DNA from: Acidobacteriota bacterium
GTDB taxonomy: Bacteria; Acidobacteriota; UBA4820; DSQY01
Reading direction: 5' to 3'
NCBI GenBank assembly: GCA_049967655.1
Contig: JBMFSH010000004.1
Location: forward strand, 57,193 to 121,192
Length of the DNA stretch: 64,000 nt
Shown here: positions 1 to 64,000 of the stretch, piece by piece
How positions within the stretch are numbered: the stretch's first letter is position 1
Layout: each line of letters begins with the position of its first letter
Notes under the pieces: model-generated
Told to the model about the DNA's origin: nothing
Seen by the model: the letters and a program-made list of their open reading frames with translations, nothing else
Database searches by the model: none
Position numbers and translations under genes: made by a program

Positions 1-2436
<2,436 letters not shown>

Positions 2437-2457
2437 CAAGGCACTACCCCCTCGACG

Positions 2458-6765
<4,308 letters not shown>

Positions 6766-6959
6766 CAGGCCTTCTCCTAAACGAAGCCGAAAGGGGCAAA
6801 AGGGTCATGCTCTGGGCGGATCGGCCCGGTGTCGCCACCGTGGGCCGCTGCTTCTCTTCGGACCGCTCCGCTGGTACCATAACCTCGGACCGCGGCCCGG
6901 GCGGAGACGTCCGGACCCATCCGATTTCCTGTCGGAACTGGCTGCACCCATGATACAGG

Positions 6960-7007
6960 AAAAAAGGCACACGGGCAGGGTACGCCCGCAGGCGCCCTGC
7001 CCGGCCT
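6960..7007 (-). terminator. Rho-independent terminator/attenuator between rplL and rpoB
   Basis: Minus strand: CGGGCAGGG...CCCTGCCCG stem followed by TTTTTT, about 20 nt after the rplL stop. Confidence 0.65.
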
Positions 7008-7026
7008 CGCACTGTCTAGGCACAAG

Positions 7027-7398
7027 CTATTTGATCTCGACAGTCGCGCCCTTCTCCTCGAACTTCTTCTTGATGGCCTCGGCCTCGTCCTTGGAGACCG
7101 CTTCCTTCAGGGTCTTCGGGGCGGCCTCGACCAGCTCCTTCGCTTCCTTCAGACCGAGGCTCGTGATCTCGCGGACCACTTTGATGACCTCGATCTTCTT
7201 GTCACCGGCAGCCTTGAGGATCACGTCGAACTCGGTCTTCTCCTCGGCCGGTGCGGCGGCGCCGGGCGCAGCCATCATGACCGGAGCGGCCGCGGCGGCG
7301 GACACGCCCCACTTCTCTTCCAGCATCTTGCTCAACTGAGCGGCCTCCAGTACGGTCAGGGCGCTCAGTTCTTCGACGATCGTATTCAGGTCGGCCAT
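7027..7398 (-). CDS. rplL: 50S ribosomal protein L7/L12
   Basis: [30 protein letters not shown] motifs. Confidence 0.99.
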
Positions 7399-7420
7399 GG
7401 TGGAACTCCTCCTTCGTTAC

Positions 7421-7939
7421 CTACTCTACGGTTTGCTTGCCGCGCTCGGAGAGGCAGACCGCCACGTTCCGTGCGGGGGTTTGCAAGATTGTCGCGAGTT
7501 TCGTGGCGGGCGCCTGCAGTAGCCCGATGAGCTGAGCCCGGATTCCGTCGAGGCCGGGCAGCTTGGACAGCACCTCCACCGCGCCGGCATCCACGGCCCT
7601 GCCGTCGATGACGCCGCCCTTCACCTTCAGGTTGGGATTCTCCTTGGAGAACTCCACCAGCACCTTCGCCAGAGGGATCGGGTCCCGCTGAGACCAAGCG
7701 ATGGCGGTGGGTCCCACCATCCAGGCATCGGCGCCCGAGAGGTCGGTACCCTCGGATGCCTTCTTCAGGAGGGTGTTCTTGACCACCCGCAAGGACCCCG
7801 AAGACTGCCGCACCCGGTCTCGAAGGCTGCTGATTTCCTTGACCTTGAGGCCCTTGAAGTCGACCAGGTAGAAGGCTTCATTCTCCTGGATCACCTCGCG
7901 GATCGCCTCGATAGCTCCCTGTTTCTCGGCCCGGTTCAC
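7421..7939 (-). CDS. rplJ: 50S ribosomal protein L10
   Basis: VVKNTL motif, GPTAIAW; GTG start with GGAGG RBS; synteny. Confidence 0.97.
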   Translation of the reverse strand: MNRAEKQGAIEAIREVIQENEAFYLVDFKGLKVKEISSLRDRVRQSSGSLRVVKNTLLKKASEGTDLSGADAWMVGPTAIAWSQRDPIPLAKVLVEFSKENPNLKVKGGVIDGRAVDAGAVEVLSKLPGLDGIRAQLIGLLQAPATKLATILQTPARNVAVCLSERGKQTVE

Positions 7940-7949
7940 GGCGCCCTCC

Positions 7950-8636
7950 TTAGAATCCAGAAACGTCCAGCCGGATGCTGGGACTCATGCTGGTGCAGAG
8001 GTAGGCGCTCTTGATGTACTTGCCCTTGGCCGCGGCGGGCTTGGCCCTCACCACCGCCTCGATGAGGCTCGTGAGGTTCTCCTGGAGCTTGCCTTCCTCG
8101 AACGACTTCTTGCCCACGGGGCAGTGGATGATCCCCGTCTTGTCCACGCGGAACTCCACCTTGCCCGCCTTGAGGTCCCTCACGGCCTGGCCCACGTCGA
8201 AGGTGACGGTGCCGAGCTTGGGGTTCGGCATGAGCCCGCGCGGCCCCAGCACCTTGCCCAGCTTGCCGACCTCCTTCATCATGTCGGGAGTCGCCACGAC
8301 GGCCTCGAACTCCAGCCAGCCGCCCTGGATCTTCGCCACCGCCTCCTCGGCCATGACCACGTCGGCTCCGGCGGCTTCGGCCTCCTTTTGCTTCTCGCCC
8401 TGCGCGATCACCAGCACCCGCACGCTGCGGCCGAGGCCGTTCGGCAGCACGGTGGTGCCGCGCACCATCTGGTCGGCGTGCTTGGGGTCCACGCCGAGGT
8501 TCATGCTGACCTCAACGGTCTCGTCGAAGCCGGCGTAGGCCACCTTCCTGAGGAGCCCCAGCGCCTCGGGAATGGGGTATTCCCTGGCCTCGATCTGCCC
8601 CGCCGCCGCCTTGTATTTCTTTCCTGTCTTGCCCAT
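7950..8636 (-). CDS. rplA: 50S ribosomal protein L1
   Basis: [27 protein letters not shown]; start moved to ATG 8636 (AAGGAG RBS). Confidence 0.98.
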
Positions 8637-8646
8637 AGACGGCTCC

Positions 8647-9072
8647 TTAGTCCACGATCTCCAGCCCCATGCTGCGGGCCGACCCCGAGATGGTGCGGAT
8701 GGCACTTTCGATGGAGGTGGTGTTCAGGTCCTTCATCTTGGTTTTGGCGATCTCTTCGATCTGCTTGCGCGTGACCCTTCCCACCTTGTTCTTGTTCGGC
8801 TCGCCCGACCCCTTGGCGATGCTCGCCGCCTTCTTGAGGAGGTCGGAGGCCGGGGGGGTTTTCGTGATGAAGCTGAAGGAGCGGTCGCCGTAGACCGTGA
8901 TCACCACCGGGATGATGAACCCCTCCTGCCCCTTCGTTTTGGCGTTGAACTCCTTGCAGAAACCCATGATGTTCACGCCGTGCTGGCCCAGCGCCGGGCC
9001 CACGGGCGGGGCCGGGTTGGCGTTCCCCGCCGGAATCTGCAATTTCACTTCTGCGATGATTTTTTTAGCCAT
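8647..9072 (-). CDS. rplK: 50S ribosomal protein L11
   Basis: [25 protein letters not shown] motif. Confidence 0.99.
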
Positions 9073-9084
9073 GGCTCGCTCCGC

Positions 9085-9141
9085 TTGGCGATTAGGCGAT
9101 TGGCGATTCGGCGATTAGGAAGCCTTGTCCTGCCTAGTCGC
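9085..9141. repeat. GGCGATT micro-tandem repeat (4 copies) with a short inverted partner
   Basis: GGCGATT at 9087, 9095, 9102, 9110; CCTAGTCGC at 9133 approximates its reverse complement. Confidence 0.75.
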
Positions 9142-9165
9142 ACCTCGCGCTCCGCGGTTCCTCTC

Positions 9166-9687
9166 CTAAAGCTTCTCCACCTGAAGGAAATTCAACTCCA
9201 CCGGGGTCGAGCGCCCGAAAATGGTGACAAGCACCGTCAGAGTGGAGTGGTCCGGATTGACCTTGTCCACCACACCTTGGAAGGAGGCGAAGGGACCCTC
9301 GATGATCTTCACCTTCTCGCCCGGCTCGAAGGAGTACTTAGGCTTCGGTGCCTCCGTGGCCCTCGTCATGTGGCCCAGCACCCGGTCAATCTCCTCGGGC
9401 CTGAGCGCCTCCGTGCCGACGAAGCCGGTGACCTTGGGGGTGTTGAGCACCACCTGCTGGGTCTCGTCGGTCAGCAGCATCTGCACCAGCACGTAGCCCG
9501 GGAAAAACTTCTTGGTGGAGACGTGCTTCTTGCCGTTACGCACCTCCACCACGTTCTCGGTGGGGATCATGACCTCCCCGAAGTGCTCCCCAAGGCCGAA
9601 GGCCTCGATCCGGTTCAGAAGGCTTTCCTTGACCCGGTTTTCAAAGCCCGAGTAGGTATGGATGATGTACCACTGCATCTCGGCCAT
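9166..9687 (-). CDS. nusG: Transcription termination/antitermination factor NusG
   Basis: WYIIHTYSGFE, FPGYVLV, KOW motif GEKVKIIEGPFASF, IFGRSTPVEL. Confidence 0.99.
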   Translation of the reverse strand: MAEMQWYIIHTYSGFENRVKESLLNRIEAFGLGEHFGEVMIPTENVVEVRNGKKHVSTKKFFPGYVLVQMLLTDETQQVVLNTPKVTGFVGTEALRPEEIDRVLGHMTRATEAPKPKYSFEPGEKVKIIEGPFASFQGVVDKVNPDHSTLTVLVTIFGRSTPVELNFLQVEKL

Positions 9688-9698
9688 GGCCCTTCCGC

Positions 9699-9908
9699 TT
9701 AATGAAAGAGTGTAAACAGCCTGTTGAGCAAACTAAAAACCACCTGATCGACGGCCCAGAGGAAGACGCCGAAGATGATCACCACCACCACAACCACGAG
9801 CGTGGTGTTCACGACCTCGTCCCTGCTGGGGAAGGAGGTCTTCTTGACCTCCAGTCGAACGTCCCTCAGGAATGCCGGCAGGCTCTGAAACCAATCCACT
9901 ATCTTCAC
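9699..9908 (-). CDS. secE: Preprotein translocase subunit SecE
   Basis: GTG 9908 with AAGAGG RBS; FLRDVRLEVKKTSFPSRDEV followed by one transmembrane helix; upstream of nusG. Confidence 0.93.
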   Translation of the reverse strand: MKIVDWFQSLPAFLRDVRLEVKKTSFPSRDEVVNTTLVVVVVVIIFGVFLWAVDQVVFSLLNRLFTLFH

Positions 9909-9942
9909 GGTCGACCTCTTGTGACGGAGAAAAGGGAGAAAG

Positions 9943-10189
9943 TGGCAGGCGAGGAGGGATTCGAACCTACGCGCCGTAGGATGCTCGCTCGCGTCAGAGT
10001 CCGCTCGCTCCGCTCCAACGGCGCCTACGGTTCCCGGGGCGGGTCCCTTGGCTTGCGCCGCTTCGCTGCGAACGCTCGCTCTTCGCTCGCGTCCTCGCGG
10101 CGGGCTATGCCGTGTCCCGCCCTTCGAATCCCTCTCACCTCCTTTCCTATCTTCACCCGCCGGCCCATCCGACGGTTCCGTTTTAAAGT
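9943..10189 (-). repeat. tRNA-linked repeat element: 25-bp duplicate of the tRNA-Trp 3' end plus an inverted copy of the T-arm/acceptor strand
   Basis: TGGCAGGCGAGGAGGGATTCGAACC at 9943-9967 is identical to 10190-10214; the inverted arm TTCGAATCCCTCTCACCT is at 10123-10140; the interior has GCGAGCG repeats. Confidence 0.8.
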
Positions 10190-10266
10190 TGGCAGGCGAG
10201 GAGGGATTCGAACCCCCAACATCCGGTTTTGGAGACCGGCGCTCTACCAATTGGAGCTACTCGCCT
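10190..10266 (-). tRNA. tRNA-Trp (CCA)
   Basis: AGGCGAG acceptor stem, CCGGT-CT-CCA-AA-ACCGG anticodon arm, GTTCGAATC T-loop, encoded CCA. Confidence 0.97.
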
Positions 10267-10275
10267 GCAATCCGG

Positions 10276-10425
10276 TCACTTCACCTCTTTGTGGACCTGG
10301 TGGGAGCGGCAGAAGGGGCAGTACTTCTTCACCTCCAGCTTTCCCTGCTGTTTCTTCTTGTTCTTGGTCGTCGTGTAGTTGCGCCGCTTGCACGCGCCGC
10401 ACTGCAGGTGGATGATGTCGCGCAT
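10276..10425 (-). CDS. rpmG: 50S ribosomal protein L33 (zinc-binding C+ form)
   Basis: Manual translation: [49 protein letters not shown] (49 aa, below ORF-track cutoff). Confidence 0.97.
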
Positions 10426-10428
10426 CGC

Positions 10429-11628
<1,200 letters not shown>

Positions 11629-11718
11629 CCGATCCGCCTCCGGCAGCCCGCGTTTCCGGCCGCCCCGCCGTCCTTCGCTTTCTTTCCCCCGGCCCTTCGG
11701 TGCCTAACGTGGGGGGTG

Positions 11719-11794
<76 letters not shown>

Positions 11795-11801
11795 CTCTTT
11801 C

Positions 11802-11930
11802 AGTGAGGAGTGGGAAGTGAGGAGTGAGGAGGGAAAACCTCACAACCTGCTCGACCCGCCACTCGCGCCATCACCTCGGTCTCCTGTCTTTTTCTACCCT
11901 GTTTCCCTGTCTCTCTGTTGCCCTGTTTCC
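11802..11930. repeat. AGTGAGG heptamer block and CCCTGTTT-like octamer block in the tRNA-Thr/tRNA-Gly spacer
   Basis: agtgagg-agtggga-agtgagg-agtgagg from 11802; accctgtt-tccctgtc-tctctgtt-gccctgtt from about 11896. Confidence 0.7.
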
Positions 11931-11937
11931 ATCTCGT

Positions 11938-12013
11938 TGGAGCGGGCGACGGGATTCGAACCCGCGACCCTCAGCTTGGAAGGCTGATGCTCTACCAACT
12001 GAGCTACACCCGC
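11938..12013 (-). tRNA. tRNA-Gly (TCC)
   Basis: GCGGGTG acceptor stem; TCAGC-CT-TCC-AA-GCTGA anticodon arm; CCA end. Confidence 0.97.
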
Positions 12014-12023
12014 CTGAACAACG

Positions 12024-12116
12024 GTTGATAAGTGGATTAAGTCGATAAGGTGAAGGGCGCGCCGTGCGTTGTTCCCCGCCTCTTATCAACTCATTCAACT
12101 CATCAACTCATCTACT
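12024..12116. repeat. Mirrored 8-9 nt micro-repeat blocks in the tRNA-Gly/tRNA-Tyr spacer
   Basis: Left gttgataa-gtggattaa-gtcgataa; right ttatcaac-tcattcaac-tcatcaac-tcatctac (reverse complement of the left unit). Confidence 0.75.
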
Positions 12117-12123
12117 TTCAAAG

Positions 12124-12210
<87 letters not shown>

Positions 12211-12281
12211 ACGTGGAGCTTTCAGGGTCACAACCCGGTTTCCGGTCAACATGGCCTAGCCGGGAATACTCGCTTCCCGCC

Positions 12282-12356
12282 TGGAGCCGATGAGAGGACT
12301 TGAACCTCCAACCAACGGATTACAAATCCGCTGCTCTACCGTTGAGCTACATCGGC
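12282..12356 (-). tRNA. tRNA-Thr (TGT)
   Basis: GCCGATG acceptor stem; GCGGA-TT-TGT-AA-TCCGT anticodon arm; CCA end; first gene of the canonical tufB-type tRNA cluster. Confidence 0.96.
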
Positions 12357-12388
12357 GTCTCCGCAGGTTCCCCCGCGAAAACCGATAT

Positions 12389-12417
12389 AATGTACCACAA
12401 AAGTTCAGACCGTGCAA
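12389..12417 (-). promoter_or_regulatory. Sigma70-type promoter of the tRNA-tuf operon
   Basis: TTGCAC-17 bp-TACATT with an extended -10 TG, about 30 nt upstream of tRNA-Thr(TGT). Confidence 0.7.
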
Positions 12418-12483
12418 GTGCGCCAGGACGCCCCAAGAACGCCCCGCGCACCAACCCCCTTATTCCGTGATCGAATGTCGCGC

Positions 12484-12509
12484 GTAGGAGCGCCGCCCCC
12501 GGCGCGACC
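12484..12509 (+). repeat. REP-like palindrome with GTAG head
   Basis: GTAGGAGCGCCG-CCCC-CGGCGCGACC: GTAG tetranucleotide followed by a GC-rich hairpin; the only copy I noticed in the window. Confidence 0.45.
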
Positions 12510-12553
12510 GGCCGTTCCGGGCAATCCTCCCACGGTCTCGCGCTCACCCGAGG

Positions 12554-12649
12554 TCACGGTGACAGGCCCTTGCGCTTCGCTAACCCTTCACCTCCATCAG
12601 GTTGGGCAGGGGACTTGCACCCCCAAGCTGCTGACCATGCCCGGCACAC
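12554..12649 (-). mobile_element. Group II intron (class IIC-like) 5' fragment, truncated; no RT ORF
   Basis: Begins GTGTGCCGGGCATGG...GGGGGTGCAAGTCCCC...GTTAGCGAAGCGCAAGGG (GUGYG 5' end and IIC domain-I pattern) immediately after a terminator T-tract. Confidence 0.75.
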
Positions 12650-12650
12650 C

Positions 12651-12683
12651 AAAAAAAAGACCCCAGGGTGGCCCCCGGGGTCT
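12651..12683 (-). terminator. Rho-independent terminator of TonB-dependent receptor gene 1
   Basis: AGACCCCGGGG-GCCA-CCCTGGGGTCT followed by a T-run, 23 nt after the stop. Confidence 0.85.
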
Positions 12684-12706
12684 CGAGTTCAGTCAGGATA
12701 AAATGG

Positions 12707-15697
12707 TTAGAAGGTCCAGCGGACGGCCAGGCGGATACGGCGGGCCTGCTGGTGGGCGGTGGGCATCTTGAAGAAGGGGTAGTTTTGGTTCGGCGAGGTG
12801 TTCACCGTGTTGTAAGTCTGGTCCACGGTGGTGGTTCGCTGCTCGTTGGTCACGTTGAAGATGTCGGCGCGCAGGCCCAGGTTGCTCTTCCAGAGCCTGA
12901 AGGTGTACTGAGCGCCCAGGTCGAGGGCCCAGATGGTGGGCGTACGACCAGAGGTGCCGCGCGGCCGGGAGAACCCTTCGTTAAGGCCGTACAGGTCATC
13001 GGCGCCCAGCGCCGAGATGGGGGTTCCGCTCTGAAGGGTAAAGTTGGCCGACATCTCGAGGGGGATGTTGTCGAAGAAGTACCCGCCGTAGAGCTTCAGC
13101 ACGTGGGTACGGTCGTTGGGCAACAGGCCGTAGCCGTTCACCAGGAGCTGGGGCAGGTCGTACTTGGAGGTGATGTTGGGATCGAGCTGACCGTTGTCGT
13201 TGGAGAAGAGGCCTTCGTAGTTGCCCTCCAGGCGCGAGAGGACGTAGGAGCCCTGCATGAGCCAGTTGTGGCTGAAGTGCTTGTCCATGGTGATCTCGAG
13301 GGCCTTGTAGATGCGCACCGGCTTGGGGAACTGCCAGCGATAGCCCGGGCGACCGAGAGGGTCGGGAATCCATATGCCAGCCCACTGGTCCGGGTTGGTG
13401 ACGATGTAGGTGGCCGCGCCATCCACCGAGATGTCCTCGATGATGCGGCCCAGATCGCGGTAGATGGCCCGCACGCCGAGGGAGAGGTCGGGGCGCACCT
13501 CGTACTGGAAGCCGAGGATGTACTCCTCGTTGTAGGAGCCCTTGAGCTTCTTGCCGCCCGGGCCCCCGTTGATCTGCGTCACATAGAGGCCGTTGGTGGC
13601 CGGGTACCCGTAGCGGTTATAACCGAGGAAGGGGATGGTGAGAGCGGCGTCCTCGTAATAGCTGAAGTGGAAGTACTCGTCGGTGAGGGCCCGGATCGCC
13701 ATGTCGTTGGGGATGCGCTCGTAGTACCAGCCCCAGAAGCCGTAGAGCTTGCTCTTGCTGTTGTGGGCTACGTCCCAGGTGAAGCCGACGCGGGGCGCCC
13801 ATTCGTCGTTGATGTTGACGTGGCGCGCCTGGCCGTTGGAATATCCGTGCCCGGGGGAGATCTGATCGGGCACGTTCACGTTGTTGTTGCCTCCAACCAT
13901 GTGGATCTGGTCCAGTCGGACGCCGAGCTTCAGCATGAAGTATTCGGTGAGATTCCAGTTGTCCTGCGCCCAGTAGGCCCAGTAGTGCTGCGTCGTGTTT
14001 TTGGCGTTGTTGTTCATGAAGCCCTGGGCTCGGAACAGGTAGTGCGTCGGAGAGGCTCCGCTGTACTGCCAGCGAATGGTCACGCCCCCCGGCGTGCTGT
14101 GCCCGTAAAACACGCTGCCAGGGTTCATTTCGGTGAAGCTGGGCCCGGTATAGTTGAAGTCGTAATTGTAGGTGATGTCGTAGTACTGCAAGCCGTAGGA
14201 GAGCTCGTGGTTGCCGTAGAACTTGAAGAGGTTGGTCCCCTTCAAGCGGAGCTGGTCATTGTAGTCCCGCGTGTAGTCGCGGATCTGGCCGCCCAACGAG
14301 GGTTTCCACGCGCTCAGGTCGATGAGGTGGTCGGCGGCGTTGTACGAAATGGGAACACCCTCTGGGATGACCTGGTAACCGGCGTAGGTCCCCGAACCAT
14401 AGCGGTAGTAATACGCCCAGTTGTTCATGGCCTCGGCGTTCTTGGGGTAGCGAGCCTGGATCGTGTCCCGGCGGGCCACGACCGTTTCGGTGAAGAAGGT
14501 TGGCGTCCAGGTGGCGTTCCACTGGAGGCTGACCGCGTAGTTATTGTAGGTCTGCTTGAAGGGCGAGGCCGTCTCGACGGGGTTACCTAGGTTCCGGTAG
14601 TAATCTTGGCGGCTGTTATCGCCGAAGACCGAGAGGGCAATTTTGTGGTTCTGGTTCACGTTCCACGTGAGCTTGAAGGCGTACATCGGGTCGCGCGTAT
14701 AGTTCGTGTACCCGCTCGGACCGGCCCACGAGTAGGAGGGATGACCGTTCAGGCTCACGTTGGCGTCTCCGCCGTCGGCCGTCCAGGCCTGCTCCGTCTT
14801 GTTGTAGTCGTAGGCCAAGAAGAACCAGAGCTTGTCCTTGACGAAGTAGCCGCCCAGGAAACCGCCCACATCGTACTGCTTGAACGACTTGGGGTAGTTG
14901 ACGATGTTGGGGTTGTTGAGCTTGTTTTCCTTGGCGCCCAGTCCGTCATCGAAATAGTACGCGAAGATGCCGCCGTGGAATTCGTTGCCGCCGCTCTTCG
15001 TGATGGAGTTGACGTTGCCGCCCATGAGGGCGCCGTACTCGGCGCTCATGCCGCCCGTCTGGACCTCGGTCGCCTCGATAAAATCGAAGTTGAGCGCCGT
15101 GAGGTTGAGGGCGTCGCCCGTGCCGGTCACGTCCACACCGTTGACCGTGTAGACGTTTTCGGGACCTGAAGCGCCTCCAAAGGAGGGCGTGCCGGCCAAG
15201 CCGGAGGTAACGGCGCCCGGCGCCAAAAAGGCGATGTTATTGGCGTTTCGCCCCAGTGGGATGGAGCTGATCATCTTGTCGGAGATGTTGGCGCCGATGC
15301 GGGTGGACTTCTCATCAATGACCGGAGCCGCCGCCGTGACGACGATCTCGGTCTTGCCCTGGCTCAGCGTAAAGGGAAGGCTGACGATCACCCCCAGGGG
15401 TATCTCGATGTTCTTCCGGACCACCGTGTTATAGCCGGGGGCCTCGACCCTCACCTCGTACCCGCGACCGACGGGCAGGTTGGGAATTAGGTAGGACCCG
15501 CCCAAGTCCGTGGCCCCGCCTTGGAACCCTTGCAGGTTGGGTCCCTTGACCTGAATCGTGGCACCGACCACCGGTTGGCCGGTTTCGTCCACGATGCGAC
15601 CCTGCAACCCTCCGTTTTGGGCCTGGGCCCAAACCATCAACCCGGCCAGGCCCACAAAGAGCACGACCAGGGCACTCCACTTGAGTGCGTTCCTCAT
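12707..15697 (-). CDS. TonB-dependent receptor-like outer membrane protein (Oar type, N-terminal carboxypeptidase-regulatory-like domain)
   Basis: ATG 15697 with GGAGGTG RBS; signal peptide; GRIVDETGQPVVGATI domain; plug SAEYG...ITKSGGNEFHG; WAPRVGFTWD; C-terminal Phe. About 996 aa. Confidence 0.9.
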   Translation of the reverse strand: MRNALKWSALVVLFVGLAGLMVWAQAQNGGLQGRIVDETGQPVVGATIQVKGPNLQGFQGGATDLGGSYLIPNLPVGRGYEVRVEAPGYNTVVRKNIEIPLGVIVSLPFTLSQGKTEIVVTAAAPVIDEKSTRIGANISDKMISSIPLGRNANNIAFLAPGAVTSGLAGTPSFGGASGPENVYTVNGVDVTGTGDALNLTALNFDFIEATEVQTGGMSAEYGALMGGNVNSITKSGGNEFHGGIFAYYFDDGLGAKENKLNNPNIVNYPKSFKQYDVGGFLGGYFVKDKLWFFLAYDYNKTEQAWTADGGDANVSLNGHPSYSWAGPSGYTNYTRDPMYAFKLTWNVNQNHKIALSVFGDNSRQDYYRNLGNPVETASPFKQTYNNYAVSLQWNATWTPTFFTETVVARRDTIQARYPKNAEAMNNWAYYYRYGSGTYAGYQVIPEGVPISYNAADHLIDLSAWKPSLGGQIRDYTRDYNDQLRLKGTNLFKFYGNHELSYGLQYYDITYNYDFNYTGPSFTEMNPGSVFYGHSTPGGVTIRWQYSGASPTHYLFRAQGFMNNNAKNTTQHYWAYWAQDNWNLTEYFMLKLGVRLDQIHMVGGNNNVNVPDQISPGHGYSNGQARHVNINDEWAPRVGFTWDVAHNSKSKLYGFWGWYYERIPNDMAIRALTDEYFHFSYYEDAALTIPFLGYNRYGYPATNGLYVTQINGGPGGKKLKGSYNEEYILGFQYEVRPDLSLGVRAIYRDLGRIIEDISVDGAATYIVTNPDQWAGIWIPDPLGRPGYRWQFPKPVRIYKALEITMDKHFSHNWLMQGSYVLSRLEGNYEGLFSNDNGQLDPNITSKYDLPQLLVNGYGLLPNDRTHVLKLYGGYFFDNIPLEMSANFTLQSGTPISALGADDLYGLNEGFSRPRGTSGRTPTIWALDLGAQYTFRLWKSNLGLRADIFNVTNEQRTTTVDQTYNTVNTSPNQNYPFFKMPTAHQQARRIRLAVRWTF

Positions 15698-15787
15698 ATC
15701 TTCACCTCCATAACCTCCGAGATTGCAATACCTTAGGAAACCAACCCCTCTCTTGGGTACACCACCTCCTTTCGACTCAACGGGACC

Positions 15788-15817
15788 ACCGTAGCAAAGG
15801 AGTTTTGGCCGTGTCAA
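15788..15817 (-). promoter_or_regulatory. Putative sigma70 promoter of receptor gene 1
   Basis: TTGACA-18 bp-TACGGT with TG extension. Confidence 0.5.
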
Positions 15818-16057
15818 GTGGACGGCGGAGGGGATGGAAACGAGGAATCAAAGAAACGGGGAGACAGAGAGAACGAGGCCTTGGATTTGACCGGGTTGTG
15901 GAGGGTGGAGGGTAGAGGGCTAAGAGGACGGGAAAAGGGGCTGAACCCGCCCCGCACCCCCTGCCCCCATGCCGGGGGCGAGGCGATCGAGGTCATCTCC
16001 CCCTCCTTCTTGTGTACCCCTTGAATTCCGCTTTCTGTTTCCCGCCTTCCAGCCCAG

Positions 16058-16088
16058 AAAAAAGGGCCCCGGAAAAGCCCGGGGCCCC
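16058..16088 (-). terminator. Rho-independent terminator of TonB-dependent receptor gene 2
   Basis: GGGCCCCGG...CCGGGGCCC stem followed by T6. Confidence 0.8.
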
Positions 16089-16117
16089 GATGAAACGGCC
16101 TGGCAGAAGACGGGGGG

Positions 16118-18946
16118 TCAGAAGCTCACTTTGACGCCCACCCGAGCGTACCGCGGTGCCTGGCGGGCCGTGGTTTTGCCCCAGTTGGGATCGGGGGTGA
16201 GGTTGCCGGAGAGGACGTCGGAGACGTAATTGGGAGTGATGTAAGCCGTCGAATAGTAGCCCGTTTGCCACTGGTTGTTGGTGAGGTTGAAGATATCGGC
16301 AAAGAGGGCAAATTCCGTGCTCCACACTTTGAAGTCGTACTCGGCGTGTACGTCCAGGGTCCAGGTGCTGGGCATCCTGGTGGCCGAAGTCCGGGGCTGC
16401 ATCATGAGCGTGCCGTAGCCGTACTGCTCCAGCTGGGGATAGGCCATGAGCTTGTACATGGGCCGGCCGGACTGGAAGTTGAAGTTGGCGCCGAGTATCA
16501 GCCCGAAGTCGAACCGGTAGGCACCCTGGACTTTGATCACGTGAGGTCGGTCGCCAGCCAGAGGGCCGTACTGGTTTCTCCACAGCAGGCTTGACGGCAC
16601 GTCGTAAAGCGGCGTCACGTTGGTGTTGCCGCCGGGCGAGTTGTAGCCGTAGACGTCGTTATCGTAGTTGCCGTAGAGCTCGGAGTAGGTGTAGCTGGCG
16701 TTCATCCACCAGCGGTTGGCGAACCGTCGGTTCAGGGTGAGCGTGAGGGCGTCGTAGTGACGGATGGGCCGCGGCGGCTTGGCGTACGTGGAGCCGAGGG
16801 CCGCCTGCCACGTCTGCTCCAGGGACGGCCAGTAACTGGTGCCGGGATTCATCAGGATGTACCCATACCCGCCGTTCGGAAGGATGTAGCCCACGTCTTC
16901 CAGGATCCGGCCCACGTCCCTGTAGGTGTAACGGACGTCGAAGGTCAGGTCGGGCTTGAGTTCATAGGAGTTGCCGACGATGAACTCGTTCGTATACTGC
17001 GGAGCCAGCCCGGGCTCAACGAGGTCGGCGAGATTGCCCGAAAGGTTGGTGTAGTCGTGTTTGGTGCCGTAGTGGCTGTAGCGTGCCACGTAGGAGCCGT
17101 GGCCCGGGTCAAGGGCCGAGGTGAAGGCGCCGGGCGGGCGGTCGTAGTACTGGCCGAAGAAGGCGTAGAACTTGGACTTACCGTTCTTCGCCCAGTCCCA
17201 CGCGATGTGGATGCGGGGGGACCAGGAATCGAGGCTGAGGGTCTGGCCCGCGCCCGGCACCATTTCGTTCTTCTCGTAGCGCACGCCGGCCTTGATGTTG
17301 AAGAAGTCCGTCACGCTCCAGCTGTCCTGAATAAACCCGGCGTAGTAGCGGGTGCGCTCGTCGGTGCGGGGGTTCTGACTCCAGACGTACCACTGGTAGT
17401 AGTAGTCATTGATGTTCGGGGAGGCAGGGTTGGCGCTGTGCAGGTTGTAGAGAACCTCGACGAATTGGCCTCCACTGTAGTCCTGGAAGGTGATGGAGCG
17501 GGCCCATTCGCCTTCGCCGCCGAATTTGATCTCGTGTTTGCCGACGAGCCAGGTGACCTTGATCTGGGCTTGCCGCGTGGTCCGGTCGTTCATACTGAAC
17601 GTGCTCTGGCTGCCGCGGCTCAGGTAGAGGCCCGTGTTGTAATCGAAGCTCTCCACCGTGCGGTAGGCCAGGTCGGAGGTATCCCAGGGCTGGACCTGCA
17701 GGCTCTTGTCGTTATAACCGAGGGTTGTCTCCATGAAGATCTTGGGGGTCCAGGTGGCGTACCAGCGCAGCACCGTGTTGTAGCCCCCTTGGTAGCGGCG
17801 GTTCATGCGCGACTCATCGTAGAGGGCCGGCGTATAGGGTCCCTCCGAGTCCCACATGCGGGCCGGATCGGCGAAGATCGCCAGCTCGAGGTTGTGTTTG
17901 TCGTTGACCCGGTAGTTGAACTTGGTCGCCCAGGTCCAGGTTCGGCGGTAGTCGTCGTACTTGTAAGGGACGGAGATCTGGGAACCGACGTCCGGCCGGT
18001 AGCCGTTCACATTGGTGGCGATCTGCACGCCCTCGTAGTGGACGCTGTTGACCACCGGGTTATAACCCACGAAGAACCAGAACCGGTCCTTCACGATGGG
18101 GCCGCCCACGTCGAAGCCGTAGTCGTAGCGGTGGAAAGGTGTCGGTTTGGTCACCGCGAGGTCCGTGGAGTGGGCGTTGGCGCTCATGGAGTCATTCGTG
18201 TAGTACCCGAAGATCTCCCCGTGGAATTCGTTGGTACCGCTCTTGGTGAGGACGTTGAAGAGCCCGCCGCTCGTGCCGCTGTACTCCGCGCTGAGGCCGC
18301 CCGTGTCGATTTCCATCTCGCGGACGAAGTTGAAGTTGAGGTTGCTCCCGAAGGTTCCCGTGACCGGGTCGGTGGTATTGAGGCCGTTGACCACCCACTG
18401 GTTCGAGGTGCTGTTCCCGCCGGCCACGGCGGGGTTCCCGCCGGCGCCCGAGGGCATGACTTGAGGCGCGAGCAAGAGCGCGTCCTGGTAGGATCGCCCC
18501 ACGGGGATAGTGCTCAATTCCTGTTGAGTGATCTGAGTGGAAACCTTGCCCTCTTTCAGGGTGATCGAAGGCGCTTGCGCCGTGACCTGGATCTCCGTGC
18601 CCCCGGCGGCCAGGGTGATCTGCATCGTGGTGGTGGAGCCCAGGTTTACGGTGATGTTGGATTGAATGACCTTGTTGAATCCTTCGGCCTCGGCCTTGAC
18701 CCGGTAGTCGTTGGCCGGGGGAAGATAGGGAATGACGAAGTCCCCATTTACATCGGTGGCCGTACCACGTTCCCCTTGTAGGTAATTCGAGGTGACGGTG
18801 ACGGTGGCGCCCGGTATGGGTTGCCCCTTCTCGTCCTGCACCTTCCCCGACAATGAGCCCGTGGTGGCGCCCTGGCCCCACACCGTGCTCGTCAGTAGCA
18901 CGGCTGAAAGGGCCAGAACCATCGTTAACCCACTCCTCCAGTTCAT
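16118..18946 (-). CDS. TonB-dependent receptor-like outer membrane protein (Oar type), paralog 2
   Basis: ATG 18946 with AAGGAGG RBS; signal peptide; GKVQDEKGQPIPGATV; SAEYSG...LTKSGTNEFHG; C-terminal Phe. About 942 aa. Confidence 0.9.
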   Translation of the reverse strand: MNWRSGLTMVLALSAVLLTSTVWGQGATTGSLSGKVQDEKGQPIPGATVTVTSNYLQGERGTATDVNGDFVIPYLPPANDYRVKAEAEGFNKVIQSNITVNLGSTTTMQITLAAGGTEIQVTAQAPSITLKEGKVSTQITQQELSTIPVGRSYQDALLLAPQVMPSGAGGNPAVAGGNSTSNQWVVNGLNTTDPVTGTFGSNLNFNFVREMEIDTGGLSAEYSGTSGGLFNVLTKSGTNEFHGEIFGYYTNDSMSANAHSTDLAVTKPTPFHRYDYGFDVGGPIVKDRFWFFVGYNPVVNSVHYEGVQIATNVNGYRPDVGSQISVPYKYDDYRRTWTWATKFNYRVNDKHNLELAIFADPARMWDSEGPYTPALYDESRMNRRYQGGYNTVLRWYATWTPKIFMETTLGYNDKSLQVQPWDTSDLAYRTVESFDYNTGLYLSRGSQSTFSMNDRTTRQAQIKVTWLVGKHEIKFGGEGEWARSITFQDYSGGQFVEVLYNLHSANPASPNINDYYYQWYVWSQNPRTDERTRYYAGFIQDSWSVTDFFNIKAGVRYEKNEMVPGAGQTLSLDSWSPRIHIAWDWAKNGKSKFYAFFGQYYDRPPGAFTSALDPGHGSYVARYSHYGTKHDYTNLSGNLADLVEPGLAPQYTNEFIVGNSYELKPDLTFDVRYTYRDVGRILEDVGYILPNGGYGYILMNPGTSYWPSLEQTWQAALGSTYAKPPRPIRHYDALTLTLNRRFANRWWMNASYTYSELYGNYDNDVYGYNSPGGNTNVTPLYDVPSSLLWRNQYGPLAGDRPHVIKVQGAYRFDFGLILGANFNFQSGRPMYKLMAYPQLEQYGYGTLMMQPRTSATRMPSTWTLDVHAEYDFKVWSTEFALFADIFNLTNNQWQTGYYSTAYITPNYVSDVLSGNLTPDPNWGKTTARQAPRYARVGVKVSF

Positions 18947-19125
18947 CCATACCTCCTTTCCAAGAAACTCTACGGCAACCTTGGAGTCTCCCCCTTCCAC
19001 GGAGAAACCCCTACACTCCATCGATGCCAGACCGATGGGAGCCCTACCAGGATGTGATCAAGGGACCCACGGAGAATCCGTGGCCCCTCCCCAAAGCTAA
19101 TCTTCTCGGCCTCGACGGGGGCTTG

Positions 19126-20403
19126 TCAACCCCCCAACGTGCCGAGCCCCCCGCAGTAGGGCCTGAGCACCGGCGGCAGCGCCACCGACCCGTCGGCCCT
19201 CTGGTACTGCTCCAGGACGGCCACCAGGGTCCGGCCCACGGCGAGGCCCGATCCGTTCAGCGTGTGGACGAAACGGGGCCTCCCGCCCCCCTCCGGCCGG
19301 TAGCGGATGTTCGCACGCCTCGCCTGGAACTCCTCGAAATTGGAACAGGAGCTGATCTCCCGGAAGCGCCCCTGGGAGGGCAGCCAGACCTCCAGGTCGT
19401 GGGTCTTGGCCGAGGAAAAGGACATGTCCCCGGTGCAGAGCGTGACCCGGCGGTAGTGGAGGCCGAGCGCCTCCAGCACGGCCTCGGCATCCCTCGTGAG
19501 CCCCTCCAGCTCCTCGTAGGAGTGCTCCGGATGGGCGAATTTCACCAGCTCCACCTTGTGAAACTGGTGCTGGCGGATCATCCCCTTGGTGTCCTTGCCG
19601 TAGGAGCCCGCCTCCGAGCGGAAGCAGGGCGTGAAGGCGCAGTACTTCACGGGGAGCTGGGCCTCCTCCAGGATCTCGTCCCGATGCAGGTTGGTGACGG
19701 GCACCTCGGCGGTGGGGATGAGGTAGAACTCCCCGCCGTCCACCTTGAAGAGCTCCTGCTCGAACTTGGGGAGATTGCCCGTCCCTTCCAGGGCGGCGGC
19801 CTTCACGAGGTAGGGCGGAAGCACCTCGGTGTAGCCGTGCCGCGAGGTGTGCAGGTCGAGCATGAAGCTGATGAGGGCGCGCTCGAGCATGGCCCCGGCG
19901 CCCCGGTAGACCACGAACCGCGCCCCGCTGATCTTGGCCGCGCGCTCGAAGTCCAGGATACCCAGGGCCGTGCCGATCTCGTCGTGGGCCTTCGGCTCGA
20001 AATCAAGGCGCGGAGGCTCCCCCCAGACCTTCTCCACGCGGTTGGCCGATTCGTCGGGGCCGTCGGGGACGGAGGCGTGGGGGAGATTGGGGATCCGGAG
20101 CATGAGGGACCGGATCTCCGCGCCCAGGGAGGCGACCTCCTGATCCATGGCCTGGACTCGGTCTCCCACGGCCCGCATCTCGGCCTGCAGCGCCGCCGTG
20201 TCCCCGCCCCCCCGCTTGAGGGACCCTATCTGCTTGCTGACCTCGTTTTTGCGGGCCTTGAGCGCCTCGGTGGCGGCGATGGTCGTCCGCCTGCGCTCGT
20301 CCAGGCTCTGGACGCGGTCCACCTCACCCGGATCGGCGCCCTTACGGCGCAACCCGGCCTTGACCGCCTCCGGCTCCGAGCGAAGCCTGCCGATGTCCAA
20401 CAC
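19126..20403 (-). CDS. serS: Serine--tRNA ligase
   Basis: LIPTAEVP, FRSEAGSYGKDTKGMIRQHQF, EISSCSN, HTLNGSGLAVGR. Confidence 0.98.
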   Translation of the reverse strand: MLDIGRLRSEPEAVKAGLRRKGADPGEVDRVQSLDERRRTTIAATEALKARKNEVSKQIGSLKRGGGDTAALQAEMRAVGDRVQAMDQEVASLGAEIRSLMLRIPNLPHASVPDGPDESANRVEKVWGEPPRLDFEPKAHDEIGTALGILDFERAAKISGARFVVYRGAGAMLERALISFMLDLHTSRHGYTEVLPPYLVKAAALEGTGNLPKFEQELFKVDGGEFYLIPTAEVPVTNLHRDEILEEAQLPVKYCAFTPCFRSEAGSYGKDTKGMIRQHQFHKVELVKFAHPEHSYEELEGLTRDAEAVLEALGLHYRRVTLCTGDMSFSSAKTHDLEVWLPSQGRFREISSCSNFEEFQARRANIRYRPEGGGRPRFVHTLNGSGLAVGRTLVAVLEQYQRADGSVALPPVLRPYCGGLGTLGG

Positions 20404-20404
20404 G

Positions 20405-21322
20405 TCAGCGCCTCTGTCCCAACAGCTGGATGCCCTCCAGCACCGCGCGGCGCGTGCTCTCGGGGTCGGCCTTGCCGCTCCCCGCGATGTCGAAGGCCGG
20501 GCCGTGGTCCGGCGAGGTGCGCAGGAAAGGCAGGCCCAGCGTGCAGTTGACGGCGTGCCCCTGGCTCATCATCTTGGCGCCGATCATGCCCTGGTCGTGG
20601 TAGAGCGCCACGGCCACCGTATCGGGCCCGTCGGGGTGCAGGAACAGACTGTCCGCGGGGATGGGGCCCTCCACCTCGATGCCCTCGGTGAGGAGCGTCT
20701 CGATGGCCGGCTCGATGATCTCCCTCTCCTCCACGCCCAGCAGTCCGCCCTCGCCGGCGTGCGGGTTCAGGCCCGCCACCCGGAACCGGGGATGGCTGTT
20801 GAGCTGCCGGGTCCAGGCCGTGGACAGGCCCCTGATGTACTCCTCCAGCGACGTCTTGGTGATGGCCTCGGCGATCTCCCTGAAGGGCAGGTGCATAGAA
20901 AAGAGCGCCACCGGCATGGAGCCCGTCAGGAAGATCATGTAGGGTTTGGTCTGGAAGACCTGACCGAAGTATTCCGTGTGGCCGGTGAAGGGGATTCCGC
21001 ACCGCCGAATGGCCTCTTTGGAGGCCGGGCCGGTCACCAGAAGGTCCGCCTCGTTCCGCCCCATCCTGCGGCACGCCTCCTCGAGCGTGAGGAGAGTCAC
21101 CCGGCCGTTGTCGGGGTGGGGGCGCTTGTGAAAACGCAGCGTCGGAAGGTCCACGTCGTCCCACCGAACTCCCTCGGGGACGCTCTCCACCGCTCGTCGC
21201 GGACCGATCACCGTGATCTCGGCGGCAGCCTGGAGTTCGCCGCTCTGAAGAACGGACCGGAGAATTTCCGGTCCGACCCCGCCCGGATCACCAGTGGTCA
21301 TGAGGACTCTTGGAAGACTCAT
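20405..21322 (-). CDS. pdxA: 4-hydroxythreonine-4-phosphate dehydrogenase (PdxA family)
   Basis: [39 protein letters not shown] overlaps the stop of the upstream gene (ATGA). Confidence 0.92.
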
Positions 21323-21663
21323 GCCTCGCGCTCCTTGAAGAGGTACTTGATGCTGTGCTTGTAGACGAGCAGGTTGGGTTCGTTCAGCCGGTGCACCTTG
21401 ATGCAATCCCGGTCGTACCACTCGATCCAGCCCCTCAGCTCCTCCCCGTCGGTCAGGACGATGATCATGGGGGTCTTGCTGCCCATCTGTTTCAGGTAGT
21501 AGAAGTTCTCGGCGTTGGTCTGCTCGGGCGGCACCTGTTTGCGGCGGGCGGGCACGAAGGCGCCGGAGGCCGGGGCCGGCTCCTCCTCTTTCTCCTCGCG
21601 GGGCTCCCGCCGGGCGGTCTTATAGTCACGCAGATTGGGACGGATGAGCTTGCGGTCTGGCAT
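21319..21663 (-). CDS. hfq: Hfq-like Sm-fold RNA chaperone with charged N-terminal extension
   Basis: [17 protein letters not shown] (Sm1) and LLVYKHSI (Sm2). Confidence 0.75.
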
Positions 21664-21681
21664 GGGAGGCTCCTTGCCGCG

Positions 21682-22350
21682 CTATTCTTCGGCAGGCGAT
21701 GGCGTGGGGCCCTTCTTGCGCGCCGGACATTCGTAGCGGAGGCAGCACATGAGCCGGCCGCATCGGCCGGAGATCTTCACGGGATTCAGGCTCAGACCCT
21801 GCTCCTTGGCCAGCCTGATCGTGATGGGATAGAACTGCTGGAGGTGGGCGGTGCAGCAGAGGGGCTGCCCGCAGTGGCCGTAGCCGCCCAGGCTCTTGGC
21901 CTCGTCGCGGACCCCCACCTGGCGCATTTCGATTCGCATCCGGTATTGGTGGGCCAGGATCCGGACCAGCTCCCGGAAATCCACGCGGTTTTCCGACGTG
22001 TAGACAAAAAGCAGGCGGCTCTCGTCGAAGAACACGTGGGCGTAGACGAGCTTCATCTCCAGGCGCAGGGTTCGGGCCTGGTCCCGGCAGAAGAGGAAGG
22101 CTTCGCGTTCGAGCTGGCGGTGGCGCTGGCGCCGTTTGATGTCCTCCTCCGTGGCCACGCGGACGAAGGGGACCACCTGCTCGCTCGTGAGGTAATCGCG
22201 AAGGAACCCCCTGGCCTCCAGCACCTCCGCGAAGGCGGCGCCCTGTTCGGTCTGAACGACGCAGGCCGAGGGCCGCAGAATGGGAGGGCCGTCCCACTGC
22301 GCATAACACGGCCTGGCTTGGTTCTCGATCTGGACCTGGTAGAGGCTCAT
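21682..22350 (-). CDS. PSP1-domain regulatory iron-sulfur protein (RicT/YaaT family)
   Basis: RVDFRELV, RIEMRQVGVRDEA, CGQPLCC, KISGRCGRLMCCLRYE; alternative GTG start at 22362. Confidence 0.9.
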   Translation of the reverse strand: MSLYQVQIENQARPCYAQWDGPPILRPSACVVQTEQGAAFAEVLEARGFLRDYLTSEQVVPFVRVATEEDIKRRQRHRQLEREAFLFCRDQARTLRLEMKLVYAHVFFDESRLLFVYTSENRVDFRELVRILAHQYRMRIEMRQVGVRDEAKSLGGYGHCGQPLCCTAHLQQFYPITIRLAKEQGLSLNPVKISGRCGRLMCCLRYECPARKKGPTPSPAEE

Positions 22351-22552
22351 GGGTGGATCCACCCCCTCCGTCTAAGGGCGTACGATAGGGCACCGGCGCT
22401 CCCAAAGTCAAGGTTGTGCGGGACCAAGCCGGGAGTTCTGGCCAGCACCCCCGGTGCCCTGCCCCTCTAGCGCCGGCCGGCCGGATGGGGGGGGGGCGAA
22501 AAGATGGGCATATCCCCCACCGCCCGTCCCGCCTTCTCCCGCGGGTTTTCCC

Positions 22553-23554
22553 CTACTCTCCTCTCTTGGCCTTGCCCCGGCGGGCGGTCGCGGGCTGCGG
22601 CGGGGGCGTTTCGAGAAAAGCCCCCATGGTCCGGAACTTCTCGTAGCGCCTGGCGAGGAGGGCCTCTCCGTCCATCGCCGCGAGCTCCTCCAACTGCTCC
22701 GCCCACAGGGCGCCCAGCCGATCGTAGACCTCCTGGGGAGCCACGTGGGCCCCGCCGAGCGGCTCCTCCACCACCCGGTCGATGAGCCCGAACTCCAGGA
22801 GATCGGGAGCGGTGAGCTTGAGAGCCGCCGCCGCGGTCTCGGCCTGAGTGGCGTCCTTCCAGAGGATCGCGGCACAGCCCTCGGGCGAGATGACGGAGTA
22901 GATCGAATGCTGGAGCATGTTGATCCGGTCGCCGATGCCGAGGGCCAGGGCGCCGCCGCTGCCCCCTTCCCCGGTCACCGTCACGAGGATGGGGACGCGG
23001 AGCCTCGACATGACCTCCAGGTTGACGGCGATGGCCTCCGCCTGGCCCCGCTCCTCGGCGTCCATGCCCGGATAGGCGCCTGGCGTGTCGATGAGCGTGA
23101 GGATGGGCAAGCGGAACCGCTCGGCCATCCGCATGATCCTCAGCGCCTTTCGATAGCCGTCGGGCCTCGGCATGCCGAAGTTCCGGTAGATCTTCTGCTT
23201 CGTGTCTCGGCCCTTCTGGTGGCCCACCACGCAGACGGGACGGCCCCGGAAGCGCCCGAACCCGGCGATGATGGCGGGATCGTCGGAGAAGCAGCGGTCT
23301 CCGTGGAGCTCCACGAAATCGGTGATGAGGGCCTGGAGGTAGTCCTGGGTGTAGGGGCGCTGCGGATGCCTAGCTATCTGCACCACCTGCCACGGGGTCA
23401 GATTGGAAAAGACCTCCTTGCGGACCTTCTCAAGCTTCTTCTGGAGGGCGGCCAGCTCCTTCTCTTTGCCGTGCCCCTCCCCGAAGAGCATCAGACTCTC
23501 GATCTGGGCTTCAAGCTCCAGGATGGGCCGTTCGAAGTCGCGGGCGTCCTTCAT
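22553..23554 (-). CDS. accA: Acetyl-CoA carboxylase carboxyltransferase subunit alpha
   Basis: [45 protein letters not shown] 23554 overlaps the dnaE stop. Confidence 0.97.
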
Positions 23555-26500
23555 GCTCTCCTCTCCCTGCCCTTGCCGTTCGCGGGGCGGAACAGGTACT
23601 GCACCCTTCCTCTCCCGAGGGCCGCCTCCAAATCCGCCAGCAGGCCCGCGCCCGCCGAGACCTGGCATAGGTTGCCCAGGAGGAGGCGCGTCACCGCCCG
23701 GCCCGGCTCCACCACGTCCATGTAGACGGGCAGCTTGCCCTTGTGGCGCCCCAGCAAGCCCTCCAGCTCCAAGAGCCAGTCCTCCTCGCAGAGGGTAGAG
23801 GGAACGCGCACCAGGAGCCCCACCGCCTTCGGTTCCAGCTCGGCGTCGGCCTGGTCCAAGGGTACCACGGCGGTGGCGATGACCTTTACCTTCTGCTCCT
23901 CCCGCGTGGCCCGGCCCACCACCAGGAGCGGCCGGTCCTTCACGACCCGCTCGTGGTAGGCCTGGAAGGTGTCGGAGAAGAGGAGCACCTCCGCCCTGGC
24001 CTCCAGGTCTTCGATCGTCGCCAGCCCGTACATTTCCCCCTTGCTCTTGCTTTTCCGCTGGTGCCAGGCGCTGACGACCCCTCCCACCGTGACCTCCGTG
24101 GGCTCCGAGATGGTGGAGAGCTCCGACAGGCTGTGTGAAGCGTACCGCCGCAGCACCTCCTCCTGCTCCATGAGGGGATGTCCGGAGAGGTAGAACCCAA
24201 GGCTCTCCTTCTCCCGGCTGAATTTCTCCATGTCCCGCCAAGGCTCACCCTTGACGTAGGCCTCGGCCTGGGGCGAGGCCTCCTCCTCGCCGAAGAGGCC
24301 AGCCTGCCCGCGGGCCTTGTCGGTCTGGGACCGCGCCGCGCCGGACATGGCGGCCTCGATGGAGGCGAAGAGGTCCCACCGGGGGACGTTGAAGCAGTCC
24401 ATGGCCCCCGACTGGATCAGGTTTTCCAGCACGCGCTTGTTCACGTGGAACCGGTCCACCTCCCGGCAGAACTGGAAGAGGTCCGCGAAGGAGCCCACCC
24501 GCCGCCGGGCCTCCAGGATCGCCTCCACAGAGGAGAGCCCCACGTTCTTGATGGCCGAGAGGCCGTAGCGGATCGCCTCGCCTTCGATGCTAAAGCTCTC
24601 CTCGCTCCGGTTCACGTCCGGCGGCAGGAGCCGGATCCCCATCTCCCGGCTGGAATTCATGTACTTGAGGATCTCGTCCGTGTTCTCGGCCCAGGCCGAG
24701 AGCATGGCGGCCATGAAGTGGATGGGGAAGTGGGCCTTGAGGAAGGCCGTTTGGAAGGCCACGAGGGCGTACGCCGCCGAGTGGGACTTGTTGAAGCCGT
24801 AGCGCCCGAAAGTCTCCATGTTGTCGAAGAGCTCGGAGGCTTTCCGGGGATCCACCTGGCGTTCCTTGCAGCCCGCGAGGAACAGCTCGCGCTGGTGCTG
24901 CATGGCCGCCGAGTCCTTCTTGGACATGGCCTTGCGCAGGGTGTCGGCCTGGCCCAGGGTGAAGCCCGCCAGGCGGTGCGCGATGAGCATCACCTGCTCC
25001 TGGTAGACGATCACTCCGAGGGTCTCCTTCAGGATGGGCTCCACCTCGGGCACCGGGTAGGTGACCTTGTTCCGCCCGTGGGCGCGGGCGATGTACTCGG
25101 TGATCATGCCCGCGTCGAGGGGGCCCGGACGGTAGAGGGCGTTGAGCACGATGAGGTCCTCGAAACGCTGCGGCTTCAGGCGCCTGAGGATGTCCTTCAT
25201 ACCGCCGGATTCGAACTGGAACACCCCGTCCGTGTCTCCCCGGCCGAAGAGATCGAGGGTGGCCTTGTCGTCAAGCGGGACGGCGGCGAGATCGGGCGGT
25301 TCCTGACCCGACCGGCGGATGAGCTGCAGGGCGTCGTCGAGGATCGTGAGGGTGCGCAGGCCGAGGAAGTCCATCTTGAGGAGCCCCAGGGCCTCGATCT
25401 CGTCCTTGCTGTACTGGGTGGTGATGTCCTCCTTCCCTCCGCTTCCCCGGTGCAGCGGAAGGAACTCGGTGATGGGCCTGGGGGCGATCACCACTCCGGC
25501 GGCGTGGGTCGAGGCGTGCCGCGTGAGCCCCTCCAGGCGCTCGGCGATCTGAAGCACCTCCCGAACCTCGGCGTCCGTCTCGTGGAGGCTCTTGAGCTGG
25601 GGCGACAGCTTGAGGGCTCCCTCGATGGTGACCCCGAGCTCCTCCGGCACGAGCTTGGCCACCCGGTCCACCTTGTCCAGGGGGACGGCCAGGGCCCGGC
25701 CCACGTCCCGGATGGCTAGGCGCGCCTTCATCTCTCCGAAGGTGATGATCTGGGCCACGTTCTCCCGGCCGTACTTCTCGGTGACGTACTCGATGACCTG
25801 CCCCCTGCCCCGGATGCAGAAGTCGATGTCGATATCGGGCATGGAGATGCGCTCGGGGTTGAGGAAGCGCTCGAAGAGAAGGCCGTATTTCAGGGGGTCG
25901 ATGTCCGTAATGCCCATGCAGTAGGAGACGAAAGAGCCGGCCGCGCTCCCGCGGCCCGGGCCCACCGGAATGCCCCGGTCCTTGGCGTAGCGGATGAAGT
26001 CCCAGACGATCAGGAAGTAGCCCGCCAGATCCATCTTCTGGATCAGATCCAGCTCCCGGTGCAGGCGCTCCTCGTAGTCCTCCCTGGAGTGGGCCCCCGC
26101 CCGGCCGAGAAGCCCCTGGGCCAGCCGCCGCTCGAAGCCTTCGCGGGCCACCTTCATGAAGTACGAGTTGAGGGTCTCCCCCTCCGGGACCCTGAAGACG
26201 GGGTAATGCTTGGAGCCCGTGTCGAAGACGAAGTGGCAGCGCTTGGCGATGGCGAGCGTGTTCTCCAGCGCCTGGGGCAGGTGGCCGAAGCGCTCCCACA
26301 TCTCGGCGGGGCTCTTGAGGTAGTGCTCCGGGCTGTAGGCCATCTTGCCGCTTCGCTCCCGCTCCTCCCGCGTGGTCTTGGTCTGGATGCAGAGGAGGAT
26401 GTTGTGGGCCTCGAAGTCGTCCTTCTTCAGGAAGTGCACGTCGTTGGTGGCCACCAGGGGGATGCCCGTCTCCTGGGACATCTCCACGAGCTGCCGGTTC

Positions 26501-27075
26501 ACCTCGGCCTGCTCGGGCAGCCCCTGGTCCTGCAGCTCGAGGAAGAAGTTCCCCTCCCCGAAGATCTCCCTGAACTCCAGCGCCGATCGGAGGGCCTCCT
26601 CGGGCTTGCCCCTCAGCAGGTTTTGGGGCACCTCGCCGCCCAAACAGGCGGAGAGGCAGATGAGCCCCTCGTGGTGCTCGCGCAGGAGCTCCTTGTCGAT
26701 GCGGGGCTTGTACTGGAACCCTTCGAGGAAGGCGGCCGTGGCCAGCCGGCAGAGGTTGTGGTACCCCTTTTCGTTCTCGCACAGCAGGATGAGGTGGGAA
26801 TAGGGCCGCCTGCCGCCGCCAGAGGCCATGGTGTCCTGGTCGAAGCGGGAGTTGGGCGCCAGGTAGGCCTCACAGCCGATGACCGGCCGGAGGCCGGCCT
26901 TGGAGGCCTTCTTGAAGAATTTCACGGCACCGAAGAGGTTCCCGTGGTCGGTGATGCCCAGGGCCGGCGCCTTCTGCGCCACCGCCTGCTCCACCAGGTC
27001 ATCAAGCCGGCAGGCGCCGTCGAGCAGCGAGTACTGCGTGTGCAGGTGAAGGTGCACGAACGGCCTATCGGTCAT
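23551..27075 (-). CDS. dnaE: DNA polymerase III subunit alpha
   Basis: [16 protein letters not shown] domain, [31 protein letters not shown]; about 1174 aa with no room for an intein. Confidence 0.98.
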
Positions 27076-27095
27076 GGCACCCCTTTCGGAGAGAG

Positions 27096-27202
27096 CCGGG
27101 GAACCAGGGAGCCAGAGAGTCAGGGATAAGGACGCGGGGAGGTCTGTGCATTCGTTTTGGGGACGAGGTTCTTCCCTGCTTCCCTGTTTCCCTGCCTCCC
27201 TG
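27096..27202. repeat. Mirrored octamer micro-repeats in the guaA-dnaE spacer
   Basis: Left ccggggaa-ccagggag-ccagagag-tcagggat; right cttccctg-cttccctg-tttccctg-cctccctg. Confidence 0.75.
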
Positions 27203-27222
27203 TGTCTGTCGCAACGAGGCAC

Positions 27223-28764
27223 CTATTCCCATTCAATGGTCCCCGGCGGCTTGCTGGTGACGTCGTACACCACGCGGTTCACGCCGCGCACCTCGTTGAC
27301 GATTCGAGCCGCCACGCGGGAGAGAAAGTCGGGCTCGAACCGGTACCAGTCCGCCGTCATGAAGTCCTGGGTCGTGACCGCCCGCAGAGCCACCACGCGG
27401 TCGTAAGTGCGGCCGTCCCCCATGACACCCACGGTCCGCACCGGCAGAAGCACGGCGAAGGCCTGGGCGATCTCGTCGTAGAGCCCCGCCGCCCGGATCT
27501 CCTCCAAGAAGATGGCATCGGCCTCCTGCAGGATCGCCACCTCCTCGCGGCAGACCTCCCCCAGGATGCGGACCGCCAGTCCGGGGCCGGGAAAGGGCTG
27601 GCGCCGGACGAAGACCTCGTCCAGCCCGAGCAGCCTTCCGAGGGTCCGGACCTCATCTTTGAAGAGGTCCCGCAGGGGCTCCACCACCTCCATGCGCATC
27701 CGCTCGGGAAGGCCGCCCACGTTGTGGTGGCTCTTGATGACGGAGGCCGCACCCGACACCGCGGCCGACTCGATGCGGTCGGGGTAGATGGTGCCCTGGG
27801 CCAGGAAGCGGATCTCGCCGAGGGCCGAGGCCTCCTCCTCGAAGACCTCGATGAAGGCGCGTCCCACGGCCTTCCGCTTGGCCTCCGGGTCGGACACGCC
27901 CTGAAGGGCCCGGAAGAAGCGCGCCGAGGCGTCCACCGAGCGGAGCTTGAGGTGGAACTTCCGCGCGAAGCTCTCCTCTACGAGCCGGGCTTCATCCTTG
28001 CGCAGCAGCCCGTGGTCGATGAAGAGCAGGTCGAGCTGGTCACCCACGGCGCGGTGGAGGAGCAGCGCCATGACGGAGGAGTCCACACCGCCCGAGATGG
28101 CGCAGAGCACCCGCTCCTTCCCCACGCGGGCTCGAAGGTCGGCGCAGGCTGTGGCCACGAAGGAGTCCATGCTCCAATCCCCCTTCGCTCCGCACGCCCC
28201 GTAGAGGAAGTTCCTGAGCATGGCCGTGCCGTGGGGAGTGTGGGTCACCTCGGGGTGGAACTGGATACCGTAAAGGCGCTGGTGCGGCTCCTCCATGGCG
28301 GCCACGGGCGCCTCCACGCTGGAGCCGGCCACCCGAAAACCTGGCGGTAGGCGGGCTACCCTGTCTCCGTGGCTCATCCACACGGTCTCGGACTCGGGAA
28401 GGCCTTGAAAGAGCAGGCAGGCGCCGTCTCCCTTGAATTGGGCGGGACCGTACTCCCGCCGGTCGCCGGGAACCACATCCCCGCCCAGCCGCCGCGCGAG
28501 CCACTGCATTCCGTAGCAGATCCCCAGGACGGGCACCCCCAGCTCCAGCAGGCGAGGGTCCGGGCTGGGCGCCCCCACGGCGTACACCGACTGGGGGCCT
28601 CCCGAGAGGATCACGCCGATGGGGCCGAAGGAGCGGATCGCCTCCGCGGGCAGGCTGTAGGGCTCCACCTCGCAGTAGACCCCGAGCTCGCGGACGCGCC
28701 GGGCGATGAGCTGGGTCGTCTGGGACCCGCAATCGAGGATGAGGAGCTTCTGGCCAGCGTGCAT
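27223..28764 (-). CDS. guaA: GMP synthase (glutamine-hydrolyzing)
   Basis: GICYGMQ, QFHPEV, SGGVDS, IKSHHNVGGLP, YDVTSKPPGTIEWE. Confidence 0.99.
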   Translation of the reverse strand: MHAGQKLLILDCGSQTTQLIARRVRELGVYCEVEPYSLPAEAIRSFGPIGVILSGGPQSVYAVGAPSPDPRLLELGVPVLGICYGMQWLARRLGGDVVPGDRREYGPAQFKGDGACLLFQGLPESETVWMSHGDRVARLPPGFRVAGSSVEAPVAAMEEPHQRLYGIQFHPEVTHTPHGTAMLRNFLYGACGAKGDWSMDSFVATACADLRARVGKERVLCAISGGVDSSVMALLLHRAVGDQLDLLFIDHGLLRKDEARLVEESFARKFHLKLRSVDASARFFRALQGVSDPEAKRKAVGRAFIEVFEEEASALGEIRFLAQGTIYPDRIESAAVSGAASVIKSHHNVGGLPERMRMEVVEPLRDLFKDEVRTLGRLLGLDEVFVRRQPFPGPGLAVRILGEVCREEVAILQEADAIFLEEIRAAGLYDEIAQAFAVLLPVRTVGVMGDGRTYDRVVALRAVTTQDFMTADWYRFEPDFLSRVAARIVNEVRGVNRVVYDVTSKPPGTIEWE

Positions 28765-28836
28765 GCTATGACCTTTTCCTGGAGGTTGGAGTATAGCCCG
28801 TCAGCACCGCTCCCCTCAAGACGGCGGCTTTGCCCC

Positions 28837-29940
28837 TCAGGAGGACGCCACCCCGCCGCTCCTCAGCCACTCCCGGAGCGCCTCCAGGAGGGCCGCCGGC
28901 TCCTTGGTGCTTCCCAGCGCTCCGCGCAGTGAGGCGGCTCCCGCCATGCCCGCGGTGTACTTGCCGAGAAAGCTCTTCATGCGGTGGAGGGCCAGGCCCG
29001 GGGGCCCCAGGGCGAGCAGCTCCTCGAAGTGGCCCAGGATGAGCCGAGAACGCTCCTCGAAGGAGGGCTGGCCGTAGGATCCCGTGCCCGCCAGCTCCTC
29101 GATCTGCCGGAATATCCAAGGGTTCTTCACGGCGGCCCGGCCCACCATGAGGCCGTCGCATCCCGTCCGGCGCCAAAGGGACAGGGCCTGCGCGGGGTCC
29201 CGGATATCGCCGTTGCCCACCACGGGGATCGAGACCGCCGCCTTGAGCTGAGCCACCCGCCCCCAGTCCGCCTCCCCCGAGTAGCCCTGCCTCCGCGTGC
29301 GGGCGTGGAGGGCGAGGCCGGCCACCCCCTCCGCCTCCAGCGCCCGCGCCACCTCCAGAAAGGTCATCTCGCTCTCGGACCAGCCCAGCCTCATCTTGAC
29401 CGTCACCGGAAGGGAGACGGCCCGCACCACCGCGCCGGCAACGCGGGCGGCCAGGGCGGGGTCCCGGAGAAGGGCCGCTCCGCAGAAGCCCTTGGTCACC
29501 TTTGAGGCCGGGCACCCCATGTTGATGTCCACCACGTCGGCACCCTCCCCCTCGCACCAGCGCGCGGCCTCGGCCATACGCTCGGGGTCGGACCCGGAGA
29601 GCTGGAGGGCGATGGGATGCTCGTCGGGAGCGATGCGGAGGTACTCCGCGGGATCGAGCCGCCCGCGAATCAGCCCCTCTGACGAGAGGATCTCGGAAAC
29701 CACGAGGCCCCTGTGCCCGCAGCGGCGGACGACCCTGCGGAAGGTGAGGTCGGTGAGACCGGCCATGGGCGCCAGTGCCAGTCCCGGAGAGACGCGCACC
29801 GGCCCCAGGCGGTAACCCGGGAGCAGGGAACGTTCGCCGGCCGGCGAGGGCGAGCCCGGCGCGCCTTCGTACCCTGAGGCCCCGGGCTGGGGATGGGGAG
29901 CGGGCGAAACGGCATGGAGGGAACAGACGGGGGGCCGCAT
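28837..29940 (-). CDS. dusB: tRNA-dihydrouridine synthase B
   Basis: LAPMAG, DINMGCP, VTVKMRLG, HART, GNGDI, GRAAVKNPW; start uncertain (ATG 29940 chosen). Confidence 0.88.
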   Translation of the reverse strand: MRPPVCSLHAVSPAPHPQPGASGYEGAPGSPSPAGERSLLPGYRLGPVRVSPGLALAPMAGLTDLTFRRVVRRCGHRGLVVSEILSSEGLIRGRLDPAEYLRIAPDEHPIALQLSGSDPERMAEAARWCEGEGADVVDINMGCPASKVTKGFCGAALLRDPALAARVAGAVVRAVSLPVTVKMRLGWSESEMTFLEVARALEAEGVAGLALHARTRRQGYSGEADWGRVAQLKAAVSIPVVGNGDIRDPAQALSLWRRTGCDGLMVGRAAVKNPWIFRQIEELAGTGSYGQPSFEERSRLILGHFEELLALGPPGLALHRMKSFLGKYTAGMAGAASLRGALGSTKEPAALLEALREWLRSGGVASS

Positions 29941-29981
29941 CTCCTCCCGATCCGCACTCCCCAGCTTGGCGTCTTGCTGGC

Positions 29982-30239
29982 TCAATTCTCTCCGCCTTCC
30001 ACGGCGAAGAACTCCCCCTCTTTGCCCTTCGGCACGGGCCGGAGGGCCTCCCGCAGGACGCGGATCCGGACCGGCGCCTCCTCCTCTTCCAGGATGGAGA
30101 GCAGATCGCCCGCCCGCACCTCCTTGCCGGGCTTGCCGGGGTGGCCGTTCACGAGCACGGCCCCGTCGAGGACCGCGGCCTTGGCCGAGGAGCGCCGCTT
30201 GACCAATCGCGTGTTCTTCAAGTAGAGGTCGAGGCGCAT
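29982..30239 (-). CDS. S4-domain RNA-binding protein (Hsp15/YabO-like)
   Basis: MRLDLYLK...LVKRRSSAK...VLVNG...KPGKEV.GD. Confidence 0.88.
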   Translation of the reverse strand: MRLDLYLKNTRLVKRRSSAKAAVLDGAVLVNGHPGKPGKEVRAGDLLSILEEEEAPVRIRVLREALRPVPKGKEGEFFAVEGGEN

Positions 30240-30296
30240 GGCCAGTCCGAGAAGCGGCCGTTCCGCTCTCCTCCCCGGGCGGAGGGAGGAGCAAGC

Positions 30297-30406
30297 GTCG
30301 AGGGTCGAGCGATGAGGCAAGAGAGATCGCCCAGCGGCCTTCGATCCGCCGGCAGCGGCCTACCCTCTACCATCTATTTCCCTCATCCCCTGTCCCCCGT
30401 CCCTCA
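30297..30406. repeat. Mirrored heptamer micro-repeats downstream of the SurA-like gene
   Basis: Left gtcgagg-gtcgagc-gatgagg; right cctaccc-tctacca-tctattt-ccctcat-cccctgt-cccccgt. Confidence 0.55.
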
Positions 30407-31363
30407 CACGTACTTCGGGTTGATCCGAACGTAGTTCTGGGCCTTGAGGTTGTCGATGTACTTCTTGTACTCCTTCTGGAACTTCTCCTCCTTCAAGGCC
30501 TCGATGATCTGGTCCCTGGCCTGGTCGAGCGTGGGGACCGTCGCGTCCTTGCGGTTCTCCAGGCGGAAGAGATACCAGCCGGCGTCGGTGGGGATCAGGT
30601 CGGTCACCTCCCCGACCTTGAGCGCGAAAACCGCCTTGGCGATGGGAGCGGCCAGATCGTCGGCGGTGAACCAGCCGGCCTCCCCCTTCCTGGTCCGGGA
30701 GAAGGCCTGCGAGTACTCCTCTGCCAGGTCGCCGAAGGACTTGCCCGCCATGAACTCCTTGCGGATTTGCGCGGCGAGGGCCTCGGCCTCTTCCTTGGTG
30801 TGCCCCTGCCTGAGGATGAGGATCTCCTGGAGCTGAACCTGGGGCTTGCTCGCCAGTTGGCTCTTGTGGGTTTCGTAATAATTCTTGATCTCATCCGTGC
30901 TGATGGAGATCTTGCTCCGGATCTCCCGGCTCCGCATGAACTCCGGCACGTAGATGAGCGTGAGCTGCTTGCGGAACTCCTCCATGGTGAGGCCTTCCGA
31001 TTGGAGGGCCTTGGCCAGGTCGGCCTTGGTCGCGATGTGGTTCTCCTTCATGAACTCGTCGATCTGGTTATCCACGATGGCGTCGACGTTGTAGAGCTGC
31101 TTGGCCTTCTCCACGAGGAGAAGCTCGTCCTCCATCTGCTCCAAGAGCTTCTGGGGCACCTCCTTGAGCTGCGCCTGCAGGTCGGGCCCCTTGTACTCCC
31201 GCTTGAGGCCTTCGATGGTGCTCTTCAGGCGCTGCTCGTATTCGCTGCGGGTGACGATGGCGTCGTTGACCTTGATGACGATCTCTTCCACCACCTTGGC
31301 CCGGGGCGCGGCACCGGGCAGTAGCAGGAAGAGGGCAAGGCTTAAGAGGACAAGGCGTTTCAT
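30404..31363 (-). CDS. SurA-like periplasmic chaperone / PpiC-type peptidyl-prolyl isomerase
   Basis: Signal peptide, VVEEIVIKVNDAIVT SurA-N-like start, parvulin motif FGDLAEEYS...KGEAGWF. Confidence 0.88.
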   Translation of the reverse strand: MKRLVLLSLALFLLLPGAAPRAKVVEEIVIKVNDAIVTRSEYEQRLKSTIEGLKREYKGPDLQAQLKEVPQKLLEQMEDELLLVEKAKQLYNVDAIVDNQIDEFMKENHIATKADLAKALQSEGLTMEEFRKQLTLIYVPEFMRSREIRSKISISTDEIKNYYETHKSQLASKPQVQLQEILILRQGHTKEEAEALAAQIRKEFMAGKSFGDLAEEYSQAFSRTRKGEAGWFTADDLAAPIAKAVFALKVGEVTDLIPTDAGWYLFRLENRKDATVPTLDQARDQIIEALKEEKFQKEYKKYIDNLKAQNYVRINPKYV

Positions 31364-32232
31364 GGTGTCTCCTTCTGGTACCGGAAGGGTAGTTTAGACC
31401 AAAACACCACCACCTGGAAGCGCTGGCGGAGGCTGGCCAGGTACTCCTTGAGCAGGCGGTCCCCCTTGGCGTCGCTGAGGGTGAGCCGGATCTGGGGCGC
31501 CACCTCCTCCAGGGGCAGCACGTAACTCGCGCAGCGCTGCTGCACGAGCACGATCTGGTAGAACTCGTCGGAGACGCGGATGGGCTCCGTGGGCACGCCC
31601 GGGCTCGCCTGCGCCAGCCGGTCGCGCAGGTAGTCGGGAAGCTCCGAGGATTGGAAGTACTGAGGGGCGCCCCTGTCGGGAGAGACGGAATAGAGCCGGG
31701 CCACGTCTCCGAAGCTGTGCCCCGCGCGGAGGAGCTTCTCTGCGTCCTGGGCCTGCTTCAGACCGGGAACGAGGATGGTCCTCAGGAGCACGCCCTCCCC
31801 TCGCCTGTAATCGGCCAGGTGCTGCTGGTAGTAGCGCTCCACCTCCCCGGGCAGAACGTTGATCTTGCTGTAGACGTTCTCCTCTAGCTCGGCGCCGGTC
31901 TGGTCGTCTCGAACCCTGGGATCCGAATAGGGCCCCAAGCTCACGGGTGCGGGAGGCACGGGGCCGGTGGCCGCATCGTTCAGGATCAGGACGCTGTTCA
32001 CGAGGCTGTCCCAGATCCGGCTCTGGATGAGGGGGTCCTGGGTATCCGGCACCTGGTTGTAGGTGAGGGCGGAGGCTAGATCGCTCCGGGTGATGAAGTA
32101 GCGGCCCACGACGGCGAGGATATCGGGGTTGCGCTCCAGACGCTTCATGGGGCTGTTGGCGCAGGCGGCCAGGAGCAGCAGGAGCGCGAGGGCCGGCGAG
32201 GTCCTGCCGCAGGGAACCTTCCTCACCCCCAT
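31360..32232 (-). CDS. Parvulin-type peptidyl-prolyl isomerase, probable lipoprotein
   Basis: LLLLAAC lipobox; FGDVARLYSVSPD parvulin motif; start at 32232 or GTG 32226. Confidence 0.78.
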   Translation of the reverse strand: MGVRKVPCGRTSPALALLLLLAACANSPMKRLERNPDILAVVGRYFITRSDLASALTYNQVPDTQDPLIQSRIWDSLVNSVLILNDAATGPVPPAPVSLGPYSDPRVRDDQTGAELEENVYSKINVLPGEVERYYQQHLADYRRGEGVLLRTILVPGLKQAQDAEKLLRAGHSFGDVARLYSVSPDRGAPQYFQSSELPDYLRDRLAQASPGVPTEPIRVSDEFYQIVLVQQRCASYVLPLEEVAPQIRLTLSDAKGDRLLKEYLASLRQRFQVVVFWSKLPFRYQKETP

Positions 32233-35200
32233 GCCTCCCCCGAAGGGCGCACCGCCTCCAGCAGGGAACCCAGGAGCCGGATCGAACTCTCGCCCTCCAC
32301 CAGCCCCATCTCCAGGCTTCCGGCCGGATTCAGGTGGACTCCCGGGCGACGGGAGAGGAAGCGCACCAGGCGCGCGGGATCCCAGGGGACCGAGGGATCG
32401 AAGCTGATGGCGAGAGCCCCCTTTCTCGCCGCCACACTGCGGATCCGCAGCCGTTCGGCGCGCAGGCGCAGCCGAACAGCCTCCAGCATGGCGAGCACCT
32501 TGTCCGGTGCCGGTCCGAAGCGATCTTGCAGCTCTTCCGCTACCCGGTCTACCTCGGCCTCCGTGGCGGCCAGCGACAGCTTCCTGTAAAACTCGAGCCG
32601 CTGGTGCATCTCTTCCATATACTCCACGGGCACGGCCAAATCCAGCCCCAGGTTCAATTCGCACCGGACCACCGGGGCGACCGCCTCACCCTTGGCCTCG
32701 GACACAGCCTCTTCGAGCATCCTGAGGTAGAGCTCAAAACCCACCGAGGCCATGTGGCCGGACTGCTCGGCGCCCAGGAGGTTGCCCGCCCCCCTCAGTT
32801 CCAGATCCACGGCCGCCACGCGGAAGCCGGCCCCCAGCTCCGAGAACTCCCGCAGGGTCTCGAGGCGGCGCTCGGCGTCGCCCTTCAGGGCGAGGCCCGG
32901 CGGGGTGAACAGGTAGGCGTAGGCGGGCACGTCGCTCCGGCCGATCCTCCCCCTCAGCTGGTAGAGCTGCGTGAGGCCCATGGCGTGGGCGTTCTCCACC
33001 AAGAGGGTGTTGGCCCTGGGCAGGTCCACCCCGTTCTCGATGATGGTCGTCGAGACGAGCACGTCGTATTGACCGTGAAAGAAGGCGATCATCACCTCCT
33101 CCAGGGCCCTCTCTCCCATCTGGCCGTGGGCCACGGTGACCCTGGCCTCCGGGACCCACTCCTGGATCTTCCTGGCGGCGCCCGCGATGGTCTCCACCTT
33201 GTTGTGCACGAAGTAGACCTGGCCGCCCCGCGCCAACTCCCTGCGGATGGCGGCCTTGACGAGTTCGGGGGCGAAGGGCTGAACGGAGGTCTGGATGCTG
33301 AGGCGGTCCTTGGGCGGCGTCTGGATGAGGGACATGTCGAGGATCCCCGAGAGACCCATCTGGAGCGTCCTCGGAATGGGCGTGGCGGTGAGGGTGAGGA
33401 CGTCCACCTTGGTCTTGAGCTGCTTGATCTTCTCCTTGTGGGTCACGCCGAAGCGCTGCTCCTCGTCCACCACCAGGAGGCCGAGCCGGGGCATAACCAC
33501 GTCCTTGGAGAGGATCCGGTGGGTTCCGATGAGCACGTCGATCTCCCCCGCCGAGGCGGCGGCGGCCACCCGCTTCTGGTCCCTGGCTTGGACGAACCTT
33601 GAGAGCATGGCTACGCGGACAGGAAAGGGGGCGAACCGCTCACCGAAGCGCTCCATGTGCTGCAGCGCCAGGACGGTGGTGGGGCAGAGCACGGCCACCT
33701 GCAAGCCGTCGGCCACGGCCTTGAAGGCCGCCCGCAGGGCCACCTCCGTCTTGCCGAAGCCCACGTCCCCGCAAACGAGTCGATCCATGGGCTTCACCGA
33801 CTCCATGTCGGCCTTCACCTCCTCCACCGCTCTCGCCTGGTCCGGTGTGAGCTCGAAGGGGAACTGCGCCTCGAATTCGGCCTGCCACTCGCCGTCCGGC
33901 CCGAACCGGTGCCCCTCCACCGTCTTCCTCTGCGCGTAGAGCTTCAGGAGGTCGCCGGCGATCTCCTTGACCGCCCGTCGCACCTTGTCCTTGGTCTTTT
34001 TCCAGGCGGTGCCCCCGAGACGGTCCAGGGGCGGGACGTAGCCCTCCGGCCCGGCGTACTTCTGGACGAGATCCATCCGCTGGACAGGCACGAGCAGCCG
34101 GCTGTCCCCCTGGTAGGTCAGCACCAGGTAGTCCTCCCGAAGCCCCTCCCGGACCAGCGTCTCGATGCCCTGGTAAAGCCCGACCCCATGTTCCAGGTGA
34201 ACCACCGGGTCGCCGGCCTTGAGGTCCCTGAGCCCCGTGAAGAAGGCCTCGCGGCGCTGGACGCGCGCCTCCGGGAGCGCCCCTCCGCGCCCGAAGATCT
34301 CCTTCTCCGTGACCGTCATCCAGAGAAGGCTTGGGAAGATCACCCCCTCCTCGGCGGGAGCCAGGGCGCCGTAGAAGCCGGGCGGCAGCTCGCCGCCCGC
34401 CGGCGCCTCTCTGAGGAGCGGCAGATCCTCGGCCAGCGCCATCTCGGCCAGCCGGTCCAGGGTGCCCTGCCCTTGGAGTAGGGCCAGGCAGCGGTACCCT
34501 TGCGCCACGCGATCCTTGATGTGGGTCAGGAGGCGGTAGGGTTCGCCGGGGTACACGGGGGCGCGCTCCGTGGGCACTCCCTCCCCCGCTCCGCCTGAAA
34601 AGCGGACGGTTCGAGGATCTTGGAGCAGGGCTTCCAGCTCCCCGAGGCCCATGAACAGACGCTCCGGGTCGAGGAAGGGGGGTCTGCGCCTGGCCTCGAA
34701 ACCGGACCTCCAGCCCTCGAGGGCGCTCTTGGCCTGGTCCAGGACTTGGGGCGGGTCCCAGAAGGCCCACTGGGCGGAGGAGAGGAACTCCTTCAGGGTG
34801 CCGAAGAACTCGCGGTCCTGGCGCACCTCCACGGCGAGCGACGGATAGGTCCCCACGCTGGAGAGCCCCTCCAGCCGCAGGGCCCCGAATTCTCCGGTTC
34901 CGGCGAGCCGGGACCTCATGTTCTCCAACAGGGCGTCGTCGCGAACGGCCTCGGAGAGCGGTGGCACGAGGAGGGGCCGGCCCACGGCCCCCAGGGAGTG
35001 CTGCGAGGCGGGATCGAAGAAGCGCAGGGAATCCACCTCGTCGCCGAAGAGTTCAAGGCGCACGGGGAGGTTCTCCAGGGGAGGGAAGAGGTCCACGATG
35101 CCCCCGCGGAAGGCGGCCTCGCCCGGCTCGCCCACCTGGTCCACCTGCCGATAGCCCAGGCGCCACAGGGCGGTGCGGAACTCCCGCCGGTCCAGGGCCT

Positions 35201-35615
35201 GCTCCTCCTCGATCGTGATCAGGCAGCTCCTCCACCAGCCGGGCCTGGGCACCCTGTAGAGGAGGCTCTCCGCCGTGGCGAGCAGGGAAGGGCGGGCGGA
35301 GGCGGCGAGGAGGGACAGGGCGGTGGCCCGCTGGGCAAGGATTCCGGGGTGGCCCGGCAATCCCTCGTAGGGGTCCGCGTCCGGGGCGGGCAGCCAGAGG
35401 GGGGCCCTCCCCTCACCCAGCAGGGCGCGCAGGAACCCGTGGAGCTTCAGGCCCACGGCCTGGGAGGGAACCACGATGGCGACGGCGACGTCCCGCTCCC
35501 CGAGTAGCGCCGCCAAGGCGTAGGACCGGCCCGCTCCGCCCACGGAGGCCAGTCCCTGCGCACCGCCCAGCCGACCTCCGAGCTCGGCCAGGAAGGCCCT
35601 GACCAGGGGCGTCAC
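32223..35615 (-). CDS. mfd: Transcription-repair coupling factor
   Basis: [51 protein letters not shown] 35615 overlaps the upstream stop. Confidence 0.97.
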
Positions 35616-36094
35616 GGCCGCGCGCCTCCCAGCCGGGCCAGAAGGGCGGTCGTGGACCGGCCCTCCACGACCGGAATGGTGAGGACGCGACCGCCGTGGG
35701 CCAGGACGTGATCCCGTCCCACGATGGCCTCCGGGGCCCAATCGCCGCCCTTCACCAGCAGGTCCGGCGTGAGGAGCTCAATGAGCCGGAGGGGCGTCTC
35801 CTCCGCGAAGAGGCAGACGGCGTTCACGGCATCGAGCGCGGCGAGGAGCTCCGCCCGCTCCGCCTCGGGCGTGACGGGCCGCCCCTCGCCCTTCAGCCGC
35901 CGCACCGATGAGTCGCTGTTGAGTCCCACCACCAGGCGGTCTCCGAGCCCTCGGGCCGCGTTCAGGTAGCGCACGTGCCCCGCGTGCAAGAGATCGAAAC
36001 AGCCGTTGGTGAAGACCACGGTCTGCCCGTCCCGCCGCCAGCGGCGCCGGCGGCTCAGCAGCTCCTCGAGATCGAGCACCCTCCCCGCGATCAT
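35612..36094 (-). CDS. rfaE2: D-glycero-beta-D-manno-heptose 1-phosphate adenylyltransferase (RfaE domain II / HldC)
   Basis: [38 protein letters not shown]. Confidence 0.93.
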
Positions 36095-37284
36095 TTCCCG
36101 AACCTCAGCTCGTCGACCCGGCGCTGCATGGGCGGCAGCACCTGGTCCAGCACCGATTTCAGGGGCACCGCACGCCCCCCCTCGGCCACGCAGGCCTCAT
36201 AGGTCTGGATGACGTCTCCCCTGGCGTCGAAGCTCATCGAACCCGAGGCCCCCTGGAAGTCCTTCACGGAGAGCAGCCCCTTGCGGACGTCCTGGGCCGA
36301 GAGGCCATCCCTGGCCATCACCGAAACCAGGACCATGACGGCATCGTAGGCGTGGGCGGCATAGATGTCGGGCACATCGTGATAGCGCCCCTCGTAGGAA
36401 GAGACGAAAACCTGCACCGCAGGGGACGACGCGTCGGGGTCGTAGGTCGGCCCCAGGAAGACCACCCCATCCAGTAGGCGGCCGGCCTTGGCCATGAGGT
36501 GCCGCTCCGCCAGGGCGCTGACGGAGAGCATGGGGCGATCGACCCCCTCCCTCTTCAGGCCCGCGATTAGCGGCAGCAGGTCCGGGCCGTACCCCACTAG
36601 GTAAAGGACCTGAGCCCCGCGAGATCTCTCCAGGGCGCTCTTCAGAAAGGGCTCGCTCCCCGCCTCGCCGGCGTTGAAGTCGAGCCGATCGACGCTCCTT
36701 CCCTCCGTGGAGAAGCGCTTTTCAAAGGCCGAGGCGAGGCCGTCTGCGTAGGCATTTCGCTCTGCCAGCAAGAGCACGCGGTTGGCGTGGAGGGTGTAGG
36801 CCGCCAGGTCCGCGGTCGCTCTTCCCTCCAGGGCGTCCGAGGGCCAGTTTCGAAACACGAAGTCTCCAGCCTCCGAGAGCCTGGGGCTGCTCGCGGAGGG
36901 CGAGAAGAGGACCCGCTGGTACTGCTCGGCCAGTGGCGCCATGGCCAGAGCCTCGTCGCTGCTGCCTCCGCCCACCACCACCGCCACCTTCTCATCAAGA
37001 ATCAAACTCCGGAAGGCCTCCACGGCCCGCCCGGGATCGGAGGCGGAGTCGCGGATGAGGACCTCCAGCCGACGGCCCTCGATCCCGCCTTCGCGGTTCA
37101 CCTGGTCCGTAGCCGTGAGGACCCCGCGCTCGAGGCTTTGACCATAGGCGGCCAGGCTGCCGGTCAGGGGCAGCACGGCCCCCATACGGACGGGCCTGGG
37201 GCCGCAGCCGAACAAGAGGAGGAGTGCTCCCAGGCCCGACAGCGTCCGACAACCACCTGGAAAGAGAGTAACGAGGTTCCGCAC
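36091..37284 (-). CDS. Branched-chain amino acid-type periplasmic substrate-binding lipoprotein
   Basis: LLLFGC lipobox; [34 protein letters not shown]; no permease gene adjacent. Confidence 0.85.
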
Positions 37285-37551
37285 GCATGCCCTCCCGGGA
37301 GGTCCACTCTAGCCACCCGGGCCATTCCGGTCAAGGACAGGAGCCCGCCCAGCGTTCGGGCATCGCCCGGGGCGTGCTATCATCTGGCGTCAAAGGGAGG
37401 AGGAGCATCCATACGCGCTCCATGGCTTGCGGCGGCGGCCTTGGGATTCGCCGCTATAGGAAAGGGCCTAGTACATTAGGGACTTAGCGGGTACGGCGAC
37501 TCACGGGCTCCCTTAATCACTGTTTCGTTCTTTCTCTGTCTCCATCTCCGC

Positions 37552-38310
37552 CTATCCCCTCGGCATTGGCAGGAGCGCCCCGCCCGAGCAGCAGAGATCC
37601 ACGCCGGTGAGATGGCGGCTCGCCTCGCTCGCCAGGAACAGCACCGCCGAGGCCACGTCCTCCGCCTCCGCCACGCGGCGCAGCGGCACCGCGGCCACGA
37701 TGCGATCCTCGCGCTCGGCCAGGGCCGCTTCGCTCATGGGGGTCCGGACCCATCCCGGAGAGACCAGGTTCACGCGGATACGGGGTGACAACTCCTGCGC
37801 GATGGAGGAGACGAGCGATTGGACCGCCCCCTTGCTCCCGGCGTAGTGGCTGTGCCCCGGCTCGCCGCGCTGGCCCGCCGTGGAGCCGATGAAGATCAGG
37901 CTGCCGTGCCCCATCCGGCGCGCCGCTTCGCGGGCCAGGTAGTACGAGGAGAAGGTGTTGGTCCGGAAGGTGGTCTCCAGGGTCGTTCGGTCCATCTCCA
38001 GAATGGGCCCGTCGGTCCAAATGCCTGCCGAGTGCACCAGCACGTCGAGGCCCCCGAGCACCGCCTGGGCGGCCTCGCACAGGCCCACGCACCCCTCCTC
38101 CGAGGCCAGGTCGGCCCGGAGGGCGTAGGCCCGGCCCGCAGAGGCCTGAACGAGCCCGAGCAGCGGCGCCTCCTGGTTGTGGAACTGGGCCGCCACTCGG
38201 GCCCCCTGGCCAAGGAAGGCCTCCGCGCAGGCCAGGCCGATCCCCGAAGAGGCTCCGGTGATCAAGACCCGCTGGCCTTCGATATCCCCGTAGTGCACGT
38301 TTACTGTCAT
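37552..38310 (-). CDS. Short-chain dehydrogenase/reductase (SDR)
   Basis: TGASSGIG, YAGSK, VNLVSPG. Confidence 0.93.
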   Translation of the reverse strand: MTVNVHYGDIEGQRVLITGASSGIGLACAEAFLGQGARVAAQFHNQEAPLLGLVQASAGRAYALRADLASEEGCVGLCEAAQAVLGGLDVLVHSAGIWTDGPILEMDRTTLETTFRTNTFSSYYLAREAARRMGHGSLIFIGSTAGQRGEPGHSHYAGSKGAVQSLVSSIAQELSPRIRVNLVSPGWVRTPMSEAALAEREDRIVAAVPLRRVAEAEDVASAVLFLASEASRHLTGVDLCCSGGALLPMPRG

Positions 38311-38336
38311 ATGACATCCTCCTCGGCCATCGGCCC

Positions 38337-39098
38337 TTACAGGTCCAATTCCAGCCCGTCGAACGCCGGCTCCGTTCCCTTCGGAAGCGACGCGGCCAGC
38401 TCCTCGTGCTCCAGCTCGTGGCCCATGTGGATCAGATAGGTCCGGCGCGGCCCGATCTCCTCCGCCGCCGTCAGGGCCTCCGCCACCGTCATGTGGGTGG
38501 GATGGTCGGGATGCCTACGCAGGGCGTTGATCACGAGCGTGTCCACGCCGCGCAGCGCCTCCACCGCCTCCCGAGGAATCCGCTTGCAGTCCGTGAGGTA
38601 GGCGAAGCCGTCGATTCGGTAGCCCGTCACGGGCATGCTGCCGTGGTCCGCCTCCACGGGGATGACGGTGAGGCCCGGAAGGTGCAAGGGACTTTCGAGC
38701 GGCCTCAGCTCCAGCCTTGGAACGCCCCCCCCCTTGGGCACCGGCTCGAAGGCGTACCAGAAGGTCCGCCTGACGCCCTCCAGGGTGGTCGGGCTTCCGT
38801 AGACGGGAAGGAAACTCTTCTGCCAGTAGGCATAGGGGCGGGTGTCGTCGAGGCCCAGAATGTGGTCAGCGTGGGCATGGGTGAGCAGGATGGCGTCGAG
38901 GCGCCGGATGCCGGAGCGAAGGGCCTGCTGCCGGAAATCCACGGCGGCGTCAATGAGCACCGAGAGCTCCCCCTGGCGAATCCAGATGGACTGCCGGAGC
39001 CTGTGGTTTCTGGGATCTCTCGACGCGCAGACGGGGCAGCGGCATCCCGCGACGGGCACCCCGACCGACGTTCCGGTACCGAGGAAGGTGACCTTCAT
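38337..39098 (-). CDS. MBL-fold metallo-hydrolase (PhnP-like)
   Basis: MKVTFLGTGTSVGVP...CRCPVC, THAHADHILGLDD, YLTD, HMGH. Confidence 0.92.
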   Translation of the reverse strand: MKVTFLGTGTSVGVPVAGCRCPVCASRDPRNHRLRQSIWIRQGELSVLIDAAVDFRQQALRSGIRRLDAILLTHAHADHILGLDDTRPYAYWQKSFLPVYGSPTTLEGVRRTFWYAFEPVPKGGGVPRLELRPLESPLHLPGLTVIPVEADHGSMPVTGYRIDGFAYLTDCKRIPREAVEALRGVDTLVINALRRHPDHPTHMTVAEALTAAEEIGPRRTYLIHMGHELEHEELAASLPKGTEPAFDGLELDL

Positions 39099-39169
39099 CC
39101 GGCCTCCAGGGCGGGATGGTACCACGCCCCACGGGGATCGCCCAAGAGGTAAGAGAGAACCTCTGTCAC

Positions 39170-39198
39170 TTGACATCTGACCGTCCAGGGGCTAACCT
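39170..39198 (+). promoter_or_regulatory. Sigma70 promoter positioned for a leaderless transcript
   Basis: TTGACA-17 bp-TAACCT, ending 7 nt before ATG 39206; no SD in between. Confidence 0.6.
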
Positions 39199-39205
39199 TG
39201 GCTCC

Positions 39206-39928
39206 ATGGAGAATGACCTCCTCTCCCTGTTCGAACGTGGACGCTGTGTCCTGGCGCGTGCCGACTATGGCTACGAGGTGGCGACTCCCGCCGGATGGTC
39301 CGAAGCCGACCTGGAAAGGACGGCCCTTCAAGCGGCGGTGGCCAAAGCATCGGCGGGCAAGGGCCTGCTGGTGAGGAACTCGGGGCTGTTGCTGGGCTGG
39401 AGCAAGACCCGTTCCGCCCACGAGCTGTGGGGCTCCCTGCGGGCTCTCGCCCGTCGCGGTCCCCTCCTCCTGCTGTGCAGGTTCCCCCGGCACGCCAAGG
39501 AGCTTCTCTCCCGGCTCAAGACGGCCGGTGTTCCTCCCGCTCTCTGGGAGACCCCGGCATCCGGAGCCGTTCCTCCGCTCTACCGCCGCCTGCCGCCGGG
39601 CTCCGAGCTCAGGCGCCTTCACCTGAGCTACGAGTGGGCCACCGGTCTGGCGGCGGCCCGGGGAGGAGTGGCCCTGCGGCGCGTGGCCTTTCTGGTAGCG
39701 GAGGCTGGACCGATGACGGTGCCCTCGTTGGCCAAGTCCCTGGGGATCACGACCGGGGCTGCCCGCTCCTACGCCCGCTGGATGGAGGAAGCGGCCCTCG
39801 TCAGGCGCTCGGGCAGCGCCCTGCACCTCCGACACCCTCTGCTCGCCGAACTCTTTCAGGAACCTGCACCCGCAGAGGCCAAGCCTGCGCCGAAGGAAAG
39901 GGCGTGGGACCCCATCGAGTTGGACTGA
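39206..39928 (+). CDS. Hypothetical protein with probable C-terminal winged helix-turn-helix
   Basis: 240 aa; MTVPSLAKSLGITTGAARSYARWMEEAALV resembles a wHTH. Confidence 0.65.
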   Translation: MENDLLSLFERGRCVLARADYGYEVATPAGWSEADLERTALQAAVAKASAGKGLLVRNSGLLLGWSKTRSAHELWGSLRALARRGPLLLLCRFPRHAKELLSRLKTAGVPPALWETPASGAVPPLYRRLPPGSELRRLHLSYEWATGLAAARGGVALRRVAFLVAEAGPMTVPSLAKSLGITTGAARSYARWMEEAALVRRSGSALHLRHPLLAELFQEPAPAEAKPAPKERAWDPIELD

Positions 39929-40005
39929 TGGCTCACTGCCTCTCCATACCGTTGGGTGCCGAGGTGACCTTCCACGTGGGTCCCCTTCTGCTTCCAGGAA
40001 GCACC

Positions 40006-40051
40006 TATTGTGCAATAACTCATTGACCTGCAAAGGATTTTTCGATAGGAT
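40006..40051 (+). promoter_or_regulatory. Sigma70 promoter of thpR-plsY-gpsA with upstream palindrome
   Basis: TTGACC-17 bp-TAGGAT at 40023-40051; TATTG-TG-CAATA dyad at 40006-40017. Confidence 0.6.
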
Positions 40052-40068
40052 CGGATGGGGCGAAGGCG

Positions 40069-40635
40069 ATGAGAGCATTTTGTGCGCTGGACATCCCGGA
40101 AGTGGCCAAGGGGAGGCTCACCGAATGGATCGCGGGGCTACGCCCGCTGGCCCGAGGCGTGAAGTGGGTCTCGCCGCAGGCCATGCACCTCACCCTGCAC
40201 TTCTTCGACGACCTGCCCGAGGAGAAGCTCGCCGCCGTCTCCGGCGCCTTGGGTGAAACGACGGGCCTGGCGAAACCCTTCACCTTCGCCCTCCGGGGGC
40301 TGGGCTCCTTCGGTCAGGCGGGCAAGATCCGCGTCCTCTGGTGCGGCGTGGAGGAGCCGTCCGGCGCTCTGGCCGAACTGCACCGGTCCGTGGAGAGCTC
40401 CCTGGCGGCGATGGGCTTCCCCGGCGAGTCCAGACCTTTTCATCCCCATCTCACCCTGGGGCGCCTCAGGGTGCCCTCATTCGAGCCGCGGCTCTCGGAG
40501 GAGCTGAGGCGATCGGCGGACAGCTCCGCCGGGGAGGTGGCGGTCCGGGAGGCGACCCTCTACCAGAGCACGCTCACCCCGGCCGGACCCGTCTACCGGG
40601 TCCTCGGCCGCTTTCCCCTGGGAGGCACGCCTTGA
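40069..40635 (+). CDS. thpR: RNA 2',3'-cyclic phosphodiesterase (2H phosphoesterase)
   Basis: Two HxT motifs (MHLTLHF, FHPHLTLGR) and QSTLTPAGPVY. Confidence 0.93.
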   Translation: MRAFCALDIPEVAKGRLTEWIAGLRPLARGVKWVSPQAMHLTLHFFDDLPEEKLAAVSGALGETTGLAKPFTFALRGLGSFGQAGKIRVLWCGVEEPSGALAELHRSVESSLAAMGFPGESRPFHPHLTLGRLRVPSFEPRLSEELRRSADSSAGEVAVREATLYQSTLTPAGPVYRVLGRFPLGGTP

Positions 40636-41258
40636 GCTTCCGAGATCTCCTGCTGGTCCTCCTCGCTTACTGCCTGGGTTCCATGCCTTTCGCGTACGTC
40701 ATCACCCGCTGGCGGACGGGGCGCGACATCCGGGAGATGGGCTCCGGCAACGCGGGAGCCACCAACGTGCTGCGCACGCAGGGCAAGCTCCTCGGCTTAC
40801 TCACGCTCCTCCTGGACGCTGGAAAGGCCGCCCTCTCCGTCTGGTTCTGCCGGAAGTGGGGGAGCGCCGAGTGGATGGGCGCGGCGGGGGGGGCGGCGGC
40901 GGTGGTGGGCCACTGCTTTCCCTTCTCGCTCCAGTTCCGGGGCGGCAAGGGCGTGGCCTCCGGCCTGGGGGCCTTCCTCTTCATCGCCCCCCTGCCCACC
41001 TTGCTGGCCCTGGCCGTCTTTCTTCTGGAGATCCTGACGATGCGCTTCGTCTCCCTCGGGTCCATCTTGGGGTCGCTCACCTTCGGGTTCTCCCTCCTGG
41101 CCCTCCACCTCATCAAGGGGTGGTACAGCCTGCCCACGGCCCTCCTGGGGCTGGGCACCGCACTCCTCCTGGTGGCCAGGCACCACCGCAACATCCGAAA
41201 CCTGATGAAGGGCAGCGAATCCACCCTGTGGGGCAAGGGCAAGGAGAAGAGACCTTGA
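40632..41258 (+). CDS. plsY: Glycerol-3-phosphate 1-O-acyltransferase
   Basis: GSGNAGATNVLR, GHCFP, FRGGKGVA, HHRNI; TTG start overlaps the thpR stop. Confidence 0.95.
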   Translation: MSFRDLLLVLLAYCLGSMPFAYVITRWRTGRDIREMGSGNAGATNVLRTQGKLLGLLTLLLDAGKAALSVWFCRKWGSAEWMGAAGGAAAVVGHCFPFSLQFRGGKGVASGLGAFLFIAPLPTLLALAVFLLEILTMRFVSLGSILGSLTFGFSLLALHLIKGWYSLPTALLGLGTALLLVARHHRNIRNLMKGSESTLWGKGKEKRP

Positions 41259-42262
41259 GGGCCGGCCGCATCGTCGTGTGGGGCGCGGGCGCCTGGGGCA
41301 CCGCCCTGGCCATCCACCTGGCCTCCCTCTGCGAGGAGGTGGCTCTCTGGGTGTACGAGGAGGAGCAGTTCGAGCGGATGCTCTCCTCCGGCGAGAATGT
41401 GGACTTTCTGCCGGGGCATCCTCTGCCCGCCAACCTTCATCTCTTTCATGAGACCACCAGCGTTCCCTGGCCCGCCCAGACCTGGCTCTCCGTCGCCCCG
41501 GCCCAGGCCACGCGCGCTCTCTGGAGAAGCATCGGCCCTCTCTGCCCACCCGGTGCCCTCGTGATCTCCGCTTCCAAGGGGATCGAGCAGAAGAGCCTCC
41601 TACCGGTCAGCGCCCTGATCGAAGAACTCCTCCCCGAATCCTGCAAGCCGGTGGTGGTGCTCTCCGGCCCCTCCTTCGCCGCGGGCCTGGCCGCGGGACA
41701 CCCGACCGCCGTAGTGCTCGCCTCACCCGATGCGGACCGGGCCGAGGCCGCGCAGCGCCTGGTCTCGCGGCCGCCCCTGAGGGGATACGCCAGCACCGAT
41801 CGCACCGGCGTGGAGCTGGGGGGCGCCCTCAAGAACGTCATCGCCTTGGCCTGCGGCATAGCGGTCGGGCTGGGGTTCGGACCCAACACGATCGCCGCCC
41901 TGATCACCCGGGGACAGCGCGAGATCACCCGCCTGGGCACGGCCATGGGAGCCGACCCCCAGACCTTCTCGGGGCTGTCGGGGGTGGGCGACCTGGTCCT
42001 CACGTGCACGGGTGCCGAGAGCCGCAACCGCACCGTGGGAGTGCGCCTGGGGCGGGGAGAGCCCCTGGACGCTATCTTGAAGTCCATGAAGACGGTGGCC
42101 GAGGGTGTTCCCACCACCCGGTCGGCGGCCGATCTCGCGCGCAGCAGGTCCGTGGAGATGCCCATCACCTTCGCCGTGGAGCAGATCCTGTTCGAGGGCT
42201 TGGCTCCGGCTAGGGCGCTCGCGGAGCTTCTGGCCCGGGGCCTCAAACACGAAATGGCCTGA
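41255..42262 (+). CDS. gpsA: NAD(P)H-dependent glycerol-3-phosphate dehydrogenase
   Basis: GAGAWGTALA, SKGIE, LSGPSFA, GGALKNVIA, GDLVLTC...SRN; TTG start. Confidence 0.96.
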   Translation: MRAGRIVVWGAGAWGTALAIHLASLCEEVALWVYEEEQFERMLSSGENVDFLPGHPLPANLHLFHETTSVPWPAQTWLSVAPAQATRALWRSIGPLCPPGALVISASKGIEQKSLLPVSALIEELLPESCKPVVVLSGPSFAAGLAAGHPTAVVLASPDADRAEAAQRLVSRPPLRGYASTDRTGVELGGALKNVIALACGIAVGLGFGPNTIAALITRGQREITRLGTAMGADPQTFSGLSGVGDLVLTCTGAESRNRTVGVRLGRGEPLDAILKSMKTVAEGVPTTRSAADLARSRSVEMPITFAVEQILFEGLAPARALAELLARGLKHEMA

Positions 42263-42296
42263 AGGCAGGCAACCGCGACACAACCGCACCACCAAT

Positions 42297-42325
42297 TTGA
42301 CAGGATGGGGAGGGTTTGATAGGCT
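42297..42325 (+). promoter_or_regulatory. Sigma70 promoter of the small lipoprotein gene
   Basis: TTGACA-17 bp-TAGGCT with TG extension. Confidence 0.6.
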
Positions 42326-42387
42326 CTTTGGGGAATCGGAAACCGTAGAGTTACGGAAGGGTCACCTTTCACTGTGGAGGAAAGCGT

Positions 42388-42660
42388 ATGAAGACCGCAA
42401 GCAAGATTCTCATGGGCCTGATGCTGGTTCTGAGCCTCGCCGCCTTCGTCTCTTGCCAGAAGACCGAAGCCCCGGCCGAGGCGCCCGCCCCCGCCGAGCA
42501 GCCCGCGCCCGCGCCGGCTCCCGAGGCCACCGCACCGGCCAATACGGCCGAGCAGCCCCAGGCCGCTCAGCCCGCGACCACCGAGCAGAAGCCTGAGGCC
42601 GCTCAGCCCGCCCCCGCCGAGCAGAAGCCTAAGGCTCCCCAGCCGGCCGCCGCCAAGTAG
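42388..42660 (+). CDS. Small Ala/Pro/Glu/Gln-rich lipoprotein
   Basis: GGAGG RBS; hydrophobic core with FVSC lipobox; low-complexity mature part; own promoter and terminator. Confidence 0.8.
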   Translation: MKTASKILMGLMLVLSLAAFVSCQKTEAPAEAPAPAEQPAPAPAPEATAPANTAEQPQAAQPATTEQKPEAAQPAPAEQKPKAPQPAAAK

Positions 42661-42681
42661 GGGCCGCGAAAACTCTTATTG

Positions 42682-42726
42682 GAAGAGGGGGAGCCGCCAT
42701 GGGCGCTCCCCCTCTTCGTTTTGTTT
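42682..42726 (+). terminator. Rho-independent terminator
   Basis: GAAGAGGGGGAGC...GCTCCCCCTCTTC followed by GTTTTGTTT. Confidence 0.8.
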
Positions 42727-42804
42727 GGGCCGCCATGGAAGGCGAGTTCCCAGTGGAGGGTGGAGCAACGATCCCGCCGCGGTTCTACCTGTCTGCGCAC
42801 CGAG

Positions 42805-43740
42805 CTACCGTCCGGGCGTCCCTTCTCCCAGGGCCTCCTGAAGCAGGGAGAGGTAGCTCTCGTAGCGGCGGGGGCTGACTCGGCCCGACTGGAGGCCCCC
42901 CTTCACGGCGCACCCCGGCTCGCGGGAGTGCTGGCAGTCGGGGAAGCGGCATCCGGCACCGGCCTCGTGGATTTCCGGGAAGGCCGCTTCCACCTCGCGC
43001 CAGCCCACCCCCCAGAGCGCGAACTCCCGAATACCCGCGGTATCCACGAGGATGGTGCCGTCCCCCAGCCGGTGGGCGATGGCGCTGGAGGTGGTGTGCC
43101 GCCCCTTGCCGGTGGCTTCGCGGACCTCTCCTACCTTCTCCTCCGCCCCCGGCACAACAGCGTTGACCAGGGTGGTCTTGCCCACCCCGGAGTGTCCCAC
43201 GAGGACCACCCACCGGCCCGCCACGGCGGAGAGGAAGGCGTCCAGATCGCGGCGGAGCTTGGCGGCCATGGGGAAAATCGGGTAGTTGAGCCTCCGGTAG
43301 GGCGCCAGGGTCTCATCCACGTCGGATTCCGAGAGGAGGTCCATCTTGTTCACGAGGATCGCCGCCTCGATTCCCTGGGACAGGGCCGCCACGAGATAAC
43401 GGTCGAGCAGGGCCGTGTTCAGAAGCGGATTGGGGGCGAGCATGACCGCCAGCACGTCCACGTTGGCCGCCACCACGTGTTCCGCCCCCGTGAAGGACAT
43501 GCGCCGGGAGAGCTTGCTCCTCCTGGGCAGGATGGACTCAATGAGGGCCGAACCGTCAGGCTGGAGCCTGAGCGTGACCCGGTCGCCCACCGCCACCCTG
43601 TTCTTGCGCCGGCCTTCACCCAACGCAAGGCGCCCGCCGGGGAAACCCCGCCTCACTTCGGCACCGACCCAGACCCAGTGCCACTTCCCCATGGTCTGGC
43701 AGACCTGGCCCTCCACTTGCAAACTCGGCCCTCCAGGCAT
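42805..43740 (-). CDS. rsgA: Ribosome small subunit-dependent GTPase A
   Basis: NKMD, GHSGVGKT, GKGRHTT, DTAG, CRFPDCQH.REPGC; start at ATG 43740 or TTG 43722. Confidence 0.95.
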   Translation of the reverse strand: MPGGPSLQVEGQVCQTMGKWHWVWVGAEVRRGFPGGRLALGEGRRKNRVAVGDRVTLRLQPDGSALIESILPRRSKLSRRMSFTGAEHVVAANVDVLAVMLAPNPLLNTALLDRYLVAALSQGIEAAILVNKMDLLSESDVDETLAPYRRLNYPIFPMAAKLRRDLDAFLSAVAGRWVVLVGHSGVGKTTLVNAVVPGAEEKVGEVREATGKGRHTTSSAIAHRLGDGTILVDTAGIREFALWGVGWREVEAAFPEIHEAGAGCRFPDCQHSREPGCAVKGGLQSGRVSPRRYESYLSLLQEALGEGTPGR

Positions 43741-43825
43741 TATAATTTGCCCCTCTTTTCCGGGGGGGCGACCGCGTATTTTAGCATGCCCGCGGGTAGA
43801 CGGCATCGCGTCCGAAGGGGGTTCC

Positions 43826-44680
43826 ATGTACCGAATCACCGGCAAGAAAGTGCTCGCCACCGGAGTGGTGGAGATGACCATCGAGGCCCCTCGCGTGGCC
43901 AAGGCCCACAAGCCCGGGCAGTTCCTGATGGTCATGAACCGGGAAGACAGCGAGCGGATCCCGCTCACCATCGCCGACTCCGATCCGGAGAAGGGCGAGG
44001 TCACCATCGTCTTCCTGGAGGTCGGCCGCTCCACGATCGAACTGGGAGAAGAGTTTCAGGTGGGAGAGGAGCTCTTCGCCGTCCTCGGCCCCCTGGGCAC
44101 GCCGACCCACATGGACAAGGTGGGGACGGTGGTGGTCATCGGCGGCGGCCTGGGGGTGGCGCCCATCTACCCCATCTGCAAGGGGCTGCGCGCCGCGGGC
44201 AACCGCGTGGTCACCATCATCGGCTACAGGCGCAAGGACCTGATGTTCTGGGACGACAAGCTTGGGTCGGCTTCCGACGAGCTGATCGTCACCACCGACG
44301 ACGGCTCCTTCGGCATGAAGGGGTTCGTGAGCGACGCCCTCAAGAAACTCCACGACGAGGGACGGCCCATGGACAGGGTGGTGGCCATCGGCCCGCCCAT
44401 CATGATGAGGGCCGTGGCGGAAATGACCCGGCCCTGGGGGGTGCCCACCACCGTCTCCCTGAACACCATCATGATCGACGGCACCGGCATGTGCGGTGGG
44501 TGCAGGGTGGGCATCGGGGACGAAACGAAGTTTGTCTGCGTGGACGGCCCCGATTTCGACGGCCACAAGGTCCACTGGGACGAGATGTTCGCCCGAATGA
44601 AGGTTTACCAGAAGGAGGAGCGGGAGGCCATCGCCTCAAGCCCTTCCTGCCGGCTCTATTTCGAAACGCTCAAGCGGTAG
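43826..44680 (+). CDS. NfnA/SudB-like flavoprotein-[2Fe-2S] subunit (ferredoxin:NADP+ oxidoreductase)
   Basis: ERIPLTIAD, GPLG, GGGLG, DGTGMCGGCRV...CVDGPDFD. Confidence 0.92.
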   Translation: MYRITGKKVLATGVVEMTIEAPRVAKAHKPGQFLMVMNREDSERIPLTIADSDPEKGEVTIVFLEVGRSTIELGEEFQVGEELFAVLGPLGTPTHMDKVGTVVVIGGGLGVAPIYPICKGLRAAGNRVVTIIGYRRKDLMFWDDKLGSASDELIVTTDDGSFGMKGFVSDALKKLHDEGRPMDRVVAIGPPIMMRAVAEMTRPWGVPTTVSLNTIMIDGTGMCGGCRVGIGDETKFVCVDGPDFDGHKVHWDEMFARMKVYQKEEREAIASSPSCRLYFETLKR

Positions 44681-44693
44681 GGGAGATGGATTC

Positions 44694-46178
44694 ATGAGCG
44701 AAACCGTTGACATCGCAGCCCTGGGCGGCGTGAAGGAGGGGGAGAAGAAGCGCCCCCGCTCCAAGGAGCCGCGCCTGGAGATCGCCTGCCAGAGCGTTGA
44801 GGCCCGCCTGAAGAACTACGACGAGGTGGCCCTGGGTTACTCGCCCGCCGAGGCCGTCGCCGAGGCCATGCGCTGCCTCGAGTGCCCCAAGCCGCGGTGC
44901 GTGGTGGCTTGTCCCGTCCATATCGACATCCCCACTTTCATCGGCCACATCTCGAGGGGCCACTTCGTGGAGGCCGCCGAGGACATCCGGAAGTACAACA
45001 ACCTGCCCGCCGTCTGCGGCCGTGTTTGCCCTCAGGAGAACCTCTGCGAGGCGGCCTGCATCATCAACGACACCAACCCGAAGAACCCCATCGCCATCGG
45101 TCGCCTCGAACGTTTTTCGGCGGATTGGCAGTTCGGCCATTCGGAGCGGCGGGCCGACTCGGTCTCCAAGGCACCGGCCACGGGCTACAAGGTGGCCGTC
45201 ATCGGTTCGGGCCCCGCCGGCCTCTCCTGCTCGGCGGACCTGGCCAAGATGGGTCACACGGTCCACCTCTTCGAAGCGCTGCACAAGGCCGGCGGCGTGC
45301 TCATGTACGGCATCCCCGAATTCCGCCTCCCGAAGGCCATCGTCCAGAAGGAGGTGGAGTACGTGCAGGCCCTGGGCGTCCAGCTGGAGTGCAACGTGGT
45401 GGTGGGGCGCACCATGCCGGTTCAGGAGGTGCTGGGCGAGTTCGACGCCCTCTTCGTGGCCTCCGGCGCGGGGTACCCCAACATGATGGGCATTCCCGGG
45501 GAGAACCTGAACGGCGTCTACTCGGCCAACGAGTTCCTCACCCGCGTGAACCTCATGAAGGCCTGGAAGCCGGGCGTGGGAACCCCCATCCGGAAGCCCC
45601 GCAGGGTGGTGGTCGTGGGGGCCGGCTTCACGGCTTTCGACGTGGTGCGCATCAGCCTTCGCCTGGGGGCCGAGGAGGCGAGGATCGTCTACCGGCGCAG
45701 CCGCGAGGAGATGCCAGGCCGGGGGGAGGAGATCGAGCACGCCCTGGAGGAGGGCGCCATCTTCACCCTTCTCACCAACCCCGTGCGCTACATCGGGGAC
45801 GACAACGGCTTCGTGAAAGCGGTGGAGGTGCAGAAGATGGAGCTCGGCGAGCCGGACTCCTCCGGGCGCCGTCGCCCCGTCCCCGTTCCGGATAGCAACT
45901 ACATCATCGAATGCGACACGGTCGTGGTCTCCATCGGCCAGACCCCCAACGTGCTCATCCCCTCCAATCTGCCGGGGCTAGCCACGCGCTGGGGCTCGGT
46001 CATCAAGGTCAACCGTGAGACCTACATGAGCACGGTGCCGAAGGTCTTCGCGGGAGGCGACGCCATCACCGGGGCGGCCACCGTGATCCTGGCCACGCGG
46101 GCGGGCAGGGAGGCCGCGCGTTCCATCGACCGTTACGTCCGCGACCCGAACCGCGGTTGGTACCCGCCGGCGGTCTGA
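44694..46178 (+). CDS. NfnB/SudA-like subunit (GltD-like NADPH oxidoreductase)
   Basis: RCLECPKPRCVVACPV, CGRVCPQENLCEAAC, GSGPAG, YGIPEFRLPK, AGGDAITGAATVILA. Confidence 0.92.
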   Translation: MSETVDIAALGGVKEGEKKRPRSKEPRLEIACQSVEARLKNYDEVALGYSPAEAVAEAMRCLECPKPRCVVACPVHIDIPTFIGHISRGHFVEAAEDIRKYNNLPAVCGRVCPQENLCEAACIINDTNPKNPIAIGRLERFSADWQFGHSERRADSVSKAPATGYKVAVIGSGPAGLSCSADLAKMGHTVHLFEALHKAGGVLMYGIPEFRLPKAIVQKEVEYVQALGVQLECNVVVGRTMPVQEVLGEFDALFVASGAGYPNMMGIPGENLNGVYSANEFLTRVNLMKAWKPGVGTPIRKPRRVVVVGAGFTAFDVVRISLRLGAEEARIVYRRSREEMPGRGEEIEHALEEGAIFTLLTNPVRYIGDDNGFVKAVEVQKMELGEPDSSGRRRPVPVPDSNYIIECDTVVVSIGQTPNVLIPSNLPGLATRWGSVIKVNRETYMSTVPKVFAGGDAITGAATVILATRAGREAARSIDRYVRDPNRGWYPPAV

Positions 46179-46191
46179 GAGAGGGGGAACC

Positions 46192-46977
46192 ATGGATCTG
46201 AAGAACGTGTTCGAGAGCTACCTGAACGCCCCCTACACCGAGAGCCTCGCCAAGGACTTCGAGGCGGCCGTCGCGGCCCTGGGCCAGGAGCCGCTTCCCG
46301 TGGGCAGCCTTCAGGAGGCCCTTCAAACCATCATTCCGGCCCGCGGACACATGGCCTTCGCACGGAAAGCGGGGCTTTTCCTCTCCGCCGTCCGCCGGCG
46401 CCTGCCCTCCGACCAAACCCTCGATCTCTCCGGGCTAGAGGAGGTGCTGCTCGACTGCGTGGGCGTCTTCGGCCGCAACTTCGATTTGACCGTCAAGGGG
46501 CACCTCGGCGCCTTCACCGGAGCCTACATGGAGTCCGGCGTCCTGACGGTGGAGGGCGACACGGGCGACCAGGCCGGCGCCGGGATGAAGGGTGGAACCC
46601 TCCACGTGAAGGGCCTGGCCGAGAACAACCTGGGCCATTCCATGGTGGGCGGCGAAATCCTGGTGGAGCGCAACGCCTACGACCTTATCGGGAACTCCAT
46701 GGTGGGCGGGCGCATCGTGGTCCGGGGCAACGCGGGCTACTCCGCAGGCTACCGCATGATGGGGGGCGTGATCGACATCCGGGACCTCACGTGGGATCAG
46801 GCCGGCGAAGAGATGGTGGGCGGGCGCATCCAGATCGGGGGCCACATCGGACGCGAGCTGGGGCTCGCCATGGCCGGCGGCGAACTGGCCCTCAACGAGA
46901 AGAACGAGGGCGCCCAGCGGACCAAGGCGAGCGGAGGCAAGCTGGTGATCCTCAAAAAGGGCAAGAAGACGGCTTAA
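46192..46977 (+). CDS. GXGXG beta-helix protein (FwdC / glutamate synthase C-terminal domain-like)
   Basis: Repeated 19-residue-period G..M.GG.I.V.G motifs after a ~90 aa N-terminal region. Confidence 0.8.
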   Translation: MDLKNVFESYLNAPYTESLAKDFEAAVAALGQEPLPVGSLQEALQTIIPARGHMAFARKAGLFLSAVRRRLPSDQTLDLSGLEEVLLDCVGVFGRNFDLTVKGHLGAFTGAYMESGVLTVEGDTGDQAGAGMKGGTLHVKGLAENNLGHSMVGGEILVERNAYDLIGNSMVGGRIVVRGNAGYSAGYRMMGGVIDIRDLTWDQAGEEMVGGRIQIGGHIGRELGLAMAGGELALNEKNEGAQRTKASGGKLVILKKGKKTA

Positions 46978-47003
46978 GGTCGGGAGAGCGTAAATTCCCC
47001 AGG

Positions 47004-47069
47004 GGGAGGACCGTCCGTTACCTCCGGGTCTCCGTCACCGACCGCTGCGACCTCCGGTGTAGTTACTGC
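47004..47069 (+). pseudogene. moaA: Fragment of GTP 3',8-cyclase MoaA (N-terminal radical SAM motif only)
   Basis: Translates GRTVRYLRVSVTDRCDLRCSYC; no nearby start codon; the frame stops at 47120 inside the convergent HIT gene. Confidence 0.7.
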
Positions 47070-47094
47070 CTCCACGCCTCCGCCAGGAGCTGGC

Positions 47095-47472
47095 TCAATA
47101 GGATTGCCTGGCTGGGATGACCCCGCGGACCCCGCCCCTGGGGTTGGCCACGTCCCCCTTGTACCGCGGAATGAGGTGCACGTGGACGTGCCAGACGGTC
47201 TGGCCGGCGCAGGCGCCCACGTTGACCCCCAGATTGTATCCCTGCGGAGAAAAACGCAGATCCAACAGAGTCTTCGCCTCCTCCATCAAGTCCATGAGCG
47301 CCCGTTTCTCCTCCCACGTGGTCTCAAAGAAATCCGACACGTGGCGGTTCGGTATCAGTAGGAGATGGCCCGGGTTCACCGGAGAGGTGTCGAACCGGGC
47401 GTAGGCCAGCTCATTGCGGAGGAGGGCATCCCTGGCATCGCAGAACGGGCACGGCCGCGCACCTTCCATCAT
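47095..47472 (-). CDS. HIT family hydrolase
   Basis: CPFC, PGHLLLIPNRH, AGQTVWHVHVHLIPRY.GD. Confidence 0.95.
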   Translation of the reverse strand: MMEGARPCPFCDARDALLRNELAYARFDTSPVNPGHLLLIPNRHVSDFFETTWEEKRALMDLMEEAKTLLDLRFSPQGYNLGVNVGACAGQTVWHVHVHLIPRYKGDVANPRGGVRGVIPARQSY

Positions 47473-47705
47473 GGCCTCTCCTTTCGGCGGGTCCGTCCCG
47501 CCATTGCGCCTATTCAGATGGCCGCCCAGGGCGGGTGCAGAGATGAACGACGGCCCCCCTTCGCACCCGCGAGCCCGAAGGGCTGGGACACATCAGGGCG
47601 GGCCGACCCGGGGTAGCGCCATCTCCAGCAGAAGATAGGCAGGCCGTAACGGGAATGCAACCGCCGGCTGATTCCTCCTGGCACCTCCTCGCTTCCTCCT
47701 CCCAT

Positions 47706-47721
47706 TGGCACCCGTCTTGCT
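47706..47721 (+). promoter_or_regulatory. Sigma54 (-24/-12) promoter
   Basis: TGGCAC-CCGTC-TTGCT matches TGGCAC-N5-TTGC, 35 nt before the response regulator ATG. Confidence 0.8.
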
Positions 47722-47756
47722 TTTGAGATATTCTCGCGGATAGGAGGTGTGCCAAA

Positions 47757-49175
47757 ATGGCCTTGGGTTCGATTCTGATTCTCGAAGACGAGGAAGAAAA
47801 TCTTCGAAGCCTGACCCGGGCCCTGGAGAAGGTGGGCTATGAGGTGCACCCGTTCCAGCGTTCCGACGAAGGCATGGCTTACTTCAAGACCCACGATTCC
47901 GTGGATCTGGTCCTGACCGACCTCAGGATGCCGGGCATGGACGGCATGGAGGTGCTCCGCCAGGTGAAGCAGTCGGAGAACTCGGTGGGTGTGCTCCTCA
48001 TCACCGCCTTCGGCTCCGTCGAATCCGCGGTGCAGGCCATGAAGGTCGGCGCCGACGACTACCTGGCCAAACCCGTCGACCTCTACGAGCTGAGGAGGCG
48101 GGTGCAGGCCCTCGTGGAGAAGCGCCGCCTGAAGGTCGAGGTGGACGAGCTGAAGGCGAGGCTGGACGAGCGGTTCGGCTTCGAGAACATCGTCGGCAAC
48201 TCGGACCCCATGCGCGAGGTCTTCCAGCAGATCCGGATGGTCGCCCCCACGCGTGCCACGGTCTTCATCCAGGGCGAGTCGGGAACGGGCAAGGAGCTCA
48301 TCGCCAACGCCATTCACCAAAACTCCGAGCGCAAGCGGAACCGGTTTCTTCCCATCAACTGCGCCGCCATCCCGGCCAACCTCATCGAGAGCGAGCTCTT
48401 CGGTCACGAGAAGGGCTCCTTCACGGGGGCCGACAAGGCCCACGCCGGCAAGTTCGAACAGGCCAACGGCGGCACCCTCTTTCTCGACGAGATCGGCGAG
48501 CTCTCCCTGGACCTCCAGGCCAAGCTGCTCCGCGTCCTGGAGGAGCGCGTGGTCACCCGCGTCGGGGGGACTCAGCCCATTTCCGTGGACGTCCGGTTCA
48601 TCACCGCCACCCACCGGGACCTCACCAAGATGGTCCAGGAGTCGAAGTTCCGCGAGGACCTCTTCTACCGGCTGAAGGTGGTCGAGATCGTGATCCCGCC
48701 GCTGAGGGAGCGGCTGGACGATATCCCCCTCCTCGCCCACTCCTTCATGGCACACTTCAACCGCGAACACGGCAAGAACATTTCGAGCATTCATCCCGAA
48801 GTCCTGCGGGCCCTGGGGAACTACTCCTGGCCCGGGAACGTTCGGGAGCTGAAGAACGTCGTGGAACGCATGGTCATCTTCGGCACGGGGGAGGAGTTGC
48901 TCCCGCGCCACCTCCCGCCCGAGCTCAAGGCGGGCCCCGATGCCGGTCCCATAGGGCCACCTCTGTCGTCCATCCCGGGACGCCGTGCCTTTGCGGAGCC
49001 AGGGCGGCCGGTCCAGGCCTTGGACGAACTGGAAAAACAGGCCATACTAAGGGCTCTCGACCAGACGCACGGCAACAAAACACAGGCCGCGCGCGTATTA
49101 GGGATCGGCATCCGGACTCTGCACCGGAAGCTCAAGCAATACCTCGTTGAGGAACAGGAAAGGAGCATTCAATGA
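47757..49175 (+). CDS. Sigma54-dependent response regulator (NtrC family: receiver, AAA+, Fis-type HTH)
   Basis: [11 protein letters not shown] receiver, [43 protein letters not shown]. Confidence 0.96.
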
Positions 49176-50689
49176 AGATAGCAAAAACGTTGATGTTCGC
49201 AGCCGCTGGGAGCCTGTTGATCCTCATGGGCTTCGGACTGGCTCAACTGAGGAACGTCAGCGCACCCACCGCCAAGGCCGTTACGAACGCAGCCGCCGTC
49301 AGCGCCACTCAGGCCGCCACCAACGCCATGGGGCTGCCGAGCTTCGCCGACATCGCCGCCAAGGTGAATCCGGCGGTGGTCAGCATCACGGCCATCTCCG
49401 TGGAAAAGAGCCAGGGGATGGGCAACATGCCCCAGCAGTTCATGGGCCCCTTCGAGTTCTTCTTCGGAAACCCCCACCAGCAAGGGCCCCAGGGGCAACC
49501 TCCCGTGCAGGAGGCCGGCGGCAGCGGCTTCATCATCAGCCCGGACGGCTACATCCTCACCAACAACCACGTGGTGGACGACGCCACCAAAGTGACGGTG
49601 ACCTTGGATGACGGGCGCACCTTCGACGCCAAGATCGTGGGCCGGGACAAGGAGACGGACGTGGCCCTCCTCAAGATCGACGCCACCAATCTGCCCACCG
49701 TCCCCCTCGGCGATTCGAGCGCCATGCGACCAGGCGACTGGGTCATGGCCATCGGCAATCCCCTCATGTACAGCCATACCGTCACGGTGGGCGTGATCTC
49801 CGCCAAGGGCCGCCGCATCTCCTCCAACTCCCTGGATGACTTCCTCCAGACCGACGCGGCCATCAACTTCGGCAACTCGGGTGGTCCCCTCGTCAACGTC
49901 CAGGGCCAAGTCATCGGCATCAATACCGCCATCACCCGCAGCGATTATATGGGCCGGATGGTGGAGGGCATAGGCTTCGCCATCCCCATCAACATGGTCA
50001 AGGGCGAGTTGGAGCAACTCAAGACCACGGGCAAGGTGGAGCGCGGCTACTTGGGCGTGCGCGTCAGCGCCGTGGACCAGGACGCCAGGGATTACTTCAA
50101 AAAAGCCTACGGCCTCGACCTGAAGGGCGGTGCTCTGGTCCAGAGCGTGGACGACGGCACGCCCGCCGCCAAGGCCGGCATGCAGAAGGGTGACATCATC
50201 GTCTCCGTGAACGGAGAGCCCATCAAGGACAGCATGGAGCTGACCCACAAGGTCGCCGGCTATCCGCCCGGGAAGACCATCACCCTGGAGGCTTACAAGG
50301 ACGGCAAGAAGAAGGAGTACCGGGTGACCCTGGGCAACCGCGCCAAGGCGCTGGCCGGCCAGGAGTCGGGCGGAGAGAGCCAGGGCGAGAAACCCGCCAA
50401 GGACGTGCTGGGCATCCAGGTGCAGAACCTCACCCAGGACAATCGGATGGCCTACCGGATCCCGCAGGACGTCCAGGGCGTGGTGGTGGTCGGGGTGGAT
50501 CCCTCATCCAACGCCTTCACCAAGGACATCCGTGAGGGAGCGGTCATCTCCGAGGTGAACGGCCACATGGTCAACAACGTGGAGGACTACCGGAAGGCCA
50601 TCGCCAACATTAAGAAGGGCGACCCCGTTTCGGTCTACCTCCAGGACGGCCAGGGCGGCGGCTTCTACGTCTACTTCCTCGCCGGCTGA
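49172..50689 (+). CDS. HtrA/DegP-family periplasmic serine protease (two PDZ domains)
   Basis: [30 protein letters not shown], followed by two PDZ-like regions. Confidence 0.95.
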
Positions 50690-50708
50690 GGCGAAACAAA
50701 ACCAGGCC

Positions 50709-50745
50709 AAAGCGGCGCGCCATTTTGGCGCGCCGCTTTTCTTTT
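50709..50745 (+). terminator. Rho-independent terminator after htrA
   Basis: AAAGCGGCGCGCCA-TTT-TGGCGCGCCGCTTT followed by TCTTTT. Confidence 0.88.
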
Positions 50746-50781
50746 GGGGAGGCTCCCTATCCGCGCAGAGTGCTCCATTGC

Positions 50782-50810
50782 TTGATTTTTCCACCACCCT
50801 TGCCTATAAT
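50782..50810 (+). promoter_or_regulatory. Sigma70 promoter of the lysS-lol operon
   Basis: TTGATT-17 bp-TATAAT. Confidence 0.7.
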
Positions 50811-50896
50811 CCGGCAACCGGTGGTCCTGGGCATCGCCGCGCTGGACGGGAGACCGGAGTCCGGCGATCGGAGAGCCTCTCGGCCCGCCTCCTCCA

Positions 50897-52405
50897 ATGG
50901 GGAACCCCGTGGAAGACGAACTGATCGCGCAACGACGAACCAAGCTGTCCCAATGGCCGGAGGCGTTTCCCGGGTGCTGCCCGATCCGATTCGAGACCGA
51001 CCGGTCGCTGGCCGGCATCCTCTCGGACCACGGGGAGGAAAGCGCCGAGGCCCTCGCCCAGAAGGCGCCATCGGTAAAGACCGCCGGGCGCCTGCTCACG
51101 CTGAGGAAAATGGGCAAGCTCGCCTTCGGCCATGTCAGCGAGGGTGGTGCCCGGCTCCAGGTCCTCTTCGAGCGCCAGAGGCTGGGCGAGGCCTACGGCC
51201 ACCTGTCCCTGCTGGACCTCGGAGACTGGATCGGCGTGGAGGGGACCCTCTTCCGCACCAAAACCGGCGAGCTGACCGTCGCCGTCGACCGGTATCTGCC
51301 CCTCCAGAAGTGCCTCCACCCCCTGCCGGAGAAGTGGCACGGCCTCTCCGACGTGGAACTGCGTTACCGCCAGAGGCACCTCGATCTGATCGTGAACGCC
51401 GACAGCCTGCCGCGCTTCCTGGTGCGCTCCCGCATGATCGCCTCTCTGCGCCGTTTCATGGGAGACGAGAGCTTCGAGGAGGTGGAGACCCCCATGCTCC
51501 ACCCCATCGCCGGCGGGGCCGCGGCCCGGCCCTTCGTCACGCACCACAACGCCCTCGACCGCCAGCTCTACCTGAGGATTGCCCCTGAGCTCTACCTCAA
51601 GCGCCTGGTGGTGGGAGGCCTCCCTCGGGTCTTCGAGATCAACCGCAACTTCAGGAACGAGGGGATTGACACCACGCACAACCCCGAGTTCACCATGATG
51701 GAGTTCTACAGGGCCTACGCCAGCGCCTCCGATCTGATGGCCTTCACCGAACGAATGCTGGCCGCGGTGGCGGGAGAGGTCCTGGGGACCACGGAGATCA
51801 CCTACCAGGGGCGGTCCCTCTCCTTCGCCGCGCCCTTCCGCCGCATCTCGCTCAGGCCCGCCGCGAGGGCCGCTCTGGCCGAAAAGGGCGTCCCTGAGGG
51901 CGCCTGGCTGACACCCGAAGGCCGGAGCGAGTGGGCCCCCAAGCTGGGGATGAGCCCGGCCAAGGCCCAGACCCCCGAACGCTTCCTCGTGGAGGCATTC
52001 GAGACCCTGATCCAGCCCGCGATTGAGCAGCCCACCTTCGTGCACGACTATCCGCTGGAGGTCTCGCCCCTCTCCCGGCGGCTTCCCGGCTCGGAGGACA
52101 CGGTGGACCGCTTCGAGCTGTTCGTGGCGGGGATGGAGCTGGCCAACGGCTTCTCCGAATTGAACGAGCCCGAGGACCAGAGGGCCCGATTCAGGGAGCA
52201 GGTGCGCGAGAAGGCCCAGGGCAATGACGAGGCCATGCCCTATGACGAGGACTACTGCCAGGCCCTGGAGTACGGGCTGCCGCCCACCGCCGGCGAGGGG
52301 CTGGGCATCGACCGGCTGGCCATGCTCCTGACGGACACCGCCTCCATCCGAGACGTGGTCTTCTTCCCCCTGCTCAAGGCGCTGCCCTCGGGCGCTGGAT
52401 CATGA
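50897..52405 (+). CDS. lysS: Lysine--tRNA ligase (class II)
   Basis: RYRQRHLDL, YLRIAPELYLKRL, FRNEG...HNPEFTMME, EYGLPPTAGEGLGIDRL; alternative GTG start at 50909. Confidence 0.98.
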   Translation: MGNPVEDELIAQRRTKLSQWPEAFPGCCPIRFETDRSLAGILSDHGEESAEALAQKAPSVKTAGRLLTLRKMGKLAFGHVSEGGARLQVLFERQRLGEAYGHLSLLDLGDWIGVEGTLFRTKTGELTVAVDRYLPLQKCLHPLPEKWHGLSDVELRYRQRHLDLIVNADSLPRFLVRSRMIASLRRFMGDESFEEVETPMLHPIAGGAAARPFVTHHNALDRQLYLRIAPELYLKRLVVGGLPRVFEINRNFRNEGIDTTHNPEFTMMEFYRAYASASDLMAFTERMLAAVAGEVLGTTEITYQGRSLSFAAPFRRISLRPAARAALAEKGVPEGAWLTPEGRSEWAPKLGMSPAKAQTPERFLVEAFETLIQPAIEQPTFVHDYPLEVSPLSRRLPGSEDTVDRFELFVAGMELANGFSELNEPEDQRARFREQVREKAQGNDEAMPYDEDYCQALEYGLPPTAGEGLGIDRLAMLLTDTASIRDVVFFPLLKALPSGAGS

Positions 52406-53633
52406 GCCTCACCACCTTCGTGGGGCGGCGCTACCTCTTCGCCCGCCGGCGGCAGGCGTTCATCTCCCTCATCAGCGTCATCTCCATCCTGGGAGTGGCC
52501 GTGGGGACCATGGCCCTCATCATCGCCCTGGCCATCTCCACCGGGTTCACCACCCGCATTCGGGAGAAGATCCAGCTCCTGAACGCCGACCTGAACATCC
52601 TCGGAGGCCCCGAGGAACTCCAGCCTTCCGACGTGAAGACCGTTACCGAGGCGCTCGCCAAGGATCCCCGGGTCGCGGCCTACACGCCCATCGTCCTGGG
52701 CACGGGCTTGGTGAGCGGCCCCACCACGCGAGTCGGACTGGTGGCCAAGGTGGTGGGGGTAGACCCCGGCACCCAGGCCCGGGTCGTGGATCTGCGGCCC
52801 TACGTGCGCGGCAGCTCCTTCCTCGGAAAGGACGGCCAGGGCGAACCGGAGGCGATCCTGGGGGCGGATCTCGCCGAGAGGCTCGGCGTGTGGGAGGGGG
52901 ACACCATCCAGCTCCTCGCCCCCAAGCTGACCCTGTCGCCCTTCGGCAACTTCCCCAAGATCATCTCCCTCAAGGTCACGGGCATCCTCCGCACGGGGTA
53001 CTACCTCTACGACACGGAGTTCGTTTACGTGGCCCTGCCTCTGGCCGAGCGCCTCTTCACGGCTCCGGGCACGGTGAGCGCCATCCAGGTTCGGCTCAAG
53101 AAGCCCGGGGAGCTCGCCGCCGCGCACGCCGCGCTCCAGACCGAGCTGGGCGATCAGTACCGGGTGCTGGACCTGGTGGGCAGCAACGCCGAATTCTTCA
53201 AGGCGCTCCGGATGGAGAGGATACTGCTCTTCCTCTCCATCGGGCTCATCGTGATGGTGGCCGCGTTGAACATCGTCTCCACCCTGATCCTCATGGTCAT
53301 GGAAAAGGTGCGGGACATCGGCATCCTCCGCAGCATGGGGGCGTCGCCGGCCCACATCCTGAAGATCTTCCTCTTTCACGGCATGGTCATCGGGATCGTG
53401 GGCACCATCCTCGGCTCGGCGGCCGGGGTCATCGCCAGCACCGTCCTGGACAGGACGCACGCCATCCCCCTCTCCCTCGACGTCTATCCCCTTCCCTACG
53501 TGCCCTTCATCACGTCGTGGGCACAGGTGCTGGCGGTCAGCGCCTTCGCCCTGCTCATCTCCTTCGGGGCCACCCTCTACCCCGCCTATCGGGCGGCCAA
53601 GCTGGACCCCGTGGAAGCCTTGAGGTACGAGTG

Positions 53634-53634
<1 letters not shown>
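52402..53634 (+). CDS. Lipoprotein-releasing ABC transporter permease (LolC/E/F family)
   Basis: ISILGVAVG, VAALNIVSTL, DIGILRSMG, YPAYRAAKLDPVEALRYE. Confidence 0.93.
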
Positions 53635-54292
<658 letters not shown>

Positions 54293-54296
<4 letters not shown>

Positions 54297-54321
54297 CAGC
54301 CCTCCAGGCCGATGGTATAAT
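54293..54321 (+). promoter_or_regulatory. Sigma70 promoter of the clpC-bamA cluster
   Basis: GTGACA-17 bp-TATAAT with TG extension. Confidence 0.65.
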
Positions 54322-54341
54322 CCGGCAGTTGGAGTAAGCGG

Positions 54342-56681
54342 ATGTACGAGCGCTTCACGGAACAGGCACGGCGGGCACTCTACTTCGCGCGGTACGAGGC
54401 CCACCAGGCTAACGCACCGGTGGCCGACACGGAGCATCTCCTCGTGGGCCTCGTGGCGGTGGATTCTCCTTTGCTCAAGGAGGTCCTCGGACGCGGACGC
54501 GTGACCCTTGACGAGCTGCGGGAGGGTATCGCCGCGAGCCGCCCGGAGGAGCCCGCCGCCGCGAAGCCGGCCACGCCGGGCTGGTCCCGCGACGTCCGGC
54601 TGGTCCTGGAGAAATTCGCGCCCGAGGAGTTCGAACGGATGGCCGGACTGAGGATCGGAGTGGAACACCTCTTCCTCGGCCTCCTCCACCTGGAGGATAC
54701 GCCCGCCTCACGCCTCCTGCAGGAGCGGGGCATCACGCTGGCCTCGGCCCGCGAGCGCCTGCAGGCTGCCTTGCGCCGCCAGGGGCTCGAGCGGCGGAAG
54801 GAGGCCAAGCCGGCCCTCGAGGAGTTCTCCCAGGACTTCACGGCCCTGGCCTCGGAGGGGCTCTTCGACCCCCTCATCGGACGCGAATCGGAGCTGGAGC
54901 GCATCATTCAGATCCTGGCACGCCGCCACAAGAACAATCCCATCCTCCTCGGAGAACCGGGGGTAGGCAAGACTGCCCTCGTGGAGGGGCTGGCCCAGCG
55001 CATCGTCTCGGGCGAGGTCCCGACCGCCCTGAAGGACAAGCGGATCCTCTCCCTCGACCTCTCCCTCGTGCTGGCCGGGACCAAGTACCGCGGCCAGTTC
55101 GAGGAGCGCCTCAAGGCCATTCTCAAGGAGGCCTACGAGGACCGGACGGTCATCCTCTTCGTGGATGAGATCCACACCCTCGTCGGGGCCGGGAGCGCCG
55201 AGGGCTCCCTGGACGCCGCGAGCATCCTCAAGCCCGCCCTGAGCCGCGGGCAGGTGCAGTGCATCGGCACCTCCACCTTCCGCGATTTCAAGCGCCACAT
55301 CGAAAAGGACCGGGGCCTCGTGCGCCGGTTCCAACCCGTGAAGGTTTTGCCGCCCTCCGAGGAGGAGACGGTGAGGATCCTGGAGGGCACCCGGCGACGC
55401 TACGAGGAGTACCACCAGGTGCGTTACACGGACGAGGCCATCCAGAGGGCGGTTCTGCTCTCCAACCGGTACATCACGGACCGGTTCCTGCCCGACAAGG
55501 CTCTCGACGTGATCGACGAGGCGGGCGCCAAGGCCCGCATCCTGGGGTACCCGGCACCGGAGCCGCCGGACGGGCGGTCCGGCTCGGAAGGGTGGATGCC
55601 CGAACGGCGAGGCGCCGCCACCCGCGAGGAGGAAATCCCCGCCCCGCCCGAGGTGGGACGGGAGCTCGTGGAGGAGGTGGTGGCCCTCTGGACGGGGATT
55701 CCGGTCACCGCCATTCGCGAAGACGAGCGGGACAAGCTCATGCGCATCGAGCAGATTCTGCACCGGCGCGTCATCGGACAAGACAAGGCCATCTCGGCCC
55801 TGGCGCGCGCCATCCGGCGCTCCCGCGCGGGGATCCGCAACCCCGGGCGTCCCATCGGCTCCTTCATCTTCCTCGGCCCCACGGGGGTTGGCAAGACCGA
55901 GGCGGCCAAAACCCTCTCGGAGTTCCTCTTCGGCGACGAGCGCGCCCTGATCCGCATGGACATGAGCGAGTACGCCGAAAGGCACTCCGTATCCAAGATG
56001 ATCGGCTCGCCGCCCGGTTACGTGGGGTACGAGGAGGGCGGGCAGCTCGTGGAGCGGGTCAAACGCCGGCCCTACGCCGTCATCCTCCTGGACGAGATCG
56101 AGAAGGCCCACCCCGACGTCCTGAACGTCCTGTTGCAGATCCTGGAGGACGGCATCCTGACGGACAGCTACGGCGACACGGTGGATTTCAAGAACACGAT
56201 CCTCATCCTCACGAGCAACCTGGGCTCCAAGTTCATCCTGGACAGGGGCGTGCCGGGGTTCGAGGGGGCGCAGAGGACCGCTTCGGTGCAGAAGGACGAA
56301 GTCCACCGGCACCTGCGGCGGACTCTCCAGCCCGAATTCCTGAACCGCATCGACGAGATCATCGTCTTCGATCCCCTATCGAGGGAGGACCTTCAGGCCA
56401 TCGCCGTCCGCATGATTGAGAACCTGAACCGGGTGATGAGGGACCGGGGCATCGACCTGGCCGTGGAGGGGGGAGTCCCCGATTTTCTCGTGGACACCTG
56501 CTGCACCGATCCCACCTACGGTGCCCGCCCCCTCCGGCGGGGAGTCCAAGCCTACATTGAGGATCCGCTCGCGGAGTGGCTCCTGCTCAATGACGTGCGC
56601 GAGAACACTCGAATCAACCTGGAAGTGCAAGGGGATCGGATCGCGCTGGCCAGCGTAGAGCCAGTGCCCGTATCCGGATAG
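54342..56681 (+). CDS. clpC: ATP-dependent Clp protease ATP-binding subunit (ClpC/ClpA-like)
   Basis: Clp-N repeats, [37 protein letters not shown]. Confidence 0.9.
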
Positions 56682-56688
56682 GTGGAGC

Positions 56689-59088
56689 ATGGCCCGAAGA
56701 CTGTTGCCGATCCTGACCGTCCTTCTCCTCACCACGGTGGCATTCGCCGCCCAGAACCCACCGCCCGCCGGAGATAGGAGCGAGAAGAAACCGGCGTCCC
56801 AGGCGGAGCAGCCCGCCAAGGCCGCCCAGGGCAAGCAGTCCGAACAGCCCAAGATCGAGAAGATCGTGCTCGAAGGGAACGACCGCCTCACCCAGGACGC
56901 CTTCCTGGCACTCACGAGCCTGCGGCCGGGAGACGTCTACGATGAGGCTCGCCTGCGGCGCGAGTTCATGAAAATCTGGAACTCCGGGCTCTTCGAGGAC
57001 CTCTCGATCGACGAGGAGAACGGCAAAACGGGGAAGATCATCATCTTCCACATCAAGGAGCGGCCCATCGTGGCCTCCGTGGAGTACACGGGATCGAAGG
57101 CCCTTACCTCCAGCACCATCCTTGACAAGCTCAAAGAGAACAACGCCGAGATCAAGACCGGCACCGTCCTGGACTACACGAAGGTGATGCACACCGAGGC
57201 CGCCCTCCGGTTCATGGCGGCCGAGAAGGGGTTCCCGGAGGCAGACGTCACCTCCAAGGTCCAGACCATGGGGCGGTCGGAGGTGGCCCTCACCTTCAAC
57301 ATCAAGGAGGGCCCCAAGGCGCGCATCGAGAAGGTGAAGTTTCTGGGGGTCCACGCCTTCTCCCAACGCAAGCTGCGCTGGACGCTGAAGAAGACCCGCG
57401 AGCACTGGTTTCTCTCCTGGGCCACCCGGCACGACATCTACTCGGAGGACCGCTACTACGAGGACATCAAGGGACTGAGAGACCTGTACGAGTCGGAGGG
57501 GTACCTGGACGTGGACGTGGGGGACCCCATCGTGGACAAGAGCTTTAACAAGAGCCACACCAAGGAGTGGTTGAAGCTGACCATCCCCATCCAGGAGGGC
57601 ATCGCCTACAAGCTGGGGAAGGTCTCGTTCGAGGGGAACACGGTCTTCCCAAGCGCCGACCTCAAGAAGCTCGTCTTCCTCAAGGAGGGCAAGCCGCTGG
57701 ACAAGGTGGCCCTCGGATACGTCATCAAGTCCATCGAGGCCAAATACGGCGAGAAGGGCTACATCTACGCCACGGCCACTCCTATCTTCGACAAGCACGC
57801 CGCCACCAAGACGGCGGACGTGGAAATCTCCATCACCGAGGACCAGATCTACTACGTGAACCGAATCGAGTTCCGCGGCAACGTCTCTACCCGGGACTAC
57901 GTCCTCAGGCGAGAGATGCTCATTTACGAGCAAGAGGTCTTCAACTATGTCCGCTACCAGCGGGGGCTTTACCGCCTCAAGGCGACGGGGCTCTTCACCA
58001 TCAAGGATGATCCCACCATCACCAAGGTGCCCAACACCAACACGGTGGACGTGCTGGTGAAGGGCGAGGAGGCGAGCAAGAACGAGCTCCTCTTCGGCGG
58101 CGGGTACGGCGGAATCAACGGCTTCTTCATCTCGGGGTCCTTCCGGACCTACAACTTCCTGGGCACCGGTACAACCTTCTCCCTGAACGCGGACGTCGGC
58201 AAGGTGCAGAAGCTCTACTCGATCAACTACTCGGACCCGTGGTTCTTCGGCAAGCGGATCGGCGCCTCCTTCTCCATCTACAATTCCGACTTGACCTACC
58301 TGCAGTTCGACCAGCTTACCAAGGGCGCCTCCTTCTCCGTCTCCTTCCCGATCACCGACTTCTCCTCCTGGTCCGTGGGATACCGTTGGGAGCGCTCCCA
58401 CGCCAACAATTTCACCACCACGATCTCTCCCCTTTACACGGATTACCTGAATAACAGCACTACTTCGGCGGTGTTTGGCGGAATTAACTACAACTCGGTC
58501 AACAACCCCTTCCGGCCCATGCGCGGCATGCAGCTCTCCTTGAACACGAGCGTGGCGGGCAATTGGCTCGGAGGGCAGAACAAGTTCATCAAGTCCAACT
58601 TCGACGGCGACATCTACATCCCCACCTTCCGCAAACAGAACGCCGCCTTCCGCCTGAGCATCGGCTACATCACGGCTTACGGAGGCCAGCAGATCCCCCT
58701 CTGGGAACGCTACTTCCTCGGCGGCGAGGACACGCTGCGCGGATTCGGCATACGGTCCGTCTATCCCCTCACAAAGGATGGACGATACTTCCTCGATCCC
58801 TCCACGCAGACCATCGAGGGTGGGAACCGCTACCTGCTGACCAACTGGGAGTACGTCTTTCACGTGGTCGAGCAGGTGGACGTGGCCCTCTTCGTGGACG
58901 CCGGCAACACCTACCACGAGCGACAGAAAATGGAGTTGAGCAACTACCGAGCCGACGCCGGCGCGGAGCTGCGCTTCTTCATCCCCCAGTTCAACGTGCC
59001 TCTGAGGCTTATTTACGCGTACAACCTCAAGAAGCGGCCCAATGATGACTTCAGCAATTTCCAGCTCTCCATAGGACTGACGTTCTGA
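56689..59088 (+). CDS. bamA: Outer membrane protein assembly factor BamA
   Basis: Signal peptide, POTRA repeats, FLGGEDTLRGF, C-terminal Phe; upstream of skp-lpxD. Confidence 0.95.
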   Translation: MARRLLPILTVLLLTTVAFAAQNPPPAGDRSEKKPASQAEQPAKAAQGKQSEQPKIEKIVLEGNDRLTQDAFLALTSLRPGDVYDEARLRREFMKIWNSGLFEDLSIDEENGKTGKIIIFHIKERPIVASVEYTGSKALTSSTILDKLKENNAEIKTGTVLDYTKVMHTEAALRFMAAEKGFPEADVTSKVQTMGRSEVALTFNIKEGPKARIEKVKFLGVHAFSQRKLRWTLKKTREHWFLSWATRHDIYSEDRYYEDIKGLRDLYESEGYLDVDVGDPIVDKSFNKSHTKEWLKLTIPIQEGIAYKLGKVSFEGNTVFPSADLKKLVFLKEGKPLDKVALGYVIKSIEAKYGEKGYIYATATPIFDKHAATKTADVEISITEDQIYYVNRIEFRGNVSTRDYVLRREMLIYEQEVFNYVRYQRGLYRLKATGLFTIKDDPTITKVPNTNTVDVLVKGEEASKNELLFGGGYGGINGFFISGSFRTYNFLGTGTTFSLNADVGKVQKLYSINYSDPWFFGKRIGASFSIYNSDLTYLQFDQLTKGASFSVSFPITDFSSWSVGYRWERSHANNFTTTISPLYTDYLNNSTTSAVFGGINYNSVNNPFRPMRGMQLSLNTSVAGNWLGGQNKFIKSNFDGDIYIPTFRKQNAAFRLSIGYITAYGGQQIPLWERYFLGGEDTLRGFGIRSVYPLTKDGRYFLDPSTQTIEGGNRYLLTNWEYVFHVVEQVDVALFVDAGNTYHERQKMELSNYRADAGAELRFFIPQFNVPLRLIYAYNLKKRPNDDFSNFQLSIGLTF

Positions 59089-59113
59089 TAAGGACCTCAA
59101 GGAGGAACAAACC

Positions 59114-59647
59114 ATGCGGAAACTGACAGCCGCTCTCGCGGCCACTCTCACCCTCGCATCCCTCGGCGTGTTTGCCCAGGCCCAGCTCAAGATCGCCGTG
59201 GTGGACACCATGCGCGTGGCCAACGAGTGCAAGGAGGGGAAAAGTATTCAGGCCGCCCTGAAGGCCTTCCACGATCAGAAGCAGGCCCAGATCACGGCCA
59301 AGGAGACCGAGCTGAAGGCCCTGGAGGAACAGGTTAAGGACCCGAAGATCAGCGAGGACAAGAAGGACGACCTCAGGGCCAAATTCAACTCCAAGATGTA
59401 CGAGTACCAGGCCTACGCCAAGGCGGCTCAGGACGAGATGGAGGCCCGCAGCCAGAAGATGCAGGCCGAGTTCCAGCAGAAGCTCGCCGGGGTGATCACC
59501 CAGTACGCTCAGTCCAAGGGGCTCTCGCTGGTGCTCGAAAAGGGCATCTGCCTCTACAACGCGGAAACCCTTGACGCCACCGCGGACGTCATAGCCGCCA
59601 TGAACCAGGCTTACCCGGGCACGAGCACCGCCGCGAGCGGCAAATAG
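59114..59647 (+). CDS. skp: OmpH/Skp periplasmic chaperone
   Basis: Signal peptide, KIAVVD, coiled coil, LDATADVI; synteny. Confidence 0.9.
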   Translation: MRKLTAALAATLTLASLGVFAQAQLKIAVVDTMRVANECKEGKSIQAALKAFHDQKQAQITAKETELKALEEQVKDPKISEDKKDDLRAKFNSKMYEYQAYAKAAQDEMEARSQKMQAEFQQKLAGVITQYAQSKGLSLVLEKGICLYNAETLDATADVIAAMNQAYPGTSTAASGK

Positions 59648-59649
59648 GG

Positions 59650-60678
59650 ATGAAGATCTCGGTCATCGCCGAACAGGTCGGAGCCCGGGTGGAGGGCGAT
59701 CCCGAAATGGAACTCTTCGGGATCGCGCCCCTGGACTCCGCCACCGGCCGTGACCTCGCTTTTCTGGCCAATCCGAAGTACCGGGAGGCAGCCCGCGTCA
59801 GCGAAGCCGGAGCCATCCTCGTGTCCGAGGGCGAGAGCCTGCCCGGAAAGACGCTTCTCGTCTGTAAGGACCCTTACGTCGCCTTCGCCAGGGCCATTGG
59901 ACTCTTCTACAATCCCCGCGAGTTCAAGCCTGGCATCCACCCCACCGCCATCCTCGGGGAGCGGTGCGAGGTGGCCCCCGACGCCCATGTCGGACCCTAC
60001 GCGGTCCTCGGCGAGTCCACCAGGGTGGGCGCTGGAAGCGTCATCGAGGCGGGGTGCGTGCTGGGGGCCGGCTGCGAGATCGGAGAGCACTGCCGGCTCT
60101 TTCCGCGCGTGGTCCTGTACGATGGGACGGTCCTCGGCAACCGGGTGATCCTCCACGCCGGGGCGGTCATCGGCTCCGATGGGTTTGGCTACGCCCAGGA
60201 AGCCGGAAGGCACGTCAAGATTCCCCAGATCGGCCGGGCGGTGGTGGAGAGCGACGTGGAGATCGGCGCCAACACCACCGTGGACCGGGGAGCCATCGAA
60301 GAGACGCGCATCGGCGAGGGCACCAAGGTGGACAACCTGGTCCAGGTGGCCCACAACGTCCGCATCGGTCCCCGGTGCCTGCTGGTGGCCCAGGTGGGCA
60401 TCAGCGGGAGCACGGTCCTCGGGGAAGGCGTCATCTTCGCTGGACAGTCGGGCGCCGTCGGCCACATCCGGATCGGCGACGGGGCGAGGGTGGGAGCCAA
60501 ATCGGCCGTCACCAAGGACGTCCCCGACGGAGGATTCGTCACGGGCCATCCGGCGCAGGAGCACCGGCTCTGGCTCAGGGAACGGGCCCTCACCGGACGC
60601 CTGGAGGAGCTGTTCCGCCGACTCAAGCGCCTCGAGGAATCCCTCGCCGGGGCCCCCGCCAAGGAGAGTCCGCAATGA
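59650..60678 (+). CDS. lpxD: UDP-3-O-acyl-glucosamine N-acyltransferase
   Basis: [34 protein letters not shown]. Confidence 0.97.
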
Positions 60679-61106
60679 TGGACGTGACGGAAATCCAGCA
60701 GATCCTGCCGCACCGGTACCCCTTTCTCCTCGTGGACCGGATCCTGGAGGTGGAGCCCGGCAAACGGATCGTGGGCCTCAAGAACGTCACCGTCAACGAA
60801 GAGTTCTTTCAGGGGCACTTCCCGGGGAAGCCCGTGATGCCGGGAGTCCTCATCATCGAGGCCATGGCCCAGGTGGGCGGGGTGCTGCTCCTGCGGGAGG
60901 TCCCGGACCGGGATCAGAAGCTGGTGTACTTCATGGGCATCGACGAGGCGCGCTTTCGTAAGCCGGTGGTTCCGGGCGATCAGATCCGCTTCGAGCTGGA
61001 GGTCCTCAAGCGCAAGGCCACCACCTGCAAGCTGCAGGGCAAGGCCTTCGTGGACGGGACCCTCGTGGCCGAGGCGGTCATCCTGTCCGCCATGGTGAAC
61101 CGCTGA
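60675..61106 (+). CDS. fabZ: 3-hydroxyacyl-ACP dehydratase
   Basis: [32 protein letters not shown]. Confidence 0.98.
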
Positions 61107-61205
61107 GGCTTGAGGCAGGAGCGGGGGGCAAGGACCTGGCCCGAAGGCCCGGCCGCATCCCGGGACGACCGCGAGGCGCAATCACCTTCTGAACAGTGAC
61201 GAGGC

Positions 61206-61994
61206 ATGAGAATGACGACTATCCATCCTTCCGCCGTTGTGGACCCGGGCGCCAAGATCGGTGACGACTGCACCATAGGTCCCTTCACCTACATCGGGCC
61301 CGAGGTAGTGCTGGGAGCCCGCAACAGCATCGGCCCCAACTGCGTGCTGCACGGCCGCGTGACGCTCGGCGACGACAACCACCTCGTCTCCCACGTGGCC
61401 ATCGGAGGCCCTCCCCAGGACCTCAAGTACAAGGGCGAGCCCACCGAGGTGGTCATCGGCTCCCGTAACACCATCCGCGAGTTCGTGACGGTCAACCGGG
61501 GAACGCCGGGCGGCGGCGGGGTCGCGCGCCTAGGCAACGACATCCTGATGATGGCCTACAGCCACGTGGCGCACGACTGCGCCGTGGGGGACTTCGTGAT
61601 CTTCGCCAACGCGGGCACTCTGGCCGGCCACGTGCACGTCGGCCAGCACGCCACCGTGGGGGCCCTCTCCGCGATACACCAGTTCTGCGTGGTGGGGGAT
61701 TACGCCTTCATTGGAGGCGGCTCCATCATCACTCGCGACGTGCTCCCCTACATCAAGACCGTCGGGGCTCGGGGCGAGGGCAAGACTTTCGGGATCAATA
61801 CCATCGGCCTCCAGAGGAAGGGATTCAGCCCGGAGGCCATCGAGGCGCTCAAATCGGCCTACCGCATCCTCTTCCAATCCAAGATATTGTTCTCGGAGGC
61901 GGTGGGCGTGGCCGATGAGAAGCTCGGACACGTACCCGAGGTGGCCTACCTGCTCCGGTTCATTCGAGAATCCAAGCGCGGCATACAAAGGTAG
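61206..61994 (+). CDS. lpxA: Acyl-ACP--UDP-N-acetylglucosamine acyltransferase
   Basis: PQDLKYKGE, IREFVTVNRGT, HVAHDC, LAGHV, HQF. Confidence 0.97.
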   Translation: MRMTTIHPSAVVDPGAKIGDDCTIGPFTYIGPEVVLGARNSIGPNCVLHGRVTLGDDNHLVSHVAIGGPPQDLKYKGEPTEVVIGSRNTIREFVTVNRGTPGGGGVARLGNDILMMAYSHVAHDCAVGDFVIFANAGTLAGHVHVGQHATVGALSAIHQFCVVGDYAFIGGGSIITRDVLPYIKTVGARGEGKTFGINTIGLQRKGFSPEAIEALKSAYRILFQSKILFSEAVGVADEKLGHVPEVAYLLRFIRESKRGIQR

Positions 61995-62012
61995 AGCCGG
62001 GGAGGGACGAGC

Positions 62013-62945
62013 ATGAACACAAACAGGTCTCTCCGTCTGGCCGTGGTGGGAGTGGGCTCCCTCGGGCAGCACCACGCCAGGATCCTGTCGGACCTGGACG
62101 GCGCGGAGCTGGTCGGCGTCGTGGACGCCAACGGGGCCAGGGCGGAGGAGATCGCCCGCAAATTCGGCGCGAAGGCCTTCACGCGGCCCGAGGAGCTGCC
62201 GCCGGTGGACGGCGTGGTCGTGGCGGCTCCGACGAGCCTCCACCGGGCCCTGGCCGTGCCCTTTTTGGAACGGGGCGTGGGTGTGCTCTGCGAAAAGCCC
62301 ATGGCCACGACCCTTGAGGAGTGCGACGAGATCCTCGCCGCCAGGGATCGCGGCGGCGCGCCCCTTCTCGTGGGACACATCGAACACTTCAATCCTGGCG
62401 TGGCGGCGCTAACCCGAAACGTGGAGGCGCCTGGATTCCTGGAGGTGCACCGCCTGGGCGTCTTTTCGGGCCGCTCCCTGGACGTGGACGTCATCCTCGA
62501 CCTCATGATCCACGACATCGAGATCGCCCAGAGCCTGGTGAGGCGCCCCATACGCTCGGTGGAGGCCGTAGGGGTCCGGGTCCTCACCCCTTTCGTGGAC
62601 CTGGCTAACGCCCGCCTGACCTTCGAGGGAGGATGCGTGGCCAACCTCACCGCCAGCCGCATCTCCAGGGACAAAGTCCGAAAGCTGAGGGTCTTCCAGC
62701 ACGAGGCCTATCTGAGCGTGGACTACTCCGAGCAGGCCGTCGAGTTCTACCGCCTGGAAGAGCGCGACGGGCAGAGGGCCATCGTCCAGGTGCCGGTGGC
62801 CGTGGACAAGCGCGAGCCCCTCCGGTGCGAGCTGGAGCATTTTCTTCCAGTCCTCCGCCGCGAGAGCGGCCCCCTCGTGAGCGGCGAGGCCGCCCGCGAG
62901 GCGGTTTCGGTGGCTCGCTCCATTCTGGCGTGCATGTCTAGGTGA
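62013..62945 (+). CDS. Gfo/Idh/MocA oxidoreductase, GnnA-like (UDP-GlcNAc 3-dehydrogenase candidate)
   Basis: GVGSLGQHHAR, EKPM, DVILDLMIHD, ANLTASRIS; directly after lpxA. Confidence 0.85.
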   Translation: MNTNRSLRLAVVGVGSLGQHHARILSDLDGAELVGVVDANGARAEEIARKFGAKAFTRPEELPPVDGVVVAAPTSLHRALAVPFLERGVGVLCEKPMATTLEECDEILAARDRGGAPLLVGHIEHFNPGVAALTRNVEAPGFLEVHRLGVFSGRSLDVDVILDLMIHDIEIAQSLVRRPIRSVEAVGVRVLTPFVDLANARLTFEGGCVANLTASRISRDKVRKLRVFQHEAYLSVDYSEQAVEFYRLEERDGQRAIVQVPVAVDKREPLRCELEHFLPVLRRESGPLVSGEAAREAVSVARSILACMSR

Positions 62946-64000
62946 CGGCGCACCTGTTGTCCTCCTTCCTTTCGGAGCTTTCGCCGGCCCAGAGCCCCGG
63001 CTACGCTTGGAGTGTCAGCACCCCGGCCGGCCGCTTGGCGGGGGGCTTCGGCGGCTTCCGGATCGTGGAGCCGACGCGGGCGCCGGTGGAGGAGTCCACC
63101 CTTTTCGACCTGGCCTCCCTGACCAAACCGCTCGCCACGGCACTCATCGCGCTCCGCGCTTTCGATGCGGGCCAGTTGGACCTGGAGGCCCCCGTTGCCG
63201 CGGCGGGCCGCCCACACTTCACCCTGCTGGATCTCCTGAGGCACGAGGCCGGGTTTCCCGATTGGCTCCCCCTTTACGGGTGCGCTCCCTCCCCAGCCGC
63301 TCTCAAGCCATGGCTGCTGCGGGAATGTCCCAGGGAGGAACGGGCGGGATTGCGAGCGGTCTATAGCTGCGCCGGCTACGTCCTCCTGGGAATGCTGCTG
63401 GAGGAGGGCCTGGGGGCCCCGATGGAGCAACTTTTCGAGCGCTACGTCTCGATCCCCCTCGGCCTGCCCCCGCGGGAGGCCTGTTTCTCCCCCCCGGCGG
63501 CCTGGCGCGATCGATGCGCGGCGGAGGAGCTGGATGGGGGTTACGAAGCCCGGATGGCGCACCCCTTTGGTGCCACTCCTCCTCCCTTCCGCTCCGGCAT
63601 GGCCTGGGGGGAAGTCCACGACGGGAACGCCCGCTTCCTGGGCGGAGCGGCGGGCAACGCCGGCCTCTTTGGCACCCTCGCGGCGGTGGAGAGGCTATGC
63701 CGCGCCTTCAGCCCCCAGGACCGATTCCTCTCGCCCGAAGCCCTTCGTTTGGCCTGGGAGAGCCCCCGCAGCGAGGGCCGGCACAGAACGGCCGGTTGGA
63801 AGGCGGCGGGCTCCGAGGGCTGGTGGGCCAACGCCCTCCTCCCCGAAGGGGCGATCGGGCACGAGGGCTTCACCGGGACGGGGGCCTGGATGGAACCCGA
63901 GACCGCCAGAACTTATATCTTACTTACCAACCGGATTCATCCCCGGCACCCGGGGACGGACTTCGGAAGGGTGCGGGCCGCCTTCCTGAAGGCGGCCAAG
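62942..64000 (+). CDS. Beta-lactamase-related serine hydrolase (runs off window edge)
   Basis: Manual translation from GTG 62942: ...STLFDLASLTKPL (SxxK)...LLRHEAG...YSC...GHEGFTG...LTNRIHP; no stop in the window. Confidence 0.85.
   Translation, partial: MTAHLLSSFLSELSPAQSPGYAWSVSTPAGRLAGGFGGFRIVEPTRAPVEESTLFDLASLTKPLATALIALRAFDAGQLDLEAPVAAAGRPHFTLLDLLRHEAGFPDWLPLYGCAPSPAALKPWLLRECPREERAGLRAVYSCAGYVLLGMLLEEGLGAPMEQLFERYVSIPLGLPPREACFSPPAAWRDRCAAEELDGGYEARMAHPFGATPPPFRSGMAWGEVHDGNARFLGGAAGNAGLFGTLAAVERLCRAFSPQDRFLSPEALRLAWESPRSEGRHRTAGWKAAGSEGWWANALLPEGAIGHEGFTGTGAWMEPETARTYILLTNRIHPRHPGTDFGRVRAAFLKAAK

Follow-up and report, generated by a model that had tools for sequence, protein, structure and literature searches.

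The tRNA-Trp(CCA) gene of this acidobacterial genome (GCA_049967655.1) is directly followed by a 247-nt repeat unit. Judged from comparative sequence evidence, this unit belongs with the tRNA-linked repeats (TLRs) known from E. coli and forms among them a new sequence family, one that is unusually rich in covariation and in precise polymorphism. The unit is very probably a mobile element of TLR type. The first-pass annotation of this DNA had proposed a non-autonomous tRNA-targeting mini-element with arms matched to each host, and this reading is borne out: the units are multi-copy, multi-site and polymorphic, and their arms covary with the host tRNAs. The family is young and occupies many sites, and its covariation fixes the join, a guide-like arm and a closing helix.

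Organization of the Unit behind tRNA-Trp

All positions are those of the window, i.e., the whole stretch of 64,000 nucleotides that was analysed (contig JBMFSH010000004.1), and all features of the unit lie on its minus strand. The tRNA-Trp(CCA) gene (10190..10266, minus strand) is the sole Trp tRNA called in the genome; its neighbourhood on the same strand comprises what we take to be tufA, a short gene, and then secE-nusG-rplK. The downstream gene of 69 aa (9699..9908, minus strand) is presumably secE, a name given from its position and sequence rather than from a family search. Directly upstream of the tRNA cluster, also on the minus strand, is an ORF of 1036 aa (12707-15817) that resembles an outer-membrane TonB-dependent receptor.

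The unit (9963..10209) is made of a tail, a spacer, an arm and a core, and is the exact stretch missing from empty sites. It opens with the first tRNA tail (positions 57-76 of the tRNA; 10190..10209), which completes the working tRNA, followed by a site-specific spacer (10141..10189) with a hairpin at 10157-10175 and no T-run after it; no intrinsic terminator was found within the 247 nt. Other genera have related spacers at their Trp sites. Next come an arm antisense to tRNA positions 54-71 (10123..10140), whose last three bases are GAA (10123-10125), and the core: hairpin 1 (10037..10122), with a GGGCGGG/CCCGCCC foot, interrupted stems and purine-rich internal loops; a five-base motif 5' of hairpin 2 (10029..10033), which pairs and covaries with the last bases of the unit; and hairpin 2 itself (9963..10028), whose final bases, GGTTC (9963-9967), abut the join. 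The second tRNA tail (57-76; 9943..9962) and then the original flank follow.

The 25-nt exact direct repeat (9943-9967 and 10190-10214, spacing 247), the arm at 10123-10140 and the hairpins described in the first-pass annotation are all present. Across the 3.1-Mb genome there are only two occurrences of the 20-nt tail, about 1e-4 being expected per 250 nt. The arm is perfect over 12 nt (10123-10134) and extends to 10140 with one G-U pair and one bulge; its 12-nt sequence occurs seven times in the 3.1 Mb (about 3e-4 expected per 250 nt). There is no credible gene inside, as had been noted: the minus-strand ORFs 9699-10250 and 10025-10222 that run across the unit are read-through of non-coding sequence, and the insert is missing from relatives with an empty site. 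Separately, the first 10 nt of the secE-like gene (9899-9908) recur in the spacer (10147-10156) at a spacing of 248, nearly in register with the duplication; this may be the trace of an older, longer duplication, or chance.

The genome is fragmented and arrays of units often contain gaps, as would suit an assembly artefact or a one-off duplication. We nevertheless consider this next to impossible, since the same element sits at the same Trp site in a second genome of the genus (L106) and in metagenome loci, contigs bridge its borders, and the covariation is family-wide. In the contigs of four public DNA runs, pieces bridge either flank of the Trp unit and none spans it whole; the summed depth on the core is 8-34x that of the flanks, which is not a copy number, and no circle joint of the 247 nt is listed among these contigs. 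As for RNA, at most 0.08 of the words were contained in any public run.

The Antisense Arm and the Position of the Join

We compared 69 distinct first units, mostly 215-263 nt long, behind 20 tRNA/tmRNA classes. Exact identity to the host tRNA end from position 57 covers at least 20 nt in 59 of the 69 (20 nt at Trp), and in 30 of the 69 loci the exact duplication is at least 33 nt long and reaches the spacer, arm or core. In family f32, identity to the host begins at position 57 for 11 of the 12 units; in the host's family, all six units that do not end in TTC have it starting at 56 or 57. These non-TTC variants place the join, so that GGTTC (9963-9967) has to be counted as part of the element, and 20 of the 25 repeated nt come from the host; the earlier reading of all 25 nt as tRNA-derived thus holds for the 20-nt tail, and the first five bases belong to the closing helix of the element. 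On these alignments, the join of the unit is at T-loop position 56/57, closed by a covarying helix.

For the arm, the 54 extracted units were reduced to 44 unique arm/tail pairs after removal of duplicates, one short arm and one N-containing tail. The arm base facing tRNA position 59 forms a Watson-Crick pair in 44/44 (T-A 22, C-G 15, A-T 6, G-C 1). Over positions 59-65, the arm pairs on average at 6.36 of 7 positions with the tail of its own host, versus 4.56 with the tails of other tRNAs; the pairing fades in the acceptor stem. The arm sequence, as far as these 44 pairs tell, tracks the tail of its host tRNA. Arms end in TCGAA, GAGAA or TTGAA at their 3' side, hence only GAA is invariant; it is the complement of T54-T55-C56.

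In family f32 (L129-L146), the tail and arm, with the terminator, make up palindromes that are near-perfect as far as CCA, which suggests that arms there arise or are corrected by fold-back copying. Some units carry insertions of their own: AT-rich or palindromic repeats lie in hairpin 1 or in the spacer at L035 (a tRNA-Lys unit), L166 and L009. What we take to be group II intron ends are found behind tRNA-Ser(GGA) (G000:C57) and at L010, one of them lying in the spacer of a SeC-site unit.

The Folded Core and the Closing Helix

Compared with shuffles, the 247-nt unit has an RNA fold z of -5.15 on the tRNA-sense strand; DNA folding gives -4.2 for the sense versus -2.2 for the antisense strand. 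A 43-pair consensus structure of the core was scored on 41 units out of the 54. Of its cells, 93.2% are paired, where shuffles reach 77.8% and slid partners 31-49%; two-sided change is seen at 30 of the 43 pairs. None of the 500 shuffles (0/500) came up to this, although these shuffle statistics are overstated because related units are not independent. Changes of the G-U type occur within core pairs. The four GCGAGCG copies (10090, 10079, 10008 and 9992), previously listed as repeats, do exist, but not as independent ones: they are opposite strands of the hairpins, probably facing each other through tandem G-A mismatches.

The closing helix is read from the last bases of the core, which covary with the motif 5' of hairpin 2 (GAAC/GTTC, GGTC/GACC, GGTT/AACC, CTTT/AAAG). 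The last 4 nt are fully paired in 67 of 80 right halves, about five of the 80 being rows that resemble chance matches; of the 15 right halves with an ending other than TTC, nine are complementary to the motif of their own unit, and none to the commonest motif.

The predicted RNA fold of the unit is a stem of about 200 nt ending in CCA. We also compared folds in which the acceptor stem was forced onto the second tail, so that the unit is looped out of the T-loop and its joins are brought together. This looped-out fold beats the normal cloverleaf in 26/26 cases with RNA parameters and in 21/26 with DNA parameters, the cases including two from E. coli and four from f32; one has to keep in mind that these are secondary-structure energies omitting tertiary contacts, modifications and co-transcriptional folding, and that the single Trp gene must still work. 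Within such models, the more stable fold is the one in which the arm pairs with the real tRNA, and such pairing might alter processing or read-through into secE-nusG, as was first suggested.

These folds bear on the kind of nucleic acid that moves. An RNA route, in which the unit, co-transcribed with the tRNA, behaves as a T-loop “intron” that leaves as a linear CCA-ended or a circular RNA and returns to DNA through a reverse transcriptase acting in trans, as with SINEs or retrozymes, would agree with good folding of the transcribed strand only, with the G-U-type changes, with the looped-out fold being lower in every case under RNA energies, with the truncated unit in which arrays often end (duplication of at least 33 nt in 30/69) and with the reverse transcriptase fragments and group II intron start present in this genome. 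No ribozyme family match was obtained, though, and both the precise empty sites and the GNA triloops of sister families fit DNA better, and we hold this route to be unlikely. C-GNA-G triloops, a motif described as stable in DNA (PMC13037366), lie near the join in 10/10 E. coli units and 11/12 f32 units, and in 0/6 right ends of the non-TTC units of the host's family. GNA and GNRA loops are both enriched in the cores of the host's family, so these counts do not separate DNA from RNA.

Copies in the Genome and Distribution among Relatives

With 52 tRNA/tmRNA calls surveyed in this genome, the core of the Trp unit was found in full behind Trp, Leu(CAA) and Lys(CTT) and truncated behind Leu(CAG). 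All four matches lie 32-180 nt from a tRNA, and a profile search of the genome gave no significant copy away from one. Copies at other tRNAs with host-matched arms, as the first-pass annotation had envisaged, therefore exist: the core recurs at Leu(CAA) and Lys(CTT), and the arms agree with their hosts at position 59. A second core lies behind Asp(GTC), and arm remnants, judged by eye, at Ala(CGC), SeC, Glu(TTC), Gly(GCC) and Ser(TGA). Second and third unrelated cores within the same tail-spacer-arm layout are seen at Asp, Gly(GCC) and Trp sites (G000:C7:53196-53700; L156, L157, L292; L107, L108); the Gly-type core starts with bases complementary to tRNA positions 45-53.

BLAST retrieved the core in 24/24 genomes of the same family and in 0/5 that share only the order or class. 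From the rest of the phylum, where 11 genomes were searched, it returned one weak non-tRNA match; this out-of-class match (G032, L026) was dropped, there being no tRNA at that place. The covariance model of the core agreed for the family (24/24) and gave 1/4 and 0/1 beyond it, with 2-23 matches per genome. The exact core motif was found in relatives labelled Acidobacteriota or uncultured Thermoanaerobaculia. A core-independent pattern of tail and arm is present in 43 of 301 genomes of the phylum and in none of the reversed controls: 19/21 in the host's family, 2/4 in the sister family, 18/22 in f32, and three others. Those that were inspected have other cores in the same layout. Young multi-site units mark families f1, f32 and part of f2, and are lacking in f29 (0/24) and f31 (0/19).

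No copy of the Trp-unit core was found in viral contigs, phages or plasmids. The generic pattern gave 22 viral-contig loci, several having the layout with still other cores and the rest being neighbouring tRNAs or chance. Contigs of the viral collections also hold tandem TLR-like units behind tRNA 3' ends (L310-L316, L320, L303, L306), and Ser-type units among viral contigs, with an enterobacterial-looking core, begin at position 57. Matches of E. coli TLRs in the phage, plasmid and viral collections looked like chromosomal pieces.

Filled Sites, Empty Sites and Arrays

The Trp site was compared in 26 nusG loci judged by eye, of which 22 were readable within the family and one was unreadable. 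A unit follows tRNA-Trp in 8 of the 22 family loci, with at least three different cores, and the other 14 are empty, as are three loci of the sister family. Two genomes of the same genus lack exactly the 247 nt (L103 compared with L104 and L105), which provides the empty sites that had been expected in relatives; a second precise filled/empty pair is given by G006 versus G010/G018.

Units number 1-4 per locus. At Leu(GAG), the proximal units of G001, with a different spacer and core, lie above an old truncated unit that is common to G002; in the L298 array, an inner unit carries the tail of another serine tRNA with the matching arm. Such stacks of unlike units and foreign tails inside arrays (L164, L298; L033) fit serial insertion. 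At L282 and L037, the downstream tail is foreign and the arm fits the host, which requires gene conversion and not simple insertion. At Leu(GAG), a 16-nt “extra duplication” was not accepted as a target-site duplication, since the site of this genome may be a deletion.

Cores are mosaics of shared halves. Indeed, this genome and G001 are near-identical in spacer and arm and differ in hairpin 2, and cores must thus have been exchanged. Mosaic cores and the chimeric tails at L037 and L282 would be expected if no dedicated enzyme were involved, i.e., if the unit were an old structured RNA element (a processing signal or a small RNA in the tRNA trailer) whose numbers grow and shrink through slippage, unequal recombination and gene conversion among tRNA tails, its arms being kept matched by selection for RNA pairing or by palindrome correction. 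The near-perfect f32 palindromes, centred on the terminator, the failure to find an enzyme and the stable Hfq- and CsrA-binding RNAs made from 5S-linked E. coli TLRs (PMC8144298) go in the same direction. The patchy presence at 8/22 family Trp sites, however, is not what one expects of an indispensable regulator. Recombination by itself accounts neither for a join that stays at 56/57 across several unrelated cores nor for the invariant GAA, which cannot pair with the end of its own unit in the non-TTC variants. We accordingly judge an explanation without an enzyme to be improbable.

Search for an Enzyme and Proposed Mechanism

No ORF-bearing, autonomous copy was seen in any locus inspected, close-set matches being tandem units or neighbouring tRNAs, and no linked transposase, GIY-YIG, integrase or reverse transcriptase gene was found; the longer, nuclease- or integrase-coding copies once thought possible did not appear among these loci. 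The core is absent from GIY-YIG or Y1 loci of relatives (0/62), none of 30 f32 GIY-YIG loci is near a tRNA, and this genome has no small GIY-YIG gene. With regard to Y1, none of the 3 ORFs of this genome and the 29 loci of relatives carries the core, the search being limited to what Pfam detects. A Y1 gene behind tmRNA (L184) was rejected as the mover, as it has other terminal repeats, which resemble, and only resemble, the TIRYT type of PMC6006769. Small GIY-YIG (Ssn-like) genes in relatives are flanked by clusters of palindromes ending in GTCAT(C/T)C (L055, L057, L058, L078-L080, L082).

The resemblance to an attL/attR pair that was first remarked upon holds for the geometry; no integrase is associated with it, none lies within or beside the pair, the unit has no ORF, and the join is at 56/57. 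A satellite of an integrase, for which the tyrosine recombinase of a helper element would place a minimal attP circle in the T-loop, would account for this geometry and for the precise empty sites, and five tyrosine recombinases exceed the cut-off in this genome, two of them beside tRNA genes. Against it stand the presence of one core at 20 different tRNA tails, a strand-asymmetric folding with G-A and G-U pairs that a double-stranded att site does not need, the lack of a unit beside either tRNA-adjacent integrase and the lack of copies in the phage and plasmid collections; we find it very unlikely.

The mechanism that we favour, with a confidence that stays a little short of even, is that of a non-autonomous element cut and rejoined as single-stranded DNA by an enzyme acting in trans and guided by base pairing. 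When the tRNA-sense strand becomes single-stranded, in a fork or a transcription bubble, the arm would pair with the T-loop and the 3' strand of the T-stem; the invariant GAA would read T54-T55-C56, and the closing helix would present the other end. The enzyme, which could be a Y1/HUH transesterase or a small GIY-YIG single-strand nuclease assisted by host repair, would cut both 56/57 joins, freeing a circle and leaving a clean tRNA gene. The circle would insert again at position 56/57 of a tRNA whose tail is compatible; this would restore the gene and shift older copies further downstream, while recombination would exchange cores between sites and so yield mosaic cores and new tail/arm combinations.

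In favour of this single-stranded DNA mechanism are the occurrence of one core at 20 classes, the covariation of arm and closing helix, the fixed join, the precise filled/empty pairs, a guide layout like that of IS200/IS605, the looped-out fold, the GNA triloops and the stacked units; against it are the absence of an enzyme and of a circle from what was searched, the long hairpins, the foreign downstream tails and the start at 58/59 in K-12. The enzyme acting in trans, if there is one, would amount to a small, site-specific inserter programmed by base pairing, and, if the self-guided reading is true, retargeting would need only a change of tail and arm. The units sit in essential single-copy tRNA genes, whose precursor they can misfold in silico, and they break short-read assemblies at tRNAs.

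Comparison with Known Systems

Like tRNA integrative elements, whose insert is bordered by a full tRNA copy on one side and a partial one on the other (bioRxiv 10.1101/2022.07.05.498093), the unit lies between two such copies; it differs in its length of 247 nt, its lack of an integrase, its antisense arm and the use of one core at many tRNAs. Ssn GIY-YIG systems also combine a small enzyme with a folded single-stranded DNA repeat, and Ssn-like genes occur in relatives; they are flanked there by other palindromes and not by the Trp-unit core, this genome has none, and the Ssn paper makes no mention of tRNA (PMC11893778).

A similar layout is that of the IS200/IS605 peel-and-paste elements (IS608) with their non-autonomous derivatives and of REP/BIME with TnpA-REP: a pair of hairpins, each preceded on its 5' side by a short motif that is complementary to the bases just ahead of a join, together with precise loss and tandem growth. 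In IS200/IS605, each cut site pairs with a short guide that precedes a hairpin on its 5' side (PMC5934647, PMC6006769). The same rule is seen in silico in our unit, where the right end covaries and the left GAA, complementary to T54-C56, is invariant. The hairpins of the unit are much longer (65-85 nt versus 20-25 nt at IS200/IS605 ends), no tnpA is linked to it, and it carries a tRNA tail and a target-matched arm of at least 12 nt; this arm pairs downstream of the cut, whereas the engineered extension of IS608 pairs upstream.

The nearest relatives in layout are the TLRs, 22 repeats of E. coli whose last 18-19 bp copy the end of the upstream tRNA or rRNA; they were described in 1978 and are given as having no known function or origin (PMC8144298). 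The Trp unit and the E. coli TLRs (tyrT/tyrV rtT, lys, arg, proK) share a position directly behind the tRNA, a copy of the host 3' end and a tandem arrangement (1-5 copies for TLRs). In the E. coli loci examined, the tyr, proK, lys and arg repeats combine an antisense arm that matches the host, a core common to them and a helix that stops at the join, with the GAGAA variant of the arm at tyr and proK; none of the three features was found at glyY. The TLR passages of PMC8144298 mention neither arm nor mechanism, and a description of the arm or join of TLR-type units was not found in the openly readable literature. Among E. coli strains, the number of tyrT/tyrV repeats varies from none annotated in one strain to one in three and several in K-12 (L230 versus L231-L233 and L235).

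The acidobacterial units have a different core, are longer (mostly 215-263 nt), start at 57, whereas the E. coli K-12 units begin at 58 or 59, and are found at 20 site classes with precise presence/absence. The Rfam model RtT (RF00391) matches neither the window nor L005, L031, L134 and L141, the E. coli controls scoring 47-138 bits; in the reverse direction, the acidobacterial core model misses the E. coli TLRs. Only tRNA is above the Rfam cut-off in the window, a weak sX4 match (22 bits versus 70) having been set aside as lying over the tRNA and its trailer. With some hesitation, we suggest that TLRs from E. coli to Acidobacteriota might form one class of gene-less, self-guided mobile elements, having a target-matched antisense guide, recognition of the universal T-loop TTC through base pairing, and cutting and rejoining at 56/57 by an enzyme or by their own folded core; the odds seem to us rather against it. 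Join, guide-like arm and closing helix are recognisable in E. coli K-12 loci as well, so that the origin of TLRs becomes testable by point mutations in a laboratory strain. The unit, for which no named family had at first been proposed, can be assigned by its layout to the E. coli TLR kind, and, having the same layout and a different core, it represents a new family of that kind.
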